DNA from: Kondoa subrosea
Taxonomy: Eukaryota
Assembly (NCBI GenBank): GCA_039545335.1
Contig: BCIN01000007.1
Coordinates: forward strand, 310,001-374,000
Length of the DNA stretch: 64,000 nt
Reading direction: 5' to 3'
Part shown: positions 1-64,000 of the stretch, piece by piece
Numbering within the stretch: position 1 is the first letter of the stretch
Layout: each line of letters opens with the position of its first letter
Notes under the pieces: generated by a model
What the model saw: only the letters and a program-made list of their open reading frames with translations
Database searches by the model: none
Told to the model about the DNA's origin: nothing
Position numbers and translations under genes: made by a program

Positions 1-923
1 AGCGTAATCAAGCTAATAGCTTGACAGTCTTCGCTTTCACTTGCGCTCAGAATCTCATGCCGGTACATAACGAATTGAAAGATGTGAGTACCTGCTCTCA
101 CTCAAGTATGGGAGAGTTGCTGACCTCGTCCAAACAGAACTCGCAAAGTCGCATGAACCTTGTTATCGGAACATCGATAGGTTCAGCAGCGGGCATCTAT
201 GAGATTATTGGACTGTTAGGCTATTTGACATTCGGTACAGATGCGCGTCCACTAGTCACATCATTTCAAGACCTTTCTGATAAAAAAGATAGGTAGCGAG
301 CAATATCATGGAATCTTATCACAATTCAGTGGCCATCTCTATTTGTCGACTAGGAATAGTCATCATGGTTCTCTTCTCCTATCCATTACAACTACACCCT
401 TGTCGAGCGTCATTGGAGAAAGTCTTTACGAAACGAGATCCTTTGCAACCTGTTTCTACCGATCATGGAGCTATGGCTGCGGATGTGAGCTTGTTGAAAT
501 ATGTAGGGATGACAGCGGGGACCTTGTTGGCAACTTTTTTGATTGCTATTCAAGTGTCACAATTGGAAGTGGTCCGTTCCAGTCTCCTTCTCTTGGGTGT
601 TGGAACTGATCAATAGGAGCAGGTCTTGGGTTTTGTTGGAGCGACAGGATCAACTACAATCAGTTTCATCCTTCCCGCATGGTTCTTTATCAAATTGTTT
701 TCGAATTCGGAAAACAAGCAAGATCGATTATTGAGAAGATGTGCTTATGCGTTATTCGTTTTTGGGTTCTGTGTCATGTTTGTTTGTCTAGGGTTGAATA
801 TCTAGTAAGTTCTTACATTGCTGATGTTCAGGGAGAAGAAGCTGATCATCGGAATGCAGTGAACTTGTGCAACCTACACATAGAGTAGGTAGAGGGAAGC
901 AGCATGATCATTCCACTTTGTAA
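1..923 (+). CDS. Amino-acid transporter, Aa_trans/SLC38 family (AVT5/6/7-like); 3' part only, gene begins before the window
   Basis: Spliced translation VFAFTCAQNLMPVHNEL...GLLGYLTFGTD|VASNIMESY...VLFSYPLQLHPCR...VLGFVGATGSTTISFILP matches family motifs. One intron is GC-AG (243-292). Stop TAA at 921-923. Confidence 0.88.
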
Positions 924-1421
924 CATTACGTATTGTATGAGTACCCTCACTGTTATCCTACACCTCGCTGAAGACGTATGCTTATGTAAACCGCATCGCT
1001 CGCTCTTGATTATTCAACAACTGATGCAGCTTCTTTCCACATGTGCTCTTCCAGCTTCTAGCTTCATACGCCCACTGGTTGTGCATCGAATTGAATTGCT
1101 TCGATATATGACGCACATTGATAGAAAGATCTGCAAACGTGCAGTGAATCACTCTTGAAATTTTCAGCCTTCTCTCTTGCTTCCCTACAGATACCTTCCA
1201 TCAATTCCCTTATCGAGCAGTCAGTGCTGTGCGTGCCTCGGACATCGTAAAGTTCCCTAGAGACAACTAATTTCAGTCTCAACTTGGCGAAATCCAGCCT
1301 CTTCCCTTCCGCTTCCGCTTTATTTCTTCAAGCAACGTTCTCTTCCTTACACACACACTCAGTCGATACAGATATCCTTTAGCCTCTCATATATCCCATT
1401 CCTTCATCAACACCGCCGATC

Positions 1422-3100
1422 ATGATGCACGGCAGTCTTCTTACCTTCGTTTCCCTGGCAGCTCTTGTCGTTGCGCAGCAAAATCAAGTTGGTCCTTTGA
1501 TGCTTTGATACTGGCTCTACGTTGACTCATGTATGCCTGCTGTAGACTCGTAACCTTACACCAGATGGATTTTGGCACAATAGGTCAGTTTGATAACTCA
1601 AAATTTGCATCTTACGATCAAAGCTCATTGAATACGTAATAGATACTTCTCCATCTTGTCAATGGGCTCATACGGCGACTACAACACCCGTACGTCCATA
1701 CTTTCCTCTTATCAGATCATTGTGCTCGGTCATGCTCATGCTTGTTTTCGTTCTTGATAGTCTGCCCTAATCAGACTTTCACTAAAGAAGAACAGCTCAA
1801 GAACTTCCCTGGTTCAAGTAAGCTTTTTCACATTGCCAAGAGAAAGTTTCCTAATCAAAGTCATTCCGATCAAACAGCGCTCGTACCTTGGGAATTGATT
1901 GAACAATGGGGACCAACGCCATCAGGGGGTCAAGGTTTCTCAGCAGTCGTACCAGAGATGAACAAGGTCGTTGTTGTCTTCCAAGGAAATCCTCAAGTTG
2001 AAGCAAATCTACCTTTGGAAACCGTTCCCTGGTCATACATTGGTATCAACAACACTTGTCAAGATTGCACGATGAACGCATTAGCTGCTCAAGCGTATAT
2101 GGAAGCAGTGAACGCAACAAGCAACTTCACCCTTACAAGGGAACGATATTCTGGTGCTGGTCTTGTCTATGCTACTACGTAAGCGAGACGCTGCTGCCAT
2201 CGAACTCCTACTGACTCGTATACGACCGTAGCGGACATGGCTTTGGCGGCATGATCAGTTCCATACACGCTGTCGACTACAACCATGCCAGAATTTGTTA
2301 TTATGCTCACACCCAAGGTGAATCTAAATTGTGTTCTCTCCTGACTCTTCTCACCAAAAGTATTAGGTGCTCCAAGAGTATTCAATCCCGCTGGTGCTGC
2401 GTGGTACAACCAATGGTTCAACGGTATGTGCACTCGTCTCCGCTACTATCAGTGATTCATTTCATGTTTCAACAGGTGAAGCCGGCGAACGTGGTATCTT
2501 CAACAACGACGACATGCCTGAATTGATCCCGGCCAGCGAAGATTACGCTACGCATGGTACCACTTTCAAGTACTGGGGCTTCAACGAAACCAGCGGTCAA
2601 CCTAACTGGAACATTTGCTGGCCTGATGTTGACCCTGAAGCTCTTGGCTGTGTAGCTGCCGAACAAGAGAGAGATGGCATTACTCCTTTGCCCGTACAAG
2701 ATCACTTCTGGGCATTCACTTCTGGTCGGTCCAATCTTTGAGCTCCAGTCTGCGAATATTTAACTGATTTCGTTCATCTATAGTTACTCAATGTGGTCCT
2801 TTGTTAGCTTTTATCTTTCCCCTCAGTGCTATGTTTTGCTAAGCTTTTGCTGTTCTTTGTAGCAACTACAACTATTCCATCATCAACGACTTTATCCGCA
2901 CTAATGTTCCAGGTCAAGCCTTTGCAGATCTTCCAGAACCAGTAGCTACCACAACAACAGCATACGGCTCTAGGTACACCCAAACTCAAGCTGCTCAAGC
3001 GCAACCTTCTTCGCCTTTCGGACAACCAGCTGCAGGTGTTCCAGCAGCACCATATGCACCAAGAGCGAGCATGTTGGCAAGATGGTACGGCGAAGAATAG
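1422..3100 (+). CDS. Secreted lipase class 3 (alpha/beta hydrolase)-fold protein with Gly in place of the nucleophile Ser
   Basis: Signal peptide MMHGSLLTFVSLAALVVAQQ. Motifs in lipase-3 order: KVVVVFQG, TTGHGFGG, QGAPRVFN, NNDDMPELIP, DHFWAF. Thr/Pro/Ala-rich tail. Stop TAG at 3098-3100. Confidence 0.75.
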
Positions 3101-3314
3101 AAAGAATTTGCATCATTTATTCGTGAATGGACACTTTTCAGCATAATTTAAACTCAAACAAGTACATAGGCATCTTTTTGCTTACATATTTACTTTTATA
3201 GACACAAAATACACGCATTGATAGAGCAAAAAATTCAATCCCGTGCTTTTGATCTTTCAACAACTTTCCTTATAAATTGTCTTTCTTTAGTCACCGTCAT
3301 CATTCGAGTGAGAC

Positions 3315-4870
3315 ATGGTCTCTACTCGTTCGCAACGCAAACGAGAAGCTCAATCTCCTTTTGTTGAAGATATCAAGACTGCTGCCAAAGAAGAAGCTGA
3401 AGGAGATGCACCACCAGCCTTGCAGATCACTTCTCCTCGAAAGTCACGTAAGGTCAAAGCGGATTCTTGTGCTGCTTCTTCTGTCAAGCCAGAAGGTGGA
3501 CTAGAACCTGCTTTTGAGATCCATGAGGGGTTAGTAAAAGCGGAAGACTCGGATGATGAGATAATGCCTGATGTTCAAAAGAAGCCACAAGCCAAAGGTA
3601 AAGGTAAAGGCAAAAGCAAGGCTAAAGGGTCTGATGAAGAAGAGTACGCTGGTGAAAAGAAGGAAGAAGATGAAGGAGCTACACCTGTACAGCGAGGTAA
3701 AGGCAAGGGCAAAGGTAAAGCTACTACGCCCAAATCGACTGGTCAAGACGACGAGCTAGGCCCTCAGCCTCCGAAGACTGCTGGTCAGTACATTTCAGTG
3801 CCAAGCAGCGATTTGCTGAATTCTGTGATGCGCTGACAGAAAGTACTTGGCGTACCTCTACTATTCCCCAAAGAAAGACTATCACTAAAGGAGAGATCAA
3901 AACTCTATACCGTCTAGCTGATGCGGATGTCCAGAAGTTACCTTTCAAGTCAATCATAACTGCTGCTGGTCAGTTCGCCATTATTCGAGCTTTCTTCACT
4001 ACATGACTCTGATAGTGTAAACAGGCTACGATTGTCACCTGTATCAAGAAAAGGATGTCGAACACGCAGCTTGGGTCAAACATGGTTCTCCTGAGCGATT
4101 CGATTACTAGTGAGTCCTTTCTTAGTTCGTTATACAGTCACAACCTGAAATCTTTCAAAGCCTCGCTAAATTGGAAGCACGACACGATCGAAGCGGTAAA
4201 ACTACGCCTTTTGCTGCTCCTTCTGCTAGACCTATGCGAAAAGCACCTGATCCTAATGTGTGAGTTTCGCCCTTTGTGTCCGCATTCGAGCTGTTGCTGA
4301 GATGATGTGTTTACAAGTCTTCCTCCTCGTCTTGTCGAAATTCAAAACAATTTCGAAGAGCACTATCATCAAGATTGGGTCTTCAACTCCATCTTGGTTC
4401 ATTTAAACGCTCATGATGCCAACATCGATCCAGGAGAAGATCAACCTTATACTAACAAGATGCGAATCGAAATCATCCCTTCTGCCATGGAAGAACTTGC
4501 TCGCTATCCTCGTAGACCAACAGAAGAGGAATCGATCTCGTATCAAGAAGAATTAGCTGGTTTGAGGAAATTACTGGAAGATGCTCCGAAAAGAGACTGG
4601 GTGTTTGATGACTTTACAAAAGGGAAAGATAAAGTTTCAGGGGAGGATGAAGATGCTGTTTGGGCTTTAGAGTATCGACATGCTGTTCGTACTGAATTGG
4701 ACAACGTCAAGGAAAAGTATGGAGCGAGTGAAGAAGAGGTTTATCTGATTGCTGCTTGGTTGGTTTACGATGCTGTGAGATCTTTTTATACTACAGAGAA
4801 TGTGAAAAGAGCTGATACGGAAAATAGTATGCCGCTGGAATTGGCGCGATTCGATATGAGGAAGATGTAG
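3315..4870 (+). CDS. Hypothetical nuclear protein: charged low-complexity N-terminus plus XPA C-terminal-like putative DNA-binding segment
   Basis: Multi-exon model with canonical introns. Segment KTITKGEIKTLYRLADADVQKLPFK...HLYQEKDVEHAAWVKHGS resembles the XPA C-terminal domain by eye. KGKGKG repeats present. Confidence 0.6.
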
Positions 4871-5704
4871 GATGGATCGATGTCGCGCGAGATTGGCTCA
4901 TCGGCATTCCAGCGTACAATGAGCATGATTGATGACTGAAAAAGAAGAGAAGGAAAGAATAGGAAGGAAAGGCAGACTCTTTGATACCACTACAAGCTAT
5001 CACCTTTTACTTGTTTGACATATTACATTGATTTATAAATAAGCACTGCCAATGCATTATGACACTTCTTACGGATTGGCTGTCGCTTATAGTGATTGTT
5101 AGTAGGATTCTGGGCAGGGCAAAGATGATGCATCACTCCTACAGCTGAGAAACCGTTGCGGGCGGCTCAAAAGGCCCAAGCTCTGCGCATCGCCGACTAC
5201 AGGCTTACAATATCGCCGTGATAATGCGGACACACCACATTATACTATGAGACGTCGAAAGCGTCCGTGATCATTCCGGCAAAAGTTTGACTTGTTCCTG
5301 CAGGATGAAACGGTTTTGGTACTGCGGGACGGAGAGAAAAATGAAGCGAAACAGCGGCGCTTTGAAGTACCTCTCGATTGCAGGCAATCAGATATAAGCG
5401 CAAAAGCAACGGATTTCATGCCAAAGGCATGATAGAAAAAGACCGTATAATGGAAACCGACAAGACTATAAGTGATACTAGAGCGCAGAATACAAGGAAA
5501 TAAAGCAGGATAGAATTTAGCTCATGGAGCCAGTATCGAGATGTATGCACAAAGCGGATACAATACGTATGGATTGACGCTGGAGGTGTCTTCGATAACA
5601 GATACAGGCCGCGGATGCTATTACAGCATTGCCACAAGCAGTCAAGCTGGCTCGGGACAAACAGGTGCATTTTCATTTGTTGGCTGGAAACCTCGACGGC
5701 AAAC

Positions 5705-7323
5705 ATGGCATTCGCTTCACGCCTAGCTCGCCCAATGCGGACGGCGCAACCTTTCAAAAGATTCGCATCAAGCTCTGCAGCACCATCAGAGGCAAGTCTC
5801 CCTTAAATATTTTATAGATCCTGTCGAAAGCGGTTTCAGCAACTTTGAGCCTACAAATGCTTCGAGTGACTCGGTAGACCAAGGCTAACATGCTGCTGTG
5901 TTACTTTACAGTCTTTCTTTTACTCTCGATCCTCTGGATTGGCCTTCTCCCTTTTCTCAGCTGGATCGCTCGCACTCTATACTTCTCAATTTGGTCTACC
6001 TTTCTTCCCAGAAGCTAAAGCTATGACTATGGCTGAAGAAGGTCTACACCCTCCTGCTTATCCTTGGGCTCACAAAGGAATACTGGATGGTTTCGATCAT
6101 GCGGCGTGAGCTTTCCGTCTTCCCTCCCATTGTAGCTGTATACGTACTGAATCTGCGTGGATGACAGTATTCGAAGAGGTTATCAAGTCTACCGAGAAGT
6201 TTGCTCAACCTGTCACTCACTCGATCGAATTGCTTGGAGAAACTTAGTCGGCGTTTCTCACACTGTGGATGAAGTTAAAGCCATGGCTGAAGAAGTCGAA
6301 TACACTGATGGACCAAACGATACTGGAGAAATGTTTGAAAGACCGGGCAAATTGGCAGATTACATGCCTAAACCTTATGCCAACGAAGAAGCTGCAAGAG
6401 CTGGAAACGCTGGTGCTCTACCTCCTGATCTTAGCTTGATGACTAAAGCTAGACATGGTGGTGCTGATTACGTTTATGCTTTGTTGACTGGTTATGTGGA
6501 TCCACCTGAAGGTGTTGAGATTCGCGAGGGCATGAACTAGTGAGACCATTTCACGGTTCAATTGCGGAGCAATCTTCTAACGCAAATTTGTAGCAACCCA
6601 TACTTCCCAGGTATGTTCTACTCAGCTTTATATAGAGATTTGTCTGAAATTCGATTCAAGGTGGAGCAATCGGCATGGCTCGGTAGGCTGAACGCTTTCT
6701 ATGACTTACGGACCTATGCTAATGTAGTAACATTTCAGTGTTCTCTATGATGGACTAGTTGAAGTCAGTATAATACGCTGATATCGTCTCGGAGCACTGA
6801 ACTTACTTCGTCGCACGCAGTACCCGGATGGTCAGTGCAGTGTGCATTTCAAGTCGCTTTGACGGCTGGATCTATGGCTACCTCTGACAGGCACACCCGC
6901 AACCACATCTCAAATGGCAAAGGATGTCGGTAAGTTCATTTGTCAAGTATTACCCTGCTTCCGATCTGAAATCTCCTCTTTCCGACAGTCACCTTCTTGA
7001 GCTTCGCAGCAGAGCCAGAACTTGACGAGCGCAAACAACTAGGTTTGCTCCTTTGAATACATTCTTTTGACTTTTTGATGAGAATTGATGTCGAAACAGG
7101 TTTCCAAGCTGTCATCATTCTTTCTGCTTTGACTGCGCTCTCTATCTGGTGAGTAATACACCGATATCGACTGGAACAGCACTGATTTTTCGGTTTAGGG
7201 TCAAACGATTCAAGTGGGGTGAGTTTTCGTTGTTTCAAAGCTTTTCCTATTGCTTATTCGCTTTTCGACACCTCAGCGAACGTGAAGACGAGGCAATTGG
7301 CCTACAAACCCATGAACAAGTAG
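5705..7323 (+). CDS. CYT1: Cytochrome c1, mitochondrial (complex III)
   Basis: Mitochondrial presequence [37 protein letters not shown] (CxxCH heme site); [15 protein letters not shown]-terminal TM segment. About 11 introns including a 10-nt exon (6821-6830). Stop at 7321-7323. Confidence 0.97.
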
Positions 7324-7700
7324 AAACGATTGTCGAGGGTTTTCACAGTAGTTGTATTTGCATATGCAGGCTTAGCGTTTTTCTCTCTCCTGTTTCTACT
7401 GGGCTCTGCTATCTCTCTGCTGTTCCTATTGACCACTGCATTCCTGTGTTCTGCTGCTTGTGTCTTTCCCCGGCAAGCGGGTCTACTTTCGACCGGGTTC
7501 GGCGTGCATTTCTATTTTCTTGTCATCACAAGGCGGCCATCTGGAATAAAGCTTGGCCAGCGAACATCAACAGCTCTTGACCTATTTACAGCCAACCGAG
7601 TCAGTAAAGCGGCATAGCAACACCCGCTCATCTGCATATCAACCAAACAACCGCAAAATTACGTAAAGGTGCCGCCAAGCTCTATCGCAATTAGCACAAC

Positions 7701-10268
7701 ATGGTCCAATTCGTAGCTGGCACTGCTTCTGCACCTGTGTCTCCAACATTGAGGGATACAATGGCACACGAAGATAAAGCAGACTTTGATTTTCCCCAGA
7801 CTTCCCAACCTAATTTTCCAACTACTCTACCTTCTGGTAGTGTCACAGCTCTACCTCAAAGCTCGTCTGATCCCAATCTGCCTGCGTTGAACACTTCTGC
7901 TACGCCTGAAATCTTACTACCTCATCCTGCTGAAGCAACAGGGCATCATCACCACCATCATCACCATCAGCATGCACCTGCGCCTGTCCCATATCACTAT
8001 CAAGCTCCCGCTTATTCACTCGGTGGAGCTCATGCTTATGATCGAATGGCTATCAATTCAAATGCATATGCTTTACCTCGAGGTGCTAGAAGAGCAGGAC
8101 AGCGACAAGTATTGGGTTTAGGTCGAGCTATGCCAACAGTCAGTGATTTTCTCCTTGACAGTCTCGAATTGTATCTTGATACTAGATTTGACAGTGGGAA
8201 GAGATGCAACTTCGCAAACAATTGAAGCACGAACGTGCATTGCGACATGCTCAAGCTGGAGGTCATCATCAACACCATCATCACTCAAGAAGCGTAGTAG
8301 CAGGCGATGCAACACCTCATTCAACTACAAACCGAAACAGTTTTGCTGCTACGCCCACCATGTCTGGAGATGTCTCTCAAGCATTAAACGACATGTATGC
8401 CGCTATGGCACACCTACAAACTCTCCTTCCTGATCATCAAATGGGATCTCTTACTCCTTATAATTTGACTCCTGCTGCTTCTCGTCAGGTTACAAGAGAT
8501 GAAAACAGTTATTTAATGATCAATGGGAATGGTCACATGAATGGAGGTGGAGGAGGAAAAGAAATGAACGGGAAAGAATTACACCCGACTACTTCTCATT
8601 CTTCAGATGTCTCTTGTTCAAGCAGTGGAAGTTCTTCTTCTGATTCGGACGAAGATGAAGAAGAACCAAAACCGAATCCTTTGGCTAGATTCAGGCACCT
8701 TGTTAGAGAACCTGCTGCTGAATTCTTGGGCACGGCAGTCCTTCTCATCTTCGGTACGGGTGTTTCCAATGTTAGTTCTCCTCGTGTGTTAGGGAATTTG
8801 CCTCATGTTATTGTTGTGACAGCAATTCTTCCTCTCTATGGATCCGAATGTTTCGACTGTTGTACGTGGAACATATACTAGTGTCAGTTTCTCTTGGGGT
8901 ATAGGTGTCATGGCTGGTAAGGTCTTATACCCGGCCGTGAATGCATTCCTTATATGTCTCGATACAGGTGTCTATGTTTCTGGTGGAATCAGCGGTGTGA
9001 GGATTCCCTTTTCTCTCTTGTCACAATTCAAATGCTGACCTGAAAGATTATTAGGGCCATCTGAATCCTGCTGTTACTTTATCACTTGCTGTTTTCCGTG
9101 GATTTCCATGGAAGAAAGTCATTCCATTCTGGGTGCGTTCCGATCGAGCTTTCGATGTTTGAAAAAGTATTGACTATCGATTAATCAGATTGCACAAACT
9201 CTTGGTGCTATGACTGGTTCAGCTTTCGTGTCCTTGATTTACGAAAGAGCCGTCGATATCTTCGAAGGTATGTTGCTTTGATAACGCATCTTTGCAGACA
9301 GAAGCTAATCTCTTCAATTTTCGTAGGCGGAGCTCGCACAGTCACCGGTGCAACTTCAACTGCAAATCTCTACACCACGTGAGTGCGACAGGACAGTCAG
9401 CAAGTTCGTATGCTGATCAGCTGTGCCATTTCACAGCTTCAAATTGCCATATGTCTCGAGTGAGCAGTCTATCGAGCTTTATTGATTATTCACTGATTAC
9501 ACACTGTTGATCTTTAGTCGCTGAGGGCTTCTTTAACGAGTTCCTGGATACCGCTATCCTCCTATTGGTCATCTTGGCTATTGGTGATTCGAACAATACA
9601 CCACCGCGTAAGCTCTTTGATTAGTACTCGTTCTGCTTCTTCTGTTGACATCATTTACAGCTGATGGTCTGAATCCTATCGTCCTTCTGTTCCTCATTTT
9701 CGGCATTGGTGCATCTCTTGGAAGTCAAACTGCCTATGCGATCAATCCAGCCCGTGATTTAGGTCCGAGACTCATGTTATGGTGCCGTGGTTATGGAACG
9801 AAGCTTTGGACTGTAGATGTAAGCTTCTTTCGAGCCCTACCCGAGAATAGCAGCTGACAGATACAAATTAGGATTGGTATTGGATTACAACACCTATTGT
9901 GAGTCATCTTGAACTCGTATAATAAAGGGACTCGGTCAGACTAAAGCTCTCTCGACAGTGTGCGACTCTGCTCGGAGGTCTTGCAGGAAGCTTCCTCTAT
10001 GAGTAGGCCTGCCTTGTCTTTGGAGCCGGCTCGTCAATGCTGACGTATGCCGTCTCAGTCTTCTCATTTACACAGGAAATGAGAGTCCATTGAATCAGAA
10101 GTGGGAGTGGAGATGGAGTAAACATAATAAAGGTTTAAAGAGTCAAGGTGCTCAACCTGGTGCCGAACCTCAAGGTAAGTTCAAGCGATTTGTTTTTCAA
10201 TTTTTAGCTGATTGTTGGCAATAGTGAACGAAAAACTGCCCGCAGGTGGGGAACGGCAAGATGTTTAA
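7701..10268 (+). CDS. Aquaglyceroporin (MIP family, Fps1/GlpF-like) with long His-rich N-terminal extension
   Basis: [27 protein letters not shown] and [14 protein letters not shown]: both NPA motifs, plus the Asp after the second NPA-R that is typical of glyceroporins. Stop at 10266-10268. Confidence 0.93.
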
Positions 10269-10514
10269 AGCCCGGAAGATACTGTACATGTATATACACC
10301 TACTGTTCGAATTTGTACATAGGAAAGTTCAGAAATATGCATAAGTGAAATAGAATTGCTAATTGTACATGATTCCTGAGCTTCCTTTCGACCCAGTATG
10401 CTTACAGAAGCAGGAAAGGCTGATCTTCATGAATGTCATGCATTGTAATTACTGACGGGCGGATATGCAGTGTTTTGACAGAATGTCTCGTAAGTGATAT
10501 CCCCAGATGCTGCT

Positions 10515-13507
10515 CTACAATTCAAAGATACTTGCGCCAGTTGCTTGTCCTTCACCCAATAGAAGTTCAAACATCGATTGATCAGACTGTGGACGTGAGG
10601 TACCCCTAATGAAATCATCTAAGGCATTCAGGAAGTCTTGACCAGTCTCGGGATCGGAATTTGACGCAGGTGTCTGTGATCCAGTACTAGTGTAGTAGGC
10701 ATCAAGCGATGTATTGCTGGAGTTGTGTGAGTCTGATAGCAGGCGTTTGTTATAGGCGCTCTTCGGATGTAGATCATCCTGATCAAAACCTAGCAATCTC
10801 GTCAACTGGGTACAAGGTTAATAAAATGGACACATACGGAGCATCTGCAAAGTATCATCTCGACGCTTATAAATCACACAAAAACCCGTTTCCGATTTTG
10901 AGACCGGCTCAGTCGCCAAAAGACTTGAGTGATCCGACAGCAAAGACCGCAAAATTTCTAGCAGCTTATGGGCTTCTTCATTGCTTGACTTCATGGTTGA
11001 AAGAACTGTTTGCAGGCTGTCGATCTCTTGCTCCACTGTTGAGACGCATCATTGGCTTTGGGTACAGAGAGATCAAAGGATAGAGCATACCGTTCGCAAT
11101 CTGCTCGTGGTTCTGAGCTCTTTGATGTACTGCATACTCTTTGACTAGAACTCTTATGGCAAATGTCCACAAAGACCAAAAGAGACCTTTTACTTAAGTC
11201 GGCCACAGTAGAGACCGCTAAAAATATGTGCTTACGATCTCTGGAAATTTGGTAGTACGTGGTCAACTTGTGAACATAGACCATCGAGACAACTGACATT
11301 GACGAGCGATGCAATGCTAGATTCGTAATAGTATATAGGACAGCTGACAACTAGATGAGAACGCTTATGAGAAATCAAATCGATCTTACAAAGAAGTGCC
11401 CTTGAGCTGGCCAGACCTGCAATCATGTTTAAGCGAAATATGAGACAACAGTCGATCTTGCTTGTGCTTACAGATACTCATTGCGACATCCGGTTTTTGG
11501 GGTGAGATGAAGCTTTCGTGCATCATGATAGTAGCCATGTGGCTTATACTGCGGAACAATACTTGTAAGCTTTTCTCCTTAGCTGGGGAAGCGATACTCA
11601 ACGAGTAAGCCAGAATGATGCGATCATTGAAAGTAGCAAGTGCGGCCCTGTAAGCTTTCGCAAGACTGTTTCTGAATGCAATGCAATCGCCAGCCAGATT
11701 AGCGAATTCTGGTCGTCTAGCGAAAATTAATAAATCGAAATGCTCTTCATTCACCAGATGACGCTTGACGGAACCTAAAGGAATGCTTGGCATCAGTAAG
11801 GAGAGAAACTCTTGAATGCACAGCCGACCAAGAGGATGTGGCATCCCACTGAGCATATCCATCACCCGACTGAGTAATATTGTCGCTTTGAAGTATAGCT
11901 GAAGGCCTTGGACATGCTCCGGCGGATGCTACATCATCTGAATACAGTTTTTTGAGCACGGAATAATCAGCTCACATAGGTGAAGAAATCTTTGGATTCG
12001 GGTGAAAGAGCGCGCCCATGTTTCAGAGGGGGTTGCAGAGGCCCAGAAGGTTTAGCGGCGTCTGGGAGAAGCGTTGTCAAATCCGAAACCTTCATAGCAG
12101 TAGGCCAAGCAGTATGTAAAGTGGCCAATCTGTCGAAGAGGGTTCGACGCAATTGGCAGACTTATGGTCAAGATAACGCGAAGCCCACCTGTCCACGGTG
12201 TATGCGTACCAACACAATGCTGCTCGCTCGTGCCGATCCTCTTCGTCCTCTCTGTGTAAAAGACCATCAGGAATCCGCAGACAAGGAGCTCTCATTCAGC
12301 ATACGGATTAGGTATCAAAGCATGCAAACCCGTATTGTCGCCGACTCTATGATCAACGTTACCATCTGCACCAATGTATGCGCTTTCTAGGCGATGAATA
12401 CCGCAAGGCGTCAGCCCTGATAATCAATATCAGGCAATGGAATAAAGGTGTTGCAATGTTTCAGTACCGACATCGTAGTGTTGCTGCAGTGTTCATCCAC
12501 AAATTTGTAAGCTCGCGTTGATTGTCATAATAATCAGCTGCACCAAGTCGGAACACGGCAGTGAGACATGCTCATGTCAATCCGGAGCAGATGTTGGCTT
12601 ACAGAGCAAGACTTGGGCTTGTGCCGCTTCTACAGACGAACGACCGTTCTGTAGACAGATAGCAACATGATGTTTCGCTCGCAAGGCATGATAAGCCGCT
12701 GGTTTCAAAGGCTTCCCTTGTTCTGATTTCAGACGGACATAGAATGCTGCAGTTGATAGACCGAAAGCATTTTCGCTAATTCTTGTGAGAGCCACAGCTA
12801 AGATGGCATGCAGCAAGGCAGTTGCTGGGAATAGAAGGTGTCGACAAGGTAGAAGTAGGCGGCTGAAAAGACGTTCCTTGTGTAGCAATCCATTCAAGGT
12901 ATGAGCTCTATCGAAGAAAGTATTCACCAGGTTTTGGACAATTATTGGTGAAGGTAGATCAGCAGGCCAACCAGGATAGAGTAGTTCTTGTAGAACATCA
13001 TCGGAAAGAGGTTCAGACGGAAATTGCATCGGCATCGGCTGAGTAGAAGAGCCATGCGGTGCCTGCCATGCTTCGCTAACGAATGCCGCATCTGCAGGAG
13101 GAAAGAAAGAGAGACCATATCCAGAAGGAACAGGTTGGACTGTAGGTATCTGAGATTCTAAGCTAGCGATTTTGCTTTCCAAAGCTGAGATTATATTTGT
13201 TTCGTCCACGCCTTGCTGTTTCTTCACCGGACCCATGCTATCTTTATCAAATTGACAGACCACAAGATTAAGATCGTCTCCTCTAGCAAGTGCGGACCGC
13301 TTGCTGTGCAATAAAAGTCAAAGGGGCTCGCTGCCTGTCATTGAACTTACCAAGCAGAGCAAGTTGGCCTTTGCGCATCACATTTCACTTTCCTCGCACG
13401 ACATGTCAAACTTCAATCAGGTCAGCGATGTTGATTGCACTCAAATCGCCAACTCACCACGCCTGGTTCCGCAGCAGAGTTGGCCTACTAGAGCGCTCGG
13501 GAGCCAT
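10515..13507 (-). CDS. Zn(II)2Cys6 transcription factor with fungal TF middle-homology region, tandem copy A
   Basis: Spliced N-terminus MAPERSSRPTLLRNQACLTCRARKVKCDAQRPTCSACKRSALARGDDLNLVVCQF; LYPGWPADLPSP motif; C-terminus ...SIFEL*. Confidence 0.9.
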
Positions 13508-13886
13508 AGATATACGATCTTGCAGGCCGTCCTCTCGCTTGTACTGTACGAGACAAGCGAAACACCATTCGATTTCGAAGGAGCGCACGCGCTGCTTCTG
13601 TCAAGGCCGTAACAGCATGCGCAAACTTGCTTCGCGTCACAAACATGATAGAGTGCATTGGTGCAATGCTTGAGTGCTTTCAGGCGTCCCTGCTCGTTGC
13701 GGTTGCTTGCGGTTGAAGTTCCCTGCTCAATACTGAGTCGTTACCGAGGGTATTCTCAGGCTTCTTCAAAAACATGATGGGTGCAGCGCCTACTGCAAAG
13801 CAAGCCTATGATCTTCTATCGTATTTGTACAGAGATTTTCCGTATATATGCTACATTCTTGAAGTTGTCCATGGTAATTTATCCTC

Positions 13887-16747
13887 TTACAGCTCAAAGA
13901 TGCTGCCGACTTCCGGTACTCTTCCATTACCAAGCAAGATTTCGAACATTGACTGATCGGACTGCTGATGAGAGTTGCCGTTCACGAAATCGTATAAAGC
14001 GTTCTGGAAGTCTTGCCCGTTTTCAGAATCCAAACTTGAAACTGGTGTCTGCGCATCGATGCTATTACTGTAGCTGTTGTTGTAAAGGGACAGTTCCGGC
14101 GAGGTATCGCCAGAAGTAGCTGAAGCTGAAGCGAGAGATTTGGAGTATGCAGCTTTAGGGTGGATATCCGCAAGATTGAAATCTATAATAAATGTTCAGC
14201 CTTCCATGAAAGAACAAAACTTAGAAGCGTACGAAGCATGTGCAAAGTATCATCGCGCTTCTTATAAATCACGCAAAAAACAGATTGCGATCTTGCAACA
14301 TGTTGACCAGGCAGTAGCGTGGAATAATTATTTACCAACATCTGAACTTCCTCGTAAAGACGCATAGAATCTTCGCTACCAGACTTCATGATCGCCAAAA
14401 CCGTTTGCAGACATTGCAATTCTTGCTCCACTGGATTTTCCCAAATTAGCGAGCTATCTGAGACTTTGAGACAGCAAGTTTACATCTAGTAATCTGGTCT
14501 TGATCTTGTGATTGTTTGTGTACTGCGTATTCTTTGATCAGAACTCGGCTTGCAAACCGCCAACAAGTCCACAAGAAAGCTGATTACAGCGAGACATGTT
14601 ATATAATGATGGAGATTTGCCCGAAAGAAGCCTCACAATCACTGTTCGCAATCGCAAGCAACAATTAATGTGCAATAGATCAAAACTGAAAGAAACAACA
14701 TACATTGAGGCTTGATCCAATGCTAAGTTTGCAACAGTGTACAGGACAGCTTGTATCTAGGTAAGCGGCGATGTATAAGACAGCAATGAAGCTTACAAAG
14801 CAATGCTCGCGAGCTAGCCAAACCTGCATTGATAGGTAAGTGAGATAGGGCACACGCAGTCGTTCTACTCACAGATAGACATAGCGACATCAGGTTTTGA
14901 GTCGGAAACAAACTTGTCGTGCATCATAATAGTAGCTAGATGACTGATTCTATTGAAGAAACCCATCGGGTCAGCTCGTTGATATATTGAAAGATGTGGA
15001 CATACGAGCAGGCCAAGACAGTTCTCATATCGCTGAAGTTAGACAAAGCGATCCTGTAATTCCGAGCGAAGCTGTTTCTAAAAGCTATGCAGTCGCCAGC
15101 AAGTTTAGCGAACTCTGGTCGGCTGGCAAACTTCATTGGATCCAGTGGTTCTTTGCTAACGAAATGACTTGTCATGGAGCCAAATGGGTGAGGCATTGTA
15201 CCGAGCAAGTCTGTAACTCTGCTGATCAAGACAACCGATTTCATATAAAGTTGAAGACCTTGCACGTGTTCCGGAGGGTGCTGTAGAAACCATTAGCAGC
15301 TCAACATGCTGTCTGCAGACAATGACATACATATGTAAAGAAGTCCTTCGACTCGGGAGACAAGGCTCGTCCGTGCTTGTATGGCGATTGAAGGGGTCCA
15401 GTTGGTTGAGCGGCATCTGGAAGCAGAGTCGTGAAATCGGAGTTCTTCATTGATGACGGCCATGATGTGTTTACCGAAGCCAGTCTAGGAATAATATGAA
15501 TAAATCGATGCACCCAATTACAATGAAGGAAAGCCTTACCGGTCACGTATATAGGCAAACCAGCAGAGAGCAGCTCTTTCAGCACGCTCCTCCTCGTCTT
15601 CTCTATTAACATCGAAGTCTGCTTTGAGTACTGATGGTATGAAAACCAGCAAGAAACTCTGACTTACGGACTCGGTAGCAGCGAAGGCATACCGGAATTT
15701 TCAACGTACTCATCGCTGGTACTACCATCTTGATTGACATAACTTGTTTCTAAACGATGAATTCCACAAGGCGTAAGCCATCGTAAAGTGGCCGAAGTCC
15801 CCAACCACAAATTTGTATAATCGCCAATATCTTCGTAATAGCTTGATAACAAGACCTGGGCTTGGGCTGCTTCAACGAAGCTTCGACCATGTTGACGACA
15901 AAGACTAAGGTGATGTTTTGCTCGCAGAGCATGGTAAGCTGCTGGATTCAGTTGCTTGCCTTCTTCTGTTTTACGATTAAGGTAGAATGCTGAAGTCGAT
16001 AGTCCGAAAGCGTCAATGCTGACTTTCGTCAAAGCTAAGGCCAATATAGCGTGCAACAGAGTTGTCGCTGGAAAAAGCAGATGCCGACAAGGTAGAAGAA
16101 GGCGACTAAAGAGACGTTCTTTGTGTAATAAGCCGTTCATAGTATGAGCTTTATCGAAGAAGGTTGTCACGAGATCTTGTACAATTGCCGGAGAAGGTAA
16201 ATCAGCAGGCCAACCGGGATAAAGAAGTTCTTGCAGGACAGCATCGGAAAGAGGTTCAGAAGGAAACTGCATGGGCTGAGCGAAAGATTCATGCAGCGCC
16301 TGCCATCCTGTACTATTGAGCGCCGGATCTGCCGGAGAAAAGAGAGGGAGACCAGATCCAGAAGGAATAGGTTGGCCGGTAGGTATCTGAGACTCCAGTC
16401 GAGCGATTTTGTTCTCCAAAGCTGTAATCCGGCTTGCTTCGTCTTCAGCTGACTGCTTCTTCACTTTCTTGACGCTGCCTTCGCCAAATTGGCATACAAC
16501 TAAATTTGGGTCGTCACCTCTTGCTGAAGCAGAACGTCGGCTTCAATACACTTAGCGAGACATTCACTGCAGTGCGGAGGACATACCAAGCAGAGCAGGA
16601 AGGCTTCTGAGCATCGCACTTCACCTTTCTTGAGCGACATGTCAGACTACAATCAGGTCAGCGAACCTCTTCACTCGGCACAACGACTTGAACACACCAA
16701 GCTTGATTTCTCGGCAAAGCTGGCTTGTTCGTACGCTCTGGTGCCAT
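13887..16747 (-). CDS. Zn(II)2Cys6 transcription factor, tandem copy B (paralog of 10515-13507)
   Basis: MAPERTNKPALPRNQACLTCRSRKVKCDAQKPSCSACRRSASARGDDPNLVVCQF. Colinear with copy A throughout. Ends ...GSIFEL* with TAA at 13887-13889. Confidence 0.9.
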
Positions 16748-17907
16748 TGCTCACAGCTGGACAGTGATTGAACGTGGTCGTGGTGCGGTGTAAGCAGCAA
16801 ATAACATTCGGGCATCAGTCACCGAGATGCACTAGAGGCACTTGAGAGGCAAAGCGGAGGCAAATTCTTCTTCTGCATGTCGGTAGTGTATCGTGGCCGT
16901 ACTCCTTTCTACTGTCTCCGCTACTATTGGTATTTTCTTCTGTCATTCTGCAGTACTTTTTTCACTTGTTCTCGGCTAGGCCCCAGCTCCTGGCCTTATG
17001 GATTGACCACATTTCGCGAGGAAGCTGTCTCATACTTGCCTTTTTCTTCTTCTTCTTCTTACTCTAAGCACAATATACCGACTGAGCATGTCTTTACTTC
17101 GTTCTTCGGTCGCTTTGCCTTCCATTCGCTTTGCTTCTCTTTGGCCTAAGTACTGCTGTGCATCTCGCCATATATCAACACGCTGCATTATGTGTAGAGA
17201 TTACCGACGGAACGTGTTCATCCGTGCAACCCTATCAAACCTAACTTCTGGATCTACTGGCGACTCAATTCTGTCCAATCACTGCGTCTCCCCTTCTTCT
17301 CCTAGCGCTCCGCTACGAAATAAATCGAAAAGCCGGAAGCACTTTGGCCTTGACTTGGTCTTGATTCTGCTTGTCAATGACGCTGTATCTGCACAAATCT
17401 CTGTGCTTTGATTCTCGCCACGATCTTCTTTTCAAAGGTTACTCCTTATCGTCAGTCTGCAGACTTATCGCCTGACAAAGCATGCCCCGGTGAGTTTATC
17501 TTCTTCCCGCTTATCACCTAAAACGCAAATGGGAAAGCATTGCTGAAAAGGGCATTAGAGCATATAGAGGTGCATGTAGTAGGCATAAGATCTTCGGCTA
17601 TCGAGCTTTGACCCCGCGCGATCCTTTCGAGGATTTCTGCCTTTTCAAATCTTGACCCTGCACATATCAGATTCCCATATTCAGCAAGTGATCGAGATAT
17701 ATCCTTCAAAATAGACCATAAGACCTAGTCCCAATACCTCTACAGCCTTAGACAGTAGACAGCTTCCCTGCTTTTCGGAAAACGAAATCACCTTTGAAGG
17801 TTCGTGCTTTGCGTCAAGCTCCGGCAGTCGAGCACCTGAAGCGCGTGTGAATAGCTTATCTCCCATCACTCCCATCCAAACCTCCACACTCTTAACGCTC
17901 AACAGTC

Positions 17908-19766
17908 ATGTCTACCTCAAATGAAATTACACCTACCAAAGGTTAGTCTGCTATTCAACAGGCTTGTATTTAGCTTAGACCATGCAACAGTGAAGAAGAT
18001 TGCCTGCATTGGTGCCGTAAGCTAGGCCTGCATGACGGTCTAAGCTGTGCTCACACTGTACATTAGGGCTATGTCGGTGGACCAACCTGCTCTCTGATCG
18101 CCTACAAATGCCCGCATATCACGGTAACGATCGGTATGTCGTTTCTATATGTGCTAGGCATTTATCTGATTAAACGCAAAGTCGATATCAACCCTGCGCG
18201 CATTGCACAATGGAATTCAGACAAGCTCCCTATCTTTGAACCTGGTTTAGATGAGATCGTCAAGCAGTGCAGAGGAAAGAATCTCTTCTTCGATACAGAC
18301 GTGGATAAAGCTATCAAGGAAGCTGACTTGATCTTCGTTTCTGTCAACACTCCAGTCAGTAATCTCTCGTTACTGCTTATCAAAAGGCTGATGTTGCTTG
18401 TAGACCAAGACTTCAGGTGTCGGTGCAGGGTCTGCTGCAGATCTCAGGTAACATAACTTGCTTTTACGTTCTCACTGAACTTAATCAGATTCGTCATTAT
18501 AGTTATGTCGAATTATCTACTCGCCGAATTGCGACAGTCGCAACTTCTTCCAAGATCGTAGTAGAAAAGTCAACTGTTCCCTGCCGTACAGCTGAATCTA
18601 TGCGAACCATCTTGGAAGCCAATTCTCGTCCTGGTTTGAGATTCGATATCCTTTCCAACCCTGAATTCTTGGCTGAAGGAACTGCTGTTTCTGATCTACT
18701 TAACCCCGATCGTGTCCTTATTGGATCTCTACCAAGTCCAGAAGGAAAAGCTGCTTCAGCTGCTTTGACGGAAGTGTATTGCAATTGGGTACCAAAAGAG
18801 AGAGTCATTACTACTGGTTTATGGTCTTCAGAACTATCCAAACTGGTGCGCAGCATTTCACGTCTTGAAAAGCTGTGCTTATTGAGATTGTGTGCTTGTA
18901 CAGGCCGCCAACGCTCTTCTTGCTCAACGTATTTCTTCTATCAACTCTCTTTCGGCAATTTGCGAAGCGACAGGAGCAGACATTGATGAAGTAGCGTACG
19001 CTTGCGGAAGAGATAATCGACTTGGTTCTCGTTTCCTAAAAGCTTCCGTTGGCTTTGGTGGATCTTGTTTCCAAAAAGATATACTCAACTTGAGTTATCT
19101 TGCCGAATCTCTCAATTTACCTGAAGTAGCTGCTTACTGGAAAGCTGTGACTGATATGAACGATTACCAAAAACGTCGTTTTGGTCAAAAAGTGGTCAAG
19201 AACTTGTTCAACACCATCAGAGGCAAAAGAATCGCTTTGCTTGGTTTCGCTTTTAAAAAAGATACGGGAGATACAAGAGCTTCGGCTGCTATTGATTTGG
19301 CTAAAGGTTTCAGAGCTGAAGGTGCCAATATTGCGATTTTCGACCCTAAAGTTCCTCATCATCAAATTTATACCGATTTGACGGATCTGAAAGTTCATGG
19401 AGATGCGGAGAATGGTCAGTCAGCACACCCGTGTCCAGCATGTGAGTGCTCATTCACCGGTTATTCAACAGTGAAGCAGCAAGTTACTATTTGCGCAAGT
19501 GCCGCTGAAGCTTGCCAAGGTGCTGAAGGTGTAGTTGTTGCAACTGAATGGTCAGTCCCATCGAAAAGTCAATTCAGCATTGTCTGATTGAGATTGCGGC
19601 GACTCTTGACAGGGATGAATTCAAGACCCTAGATTGGCAAGCGATCTACGATAGCATGCACAAACCTGCGTTCGTCTTCGATGGACGTCTCATTCTCGAT
19701 CGGGTCGCATTGGCCAAGATTGGCTTCAAGGTAGAAACGATTGGTAACGGCAGTCATATCCTTTAA
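17908..19766 (+). CDS. UGD1: UDP-glucose 6-dehydrogenase
   Basis: [15 protein letters not shown] Rossmann motif; [37 protein letters not shown] (catalytic Cys); [18 protein letters not shown]. Confidence 0.97.
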
Positions 19767-19930
19767 AGGTTATTTTTGCGGTTGGGCATTAGTGGTGGGA
19801 TTTGTTCGTGTTTTGTACTAGACAAAAGATTGCCGGTCGGCTGGTCTGGATCAGCAGTCACTTGGGAGTAATGGGAGTACGCAAAGTAAAGGGCAAAACT
19901 TTCTTCATATTTCGATTGCAATAGACTAGA

Positions 19931-22482
19931 CTAGTTCTCGCTTTCCTGATTGGCCGCAGTGATGCGACCTTGCAACTGAGTCTCGACGTAGCGAAGCAAA
20001 GTGTCATGTTCGGCATCCGCCAGAATCTCAATTTCTGCTTTTCGCTGGCGATGCAGCATGATCTGAAGTTCGTTCCTGCAAAGAATGTCGGCAAAGAACT
20101 CTGTGACCAAAGAGCATACTCACCTCCACAATTCAGGCAAATTAGGCCGCTCAAGCATCGTATGTGCTTTCTTTCGATCAGATGAAGTCAGTACAAGCAA
20201 TCGATCAGGCGAAACATCAAAACTGCATGTACTCGTTAGGTCCGTCCTTGCATCGACGTACAGATCACGAGACTGACTGTGCTAGATCATTCATTCGTAG
20301 ACCTAACCAATCGACTCGAGCTGCGACGAGATTTGCATTGTCGAAAGCCATTCTGCTGCTACCAAAGCGATAGGTAGATAGGATATCTATACCATGCGGA
20401 TCTCCATCGACGAGGCAACATATCGGGACACTATAAAATTCCCTTGAATGAGTGTTGTCTGTAATAGTTGCGGTGGGAAAACTACCTGCCTGTCAGGCAA
20501 AGTTTCGCTGAGGTACTTCACAAGCTCGCGAGTGCTCGTATCTGGATAGCCTTTCCCCGTGATCAAGATCCCATTTCCCGCCATAAAAGGTGCAGAACGA
20601 AGAGTTTGGAAGACGGCCTGATCGCCTCAGTCTAGCATCACACTGACTGACCAAGAAATGACTCACCTCCTTCTCTACTATCAACACAAACTTTGCATGC
20701 CTTGTCTCAATATGATCAATCAATTCATGCGGACTGATGAGCTGCGCGGTCTGCGTAGCGTCTGCTATTTCGCCATTTTTCAGATGCAATATGCACGAGC
20801 CGAAAACCAAGCCTTTCGAAGCAGCGACCTATTATATGCATAAGTGCTTGTACGGTCATGGGGAAAGCAATGCCTTACAATGTTGAGGTCAAACCGTCTA
20901 CAGCCCAAAGTCGCAGCTAGATCATTGACCAGCTATTATCTGTGAAATCAGCCGAATCTAAAATAGGCGAGAAGCTAACCTGGTCGACAACGAGCTGTTT
21001 CCCAAAGAGTGATACATCTTTGTAGTATAAATCTCGTTGAGTAGACACAGTGTTTGATGCTAATCCATCAATGAGCAGTTCAATCAATCGAACCAGAATA
21101 GCTGTCATATACATCAATCAACAAACCACAGAGTGTGGATTGAGTTGACTGATGACTGACCTAATTCTTTCGCTCCGTGCCCTCTACCTTTCCCGCTTCT
21201 TCGAGGAAAAATAACGCGTTTCAATTTCCCTTGCTCTTTGCTCGATCGGTTAATCAGCTCAATACTCAATGATTGTATTCGGGGGAAAGTGACGATTTTA
21301 GGTTTCGTAGATGCTGCAGTCCTTCGTTTTCGTTTTCTTCGCGCAGGCTGACTTTGTGTTTGTGTTTGTGTTTCTTCTTCTCCTTCTTCTTCTTCTGGTT
21401 CAGAATCGTCCAGTGGCTCCAAAGTAGAAGAGATTTGTAGAACTAGAGATAAAACTAAAGATGAAAGTGCTTGAATGACCGCATTCCTATGTCCATTTGC
21501 ATCAAGCTCGACGAAGAAGCATCTCTCAATTGAAAATAACTGACCTTCGTTCTTCTTCTGACTGATCTTCTGTGAATCTAACAAGAAAAGCAGATCGTTT
21601 ACCCTTTTCCAACAATTTCCTCTTTCGCTCTTTTACTTCTATTTGCACCCGTTCCTCCTCTTTTGCATCAGTATTTCCCATTCTGACCTGACTTTCAGTT
21701 TCTTGCACAGGATCATCAAGTATCAAAGGCTCCAAGCGAGGTACAGTAGGAGGAGACGGCATTCTCATTCGCTCAATCCTAGGTTGTTGCGTGAATGATA
21801 AGTCACGCGTGGCAGTATCATGCTCTAAAATTGGTGTAGTGTTGATTCTCGCCTGAGAACGACGATTACGGATACGGACTAAAGGCGGAGGACTAGAAGA
21901 AGGTGCAGGAATAGGAGAGGGTATACGATCTGAAGGGGTTTGTTCGATTGAGAGTGCTATCTTCCTGCGTGATCTAGTCTGCTTCTTCTTCTTCTCCTTC
22001 TTCCTCGTGTTGACTGAAAGAGTGCTCGTAAGAGGTAAAGACGGTTCCATAAGCTGATTTGGACCAGAATACTGGATATCAAGTGACATGGAAACCAACT
22101 CTTCTTCATCTTTTTCTTGCTGTTTATGAGTAAGAGCAGGAGTAGGAGATTCAAGCTCAAGTATATCTTCATCATCAATTGCATCCTGAGTGAAGGACAA
22201 ATCCAGCATCCCAGAGTCTGGCTCGCTTTCCCTGTCTGATAGATGCATTTCCGCCAGAGATAACTCTGAGCATTCATTCTCGCTTATTAAAGATGAAGAA
22301 GACATGTCGAAATCATAAAGCAAGGAATCGTTTGAAGAAGCTGCATCGTTATTATCAGATTCGTCTGAAGATTGCAAGATATCTTGCGCTGGCTGTGTTA
22401 CTGCTCTGTAGGTTTTACTAGTTTGGTATAGGTCACTTAGAGTGTTGGTATGTCCAGTCAACTCATCATCAGAAGCAGACAT
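19931..22482 (-). CDS. SPO11: Meiotic topoisomerase-like double-strand-break protein Spo11 with long acidic N-terminal extension
   Basis: TQRDLYYKD (catalytic Tyr region), AASKGLVFG, VLIVEKEAVF, ITGKGYPD, LVDGDPHG (DxD of the TOPRIM domain), KAEIE. Stop at 19931-19933. Confidence 0.95.
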
Positions 22483-22952
22483 CGCGGTTGCAGTAAACCA
22501 TAATCCGACTATTTGCCAGGGTCAGAGAGTGACAACCACACCGTCAAACGCTGATCAGTCCCTATTCTTGCATCGCTGTGAGCGATAGGTGTAACTCAAA
22601 CAGCCTACCATCTTCGCATTTGAAGCGGGATTCTGCCGTCCTCTCTGGGTCTTCGAATGGATTGATGAAGTTTCGGCGACAAGTGACGCGACGCATCCGT
22701 CACGGCTCGTACTGGCTCGGCTTGGTTTCAATGGTTTGCCTTAAATCGTCAGTTACTCCTTAGAGACATTTCTAGGGGTCCCGTTTTTGACTCGGCAAAG
22801 CAGCTGTCGTGGGACAATGTCTTGCTGGACAAGACAAGAAGTCAAGGCGCTACTAAGCGTCTATTTTTGCAACACTACTTCCACAAGCCACTGCAGATCA
22901 GAGATTGTCCTGGTACCACGTCGATCCTTCTATTTTCGCGCAGTCTGTTGCC

Positions 22953-25900
22953 ATGCGCCTTGCACAGCTGCTTCTCTGGAGTGGATCACTGAGCCTGGTC
23001 CTTGCCGTCAATCCTTGCATTTTAGTAAACGGTTGTCAAGGCGACGGCGGGTCATGCAGGGGTACGTTTTTAGCCTCGCCTCTACTGTTGAAGTTTGAGC
23101 TAATGAATCGATCAAGCAACCGGTTCAATTTGTGTCAGCTGCCTTCGGCTCCTTATTGGTGGATTGATGAATTGATCTTCATTTCTACTAGGTCTCGCAC
23201 GACGATTGTTGTTCCGGGTATTGCTATGAAGGGTAAGCCAAGGGCCAGAGCAATTCTTTTCCAGGCTAATGTTACTCCTTCCGCCCAGCGATGACGATCT
23301 TACATTGATTTGCGCTGACAAACGTCTGTCTATACTACGCATATACTAAACTCTGAGCTTATATCCAGTCAGCTGCTACACCTGAACCTGATCCACCCTC
23401 TGCTCCACCAGGACCGACATGTCGTGAGCTCTGTCGCACAATTTCCATTCATATACAGCTAATGCGTTTGATCTCAGCGCGTCTGGCTTTGCAAGCAGCC
23501 TGGTAAACACGTTGTGCATTAGAACCCAGACAGGTCCTAAAAATTCGAATAAACAGTACCTCAAACTCTCAGTGCTGCTCCAACTATTGCGCTGAGATTT
23601 TCAATCCCGATACTGGTGATGGTTTCTATTGCGGCCAATGTTCAAGTGCTGGTAGTCCGTGGTACGGCTTTTCTTTCGATCTTACGCCTCAAACAAGACT
23701 CATTCATGTGTCTAATCAGCGCTTTTGATGGTACTTGCTGCGGTGGCGCAACTTGCAACGCCGATGGTTATTGTGTTGCATGTGCCAACGGTGGTGAGCA
23801 TGTCTTGGTATCGAAGACTGTGATTCGAGCACTAACAAATATCAGGCATCAACTCAGTTGGACAGCCTTGCACTTCTGCCGGGGATTGCTGCTCGGGTTA
23901 CTGCAATAAAATAGCGAACACATGCGGAAAACGCGGTAAGATTTTCCCACAGCATGAAGCATCTTTGTCCGTCTCATCATTATGTACTAGGATTTCGAGA
24001 AAGTTGCTCTGTACTCGCCGATTGTCAAACAGGGCTCTATTGTAGTCGCGGAATTCGAGCCCCTACCACTATCGGACCAAACACATGCCTATATGTCGAA
24101 GGCCAGCCGTGCTTATACAACGGTGACTGCGATTTTGGATACTGTAGCTCAGCGAAAAAATGTTTGACCCAGCTTGGTTTTCAGCAGCCATGTATTTATT
24201 GTCTCTTATTCTGCTCACTCGGTAATCTAACGCTGCCAACAACAGGTTCTTCAGACGAAGGTTGTCTTACCGGTTACTCATGCGTTGGAGCCAGCTCAGG
24301 GCAACAGGGAACCTGTCTCGGAAGTACGCTGAACTATACTCTATTACCGTGTCGGCGCTAATGAGCTCACCTGTGCAGGTTCCGGACAATATTGCGCGGC
24401 AGCAACAGACTGTGCTTCAGGTGGTTGCGTGTCTAGAGCGTGCGCGTCTTCTTGCAGCGCTTCAAGCCCATGCGGGAGTGGCTATTATTGCCTCAACTCC
24501 GCATCAAGCAGCTATTGCCAGCCCCAGTCTGGTAGGCTCTTAGAATCCCTCAACACGATAGTTGGCGCTAATATAGGCAAACAGGCAATCTGCAACCGTG
24601 TTCAAGTGCTATACAATGCTCATCGGGAATATGCAATACACTCACCAACAAATGTGTTTCTGGAGCGGCTGGAACTCTATGCAGCGTCGCAACAGACTGT
24701 CAATCAGATCTGACTTGTATAAACAACATCTGTGGTACTGCGTTGAAGGCAGATGGAGCAGCTTGCTCGTTCCGATCTAGCGATGATGGAAGCTGTGCAG
24801 CGAATTTTTGCAACTCACAAGGGAAATGCGGTTATCAGCGTATGTCATACCCTCAGTTTAGAGCCTCACGGTGGCTAAAAAAGAAATCAGCTGCTGGAGG
24901 CGCTTGTTCTTCTACTGTCTTCTTGAATGACTGTCAAAGTCCCAATACATGTACTGGTGGCTTTTGCACAGCTCCCAAAGGCAATTCATGCACTTCTTCG
25001 AATCAATGCGTACGCCTTGCCAGATATATGCTCCTTTGGCTTTGAGAAACTCACCCTTTGTTCAAGGTCACCGGGATTTGTACAAGCGGTATTTGTTCGG
25101 CCTGCCAATCGGCAAGTGATTGCTCTGCAACGGAAGTCTGCAATCCCTCCGGTGGCGGATCGGGGTAAGTTCTGTTACTTGATACAGTGCATGACGATTG
25201 ATTAATTTTGACATAGCTGTCTTCCTGCTCAACTTACTGCCGGCTCAACCTGTACCCTGAGTCAGCAATGTCTATCTGGCCAATGCCTCAGAACGTGAGT
25301 GTTGTATTGTCGAGCCCATCATTACTCTAAATCCGTTTGAACCGTTAGTTGTCAAACTAGCTCGCTAAACGGCGCATGTCAATCGGACAACGACTGTGGT
25401 TCGACACAATTTTGCAATAAGCCCAACAGTGGAGCCACGGGGTGAGGCTACCTTTCAAGATCGCGCATTGAGACTGAAATCTGTCTAGGACCTGCACTCA
25501 AGGACAGCTCACGGTTGGCTCTAGCTGTGCTCAGAACGTGCAGTGCCTGTCTGGACAATGCAGCAACGGCAAGTAAGGATGGATTCGCTTTCAACCCCTA
25601 TGTGCATGATTCAAGGTCTTTATTTTTCCTTACAGATGTTTGGCCAGCGCAACAAATGGGCCATGTCAATCCGCCAACGACTGCTCTTCTTCCGATATCT
25701 GTCAGTCAAATGGGGGAGGCTCATTCGGGTAAACGCACAATGGCTTTTTCGTTGTCGCATTTTCTGATGTTCGCATGAAGCTCCTGCCTTCCCGGACAAC
25801 TTGGTGCTGGACAAGCTTGCACAGCTTACCAACAATGCCTGTCGGGTCTGTGTAGTAACGGGGTGCAAGCTTCGCTGTTTCTCCGTTTTTCCACGTTGTG

Positions 25901-27381
25901 ATTGTTTTGATAGATGCCAAGCGAGCTCTGTCGATGGGGCTTCCTGCAAGTCGACCAGCGATTGTACCTCCTCTGAGATCTGCAGTGTGAACAGTAGCGG
26001 GTCATTGGGGTCAGTCCATCTCTATCGATGCCAATTTTTGCTTTCACCTGATAGGCTATGTGTAGCACATGTCTTCCAGCACAACTCGATAAAGGCGCTT
26101 CTTGTAGCTTGAATGCTCAATGCGTCTCTGGTCAATGTGGTAGTAATGGGCAGTAAGTTTGACATTTTTCGTTCGCACTGTATCACTCACAGATTGGTGT
26201 CCTAAGATGCTTGGCGAGCGGGGCCAACACAGCCTGTGTATCTAACGATGGCTGTAATGCGCCGAATGTCTGTGTTATCATGCGAGGAGGTGGCACTTGT
26301 TTGGCAGGAAATCTCAACGCCGGCAGTGCTTGTTCCGGTTATGCGCAGTACGCTGCTCTGTCTAATTTCTATCAGACCATGCTTATGTAGGTATATTAGA
26401 TGTCTTTCCGGCTTCTGTACATTTGGCAAGTAAGTATCGCAATGCCTCACTATCGTATGCATCGCCAATCTGTGCTGGACAGATGTCAAGGAAGTGGACC
26501 AAATGGGGCTTGCGAATCAACAAGCGACTGTGCGTCTTACTCAGACCTAGTCTGCGATGCAAATGGCAGCGGATCATTAGGGTATGTGAAACACAACTGC
26601 AGTCTGTGACCATCTCAAAATCATTGCACAGTGTTTGTATCAATGGACAACTCACGGCTGGCAGTTCCTGCAAAATAGCTGCTCAGTGCTTATCTGGTCA
26701 ATGTCTCAATGGCTCGTAAGTGCGGCTTATCGTCAAGTCGCCCCTGTATATAACGCGCCATGGTCGCAGATGTCAAACAAGCTCGGCAAATGGAGCTTGC
26801 TCTCAGACAAGCGATTGCGCCACGCCTCAAGTCTGTAATCTAGGTTTCGCGTCTATAGGGTATGTCCTCGTATCGGTACTACCTTTTATCAACCAGGAGT
26901 CTGATTTCGGACTAGCACTTGCGTTCCCGGTCAACTCAATGCCAATCAAGCATGTCAAATCAACGCGCAATGTCTTTCTCAATCATGCAGTAGCGGAAGG
27001 TATGTTTCTAAGTGCTTTTTCTGCGAGACAAATCGGGGCTGACGACTATGTTTGGCCAGTTGTGCAATGAGTCAGCTGAATGCGGACTGCGAGAGGACCA
27101 GTGACTGCGGTTCGCAACTAATATGCACGTCAGCAAGTGGGGCATCCATCGGGTAACTCTCTATTCGCTGTCAATACGCTACAACAGCTCATATAATCTC
27201 TTGAATCAGAACATGCCAAGCTGCTCTTCCTGCTAATAGTCAAATGGCAGGCCATAACAAGCGCTTTGTCGATGTCAGGGGTTCCTATCGTGCGAGACAA
27301 GCTACAAGAGTTAATATATCGATGAATGAACGTCGGCGCAAATTCAAGCGAGGGACAATTTTCGGTACAACTGTATTTTGA
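22953..27381 (+). CDS. Large secreted cysteine-rich repeat protein (many C-x5-C-x4/5-C modules, Dickkopf-N/EB-like spacing)
   Basis: Signal peptide MRLAQLLLWSGSLSLVLA. Dozens of short Cys/Gly/Ser-rich exons flanked by introns. Final exon TCQAALP...KFKRGTIFGTTVF* (stop 27379-27381). Some 5' exon boundaries were not fully resolved. Confidence 0.8.
25218..27152 (+). repeat. About seven diverged two-exon (A+B) Cys modules within the Cys-rich gene
   Basis: A exons read like CLPAQLTAGSTCTLSQQCLSGQCL; B exons like CQTSSLNGACQSDNDCGSTQFCN...G. Phase-2 introns recur at equivalent positions. Confidence 0.85.
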
Positions 27382-27608
27382 TTGCTAGGGTGGTAGTGAG
27401 TTGTGATTTTGGGTTGTTTTTTTGTATGTGGAATATTTAGCTGAGGTCGATTTGCTCCGTCCTGCGTATGACATTACATGGCTTGATCTGAGCATATTCA
27501 TCCTTCCAAGAGATGTTTCTAGAGAAGGCGGCGCCGCGTTGAAAATGCAATGCGATAAATGCAAGATAAAGGTAGTACAAGAATATTACAAATGAAATAG
27601 ATAAGAAG

Positions 27609-28527
27609 CTACCGAGCCAAAGGTTGAGATGCACCTTGTGCTTTCTCCTTGATCTGATCAACCATGTTCGAAGCAGCGTTTTCTGCTGCTACAGTCAAGC
27701 TTTCGCCCGGTTCCTTTGTGCCAATAATCAGTCTTGGATACGCACGAAAAGAGAATAATAAGCTGACCTTCTTGTATACCCTGCTGACACCTTTGAAGCC
27801 TAAGTAATACAGACGGACGGTCGAATCATTTCGGCGTGAGGGCTGCTGAATGTCAGAACGAACTCAATCTGACAAGATGCCACTCACGAAGAAGAGAGTG
27901 ATATTGGAAACACTTGCACTACGTTGAAGGTTAGTCGTGAAAGTCAAAACTGTGTAAAAGAACGCACAATCTCGCTACCCGTAAAGGATAATCCACACTC
28001 CCATAATCATCCATCACATCGAATTCCTGATCCGATTTGAGATCCAGTACATCATCAAACGAAACATCCGAATTAGCCCATATTCGACTGAGTTTCCACC
28101 ACAATGAGCTTCAACCCTTGAGTTGTACGATTTTAGACTAACCAATAACCCGGTCTTTCTTCTCCATGGCAGGATAACAACACTTCCTTAATCCTGACCA
28201 ACTCAGTGAATCTTATATTAATCAACAACCCATCATCTTGGTCTAAATTGGAGATTGAATGTTCCATACTGTCTCTTTCATTATGTGGTCGAATAACGGA
28301 TTCCAAAGTTCCAGAATCAGATAAATTGAGACAACTGGATTGCCTAAGATCTATAACTGAGAACAAATTGGCCGATTCGTTGGATCCTGCTGAACGGGAC
28401 AAAGTTGAAGTTGAACTGGAAGCTGTTAGATCCGTTTCAAAGAGATCTGCTTCCTGTGCGGTCGGTAAGAGTGGAATGAGATGTTATGCTTCGCTTGGTT
28501 CTGGTTTGACAGGCTTACGCAAGCCAT
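27609..28527 (-). CDS. PITH-domain protein (proteasome-interacting thioredoxin-like)
   Basis: NLFSVIDLRQSSCLN, DQDDGLLINIRFTELVRIK, YPLRVARFASVSNITLFF and RLYYLGFKG match PITH-domain motifs. Stop at 27609-27611. Confidence 0.85.
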
Positions 28528-28945
28528 AGCGAGCGAATTGTTGAAAGTGATTGGCCGAGCTCAGCAACGCTTCAGGCTGCCAGGCTTTGGTGTATAGTAC
28601 AGGAGGATGTAGAGCAGGCCGTTGACAGTCTGATACAAGACTCGAGTTGAAGTAAAGTAATCAGGATATCGCTTCAGGTCAACCAACTTGAGCTGAATCA
28701 ACATGAGAAACACAGAATCATTATGATGGCATGCAAAAGAGCAGCTGATGAATACTGTACGGAGAGAACGTTTCAACCATGATGCTCTTAATGACCATCA
28801 GCAAGATTCATGTCAGATACCCTTGGTCGCAGGGTCTGGTGAATTCCAGCGGGAGTGATGGAAGTCTGAGTAAATGCATACAGAAAGACATGACCTATGC
28901 AATGCAATCGTACTATGTACAGTCTGTTCTTCGCCTGCTTGTTGC

Positions 28946-30564
28946 TTAGATCACTTTGAACTTCTTGGCTTTCCTCCTCTTCTTCCAACTCAGCACCTCC
29001 CTGATAGTAGCAGCCACAACAGGTAAAGCAATCGGACCAAAGAAAGGCGTATAAACAGCATATTTATGCTCGTCCGGGAAATACAGCAGACCCAACATCG
29101 ATGGGTGGAAGAAAGCTTTGGAAGATTGAGTGACTGCGTTTACTGAATGATGAAGACTTTCTTCCAACGAAGTAGAGAGAGAAGATTTCATCTGAAGAGA
29201 CGTCAGCACTGGGCTTGATAAGAGGAATGAGACTGACCAGCGATAGCGAAAGTAAAGCAGCATTGACTCCATTCCGAACATCAGCATTGATTCGCATGTT
29301 CTTAATCTCCTTTGCCAATTTAGTCGTAGCGCTCAACGTATCAACTGCTTCTCTTGCGTTCTCGATCAATCGATTTCGTACTAAAGCCCGGATTTGCCAT
29401 TGCTGAGGTACAGATGAAAAAGGTTTAGGTAGACCAAGCAGTAATTGTAGCTGTGAGGTGAAAGTTTGAAAAGCGAGTGGAAGATCTGAGGATGGGTTGA
29501 AGATATATACTCCGCCCCATTGAGGTATGATGAATGCATTAGTATCTGCTACTTGACCTGGAATTCGATTAGCAATGGCTTCGTTAACAACAAACAGCGT
29601 ACCATTCTGTTGCATAATTGACATCGGTCGGTGATCTTTTGCCGGGACATAGAGCAAGAAGTGTATGACTGGATCGGAGGAAGCTGTGGACGCAAGATTC
29701 CATTCTGCAGCATTGATGAAGGCCTTCAGATTATCTTCCGATATTGAGCTTCCTGAGTCAGATAGAAGAGGTTGGAAAGCTAGAGGAGCAATGAACTGGC
29801 TTTGAGTTTCGATTGTGAAGTTGTGCAAAGACTTCAGAGAATTGCATGTGGGTATGATAGAGGCTAGTCCTCAGATAAGTGAAAATAGGTTTGAATATTG
29901 GATCGACTTACATGCAAGTTGTGAACTGATATCAAAAGAAAGGGGAATCTCGTCTTGTGTTCCATCTTGTTGTAAAACACTGAAACGCAAAGTATGCCTA
30001 GAAGCATACTTGACTACTTTGGTAGATTGGCTCGAACTGAGTTCGACTACTCAGGCTTCAGCTTCACTGCCTGCAGTAGGTAGATTCACATACAGCTAGT
30101 ATTATCCGGCCAAGTGAGCGACCCGTACTTGTCTAGCTGTAGATCTGCTTCCTCCCTTGATGTAACTTGCTGATAGTTGAAACAGCTTGACACAGAACAA
30201 TCCCCGGACTCTTCTGCCATTGGAAGTGGATCGATAGCCTGAGAAGAAGAAGAGTAGACTTTGACAGGTACTTGAAACGGACAGCAAGCCTACGAGAAGA
30301 TTGAATCGGCTCGAAGACTAAACAAGTCAAGGCTACTGAGCGTACAGAAGCTTCGCGCCAGGCGGCAACTTGCTTAGAAGGAAGAGAGAGACGTTCTGTA
30401 GTTGTTGTCGACCACCAGACGGGCAGGCCAAGAAGCACGACAACCCATAATGATGCAAGAATGTATTGGCGTTCCTTTCGCTCGTTCAAGGGCTCCTCAT
30501 CCATGTCGAGGGTATCTACAGCTTGCGCATTTCCAGCTTGGGTATCTTGAGCCTTCGCTGACAT
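28946..30564 (-). CDS. GPI17: GPI transamidase subunit PIG-S
   Basis: N-terminal TM LLGLPVWWSTTTTERLSLP; FINAAEWNL; NAFIIPQWGGVYIFN; AFFHPSMLGLLYFPDEHKYAVYTPFFGPIALP. Confidence 0.93.
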
Positions 30565-31011
30565 GCTCGACCTTGAAAAACATTAGCGAGACCCTTCTTC
30601 TGACAACAGCCATAGTACTAGTAGTATCTTTCGGGCTGAGTCCTCTTCGCAAAAGTTGATGTGCAGCAACGCACTATGTCTGACAGCAAGAGAAGAGCCT
30701 TTATCGCGATGGCCACCCTGTACTTTGCTCTCGCTACCCCGATGTTCAGCTTTCTTTTCTTTGGTCATTTCCATAAAAGAGCCCTGACGTCTGTCACTGC
30801 TGTCAAATGGGGAAAGCCTGCTCTTGACAGACGCGTGATTTCGCACGACGCGGTCCCGTTCCTTGAAGCCATTTGGTCTAAATTAGCATTCCCAGGTTGA
30901 CCGTCTGACTCGCAATGCCCCATGAGTGGCGAAAGTGCTAGTCTTCATCTATTTCCACGGCTTTCTTCTTTCTCCTCTTCACATACTTCGTATTGAACAA
31001 AACTATTCAAC

Positions 31012-32735
31012 ATGTCGATCAAATCTTATCATCCTCTTGGGATGCCACGCTCTGCAGCTTTGGTACTGCTCCTCGCTGCTGTAGTGTACATCTTTACTGG
31101 TCGTTCAGTTGCTGTTTCCGCTGTCAAACCTAAGGCTATATTTCTCGTCAAAGCGCCGGTCTGCCCTTCTTTGGTTACTCTACCTCCCACCAATTGGCAA
31201 GACTTTGAACAGTGTGGCTTAGAAGAGGACAAGCGGAAGGTCAACATTCCAAAGATTATTCCTGCTAAAGTAAGCATTCCTCATCTCCAGAATGCGATTG
31301 CATAGCTGACTCTCCTTGCAGGCCGTTACTGGTCCAACCATTGAATCACTACAACGTGAATTGGCTGAAGAACGCGCAAAGACTGCTTCTGCTTCTCACG
31401 ACTTCTTTTCGCTTCGCTTGGTCATCTCTGATCTGTCTGCTCGTTTGGCCGATATGACTACTCATCATCGCGATATTTCGACTTCTCTTTCAACTACTGA
31501 ATCAGAGAACATCAAACTTGTCGAAGCAAACAATCATCTATCAGAACGTCTTGATCTCGCTCAAGCTGAAGCAGCGGAAAGTGAAAGTCAACTCAATAAA
31601 GTCAAAGCAACTCTGGCCAAGAATGTTCCTATCTGTGTACCTCCTCCAGCTAAGTATTCTGAAACTGTAAAGGCCGTGGGTCGGGCTTGGCATATTGCAC
31701 AAAGTTGCAATTCTGGAAGCTACAAATTATGTATGTTCGAAGTTGTTTGGCAAAGTAAGTTTATCCGTCCAAATATGCTACTTGATCAATACTGATATGA
31801 TCTGCCTGTAGGTTCTACTTACCTCTACTCCTCAGTCAAGAAGACTCTAGTCAAGGAAGAAGTAGAACTAGTCAAGGTCAATGATGCATGGTCAGCTTTA
31901 GAGCAAGAATTAGCCAAAGCACAAAAAGAAGCAGCTCATTACGAGAATCTCTATCATCAAGCTCTTGATTCTGCACCCTCTATTCGCTCCTCATCTGTTC
32001 CAAACTCGTGGTCTCTCGCTCAACCTGCTCATTCCTGGGGTTCTCCAGAGCCAGTCATAGAACACGTCGAGAAGATGCACAACATCAATGTTGAACATGT
32101 GATGAGTGTGCAAGAAGCTGAAGATCAATACCTGAAGAAACAACTCACAAACAAAGAATTTAGTCGAATCATGTATAAGCTTTTTGATGAACACGATGCA
32201 AGCAGTCGAGCACAATCTACCATTTATGAAGAATATAAACGATCTACTGGTCTTCCATCTTCTTCATCGACGAAATTGAATCAAGCAGAACAACACATTC
32301 TCTTGACTACTTTACAAGCAAAACATATATGGAAAGCAGCTTTCACTGGAAATCCTGCTGATAAAGAAATTGTATGGGTTGGGAGGTTGGATATAGAAGG
32401 GCCTTTGATACAAGGCTTACGTCTGAGTGAGTTTTGTATCTCCAAGTTCGACTTAGACAGTTTCGGTATTGACTGATCTGTATCTTCTAGTATTCTTTGG
32501 CAGTTTCGCACTTGCTAGCTTCTTGATCAAGAACATCTCCAGTACAGTCAATGTCCTCAAATCAGCAAGAAAAAACCAAATCAAATCTGGACGGACCAAC
32601 AAATTCGATCAGATCTGGTCCACCTTTCTCTACTCAATTTGGTCTATAGGCCAGCTGGGTATCGCTTACTGTATTTACGGCAACCTTAACTGGATCGCTG
32701 AAGTCGAACCCATGGTTGATTGGGTGTTGCACTGA
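31012..32735 (+). CDS. Hypothetical membrane protein: N-terminal signal anchor, coiled coil, C-terminal hydrophobic helices (3' end uncertain)
   Basis: Four in-frame exons joined by canonical introns. Heptad-like LQRELAEERAK...LNKVKATL. Hydrophobic segments near the C-terminus. Confidence 0.65.
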
Positions 32736-33575
32736 CTGCCCGTTTCTTCTTTTCCTTTGGGGTGTGGATTTGCTATTTCTGTGTTAATTGGACCGCTGGA
32801 TCGGTCAAATTTGCTGTTGTGATGTGTTTGGGTTGTAATGAGGCAGCAAGAGGAGGATTGGGAAGAGGTGGGAATTGCAGTATCTTGCGAACGAAAGGGT
32901 TGGCAGGGTAAGCTTCTGTCTTCTTTCTTTCGAATCCCTAACTAATCTTGTCTTGAAATTCACAGTCTTAAGACTCCCTGCTTCTCCTTCAGCCTTTCCT
33001 CCTTTTTATCGGGAGTTTCAGAAAGGCTTTGAAAAAACAAGAGCAAGACGATCTTCCTTATTCCCTCGAGGAGACGTTATTGGCGCAGCATCCATCTCTG
33101 GAGCTGTAGCGTAATGCATTCGCTAAGGGCGATTGAGGTGAGTTGAGTTACTCTATTCTGTGATCTGTCAACTTTTGCTAATTGTCATTGTATCAGCTTG
33201 ACTCAATCTCTAAAGACAATTTTCGCCATTGGCATCGCGATTTCAAAGGGTTGTGACTGTGAGTTTTCTTCACTGGCTCCTTTGACATATGTGCTCATCC
33301 ATTCTCTTCTTAGATTGTGCACATATCCCTAAAGAATCACATGAAGAGTCGGATGCAATATGTGCGCAGCTGGTCTGCTGTAGATGAAGTGTTGTTTCGT
33401 ATGTTTTCACTTGTATAGTATGGCCTGGATAGAGTTTGTCTGTAATGGTATTCAATTCTTCAGAAGCTTTCGCAGTCTGTTGCAACTATTGCGCTGCAAC
33501 ACCTTGTGTTACATTCACCACTGCTCAAGGCATAAAGCTGAGAGAGATTTTGTCACAACTTGACTTGCATCAATC

Positions 33576-34380
33576 ATGGCAGCAATCAGCTCTCCCTTTG
33601 TTTTAGGTCAGCGGTTCCCTACTTTCTTTGAGTCTAGCTCATGGTTGAACAGAATCTACTGTTGTCAAGTAAGCCAGCTTCCCGTGGCCATGATATCAAT
33701 GCCAAGTTGTTCTCATGCTCTGAACTTCTTTCTCTCTTTTCCCCTCTCCCTCGTTTACAGAGCTCCAGTGGACAAAGTATGGAGTTCGCTCGCAAGGCTG
33801 GACTTCAAGTTCTGGTCCTTGCTTGAGAGTTCGACGCGCGACAGCCAGAGTGACGAATGTTGGTTTTGATCTTTGCTGATTCCTCTTCCTGTCTCCTCTG
33901 TTTCTCATGTGCTTAATTTGCATAGATGGAGCTATCAACACTCTCAAATTCAAAGATGGAACAACTCAAAAGGTATTATCTCCTCCCGCTCCAATATGTC
34001 GAACCTGATCACTATCGCAAAGGTTGCTGTGGTCGCTTTCTCGAGCATCAATCGCGCAATCACCTATGAAGTGCTTGAATCTTCACCAGAGGTCCAGTAT
34101 TCCAGGTAAGTTCAATGTCACTTCCCGCAACCTCTGACTAAATGCTGCCTTCCTCTCATGGCAGCGCTTTGCACACTATTACCGCTCAGAAGGTCACTAG
34201 CGATGGAAGCACCTTTGTCAGCTGGGCTGTAGAATTCTCTTCCGATGCTGTGAGCTTACCATCCATTTTGTCTCTGCTTTTGTTAATTGATTCACTTGCG
34301 AACAGTCCGCTGCGGTCATCCAAGATTCGAAACACAAGCGCAGTGAAGCTCTCGCTGAATTGAAAAAGAGCTTAGAGTAA
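33576..34380 (+). CDS. Bet v1-like / SRPBCC (START-like) domain protein
   Basis: Spliced ESTVVKAPVDKVWSSL...ITYEVLES...LHTITAQKVTSDGSTFVSWAVEFSSDASAAVIQDSKHKRSEALAELKK. Stop at 34378-34380. Confidence 0.8.
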
Positions 34381-34493
34381 ATTCTTTTGATAACTCAATT
34401 ATTTTGTACATTAGAAACACAAAAATGGGTATGCATAATGCCTAGAAATTACAATCGAAAAGTCCTTGCAAACATACGCTCTCATTCCCTTCT

Positions 34494-35916
34494 CTACTTC
34501 TTATGCAACTTAGTCTTTGCTGGTAATTTCGGTTTGTTCTCTTTCGGCGGCACGGTTGGATTGAGTTCATCCATCTGAACTCGGGAAAGATAAACGGATA
34601 TAGACGTCGCACTCTGATAAGCCGCTTTATTTGTCCTGTACAATCACACATCACAGTCAGCTAATTGACGAGCTGAAATAAGGAATGATCTCACGACACT
34701 GCTAATTTCGTTTCATCCTTCACGTATTGAAACAACTCTTCACCCGCTTTAGATCGTTTTCTTTTCACTTCCGACGCGATCTTGATAGCTTTCGCTACTG
34801 AGGCAGAAGTTTTGGCTTTCAGTACAATATAAGTAAGTTGTTTGTCCTGATCAAATAAGTATAAGACGAGCAGCTTGAAGCAAAGAGTTTTGACAAGCTC
34901 ACTTTGAGTAATTCTTGACAGTGCTCGATCAGAAACGATTCTTTGAGCGTATCAAGTACATAAACTTCATTTGGCTCTCCCTTTATGAGAAACATCAATA
35001 CCATATGGATTAACCAGATCAAGGACTTACTAGCGGTATCTGATCCTCTACTGGAGGAGCACGGGGTTCTGGACTCTTGCCTTTGATCGAATCGCCCGAA
35101 GCAGCTCTTTTAGGATCTAATCGCTGTTGTTGATATTGCGAAGGAGATGCCTCTGCCCCACTTGCGATATCTAAGAAAGAGCAGAGCGAGAGTAGGATAA
35201 TTTGTTCTAGACCTGCGCGATCTTCCTAATGCGATAGTCAGCTTGCCTCGTCTGAAGACAGTTTGAAGCCGTACTATGTCTACGCGCTGCAGATTATAGT
35301 CGAGGAACTGTAGAGCGACTCAGAGTGTATCCAGAACGTACAGAGCACTATGCACCTGTATGAGAGGTTCCGAATTACGTCGACTTGGCGCGACATAAAG
35401 AACGACATTCCAGTCAGCTTCCTGTGCTGATACTCTCAGTACGATCAAGAGAGCGAGAAGGAAGGACTAACAGGCTTCCTAGATAACCACAGTGTGAAGC
35501 CTTTGAGTGTTCCATCGAGCGCCTTATCCTGGGTCGGAATAAGCCTAGCGATCACAAAGTGAAGAAACACAGCTAACCCTCTTCCAGTAGAATGTCTCTT
35601 TATCGTACACGAAACTCCATTCCCTGGCAAGACTTCAGCTTCTGAACAAAACCAGGTTAACTGGGTCTTACCATCCGAGATTGGATGTCGACTTCAGCTC
35701 AACGACGGACACAGGATGCAGCAATTCAAGAACACGGAGCTTCCCATTCAACCGTTTAGCAGATCCAAGGGGAGCACCAGTTAAAGAATCGCAGGCATGG
35801 ATTTCATCAATATTTGTCGAAGAGATCAGATAACGGCTGTTTGAAGGTCCTTCAATCAGTTCAAGACTCGTGCCTGTGGTCTTGACTGTCAGACTGTAAA
35901 GATTTGGGTCCAGCAT
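34494..35916 (-). CDS. Hypothetical protein (multi-exon)
   Basis: ATG at 35916 (MLDPNLYSL...). Exons EWSFVYDKETFYW, GFTLWLSRKP, ILDYNLQRV, DRAGLEQIILLSLCSFLD, GEPNEVYV joined by canonical introns. Ends ...KTKLHKK*. Confidence 0.7.
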
Positions 35917-37394
35917 GGCTTGGTCTGCCGCCAAAGAGCTTGAAACATTGTTGAATGCAAGTGATCAAAGAGGCGATGTACCCATCACGCGCCGGCTTAT
36001 GTGCTAGTACTCTTGGTTAATCTGCGCTTCTCGTCGAATTGAAGGTGTCTCAAATGGAGTAGCAATTCTTCAAGTAGCCAGTGTGGTTCAGCTCTTGGCC
36101 TATATCTCTATCTTTCGTTCGTTCCTTTGCCTGGCTTCTCCCTACAGTCCATCTTGTCTCGGAACATCTAGATTATGTGTGACGGCACCCAAGGAGAGAC
36201 TCAATGTAAAGGTCAAATGCTGAGACAAAGTCAAGTCACATCGAGCATTGTCGAAGCCGTCAAACGGATATAATACTCTCGCGCACAGCTGCCTCATATC
36301 TCAGGCGCATAACATGACCATGGCTAAGCTCTTCTTGCTGTCTAATTCCTCTGAGATTCTTCTCTCGAGCGTGTCGAAGGTTGTAAATCGCTTGCTTACG
36401 TCTGGATCCTCAACACACGTCTCTTGCAGTCTTAAGTGTCTTTCAAATCTGAAGTTGGCAAATCGCTGTACTTCTTCAGGCCTCGAGGAGTTGTTCTGTT
36501 CTATAGCTAGACTAACTTGTGCGAAGTTGAGGATCAAACAATAACAATCCCCATCTAGTAGCTACTGCATGCAGCACAGAACACAGATATCGTAGCGTGC
36601 TGGGATCCTTTCAGTCACTTGCTCTTCAAGGGTGGGCTCTTTCACTCTCGTTCTTGTTTCAGCAAGTATGGCTGAATACTGACATCTATCGGTAAAGGGT
36701 ATCCTTCTGCTTCACTGACCAAAGCACATCTTCCAATCAAGGCTCTTCTACTGTCAATGCAGCGAGACAAAGCATCAAGATCATAATTCTTCTTCCCGAA
36801 GAACAACGGAACAACGGGAAGTGGAGACTCCTTTCTAACGCAAATGAAAGTATACATCTGCTGCCTAGTAGTCATCCTTAGGTGCTGGATTTTAGGTCAA
36901 TGACACTGAATAAGAGAGAAGCTACCAACCGGAATCGAGCAAAACATCTTTTTCGGGTAAAAGCTCTCTCGATGCAAGTCTTCAATAGTCAAAGATGAAG
37001 AATCAGAGGCGGACCAGGTTCAGGTGCTCTCACTAGCTTCTTGAGAAATGGGTTCTGCCGTGTAAGGAGCTGCAAGTTCAGAGGAGCAGATTAAATGGAA
37101 GTCGCACACGCGAGACAGCAAACGCGCGTATTGATACAGAGCAACTTGAGTGTCCAGATATAGCAATGGGACTCTGAGCATTTCTCTGCAATGATATGGG
37201 AAGAGAACAGGACAGTAAGCAGAAGGAAACACAGATAGGAATCCCGATAAGACCAGAGAAAGTCAAGAGAAGAATGTGCGAGCATAACAATGAGAGATGC
37301 ATTTATTACCAACTTAATAGAAGAGAGAACCTGTTACAAGGCATATCACTCATACAACAAAGACCTTTCCACAACCAAAGCGCTTGACAAATCA

Positions 37395-39596
37395 TCAAAC
37401 TCTTTCGTGGTGTGTCTTTTCCATAACGGTTTTGTCTAGTCCTCCAGCATTGGCAGCATTGGATTCGGCGAAAGTTGTGTGTGGGCGCCATTTAGCTGAT
37501 GTTCTAGGTGTGCTCTCCTCCATCATTTGATCAACTTGTTCGACTAAGAAAAAGAAAAATTCAGACTGATCAGGTGATGCAATAAAATAACTTACGAGTA
37601 AGACCCTTGGTTTCTGGAATGAGGAAGTAGGAGTAAACGAAAGCAGCAGTGCTAGACAAGACGTCAATGACAACTCAACAAGTGGGAAAAGGAATGCTTA
37701 CCAGAGTCCTCCCCAAACGAAGAAGACAGATGATCGAAGGTTGCCTTTATCGACACCAACCATGTAAGGTGTGATGATGGCAATGATGGTGTTCCATAGC
37801 CAGTTTGATGCAGTGGAGAGACCGACACCTCGAGATCTGATTGGAAGAGGGAAGATTTCACCGATCAATACCCAAGCACCAGGTCCCCATGTGGTTGCAA
37901 AGAAGAAGATGAAGATAGCGATGAAGGCAATTTGAGCGTTGACAGCTGGAATGTTGTCCGCAACGCCGTTGGTGGTCTTATTGAATCCAACAGTTACACC
38001 GATGATGGCTACCAACTAAACAAACCTTTTAGAAACCTGGATTAGAGAAAAGCGAAATCACTTACAAACTGGCAGATCAACATGCCGAAAGCACCGAATA
38101 CAAGCAGAGGACGTCTACCGAACTTTTCAATCGTGTAGAAGGAAATCGGAGTGGAGCAAACGTTGACTAAAGTGAAAATGAGTGAGATCAAGAAAGTGTT
38201 GCTGATAGCGCCAGTAGATTGCAAGAAAGGAGTAGAGTAGTAGAAGATGAAGTTCACACCAGTCCACTGTTGCATCATTTGAAGGGATGTACCGAGAATA
38301 GTTCTTCTCAAGTTAGATTTTCCGTTCCTCAATCCACCGCTGAAGCACGCCGTCCATGAGGCCATGTACGTTGTGTAAGGGTTCCTGAATTCAGAAGCGT
38401 TGATTGAGCAAGCAATTGTTTTGTCTACGAAGAGTGACATACATTTGACGTTCGTAATCAGCATTGGCGACAATTTCTGAAAGTTCGACTTCGATGTATT
38501 CTGAGTCGCGAGGTTGACCACGTAGACGGGACAAGACACCACGAGCCTTCTCTACTTCACCCTTCTTTACGAAATAACGACTATTCCAGACATTGAGCTC
38601 CAGATCCGAAATAAGCTGAAAGAGTAGCACTTACGGAGATTCAGGCAAGAAGAAGAGACCAGTACCCAAAATCAAACCCCAGGCGAATTGGATTCCGATT
38701 GGAATACGGTAAGAACCAGAGTCTTGGCGATCTCTGACGGCGTAGTTGACGACAGAGGCGATGAGAAGACCGAGAGTGATGCAGAACTGGTAGCCTGATA
38801 CAAGGGCACCACGAACTTTTCTTGGGCAGATTTCGGACTGTCAGTTCAAATGGTTAGAAAACCTTAGGGGGAAAATGAGAAGAGACAAGACAAACCATGT
38901 AAAGAATGATGATAGCAGATACGAAACCCACACCAATACCAGCAATGCATCGACCAGTGCAGATGAGTGCAAGACCACTTGATTCAGCAATTTGGATAAT
39001 TACACCGATTGTGTAGATGACACAACCGATGATGATGGTAGGACCTGGGACGTGGCATTAGACTTGGTACTCACATCCAAATATAGTAGTACTCACGACG
39101 ACCAAATCGATCAGCGACATCTCCGGCAATGATTGCGCCGAAGAATGTTCCGGCAGACAGAATAGAAGTGACCAAAGTCAAGTGACCAGCAGTAAGAGAA
39201 TCTCTTGTACCATTTTCAACGAGCTGTGAATAGGAAGGGATCGAAGTAATTAGAATTGCGGGGCCAAGAGATTGTCTATAAAAGGCAAAAAGGGCTTACT
39301 CTGATAAAGTTCTTGGAACCAGTAACACCGTTGATGTAACCAGAATCGTAACCGAAGAAGATACCTCCAAAGGATGCGAAAACACACATCAAGTATGCCT
39401 AAAAAGTTTCCACAACAATGAATTTAGGCATGCCGCGATCTCGTGATCTGCGCGACTAACCTTGACGGTGACTGGCGCTTCAATGGCATTGACATCGGCT
39501 GTACCCCTACGATGAAAGCGGACATTTAGTTCATCGAAAGGCCAAGAGTACTTGCGTGGCTTGCACTCACTTGAGGGCTGTCACAACTTTGCTCAT
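37395..39596 (-). CDS. MFS sugar porter (hexose/high-affinity glucose transporter)
   Basis: FGGIFFGYDSGYING, DRFGRR, YMSEICPRKVRG, PESPRY, QMMQQWTGVNFIFYY, TWGPGAWVLIGEIFPLPIRSRG, PETKG. Confidence 0.96.
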
Positions 39597-41678
39597 GTTG
39601 GCTGGTGATCAACTGAAATGAAGATATATGAGTTGATGCAAAATTGGAGAGACCAAGCGCGGAACACACAGGAGCGAGTGAGAGTGGGAAGAGAAGGAAT
39701 CAAGGAATTTTCAGAAAACAAGCCTCGATCATGTGGCTGCGGGGAACATCACATGTCTCCGGCGTAGACGGTTTAATGTTGTTCCTGCCGGTCCTGACTG
39801 CAACGACCTTGTCTTGATGGAGCCCAGCTGTGGACAGGTCCAGGACTAGAGCGCATTGCAAGACATAATGAAGAAAAAAATGAGGAGGCCCTAAGCTAGC
39901 GAAAGTTGGACTCCAATCATACGATTTCATCAGAATGTCGGCGAAGCAATTAAAAGGTCGCTGTGTCTTGTGTGTTGACACACTACTCTTGCATACATCT
40001 TCCAATTCAGCGACTCCTTTCGACACCACCACATTATTGTCCACAACACTTTGTTTTCTTTTCTCGGAAAGTTGACACTACCGGGACTTTTTCAGTTCGC
40101 ATGGGGAAGTCTGGACAGCATGGAGTTATCGATGGTCGAGCACGGAGTCATGTTTGGAGAGCATTGGCCATCATTTGATGAAGCGCTGAGCAGAAGTAGA
40201 GTCTATAGTTGACTTCTTGAATGCATTCGGTTGAGGGTATATTGCTTTGTAATGGATATATAAAGACTTTGTTTCGTGTATCAAGATATGACTTGAGCAA
40301 GTCGAGTTTGACAGTACGGTATCGAAGCCCAAAGCAACTTGAAGCTGTGTACGATAGTTCTTGTGTCGTTGCACTTTGAAGTACTACAAGGTCTCTTCCT
40401 TCCTCTGGTGGTTGAGCGCAAAAGAGAGAGTGCACAGCCTGATTGTTAAGTGTGGTGAATCCCGTGTACTTGGCGATAAGATAAGGCTGAAAGGTTCTCC
40501 GCTTTTCGGAATTTCTTCAAGATACCGAAACGTTCCAGATGCTCTTAATTCCCCTCCGATAAGCTTGTTTCACGCTTCCGTATACAGCACAGTAGCAACG
40601 CAGCTGTAGGCTTGCTTGGTGGGATCTTGGTGGAAATGACTCGGAGCTGTCCGTGATACTCGAGCGGGAATACCAAAGGTGAAGAGGAACAAGATAGAGC
40701 GGCTGATCTGGCAGCTTTACGATAGCAACACGGAGCACCAATTGAAGCTGAGGTGGAAGAATGGGCGGACGCCGGAGACGAGACTTCTTTTGCTCACCTT
40801 AGTACGGCATTCCGCTGGTAAACGAAAGGAGCAGAAGATGTTAGCAGCAGACGAATAGACTAGGCTGAAGCACGTACGAAGCCCAAAAGAACGCGTTCCC
40901 TTACTGTATCGTAGATCTTCAGCCCAACCAAGTATTGAGTTGCTCGCGTATATTGATGAGGACACCGCGAAACGACAAGGTAAATAAGGTGGTGTGAAGA
41001 GACTGCGCACTTCACATGCGGACTTATAAGTAGCTTAGGTATCACCCTATCTGCAAATGGACGGAAGAGAAAAGAAGAGGACGCTGAACATTGCCAAATG
41101 GTGTCAGCTGTCCTATATCTTGAAGCAAGCCTAGTGATGCATACAAGAGCGTTGTCTTTGTACATCGATCTTCGGCTCTTTTTAGCTAGACGTTTCTTTC
41201 TTTCTTGACATCAATGGGAATGCTTGTGAGTTAGGATTCAGCAGCCTTGAGCGGATCCATTGAAATCATGGGACTAGATGTGCAGCAGGAGCAGGGAGAT
41301 GACCCATAACGAGACATAGCAAGCAAGCCGCCGAATTGCTTCGTCAACTCAGGCCAGACAAATTCGTATGCAGGCTTGATGGTCAGGCCAACAATAAGAG
41401 CACGGCAGGAGTCAGTCGATGACGCGGATGCGGTGTGCTTCCAGCTACTAGCGAACGCACTTCGAGCACAATGATGAAACGGTGGAAGATTGCTTCAAGC
41501 AATATAGAGGCACAAATGGTACTGCAAAACACATGGTAACAGCTTAGAGCAAGGTGAAGCGCCCAAAAGAGGCGAGAAACAGGAAGCGACATGACGGCTT
41601 GAGGTCAAGCTTTCGATTTTATTCTGTTTTGTCTGTCTACTGCCACACTCCTCACAGCTAGGTCTGCTCAGGCCAATC

Positions 41679-43191
41679 ATGTCTTCGCGTAAAAGCAAAG
41701 CTACAGAGTGAGCAGCATCCGCATTCAGATAGCTTGCAGATGCTCAATTTCCACGACGACAGCTTGCAAGTTCGAATTCGATACCAGAACCCTTTGCCAG
41801 CACCTCCATTCCCTCCAAAGCTCCTGACAATACCTACAGATCTCAATCGTTTCTCTTCCTATGACACTCTGAAACCAGTTGAAGCAGAGCGCGAGCTACC
41901 CTTAGTTGTAGATGCTGAGCTAGGCATGTACTTGGAAAGCGGGCAAGGGGATCCGGATTACTGGGAAGGGGACAGATCAAGAGTAGCTCCTGCTATGAAC
42001 TATGTAGCTCTGGATGATGAAGATCTGGAATTGGTTGGTGAACTTGAAACTACTGCTTCTTCAAATATGCCTGGATCATCCAAGAAACCTGTCAATACTG
42101 GTGTTTCTTGGTTGAGAAGGACAGAATACTTGTCTGCTGCTGATCAAGCTGGTCCATTACGATTCAAGGAGAATGAGAAGTGAGTTCAAACTTCTCGTTT
42201 TTTGGTCTATCGTATTGATGCAGAGACTGTCAGACCTGCACCGAAAGCTAAAGCCGAGACCCTGACAAGAGAAGACAGAGTGAAAGCCATCCTAGCTTCC
42301 TTTGATGCTGCAAATGCACCTTTAAGCGAATTGAGACCGCCTACCAATCCTTCTCGTCGTGCAGTCAAAGAATATCCAGTCTTACCCGATGAAGATCTTT
42401 GGCCGAATATCTACAAACTCGTCCGATACCCAGACAATCCATCAGTGAAAGACCGAGCATCTGGGCAATTGGAGGTTCGCATTCTCATATTCATTAGGTT
42501 CTTTTTAGCTCATTGTTCAGCAGGACTTGATTAACGGACCTGGACTAAGAACAGAAACTGCTATTATGAGAGTCGTTTCAGTACCTGAAGATGATGATCG
42601 TTTCGTCTACTATCTCTTGCAAGACGAAGCGACAGCCGATAATCATCTTGTGATGCAAAATACTCTACCAACAATAGATGAACCTGATCTCTCTCCTTAT
42701 CCTGAACCACCTGCCGTGAGTTTTTTCCAACATTCTTTTATCGAACGAATATGTGTTTCTTATAACATTCTCAATTGAATCAGCCACATCCCTTCCATCG
42801 TATTCGAGATTATGAAGTAGCCAGTAAAAGAAGTTTGGCTGGAGAATGTTTGATTTCCATTGAAGAAGGAGAAGCGGAATCTTCACGTCGACCAGCTGGT
42901 GCTTATTTCGCTCCTTTAACTGAACATCTGGCTTTGAGGAAACGTCGTCCGAGAGTCAGCAATCCTTCTTCCTCATCAATCAATTGTCATGCTGATAAGA
43001 TTTGATAGAGAGGAGAAGATCCTATGGACTATGGACCTGAAGCAGCTCAAATTGGTTTAGTTTCGTGGGATGAGATACATGTAGCTCTTGGTTTGAGAGC
43101 GGAAGCGATGCCTTACCCTGATGCGGACTATTGGGGTCCGCAACGACAAGAAGTCAAGGCTTCGTTTTCGGCTGCTGGTGTAGAGTTTTGA
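41679..43191 (+). CDS. PAF1: RNA polymerase II-associated factor 1 (Paf1 complex)
   Basis: LQVRIRYQNPLPAPPFPPKLL, VDAELGM, VSWLRRTEYLS, PVLPDEDLW, LALRKRRP. Stop at 43189-43191. Confidence 0.9.
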
Positions 43192-43445
43192 ATGAAGGCT
43201 TGACATGTGATATGTAACGAAGCAGCATCATTGTGCGATTCGCGATTTCTGATCGGCGTCAAGTGGATTATGATGCTGTGTAGCAGTATGAATACATATA
43301 AACAAGTAATCGTCCATGAGTGGAATACCATCTGAGACCATGCTGTTACCAGCACAGAAAGTCAAACAAGACAATCAAGCTTCAGCAGGATGCACATGTT
43401 TCGAATCCCCTTGGGCTGGAAAGCAAGCCTGCACGTAAAGCGATG

Positions 43446-44663
43446 TTAGTCTTTGTTATATAGCACGCAAAATGGACACACCTTCTTGTGACCACCTTCT
43501 TTCCAGTGTAACCTTTGGCAGTCCCCATTCCAACAATACATCGCAACCCTACATCGATCACACAGCCGGAAGCGCGTGGTTTCTTGTCGCATGCCCACTT
43601 CAGATTTGGCGCAATACACGCAGATCCTGAACCGATCTTGGAGCAGAGCTTTCACCACTACTTCGTCAAGGCTGGCGATGATGATCTGGGATGATGTAAA
43701 ATCTGCTGATTCGTGTTCGTGATGCATTGCGTTCAGTAGCGCTGTGATTACTGGCTGATGGTGCTTCAGAACATATCGCGAGAAAGATCTTAGAATGGCT
43801 TCTTTGCATATGATTTTACCAGACAGGTCGAAAAGTGGCATATTCAATTCCACGCTAATTTGGTGATGCTTGAGTATGAAAATGGTAAAACTACGAAGGT
43901 GGGAAAGATTCTGTTCTATGAGATGATTGACTCCAGAAGGAAGAGCACTGTCATCAAGTGAAGTCTTGTAATTGGCCGGTAGTAGGTAAGACAAAAGCAA
44001 AGACAGGCATTTGATGTGAATGTCGAAGAGATTAGAGCAGAAAGATGCAAGAAAATCTGTAGAGTATCGGAATAGAGAGCACAGATGTCTCGTGATTGCA
44101 GTCATGACAGATTGGCAAGCCAGAAGTTTTAGACAATCTTCTTTCGTTTGCATTTGCGTGTCTACCAAGATTTGTAAGCCAGATAGGATCGATGAGCATT
44201 GCCTGGCGAAGACTAGACGACAGGCAATTGCGAATGCCAAATTGAGATCTGGAAAAGAATCCTTGAGAAGGTTTTGGCAGAGCTTCAGCATTGTCGTCCA
44301 TCCAAACGGAACAGTGTTGAGCAATCGACTAAGTGACTAGCATCAGCCGTGACAATTATTACAGGCAAGTACTCAGCTACAGGACGAATTTATGAGACTC
44401 TCATAAGCACAACTCAACAACACCTTAGCTAATAGTAACGCACACAGCCATACATCCCGACCCCTCTTTAGGTCCAGCTCTTGCTCGTTGATACTTTCTG
44501 TCTCACTGGCGGGCTCAAATGTACTCTCTACCTCGCTACAACATTTGTCTTGTGTATAAGCAGATTTCGCAAACCGAGCTTGAGGTCGAGCTTCTGAGAC
44601 CAGCCAGCTTTGTCTGAGCGGTGGAAGGAGGTATGCTTGATATCTTCTGCCTTGCAGCAGCAT
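43446..44663 (-). CDS. MYND-type zinc-finger protein (5' end uncertain)
   Basis: C-terminal CVYC...CDRCRVAMYC...DCQRLHWKEGGHKKVC. An 879-nt open stretch is preceded by an acceptor at ~44329. The upstream exon is tentatively joined through a weak GTCCTG donor. Confidence 0.7.
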
Positions 44664-44753
44664 TCAGCTTCAATCACATTGCTTGTAGCAAGATGACATA
44701 GAGATTGAATAAAATGAGACTTGTTCTCCCTCAGCGAAGCCAAAGTCTCGAGC

Positions 44754-45972
44754 ATGCCAAAGCTTCAAGTAACAGCAGGGAGCAGCTTTGCTTCCTTGTC
44801 AACAGTAGCAGTGAACAGGGATACGCAACCTTTGACTATTTCGAATGACTACTTCGAAGGCAAAGTGACTGTACGGATCAAGCATTTCAAGGGCAAAGAC
44901 AACGAGACGCTGGCAGATACAGAGAGTGGTTATTTCAAGGAGCACACTGGTTTGACTTGGTCGATACAAATACAAGGTCATTTCAAGCAAGATGAGCCAA
45001 TGGATGATTTGGTCTTCGGGGTGCGTCTCTCTCTCGTTCGAGTAGCAAGGTTGTCACGTTTCTCATCGTTGCTGCAGAACATCTTCGATCATCCTATCAG
45101 AGATTCGCTACCTTATGTATGTTTGTCTTTCGTCCGTCAAGCTGGGTTAATCTGATCAGTCTATCTGTAGGGCACTGCTTTAGCACTGAAGTTCGTCAAC
45201 TTCATCGATCCAGCTCTAGAACAGGATGTAAGTTCTTCCCTCTCCTGGTCCAGATGAAAGTCAATTGATTGATGTCGATTGTTGCAGATCTACGCAGATA
45301 AACCTTGGGCTTGGAGTCCTTTAATATCAACAATGAATCGTATAGCTTTCTACCCTTCTACTTCTTCTTCGAAAGAAATACAATGGAATTCTAAGCAAGC
45401 AGAAGAAGATGTAACTCCTCTTTATTCGAAATCAGACAAGAAGGAAGATGTCGAATACCTCAAAGGCAATTCAGATGCTCGAAGAAAGTATTTTGCAAGC
45501 AAGGCAAATCGTGGAGATGTGATTCCCAAAGACGTGCGTGGTTTTTAGTAGCTAAAGCAAAAAAGACATTGCTGAATTGAAATCAATATTCGCACAGATG
45601 GTTTTCGAAACAGATTTCTGTAATGGCTTGTGAGCGGCCTTGTTAGTCTCAGTCAGATGTAGCTTATTAGTGTACAGCATCGATTTCAACACTCTTTCTG
45701 TCAATTTCGGTGCGAGGTTACAGTTCAATTTGGCAAAGTATTGGTGAGGAGCCTAAATCTTCTCGCTCCAGAATTTCTCTAAATTCCTTCAATATAGGGA
45801 CGGTCAACCTGTTCGTTATATCTGCAGAACGAGAGATGGATCAAGAACATTCTTTGCAATTGATTTCACCTTGGTGGACGCAGAAGGTCTCAGCGACAAA
45901 AGTCCAATTCCTCCTACAGCAGCGTCGAAAGAAGAAGAAGGCGAGAACAGAGACGATCTAGGCGTAGATTAG
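44754..45972 (+). CDS. DUF1769-family protein
   Basis: MPKLQVTAG, FEGKVTVRIKHF, TWSIQIQGHF, LVFGNIFDHPIRDSLPYGT, DKPWAWSPL, DFCNGFIDF, KYWDGQPVRYI. Confidence 0.85.
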
Positions 45973-46364
45973 AAAGACCATAAACTCTTCGTCAAAATGT
46001 CCATGCAACTAAAACTATACAATGTAAAATGACGAGTAAGTAAAGCAAACGACATGTTCAATGACCCCCATATGACGCGACCTGACCCCTTTCTGCCCTC
46101 TTGTGCATCTATCATAGCGCTTTTCCAATTCTTGAGAACAACCCCCTTGACCAATATCATTCACAACCGAAGCCAAAAAAAAACCATTTCCAATATCCGC
46201 CCATGCTTGTATCCGATTGATTGCAATGCTCTATCCACCTCTTGTTTTAAACCAATATATATGTATAATATCCAGCCAAACCAACATTAAGTACGGAATC
46301 TTTATTGACCAAATTCCAAAATTCAATCACAGAGGTATATATATGTTCGCTTTCGATCTTCTTT

Positions 46365-49300
46365 CTAAGACCAGATAGATCTGCCGAAAGCCATCTTACT
46401 TGTTGACGATGAAGTTTCGAAAGAAGCTCTTCTAGTATTCAATCCATTTTCCGTAGCAGCTACTTTGCCCAAAGCGGATTGCGAAGGATGATGATTGAGA
46501 CCAATAGGTGATCTATTTCCACCATTACTACTACCTGCGACAGTAGCGTAATTTCTAGGCTTGGAGATATGGTTGTTGTCATCTTCAAACGCGCTAATGC
46601 CTTGAGACAAGAGGGATAAAGAATTCATATCATTCTCCAAATTCGAGATTGCTCTTTGTTGTTGAGCTCGGAAATCAGCTCTTGGTTTATCAGCTGAATG
46701 TGAAGCCGATCGAATTCCTGTGTTGAACCGATCGCCAATAGGTGATGTGCCAACACTTAGAGAAGAAGTGCCAGCGTATTTCCCATCATTGGTCGAAGCA
46801 CGTCGAGCGAGAAGGGAAGATAGAGATGGAACCAGAGTATCATCTCCTTTCGACTCTTCATCTGAAGTAGCAATAGCTGGACTTCCTGAATTGACAGCCG
46901 GGCTATTATGATTGCTACCAGAAGCTGGCGGATCGAGCGGAGTATCTGCAGCAACCACAGGTGCTTCATAAGAACTACTGATTAGACTGTCCAAACTTGG
47001 GAAATAGCCAGATGGTGGATTGTAGTCGGTTGAAGTGTTCTGATCGCCATCTGTTTAAAGCAACAACATGCATCAGTGGACATTCAACTCAAGAGAGCAT
47101 TCACGAACCATGCACAGGAGCACCGGGGGCAGGATTATAACCGGTAATTGGTTGCCCAAAACCAGTTGAACCCAAAGTAGGTGAAAATGGACCTAAACCA
47201 GGTGACAGGAAATGTGGGACCAGCGGAGGTGTTTGAGGAAAAGGATGAAAGGAAAACCCAGGCATAGATGGAGTCATTGTTGCTCGAGCTGATTGAGGTG
47301 ACATTGCGTTGTTGTAATTATCACTCGACTTGCTTGGTCCGCCTGGTTGTGGTGACATAAGTGCAGCAGGACCAGTAGAGAACTGTTGCTGATGCGGACT
47401 GAAGTGTAAATGTCCAGGCGCTTGTCTTGTTAGACCATTCATGGGCATTGAGAAAGATTGATAACCACCATTGAAAGGATCGGTGACTTGAGAGAGTGAT
47501 CCAAGTGAAGAGAAACGACTCTCGGGAGTCTGTTGTTCTCTGATCAAATGCCTTTCCAGTTTCTCTGCATCAGTCATTCCGCCATTTTGAGCTGGACTGC
47601 CTGATCTGCCATTTTGATTGATGCTGAAAGGAGGTATCGAGTCCATAGAGGAGTTTGAATGTTGAGGTTGCATGAAAGGTGAACCATTAGCTGAGTTGTT
47701 TCCACTTTGACCTGCCATATTGCTAATATGTGCAGCATATTTATCGAAATGTACTTTGAGTAGCCGACCATTGTATTCGAATCTGTTCGTTGTCAATGGC
47801 TTATTAGACTACATCGATCCAACGAACATTCTCACGAACCCGTTGAACATTTCGACGGCCCGAAGTGCATCTTCAGGTGTAGCATAAAGCACAGTCCCAA
47901 AGCCTCTACTTCGTCCATCAGGTCCAACAGTTACATCCGCTCTCAAAATATTGCCTGCAGTCCTGAACAAATCTTTCAAATCTTGCCATTGACAATTGAA
48001 AGGTAGATTGCCAACAAAGAGATGTCGATTGGCATAAGCTGCTGGAGGTAGAGGTGGTGGTGTAGATCGACTTGAATGAGGATGTGATCCTCCACCCATG
48101 TGATAGAATCCCATCAAACCGCCATTTGTGAGATATGGGTATGGTTGTAAAGCGTATAGAGGTGGACCATTGCCTTGAGGCATTGCGATGACTGGAACAA
48201 AATGACCACCTTGTTGTGTATATCCTTGTGGGTATGGTGCAAAAGGTTGAGGAGGAGTGTGCATAGTTGCTGCTGTTGCAGTCGAAGCAGATCCACCTTT
48301 AGAAGCAGTAATTTCATGATATTCGCCAGGTGAGAAATCTGCGATAGGGGGAGTAGAATGCATTTGCTGCATGGCAGGGTTGGAACCTCTTCTTGATCCA
48401 GAATTGGAAGCAGAACTCGAAGGGCGAGAAATATTTCGGCCAGCTATCTTCGCAGCAAGATTGCTCGGACTGCTTGACAAGCCAGGTGCACCAGAGTTTG
48501 ACATGGCAGGACTTTGATGTTGTTGAGATAGCATAGCCATCATCGGCATTCCATTGGCGTAAGTAGATTGCATGGAATGTAGTGCTTGCGGATTGGAGGC
48601 CATAGCGATAGCTATGCTGCCAGTAGGATCTTGTTGGTCTAGTCTGACATCCAAGACTCGTGATTGCCAATTGTATCTGTAATTCGCGATCGATCATTTG
48701 GGAAAAGGCCGCAACTTCGCAATGACTTACCCGTTATACATCTCGATTGCCTTGAAAGCATCCGCTTCACTGGCATAGAGAACAGTACCAAAACCTTTCG
48801 ATCGATTGTCCATAGTGAGGGCAACATCAGCTCTGAGCACTGTTCCGCATTTCCGAAAAAGATCTTTCAAATCTTGCCAACGGACTCTGAACGGTAGCTA
48901 TATCGATTACATCAGCATGGGAACCATTAGAACAGATGACTAAAGGTACATTGCCGATAAAGAGCTGAGTGCGACTGTCTCCATCTCTTCTGTACGAATC
49001 GCCTCCATTGAGAGTATGTTTAAGATTGACATTCCGCGAATCTTCCCAGTATCTGTAGTTTTACTCAATTAGCTCCTTGAACTTACCGATAGACTATGGA
49101 GTAAGCTGCGCGCACGATTCGGGTAGATTTCCAGAAGGACTCTTTGATCCAGAAATAGGCGGGAAACCAGCAGCACTACCATGTTGAGGTGGAGTGCTAC
49201 CTAACATACTACTGTTGCTTCCTGATCGACCTATAGTACCCATTCCTGCTATGTTCTGGTTGTTGTTACCATTGTTAGACAGGGGCAAGTTGTTTGTAGG

Positions 49301-49419
49301 TGTTCCGTGCTGTTCAATGGAAATAGATTCAGAATGGCTACTTGAGAGGTCACAGAGGCCACAGAGGTGGTACTGACTCTAAGTATATCTGATGACGAGC
49401 CAGATCTGACAATGTCCAT
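46365..49419 (-). CDS. RNA-binding protein with two RRMs (Gbp2/Hrb1-type RRM signature) embedded in Ser/Pro/Gly/Asn-rich disordered regions
   Basis: [23 protein letters not shown]...RSKGFGTV and [23 protein letters not shown]...RSRGFGTV. Start at 49419 is tentative. Confidence 0.88.
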
Positions 49420-49758
49420 CTGATTTCCAAGTGGATTCGCAAGTTTTGGATTTGATTACTTGAGCGCGAGCGGCTTTAGCTGCGGATCAGGTTGGCCAGC
49501 TCTTGCTTGATAGATCACAGTAGTCTGATCGCGATCCAACACACTGGACCAAGTCGCCGCTGTTTGACAAGCGAGGAGGAGGCGAATTCTGACACTTCTT
49601 GAGGTCGTGACAAAGGGTGCTAAGAGAGAGAGTAGACTCCTGAGAAGGAATTATATGACACCAAGAACCCAAGACCGAGGTGCAGAGCCAGGGCCAGACC
49701 GAGGCAAAAGCGCGAAAGTGGATGTGAAGGAGCAAACAAAGTGACGATCGAATAATCT

Positions 49759-50292
49759 AATTTTCGGGCAAACCTTCGCTCTCCGCGTAACATTATCGTT
49801 TTACAATGCACTACACCTCGCAGCACTCTTCCATATCTTTGCTAGCGAATCCGAGTTCTAAGCAAATTGGCCTATCGCTTAATCTGACGAAACACCGTAC
49901 AGGAGGACCCCGCGAAAGTTGTGTCTGTACATCGAATCATCAGCTGCTGACGTCTACGCAGCCGAAGAGAAAAGTGACCTCCTTCTGAGCCAACTCGATT
50001 GCGGGCGATGAACTTCAAAGGGATATCTTTTCCAAGTAACGGCGGGCTTCTGAGGCAGGAATAGCCTATGGTCTTTCTCACTCGCTCCCATTCACTCTGG
50101 TGTTCTTCCCTGCGCCGTAAAACATCCGTGCTACTGCTTCAAAGCAAAGACATAACTTCTTCACCTTCTGCCGAAACCAACGAGTTCATACAACATATCA
50201 CCATGTCCGCTTTCTGCTCAAATACATATCGAGCCAATTCATCTGCTTCAAACGGACTATTATAAGACCGAAGAGGCTTCAAAACCATGCAG
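49759..50292 (-). pseudogene. Decayed duplicate of the 3' half of NTA1
   Basis: Direct repeat of ~52242-52764. CMDLNP has become CMVLKP and MNWL has become MNSL. One splice donor is degraded, the last exon is frameshifted and the 5' half is absent. Confidence 0.88.
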
Positions 50293-51423
50293 AATTACAA
50301 CTGTCTGCCAAAACCGTACTGCGAACACCTCAAAACAAGCTGGTTCTCAAGGAGCTACAAAGACCCTGAAACACTAGTAGATCCCTTCGCAAACATACTT
50401 AGAAAAGCCGATAACGTAGATTCTTCACCTCAAGAGAGCGCGACTCAAAGTCCACTTGCCCCTTATCGTATACTACAAGATTGCAAGAAGAAGGGGAAGC
50501 TACATCCAACTTAACTCTGTCGAACGCTGTGATCGATGCTTGGTGAATTGGTAGATCAAGAGAAAGTGCTCAGAAAGACCTGAACGACCTGAACTATCAT
50601 ACCTTGAAGATCACAATGTCAGACGGACATAACACAGCGCTCGGGATTCAGTAAAGTGAGTGTATATATACTTGGATGTCCTTCTTTCATGAACACTTGA
50701 GCTGCGAAACTGCTAAGTAAGAAACGATCTCGAAGTCATACTCCCAGTCTTATCAATGGCCAATACCTCAGTATGGCTATAGCTAGTATGGCAGAAGCGA
50801 AAGCTGTATTGCACAATTCCATAACTGAATAAAATGAAAAGGATATCGACGAAGCTATGCTTTGAGACTGAAGAAAAGCCGAAAGAAAGCGAGAGATGAT
50901 CGCGGGAGCGGTGTTGGGATTTGAAGAAGAAGATTATTACACAAACAAGGTCGAAAGCTGGATTATATGAAGTTGTATCAGCAGGAAAAGAAGAGAAAGG
51001 ATTAGTTTTGGCCCTCTATTTGGATACAGAGAGCGTGCAAGAGCACTCTTTGATCTCTATTTGGCTTGTGTGAGTTGAATCTCTTCGCCGAAAGGAAGGC
51101 GAGCTGATTTCAGAATCAGTCACTATCTTGCCGAGCGTTCTGGCTCAGCAAGCCGCCGTATGACCTCGATCTCTTGTATGATACTGTTAGCCGACTTGCT
51201 ACAAATACTGCAATCTCATCTCGATCCTCAGGCCCTCCCAGCACCCTTTGCTGAGCAGGTTTGCTCAAGTCCGCGGTCCAAGGAGTTCTCTTTGGATGTT
51301 CCGCGCAGTGGGCACCTGCGCGGTACTCGGAGTTATGAAGCATATAAGAAGCAGTTCAAGGCGTCTCTTGCTCTCACCAACCAGCTCGACACCCTTTTCT
51401 ATTACTCGAGTAACAGCAATTCA

Positions 51424-52018
51424 ATGTCGACCTATCCGTATCTTCACCTTACACCTGAGCAAGCTGCTCTACAACTCCTTCATGCTGGCCCTAGAGAACA
51501 TCCCGACGATGAGGGAGCTCTCGCCAAAGGCACAATCATCGAATTCCACAATAAACCTGGTCATTTTCCCTTGCGATTTATCGGCCATCTCTTACACCTC
51601 GTTTTTGTTAGGCTCTCGTCACATCCATATGAGAACCGAAGCCGGCCATGAACGGGTCAAATTGGCTGGTGATCTGAAGCCTGATCAAGTCAGAGGGTGG
51701 TTCCATGATCATCCTCCGGTCGGCGCTAGCATTGAGCCTCACCATACGGTAGGCTGGCTCTACTTTGGCGCTTGAAGCAATGCTAAGGCGCGCGCAGTTG
51801 CACGCCTTCATGAATGGTGACCTGAACAAAGTCACTCACTATTGGTGTGCAAATCCGGAAACAGTAGGCGGCCGCTTTGGGGAATGGGTACACCACACTG
51901 AAGCAGCTGGACATTTTGACCGAGTAAACATCGCAAGAGCGGCTCGGGTCGGTCTTCTGTGCTGTAAATCGTGCTCGTCGTACTCATACGATTTTTGCAG
52001 CCACAACCACATGTGTGA
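51424..52018 (+). CDS. Small His-rich hypothetical protein (146 aa, 4 exons)
   Basis: Exons 51424-51559, 51612-51748, 51798-51947 and 52001-52018 join in frame through GT-AG introns of 52, 49 and 53 nt. TATAAG at ~51343 and AATAAA at ~52089. Confidence 0.72.
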
Positions 52019-52278
52019 CCCAGTGCAGGAAAGGCAACATCATGATATGGGCTCATACTAGACATTATGCAATTTCAGTCTCCTCATAATAAAGCCTTGT
52101 TACGCACACCCTCCTCCTGATTTTCATCCTCCTATAGCTGACTATCTTTGTACTCTCAAGGCTTACTGCTGCTCATGTTTGTCTAGCGGATTGCTATTTT
52201 GACTTTACTTTTGCTTCTCTTCTTTATCTTGCCTTTGGACCAATTCTCGGGCAGACCTTCGCTCTCCGCGAATCATGA

Positions 52279-53428
52279 TTATTTACAGTGTACAACGCCT
52301 TGCAATAACTCTTCTTTATCTTTGCTAGCGAAGCCCAAGCAAATTGGCCTGTCGCTTAATCTGACGAAACACGAAGATCCCGTGAACGTCGTGTCTGTAC
52401 ATCGAATGGATCAGCTGCTGGCGTCTACGCAGTCGAAGAGAGAACTGACCTCCTTCTGATCCAATTCGATTACAGGCGATGAAAGGGATATCTGATCCAA
52501 GTAATGGCGAGCTTCTGAGACAGAAATAGCTTATTGTCTTTCTCACTCGCTCCCATTCAATCTTTCCTTCTTCTTCTCTACCATCATATAATCAGTAATA
52601 CTACTCCAAGACAAAGAGGTAACTCACTCTTCTTCTTCTGACGAGACCAACCAGTTCATACAACATATTACCATATCCGCTTTCTGCTCAAATGCATATC
52701 GGGTCAATTCGTACGCTTCAAATGGACTATCGGTAAAACGAAGAGGGTTCAAGTCCATACATATGCTTGGACAAATCTTGACTTCTCTTCCTTGAATATT
52801 AAGGGTGACGATTTCCCATTTTTGACCAGAAGTACACCAAGATTCATCCGTTGTGTAAAGATGATGCTTCCTATAGATTGAAACGAGTTGTCCGGAAGAA
52901 GAAACGATAGCCAAGGAATTGTGAGCTAGTCCATTTGATCCTAATTCAGGGAAACCGATGATAACTGCGCAAGTGAGTCGAAGGGCTATACAGTATCTGT
53001 ACATAAGAATAAGCTAATAAGCGGTGGAGAAAGTATGCACCTGTTCGTTTTGCCCAGAGAATACTTGGACCTTCATGTGTTTCCAAGTAAGGCTGGATAT
53101 CCTCCAAAGAAGTAAAGCAGTAGCCCTATCCCATAGTATGAGGAAACATAGACAAGAGGAGTCAAAGAGAAAGAACAGTAAAGGCCATTTCAGGCAGCAC
53201 GAGTATATCTGTCGAGCCAGGTTGCAAACTGCACAGAAGGGGTATCAAGACGAGTGTCGCATGATGATTGTGGATAGACACACGATGCGAGCAGCTCTTC
53301 GGCTCTAGCTATGCTGCCCTGCACATCTTTGAATTTTGGAGAATTTTGAAGCTTTAGGCAGGCTTAATAAGGGCAAAGCGACACAAGGCAGAAGTAAGAC
53401 AGCAAACACAAGCTATTCTAACATCCAT
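52279..53428 (-). CDS. NTA1: Protein N-terminal Asn/Gln amidase (carbon-nitrogen hydrolase family)
   Basis: MDVRIACLQNSPK, DILVLPEMAFTGY (catalytic Glu), YRKHHLYTTDESW (Lys), ICMDLNP (Cys), PFEAYEL, MNWL, CNRIGSEGDTTFTGSS. Confidence 0.9.
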
Positions 53429-53556
53429 TGCGAGGTAGAAATAGTCGTGGTTTGAGTTAGATTAGTCAGCCAACGAAAACAACTGAATATCAATTGTCGA
53501 GTCTCCGCAATATGCATATACACAGTACACAGGTGATACAGCGCTGTCTCACGCAA

Positions 53557-54167
53557 TCAGAGCTTCGCCTTCTCCTCGTCTGCAACCTTGCCGATTAAGT
53601 AGGGTTTGGCGGTCTTGTTGTAGACCTTCTTGCCTGCAAAGGAAATGAGTGAAAGCGGTATCAGCAGACAGAATACTCATTGTGGAACTGCCAGAAAGAC
53701 TTTTGGAGAGGAAGAGGAAGAGGAAGGGGAAGGGAAGAAGAGGACGAGAAGGAGTCAGCGAAACTTCGAGTGCTTTAAAGACCTCACCTTTGAAGAGTCC
53801 TTTCCGCATGAACTATAGAGTAGCAGTAGAGTCAGAACGATCAGCATTGTGGACATATCAACCCACTTGAGCAGGATCTTCTTTCCGCTGTTCAACATGA
53901 ATCAGCCCCTTTGACTTTATATCGTAGAAACTCAAACACACCCTGGATGTTCGCTGAGGAAAGGGGTCACATCGTACACTCCTCCATCGATAATAAGCCA
54001 AGCATCTTTCTCCGACTATCTCTAAGCGATCAGCTTGTTTCCAAACTTGCAATAAACCAGGCCAAACCTTGTGCTGTGAGACTTCGCTCTACATATGAGC
54101 GGGGCATCAGTACGTAGTAGCTGTAGACGTAAACCAAACAAACAGGCTTGAATGTTTTCTCAGACAT
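53557..54167 (-). CDS. Small soluble cytochrome b5-like heme protein (~86 aa, 7 exons) ending in PTS1 -AKL
   Basis: Spliced MSEKTFKP|SEVSQHK|SEKDAWLIIDGGVYDVTPFLSEHPG|GKKILLN|SCGKDSSK|SFWQFHS|KKVYNKTAKPYLIGKVADEEKAKL*. HPGG and a second heme His are present. The modelled last intron (53634-53680) begins ATGAGT. Confidence 0.88.
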
Positions 54168-54291
54168 GATATAATATGGTTTGAGACAAGAAGCAGTGCA
54201 TGTGAAAATAAAAAAGGGAGAGAATCTACATTGACAAATTGCAATTGCTACAGAAGTACCGATACCATGCTTGTATGACCCATAAAATAAA

Positions 54292-57200
54292 TCACGATAA
54301 ATGGAAAGCCCCTGCAGTCGAAGTTAGCGGATGTTTCTTAAAAAGTCAAGTCAACCGGACCTTGACCCTCTTTCACTGCGACATCTAAGCGATCCCGAAG
54401 TACTATTGAACTCGAATATTCCGGCATTTTGACCTGTTTGCGAAAAGTTACACTCAAATCTGCAAAGAATGAGCTGGCAAACTCACATAATTCTGGCATG
54501 TCATAACACTGGGCAAGTATTCATCCGCATGATGACCTGGCTCGGGCAGCTTGCGAACGATAGTAAGAGATGGATGTAGAGATCGGAAGCCTTCATATCG
54601 TCAGCCAAAGTTCAACATCTGAGGTATCTAAACTCACCTCCAACAGGCAGGCGAGGACTACCAGTTGCGAAACTTAAGAATGCCCTCTTCTCTTTGTCAT
54701 CGTAGGAAGCCATCATCGAGACCATATCTTTGACCACTCGAGAATCCATTGAGTAACCATGATCAGCTCGAAGGCTGTCCGTTAAAGCTGAACACAGGCG
54801 ATCAGATTTGGCTTTCTGAAAGTTAAAATAACGACTTACTTTCTGCAGACCAATCTTCTGCATTGTTACCGAACAGCATCACCAGCTCTTCAGCCGAGAA
54901 GCAAGCTAAATCTTTGACTGGGAAGATTTCGCTGAAACCTTCTCTGAATGCTTGCACTTGCCTGTTGGTGATTGCATCAGCAATAAAGTTACTGAGTATG
55001 CGAAAGACACACTTAGCTACACCAGTCACCAGAGTGTACTCGATGACGAGCGAAATGTATTCATCGACGTTCTCAATTGTGACATCCACCTCTGAACCAT
55101 TGGATTTGAGCTCGATGTGAGGATAGCCGGGTAGAGTGAAGTCGAGAGACAAATCTTCTATCGAAGCATCTCTGAATTGAATGCTTTTGATGGCTTCGAG
55201 CTTCTCCTCTTCGGACTATTTTGACATGTAAGTATGCGCTATATACGGACAACAATGACACTTTACCAGAGAGTCACTGTTCTTTATCTCTTCTCGAGCA
55301 ATTACATACGCTTCCAGCTGATCAAGCGATTTGCCAAGGGTCGGATCAATGGTCTTTACGCTAGAGCAAGCTATAGGTAATTGTCGGTCCAGAACAAGCT
55401 TCATGAACGTTCTACTGAAAGGCAGGTCGATGATACGCGAGTCCATCAAGCTTTTAGCAATGAATTGACCCATGAAACGGAACATGGCGGTGATTTTGCG
55501 ACCACCTTCACATTGAGCATCGCCATCGAGTACAGGTGAAGGGAAGAGGCCACAAGGGTTGTCCACGTATAGCGAAGGATTTGCTGCATCGTCGCTACTT
55601 CGCCAAAGCTTGAGCTTCTTTAGACTGAATTCTCGCGATACCAATGCATCTGTCGAGGGGTAAGTATGCTGCGATGAGGTATAGCTCATCACACTGACAA
55701 AATTCCAAAGTAGGACCGAGACCAGTGCCAACTTCATCGAAGAATTCGATTCTAATGAATGATCTTAGCTGGGCGCAACGCAATTGCTTAAAAAAGAAAA
55801 AAACTCACTCCAGCATGGCTCTACTTTGACCATACAGCTCGAAAACCTTGAAAGCGGATTCTAGCAGCCGGTCTCTTGCTATCCTGACCTTTTGCCTTTG
55901 CAGGCGGCCAAGGAAGCTTAAGCTTTCGTCTCTTCGAGTTTCAGATCTTGCTTGACCAAGCCATTTCTGCATCAGGCGCGCATAGCCAAAGGAGGTGGAT
56001 TGAAGAAGAGAGAAACGACTCTCGAAAGGGAAGAGGAAGGAAAAGGATTGGGGTAGATCAAGAGCCCATTCTGGTAAGCAAGAACTGGCTACAATCATGG
56101 GTTCTTCGAGCTGGCGATTAAGCTTAGCAGTCAGCTTGTTGTTCACAAAAGCCGTTGCTGGTAAGCGAGTCGTTGAGTGATCGGTAGAAAGGATGTCTTG
56201 GAGATCGGAATTGAGGATGTGGAAAACGCGAAGTAGTTGCAATACCTCAGCTTGCCGCGTTCCAGGAGTGATAGAATCAGGAAGAATAGTATCTGGACTA
56301 GCTTGTCTAGCACTTTGAGGCTCGGGACTTGCTCGAGTCGCATCCAGAGGCGCCGGACCCGGAAGTTTCTTGAATCGCACGGTGTAAATGTTTGACCACA
56401 TCGTCCGACTTGTAGAAGAGTTGGTTCTGAGTTCATGTTGATGCACAGCGCCATATATTGTTGTATCATGCGAAACTTCAACATCGCCCATGTAGAATTT
56501 GAGATGGAAATCGCTGGGTTCTGTCTTGAGAGCAGCAGCATACGAGCCTTTGCCGCGAGATAAAGGTGGTTGTGAGGATGTAGCAGATTTGCCCATTGCA
56601 GGAGTTGCGACACGAGTCCCTCCGGGAGTATGCCCTTCTAGGCGAGATCCATCAGCACTTGGTTCAACGCTGACAGGCGGCGCTTCTTCGTCTTGCGCTT
56701 CTGCCGCTGTTTCATCAATCGCAGCATCTACCTCCTCTGCTGGAGTTGCCGTATTGCTTGTTGATGCTTTTGGAACTTGCGCTTCCTTCTCTTTATCCTC
56801 TTTCGCACTGAGACGAGAACTTCTGCGACGAGTGGACTTTTCTGCTGGAGCTGTGCTTGAACTTGGAGCAGCAGATGCGGATGTCGAAGTTGAAGGGGTA
56901 GGAGGAGCATTATCGCCTGCTAGTTCACCCAGACCTGCTGCTTGTGCGAAAGCAGCCAGAGCGCCCGACAGTCTAGACGATCCCGGATTGGCAGCAGCAG
57001 CAATTCGAGGACGCAGATAGTCGTTGAAGGCTTGGAACGTAGCAATGGCATGTATAGAGACGATCACATTGTTGCAAGATCGAGGAACACCTGCATCTTC
57101 GGAGATGAGCTTGAGTTTCAGTTGACGTGCAAGCATAGAAGCTGAGTTCCGTTCCGTAGCTCCTTGCAATGCAGTCACGACGTCGAACTCCTCCATCTTG

Positions 57201-60200
57201 CTCATCGAGTTTTGTAGTCTGGAAACAATGACGGAAAAAGCAATGCTCTTGCCGTTCGAAGGAGAAATGCCGAAGGCTTTTGCGAGAAGCTCTTGTCGAA
57301 AGAATGTGGTTACTGTAGTAACATCTCAACGAGTGGTGACACAATCACATCGAGCACAACTCACAAGACGAGGTAGAGTTTTCTTGACTGAAATGCAATA
57401 AGGCACTGACGAGACCACTTTCAATCATTTCGAAGCTAGAAAGCGGTTGTTCTGTGTTGGCGAAGAGTTCCACAATCGAATCCAATGTCTTTTCCACTGC
57501 TGAAAGGTTGGATTGAGTTGCGCTCTTCGAATGATCTTCCAATTCAGAGACGAGCATTTTGATCTTTTGTAAATCCTCGATTGCTTGAGAAGCAGATTCA
57601 CTTGAAGTCGAGCAATATCGATCACGAACGAATTTGGCGCGAACGGTATTCAAGTCTCTGAGGTGATCATCCGCTGAGGTCATTGCAGCCGCATTGCGTT
57701 CGTTCTGTCGCATGATCCGAGCAAGCATGGCTGCTTCTCCAGTAAGATCTTCGGCACTTGTCGTTGCAGTCTCAGTGTCTGCCGAGGATGGTACAGCTGT
57801 CTTCTTGGGTTGCAATGCCAGCATTGGACTTTCTGCTAACTCTTCGATGCCATGAAGAACACCTTCACGTCTGAACTGATAGTGAGATGTTTCTGGTAGC
57901 TTGACAAGGAAGAGCTCGACAAGCTGCAGAGCAGTAGTAAGGAGTGAAGGCTGATCTCGAGCTGCTAGAATTCCGCCAAGGAAACCAGCCATAGAAAGCG
58001 ACTAGCGAAATATCAGTCTTCGGCAGAAACCGTGCCGCTTTTGACTTACAGAAATAATTTCCTGCAGATCATCTTTGGGACAAAAGTGAGCAATCTTGCA
58101 GATACCAGTCATTGCTTTAGTCTTGATCACTACGCCAACACTCGCAGAGTAAACTTCGACAAGCATAGGAAGCATCAATGCAAAGAAACGTCGAATTGAT
58201 GTTTGACGGTCTTCGGACCCGTTGGAAAGCATCTCAATGCGACGGTCGTTAGGTTTCTGTTTCGGCACAGCAAGTGTATCTTGAGTCAAATCGATAGGCA
58301 TATCATCTGATCTCTCTTCAAGCTTGACTACTTCTTGCACATCTTCATCGTCGTCTTCGTCTGCTTCGGCTGCCGGAGTTGAAGACCCTTCTGTTGCTGC
58401 AGCTTCGGTAGACCCATTGTTGTCTTCAGTGACGGAAGTAGATGGACCTGCTTCGGCACGAACAGGAGAAGCCGTTTCACGTTGAGCCTTCTTCGACCTC
58501 CTTCCACTCCGACTGGCGTTTGGTTTGCTGCTGAAGATACCATCTGAGCAGACACAATCAATCCTATGCCGAGCAAGAAAGATAGCAAAACTACCTTTTG
58601 GCAAAGCTGGTAATAGTTCTCCGGCGAGCACGAGCGCTTCCTGAACTTGATCCTTTGGTCTGTGTACCAAATTCTGCAGAACAAACATATCATTCTCTTC
58701 GCGCTGCTTCTTGACACCTGAAATCTCTTCGCCAGTCGAAGGGGGAGAGAGACCGCCAAGAAGCGAATAAAGTGTATTTGCAATGTTCATTTCAATCAGA
58801 GCCATAGCCACTTCGGGACTCGCTCGAGCAGCGATACCAAGCATTCGAAGAACTTGTGTGTAAGTGGTAGCTCCAATTGTACTTGCGTTACCAGGCAGTA
58901 AGAGCTTCTCAATCGGTGCTAAGAGGTCGGATGTAAGAATAGCTTCCAATTTCTCAGGATAATGTCGATAAGAGTCAACAATCCGAGTGAGAGCTAAGCA
59001 AGCTTGTTCAACCACCCGTTGATCGGAATAGCTGAGGATGTTTTGTAGAATAGGAGTAATTTCTTGCACCATAGAGAAAGAGTCGACCGAAAGAGAGCGG
59101 CAACAATTAGCAGCAGCGGTGACTGCTGTACGCTGAACATTGGTGGAAAAGAAGTCGAGATAGGTGAGTAATGCAGTCAGACCACCTTCTCTTACTACAG
59201 AAGAAGGCATTTCGAGCGAAATCTTCTCGAGAGTCTTGCAAATGGGAAAGAAGGGGTCAGCTACAGTACAGCGAAGGTCACTACCACTCACGGAAAGCGT
59301 TTGTTCTGCCAGATCAATGAATTGAATCTCCAAGAGCTTCGCACACAGAACAGGAACCGCTCCATTGGCAACAACCGAATGGGACGATCCAGGCATAGCT
59401 TCCATAAGATTAGCCAAGCACCGACATGCAAGGAGCATCATTTCCATCAAGCTTTCTTCGCCGTTAAGCATAAGCAAAGGATCTTCGCCTCGCAGAATAT
59501 AGATGAGTTCTTTGCAGAAAGAATCGATGCTTAGCATTCCAGCTAAAGTATCCTCAGTACTGATGCTGAGTATTTCTGAGAGGTCTTGTAAAGCCATAAG
59601 TTTCATTGTTGGGTCAGCTTCAGGTGATCGATCTTTCAGGTTGTTCAAGATGGATCTGAGACGAGAGTTGAAGCCAGACATGATTCCAGCAAAGCCACCC
59701 ATACCAGCGTAAGCACTGAAAGGTTCATCCATAGCGGTATTACGACCAGAAGAAGGTTTAGAAGCAGGTTTGCCAGTTGTTTTGGCCAATGGTAAACCTT
59801 CATCATCGAATTCTCTTTCTTCGGGTTCATCTTGATCTGAATGACTTTCATCCTCTGGATCGTCAATCACTTGCTGAGCTGCCTTGTTGGTTTTATCGCC
59901 AACTTCCGCATTGAGGATTTCGTCATCTCGAACAATCATCTCTTCATCTTCGCTATCGCCAAGCATTTCACCTCCCTCTTCATCGAAATCATCAAACGCA
60001 TCAATCAGTTGAGCCATGTTCTCTTCTTCTTCATCAAGCATAAGATCACCATCCAAGATTGGTTCATCCACTTCCATTCTCACGTCCCCTTCAGCCGCTT
60101 CTTTGTCCGCATTCTGTTGCGCTTGCAAAGTAGTTAAATCTGAAGCAGCTGATTTCCTAGTTCTAGCTTTGACAGTTGAAGTAGTAGCGGCAGGAGCACA

Positions 60201-61126
60201 ACCATCTTTAGCCGAAGCAGAAGTAGCTGCTTGAGTTCTAGCTCTTCGCTTATTTGCTCGACCACCAGAGGGAGGAATCTCTTCAGCAGCTAAAGAAGCA
60301 GATGTAGAAGGTTCATCTAGTTCTGGCTTGATCTTGCCAGCTGGTGAACTTCCTCCTGATCCTTTACTTTTCCTACCCATCCTCTTCTTCTTCCGACTAG
60401 TAGTGACTTTAGTTTCTGATGGACGAGTACGAAGGTTATAAGCTCGAGAAGAATCTGTTGATTCTACTTTGCGTTTCTTGCTTGGACGAGAACTAGTTTC
60501 TGCTTGATCGACAGGTTCCGGTGAGATGGCCCTTCGTTTACCTTGAGCTTTGGCTGAAAGAGAAGGTTGTTGAGATGGTTGAGACGGCCCACCAAGCGAT
60601 CTTCGAGATCTAGAAAGCAAGGGCAATTTTGCATTAGCTATCTGTGTGTTCAAAGAAAGTACATTCTATAGCGCCGCAGATAAAAGAATGATACGAATCA
60701 AGAGAGCAAGCAATGGACAATACAGAGACGTGACGCAGGAAGACAAAGCCGGACAAGGCGAACAGATAATCAAAGAAGCGAGGGAATTCACCTTCTAGGA
60801 GCTGGTTGCTCTGACTCTTGAACTTGCTGAGGCTGAGCTACTTCACGTTTGCGCTTCTTGCTTGCAGGAGCTGCTGAAGTCGAAGTCGGCAGAACTTGCT
60901 CTGCTGCAGTATTGCTGACTCCTGACTTTCTCTGGCTTCGTCTAGGTAAAGGCTTGATAGGTTCTTCTGCTCTAGCGTGCTGTGATTGAGCTGTAGCGAG
61001 AGTAGAGACTGAAGCCACAGATTCGCTTTCAACCACGCTTGGGCTCGATTCTTCGGCGTCACTCAATTCAGAGGATAGGTCGCTTAAGGAATCTGATTCT
61101 TCTGGCTTGCTTCTAGCAACACTCAT
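54292..61126 (-). CDS. UFD4: HECT E3 ubiquitin ligase, Ufd4/TRIP12 family
   Basis: ARM region [96 protein letters not shown]. First exon starts [11 protein letters not shown] at 61126. Confidence 0.95.
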
Positions 61127-61255
61127 CTCAAGTCCATTCAGGACAAGAGCCAGGCAAATAAAATGGTTGATAAAATCGTTCAAGAGCAACCGCGAATGGT
61201 TTGACTAGAGATCATGGGAAGAGTGGCAAGAGTGGTTCCAATGTAATGTTACAGA

Positions 61256-64000
61256 TCAGCTGGACGTTGCTACTACAAGTACATCCCGCAACATTGCGCG
61301 AAGCCCAAAACTGCCCATTTGCATAAAGGTGTCATTCAGTCGAGTCATGAGCTGGCGACAATATTGAGCTTTACGTATCAAAGGAGCGTCAGGGAGCACT
61401 CACCTGTCGCAGGAATGCTGTGGTGAGTGATGCGGAGTCTTGTGTCTGGTCTTCTACTACTTCGATCAGATGTTTGTGCTGCAGCCTATTCGAAGACGAA
61501 GATGGCTCCGCTGTGTAGCTGAATGATCGATAAACGTGTAAAACCATGACTGTCCCACAGCATGAGCGACCATCGGAAGTGCTTGTTGAATCACATACAC
61601 GACTGAAAAAGAGCAATGTGCACCTAAACTTGTGTTAGCCTGTCAACTTTGACTCGAAGGGAGATAGTATACCAAAGGCGGTACTTCTTGACCAGCTCGA
61701 ATAGATTGAATGATCGCTACAGCATGGGTGACAGCTCGACCAGCACAAGGGAGAGAAGACCATTTCTGCACTGTTTTCGTGCTCTCTTCTGCTGCTACAG
61801 CTCCTTCTCGACCACAATACACTTCGAGGATCCTGTTGCCTGTGTCAGATTTGATGATCCGCAAGATCTCAAACTGACCTAATATCGGCCAACAAGTGAA
61901 TATTGCAAAGGTGCCAAATTGCTCTTGTAGAGTAGGTATCCTCTTCTGCTATCGGTAATACATCTAAAGCGGAAGCTAAGGCCCGATCAACTTTCAGAGC
62001 AGTATCACTCCTTTCAAGAATCTCATCTTGCAAATTAGGCTGATTGATACGGCTAGTGAGGATGACAGTCAAGATGCAAGATATGAGAATGTGCATTCCG
62101 AACTTGTTCTTGCCTTGTTGCTCGAAAATACGTCTGTACAAAAAGGACGATGAGCGGTAGAAGTAGCGATGCTCCAGAGAACTTACTCAGGTGCGGTGAA
62201 GAGATTTGCTGCTACCTCGTAGAGCGGCCGATTATCTGGCAAAGAGCTGGCTTGTCTGATTCTTTGCCACTGCGAAGCATTTTCAGCAGCGAAGAGGTTA
62301 TCGTCTTCTGGAAGCGACCAAGAAGTCGATCCAGGTCTGTGACACGACATTATAATTAGTATTACAACCCAGATATATTGATGTCAATCACTAACGTGGA
62401 GTAAGGCGGAACCAGAAAGAAAGTCGCGAAAGTGAGATCGTTCAAGCAGAAGCACAGAGCAGTCCTTTTCCTGGTCTCGAAGATGGTCCATCTTTTCCAT
62501 GCTCGATCAACATCATCTCCTTCTTGATAAGGTTCGCATGGATCTGCATCGAAAAGTCCAGCTCGACGAGCGACATTGGCTACTGTCGAATGCAATAATT
62601 GCGTAGCTTCAAGCATTTCTTGATTTCCGCTGACAAGCCAGTATAGTTGTCTAAGCATACTGTGATCTTCGCTTTAGCCGGTATGGGCGCTGGAAAGGCA
62701 AGACTTACTAAGCTTGACAAATTGCTAACGCATCTTTATCTAATCGATCATACTTTGCGGGAACTTGTACTGGAACATAGAAAGACAGGCTAGACTTCTA
62801 CTCTCAGTGATATGATCTCAACAGGCATACTAAGCTTACGTTTCATTCATCTTGGCCATAAGAGCGGAACCTAGAGTTCGGTGATTCTCGTCCTTGCTGT
62901 ACAGCGAGCCAAGAGCGATCATACTGAGCAAAACAAGAGCACTAGTCTTCGCAACAGAGAAAGTCGGTGCATGTAATATCGGCCAATGCGGATGCCACTG
63001 TATAAGATTAATTATTTTTCGGACTGTTCTTCATCGATGACTAACATTGCGGAAGTAGAGCTCCAAGAAGCTACCCAGCTCATTCCGAGGCGGAAAGTCC
63101 ATAGGTATAGCACCGAGATGGTTGACAATACGCTCGTACGAGCTTTGATCGCTGGAGAGAAGATCATTAGTTAACACACAAAGAATAGCTTGATATATAG
63201 CGTACAAAGACATTCTGGCTTCAACGGATTCGACCTCGGAAGTACTAAGGTTCATTCCAGAGCAGCATTGCTGCTTCTTTCGACTTGCTTTAGTAGGCCA
63301 CATGTTGCTGACAGTGTCTTTAGTGTTGCAAGGTTCTTCCATTGAAACTGAAGTGTTCGACCAAGACTCCATTTCGGCATGAGAGAAAGGTCGTAAACCG
63401 GAAAAATCAAAGAGGGAATCATAAGGCAAAGCGGAAGATGGTTCCGACAGACTATCTTCATTGGATAAACTCATCCATTCAACCTCTTTGGCGGCGACCG
63501 CAGAGGGAATGTAAGGAGGAAGAGGTAGCGATTGATTGATGGAAGGCAATTGCGAAGGTCCAGCTTGTGGACCAGCGAAGGCAACAGTGTCTTGTGACAG
63601 CTGTAGCAGTAGAGCGGCGTGATCTTGAGTCGCATTGGTGGCAGGAAGTGCCTTGTTGAGCATGATAGGTTTCACAGGCTGACCAGGATGTGCCGTCTTG
63701 ACATGCCTAGAGTTGGAATTTCAGCCGCTTATCGAAAGACACTGCAATTCCAGGCTTACCTTGCAAGTACATCTTTCCGAACATAGCTGAGCGCATACTT
63801 CAACGCTGTAACACAATTAGACGCAACGGGAAGCTCACCTCTTTGTACATAGAGAGCATCCAAAAGGCTTCTCGCCTGTTGACAATGAGCTCTCGTCTTA
63901 ATCAGAGCAATCCACGTACCTGTGTGGGAGCGTTCATGCCTTTCCAGGTGTTCTGTCTTGTGAAAAGATTTGTCGCAATAATGACATACAAGCGTCAATC
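61256..64000 (-). CDS. C2H2 zinc-finger transcription factor with fungal TF middle-homology domain; 5' end at or beyond the window edge
   Basis: CHYCDKSFHKTEHLERHERSHT-GEKPFG-CSLCTKSYVRKDVLARHVKTAH; FLELYFRN; WKRWTIFETRKRT. Stop at 61256-61258. Confidence 0.88.

Follow-up and report, generated by a model that had tools for sequence, protein, structure and literature searches.

A cytochrome b5 gene with an A at the first base of its last intron: most likely a disabled splice donor or a sequencing error

Introduction

Introns that begin with AT and end with AG are best documented in the U12 class, for which the available part of the survey by Sheth et al. (2006, PMC1557818) gives 20 cases in four species. 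For introns of the major, U2-type class the available text of Kannan et al. (2015, PMC4299874) describes the effects of an A at the first position. [quoted passage not shown] The same report deals with the AU 5' splice site of the Aspergillus TER1 gene, where an A-to-G change restores splicing, and with the TER1 intron of S. pombe, where G-to-A at position 1 blocked the first step. In the basidiomycete Ganoderma lingzhi, on the other hand, an annotation based on transcripts and corrected by hand contains 21 AT-AG introns among about 92,000 (0.0228%), according to the part of that paper available (PMC11590231). Frey and Pucker (2020, PMC7072748) found minor non-canonical splice sites to be rare and in part supported by RNA, and the accessible portion of their paper makes no mention of AT-AG itself.

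Cytochrome b5 domains have been reported from fungal peroxisomes as parts of larger enzymes. A fumarate reductase-b5 protein occurs in the microbody proteome of Penicillium chrysogenum (PMC7348727, available part), and the PfdA/B proteins combine an FMN dehydrogenase with b5 and carry a type 1 peroxisomal targeting signal (PTS1; PMC8478523, available part). Only such b5 fusion proteins, and no description of a free-standing peroxisomal b5 with a PTS1, were found in the non-paywalled literature.

A first-pass annotation of a 64,000-nucleotide stretch of fungal DNA (the window) had described, on the minus strand, a small cytochrome b5 gene whose PTS1 appears to depend on an intron with AT-AG termini, and had proposed that the odd donor, or RNA editing of it, switches the protein between a peroxisomal and a cytosolic or non-functional form. 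Here we have compared this gene with its orthologues, with the known intron classes and with a spliced relative. The junction described by the first-pass annotation is upheld, whereas a defect, in the gene or in its assembled sequence, and not a device, appears to be the most likely explanation.

Results and Discussion

Gene structure and gene product

The gene occupies positions 54167-53557 of the minus strand and, when spliced according to the AT-AG model, consists of seven exons encoding a soluble cytochrome b5 of 86 residues with the C-terminus AKL. Exon 1 (54144-54167) begins with the ATG at 54167-54165, contributes 8 codons and matches the N-terminus of the orthologue P0004 (see below) from residue 2 onward, and exon 2 (54068-54088) adds 7 codons. 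Exon 3 (53942-54015) encodes the b5 core as far as the HPG of the first haem-ligand motif, and is followed by exons 4 (53867-53887) and 5 (53788-53812). The last complete codon of exon 6 (53681-53699) is that of the second haem-ligand His, and one further base follows it (phase 1). Exon 7 (53557-53633) supplies the final helix and strand of the domain, the AKL codons (53568-53560) and the stop codon (53559-53557).

Introns 1 to 5 are all of the GT-AG type: intron 1 (54143-54089, 55 nt), intron 2 (54067-54016, 52 nt), intron 3 (53941-53888, 54 nt), intron 4 (53866-53813, 54 nt) and the pyrimidine-rich intron 5 (53787-53700, 88 nt). Their donors read GTTTGT, GTTTGG, GTGTGT, GTGGGT and GTGAGG, respectively, and a branch-like motif, CTGAT or CTGAC, is present in every one of them. 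Intron 5 is mostly a CT-rich run of about 50 nt followed by an unusual AAAAG acceptor; the other introns of the gene measure 47-55 nt.

Exon 3 alone scored 34.5 bits against the Pfam family PF00173 (cut-off 23.7), and a read-through of exons 3-5 (P0003), made by translating across the two in-frame introns and writing X for each stop, scored 35.3 bits against the same cut-off. The orthologue P0004 reached 81.7 bits, with residues 39-109 covering profile positions 2-73 of 74. These scores, together with the orthologue alignment, bear out the assignment of the gene to cytochrome b5. In the spliced model the first haem-ligand region reads HPGGKK, and the His residues of both haem motifs are present and invariant in our orthologue alignment A1 (H37 and H60 of the orthologue P0007); we take these two residues to be the axial haem ligands. 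The best solved relative of P0007 is 4b8n (E 1.9e-14). The Cyt-b5 domain is whole only when intron 6 is removed exactly.

Intron 6 and its A-first donor

Intron 6 (53680-53634, minus strand, 47 nt) runs from ATGAGT to TTTGCAG, with an A at the first base where a G is expected. The exon 6/7 junction on the minus strand reads TTC CAC A / ATGAGTATTC...CTGAT...TTTGCAG / GC AAG AAG GTC, placing this last intron between the second haem-ligand His and the next Ser codon. Re-reading of the assembled sequence gave the same junction, the same 47-nt extent and the same AT-AG termini as the first-pass annotation, and likewise a T on the plus strand at 53680, that is, an A on the coding strand at intron position +1; the dinucleotide at 53680-53679 is AT in place of GT.

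Apart from position +1 the donor is a perfect GTGAGT, and the other features of a U2-type intron are present, namely an AG 3' end, a CTRAY branch motif and a short, fungal length. The candidate branch site is the CTGAT at 53660-53664 (minus strand), whose putative branch A lies 27 nt before the 3' splice site. The remark that GTGAGT donors are common in the window has only a loose check behind it: the hexamer occurs 46 times, both strands together. Three candidate introns of the neighbouring HECT ubiquitin ligase gene, picked by eye from a permissive enumeration, begin with GTAAGT, GTGAGT and GTAAGT.

Introns of the U12 type are marked by a donor of the ATATCCTT or GTATCCTT type and, not far from the 3' end, by a TCCTTAAC branch box. 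We rejected this class for intron 6, the donor of which is ATGAGTAT and which has no TCCTTAAC-like box near its 3' end; the 3' region, TTCCTTTGCAG, is devoid of branch adenosines. Also rejected was a U2-type AT-AC intron, since the intron ends in AG and hand inspection revealed no in-frame AC end. One-base shifts of the boundaries were likewise followed by hand, and neither these nor the AT-AC reading keep the frame with known termini. Judged by its sequence, intron 6 is a U2-type intron with A at +1.

Among described introns, the U12-type AT-AG introns thus share the termini of intron 6 and differ from it in donor and branch box (PMC1557818, available part). A closer likeness is seen to the Aspergillus TER1 AU 5' splice site, with which intron 6 has in common the A at +1, the AG end and the short fungal U2-type architecture. 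However, TER1 is a non-coding RNA whose cleaved 5' product is functional, whereas a functional b5 product needs ligation (PMC4299874, available text). The AT-AG introns of Ganoderma lingzhi have the same termini and come from a basidiomycete, but they differ in being supported by transcripts (PMC11590231, available part). Two window-wide surveys for A-first introns, which relied on open flanks, a branch motif and codon usage as the score, had no discriminating power: GT itself was barely above background, with 14 donor sites in one of them versus 1-8 for the other 15 dinucleotides, among which AT had 6.

A 7-nt inverted repeat, AATGAGT/ACTCATT, can pair the donor with the 3' part of intron 6. 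The ACTCATT at 53644-53650 (minus strand) is complementary to the AATGAGT at 53681-53675, giving a 7-bp stem across the donor in which a G at +1 would turn the second pair into a G-U wobble. The minimum free energy fold of a 121-nt segment had a z-score of -0.07, and 84 of 200 shuffled sequences folded at least as well.

These data bear on the proposal that A-to-I editing of the +1 A creates a GU-like IU donor, on which splicing and the peroxisomal b5 would then depend. Inosine is read as G, and the edited site would become a consensus donor; moreover, A-to-I calls have been made from RNA-seq in Microbotryum, a genus with close homologues of the window b5 (2026, PMC13608869, available part). 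In that group editing is claimed, with no mechanism defined in the available text of the report (PMC13608869). Fungal editing sites as described in the available part of PMC11156358 belong to the sexual stage of filamentous ascomycetes and prefer a U at -1 and a hairpin loop, but the base at -1 is here an A, the +1 A lies in the 7-bp stem and not in a loop, and the fold is no better than that of shuffled sequence. The closest named homologues of the gene are, in addition, from Pucciniomycotina, i.e. basidiomycetes, and the literature searched yielded no example of a donor created by editing in a fungus. The editing idea of the first-pass annotation is therefore at odds with the ascomycete-type preference, and we regard it as very improbable.

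Orthologues and a spliced relative fix the exon 6/7 junction

A protein search with P0003 produced 4 candidates, 3 of them with E <= 1. One of these 3 was P0004, a 117-residue open reading frame (ORF) on the 2,045-base metagenome contig L001, and a search with P0004 in turn returned 10 proteins among 12 candidates, including proteins from Microbotryum, Meredithblackwellia, Cyphobasidiales, a cystobasidiomycete and Acaromyces. With the stop-to-stop ORF of 39 amino acids (P0001) as query against protein representatives, the sole hit was an irrelevant repeat protein (P0002). The window protein shares 87% of its residues with P0004 and 57-69% with the next 24 matches listed.

Three alternative models of the window gene were aligned to seven orthologues (P0004, P0006, P0007, P0008, P0009, P0010 and P0011). 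Across the exon 6/7 junction all seven share F-H-S-[KE]-K, free of insertions, and all end in [AS]KL. Only the AT-AG model matches them, giving the conserved end ...FHSKK...IGKV...AKL. L001 is unbroken at all six intron positions, and is thus a spliced, transcript-like sequence; its junction reads TTT CAC AGC AAG, which is the join of the AT-AG model. A metagenome scan detected only L001, in spliced form, and L002, which matches without interruption at 39% identity.

On this evidence the exon 6/7 junction is more than a chance arrangement, being fixed independently by 7/7 orthologous proteins and by the spliced L001, in agreement with its placement by the first-pass annotation. Because the junction is conserved both in the orthologues and in the spliced sequence of a relative, a functional protein would need the intron to be exactly there.

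L001 resembles the window only in the b5 exons and the 3' UTR. Along its length (1-2045) a 480-residue membrane-protein ORF (157-1599) comes first, with the b5 frame about 100 nt further on; this frame lacks an ATG at the point of the window gene's start codon, and the upstream part of the contig is without counterpart in the window. A chimeric assembly or a read-through transcript could explain the arrangement, as could a different gene order. Public models of two Microbotryum proteins, P0011 (M. silenes-dioicae) and P0012 (M. saponariae), contain insertions at the places of window introns 3 and 4 and a further one inside the LIG strand, and these look like retained or misplaced introns. A tiny, intron-dense b5 gene seems to be hard for automatic annotation.

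Alternative isoforms lack the end of the b5 fold

The alignment also allowed us to assess the isoforms that would result if the AT donor were not used. Translation and alignment showed, as had been claimed, that the GT four nucleotides downstream (GTATTC, 53676), joined to the same acceptor, leads to an unrelated, frameshifted tail that ends in ALIA and has no PTS1. The prediction that a retained intron ends the protein after HNEYSVC was also confirmed, the stop falling seven codons past the His. The only in-frame GT option, as stated by the first-pass annotation, is a GTCTGC donor (53669) combined with an AAG acceptor (exon from 53628), which adds two residues found in 0/7 orthologues.

That the cell uses one of these two GT donors, GTCTGC to AAG (in frame, two residues longer) or GTATTC to CAG (a new 29-residue tail without PTS1), has the attraction that both introns would be GT-AG and that the former leaves the reading frame beyond it, and with it the AKL terminus, intact. 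However, none of the seven aligned orthologues has a two-residue insertion or an alternative tail. The CTGAT motif lies just 1 nt past the GTCTGC hexamer and the first CAG would have to be skipped, and the frameshifted GTATTC tail removes the end of the Cyt-b5 domain. We consider the use of either GT donor unlikely, albeit not to the same degree as editing.

The domain boundaries are also at variance with a switch in localisation. In P0004 the part equivalent to exon 7 starts at the Ser that follows the second His, and the Pfam match extends to profile position 73 of 74, in the LIGKV strand, which belongs to this exon 7 equivalent. Exon 7 thus codes, besides the PTS1, for roughly the C-terminal third of the b5 domain, and isoforms produced by intron retention or from the GTATTC donor, lacking the last helix and strand, would be predicted to be non-functional and not relocated. 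The proposed choice between peroxisomal and cytosolic b5 by means of the odd donor is not supported for this reason: the exon that carries the PTS1 also carries the end of the domain, and the alternatives are truncated or frameshifted. We have consequently abandoned the localisation-switch reading, as the alternative isoforms would be broken proteins and not a working cytosolic b5.

Exon 7 has been under purifying selection

Nei-Gojobori counts between the window gene and L001, a comparison in which the two lineages are not separable, gave pN 0.103 and pS 0.615 for the whole gene (omega about 0.09). For exons 1-6 the values were pN 0.098 and pS 0.548, and for exon 7 in the AT-AG frame, a stretch of only 24 codons, pN 0.123 and pS 0.791. 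These values indicate that exon 7 is under purifying selection in the AT-AG frame. Since pN is far below pS in exon 7, this frame has been read over almost the whole period since the lineages of the window gene and L001 separated. As to the A at 53680, the test says only that it is either recent or harmless.

[quoted passage not shown] Such a cut would follow the sequence logic of the AU 5' splice site of Aspergillus TER1 (PMC4299874, available text). The 5' fragment would, however, encode a truncated b5 with neither a stop codon nor a poly(A) tail, and the conserved exon 7 argues that selection sees the ligated product. We find this explanation hardly credible.

A fungus-wide family of small b5 proteins with a PTS1

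PTS1 signals follow the consensus [SAC][KRH][LM]. The AKL end of the spliced model fits this type, and the PTS1 was accordingly described as canonical with good reason. Of 7,992 candidates, 722 proteins matched a profile built from six orthologues (A1) at E <= 1e-5; listed were the best 120 of the 722. For the C-termini, 121 of 127 proteins were tallied; left out were P0001 and P0003, which are parts of the window gene itself, P0002 as irrelevant, P0005 as a fragment and, as plant proteins, P0013 and P0014. Among these best listed homologues the ends were AKL in 71, SKL in 30, ANL in 2, SKI in 1, SKM in 1 and other in 16, i.e. 101/121 end in AKL or SKL, and many of the 16 other endings belong to longer or visibly mis-modelled entries. 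The names among the best 120 of 722 include Pucciniomycotina, Ustilaginomycotina, Ascomycota, Umbelopsis and chytrids.

The window gene is, on the strength of these comparisons, an unremarkable member of a family, spread across the fungi, of soluble cytochromes b5 of about 84 residues that end in a PTS1 ([AS]KL). The PTS1 itself is accordingly a conserved trait of this family, no peculiarity of the window gene. Small fungal b5 proteins with an [AS]KL end, such as those of Microbotryum lychnidis-dioicae (MVLG_05053) and Meredithblackwellia eburnea (P0007, P0008), belong to the same class of 83-86 residues and share with the window b5 the HPGG, the FH followed by S, the C-terminal IG-x-V strand and the PTS1. 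The window b5 is 60-69% identical to the named Pucciniomycotina proteins, compared with 87% to P0004. It differs from the P0007/P0008 type in that the window copy needs an A-first intron, the orthologues being known here as proteins.

As is predicted for the window b5, the b5 domain of the ascomycete fusions is sent to peroxisomes by a PTS1; there, however, the b5 is fused to an enzyme, whereas the window family is free-standing (PMC7348727, PMC8478523, available parts). The free-standing PTS1 b5 family may be worth more attention than the donor anomaly that led to it.

A defective donor as the preferred explanation

We consider it somewhat better than an even chance that a GTGAGT donor has suffered a G-to-A change, either as a real null or leaky allele or as a base-call error, and a defect is the most likely reading of the locus when set against a regulatory device. 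The change would be a genuine variant of the strain or haplotype, or else an assembly error at this base. Given a real A, the spliceosome would, by analogy with the published introns, either fail at the first step or cut the 5' splice site and then be unable to ligate the exons, and little or no full-length b5 mRNA would be expected. The leftover isoforms, from the retained intron or from the GT four bases downstream, would lack the end of the b5 fold and be non-functional.

The defect is favoured by the published block of ligation with A first and G last (PMC4299874, available text) combined with a donor that is otherwise consensus. The gene contains no other stop or frameshift, and this, together with the purifying selection on exon 7, fits a single recent hit. 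Private splice-site variants and sequence errors are, in our own estimate, not rarer than functional AT-AG introns. Against a defect speaks that the gene is otherwise perfectly intact, which is equally expected of a functional AT-AG intron, and that some AT-AG introns may be spliced in fungi, if the 21 of Ganoderma lingzhi are a guide (PMC11590231, available part).

A genuine U2-type AT-AG intron, with a real A and the 47 nt removed by the major spliceosome, perhaps inefficiently, would yield a normal peroxisomal b5. The intact gene and the in-frame conservation of exon 7 agree with such an intron, as do the good positions +2 to +6 (TGAGT), the CTGAT branch motif, the CAG acceptor and the typical length. 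The 21 cases in the corrected annotation of Ganoderma lingzhi provide a precedent (PMC11590231, available part), but A at +1 with G last is the very combination reported to block exon ligation (PMC4299874, available text). We regard a genuine AT-AG intron as possible though rather doubtful. The fuller claim, that a real A goes together with intron removal efficient enough to provide the conserved peroxisomal b5, so that a Pucciniomycotina fungus would have a natural functional U2-type AU-AG intron, is put forward still a little more tentatively.

What follows from the locus depends on these readings. Should the A be erroneous, or mark a private null allele, the finding amounts only to a caveat on the gene model, which automatic predictors will mis-annotate. 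If the AU-AG intron is functional, then the combination of A first and G last that blocks splicing in yeast, human and Aspergillus introns would be tolerated here, and the weak donor might set the dosage of b5. An intron truly spliced in this form would offer a clean natural test of how the fungal major spliceosome handles A at +1 with G last, with a conserved protein of 86 residues as a simple read-out.

Genomic context

The window has a G+C content of 45.6% and contains no N. No second b5 copy was found within its 64,000 nt, and Rfam gave no match to it. The neighbours on the same (minus) strand are a UFD4/TRIP12-like HECT ubiquitin ligase, whose ORF pieces lie between 60665 and 54338, and, at 53013-52627, a carbon-nitrogen hydrolase. 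The HECT ubiquitin ligase gene (54338-60665) shows Pfam matches to TPR_TRIP12_N and HECT on successive ORF pieces, and its end lies some 170 nt upstream of the start codon of the b5 gene.
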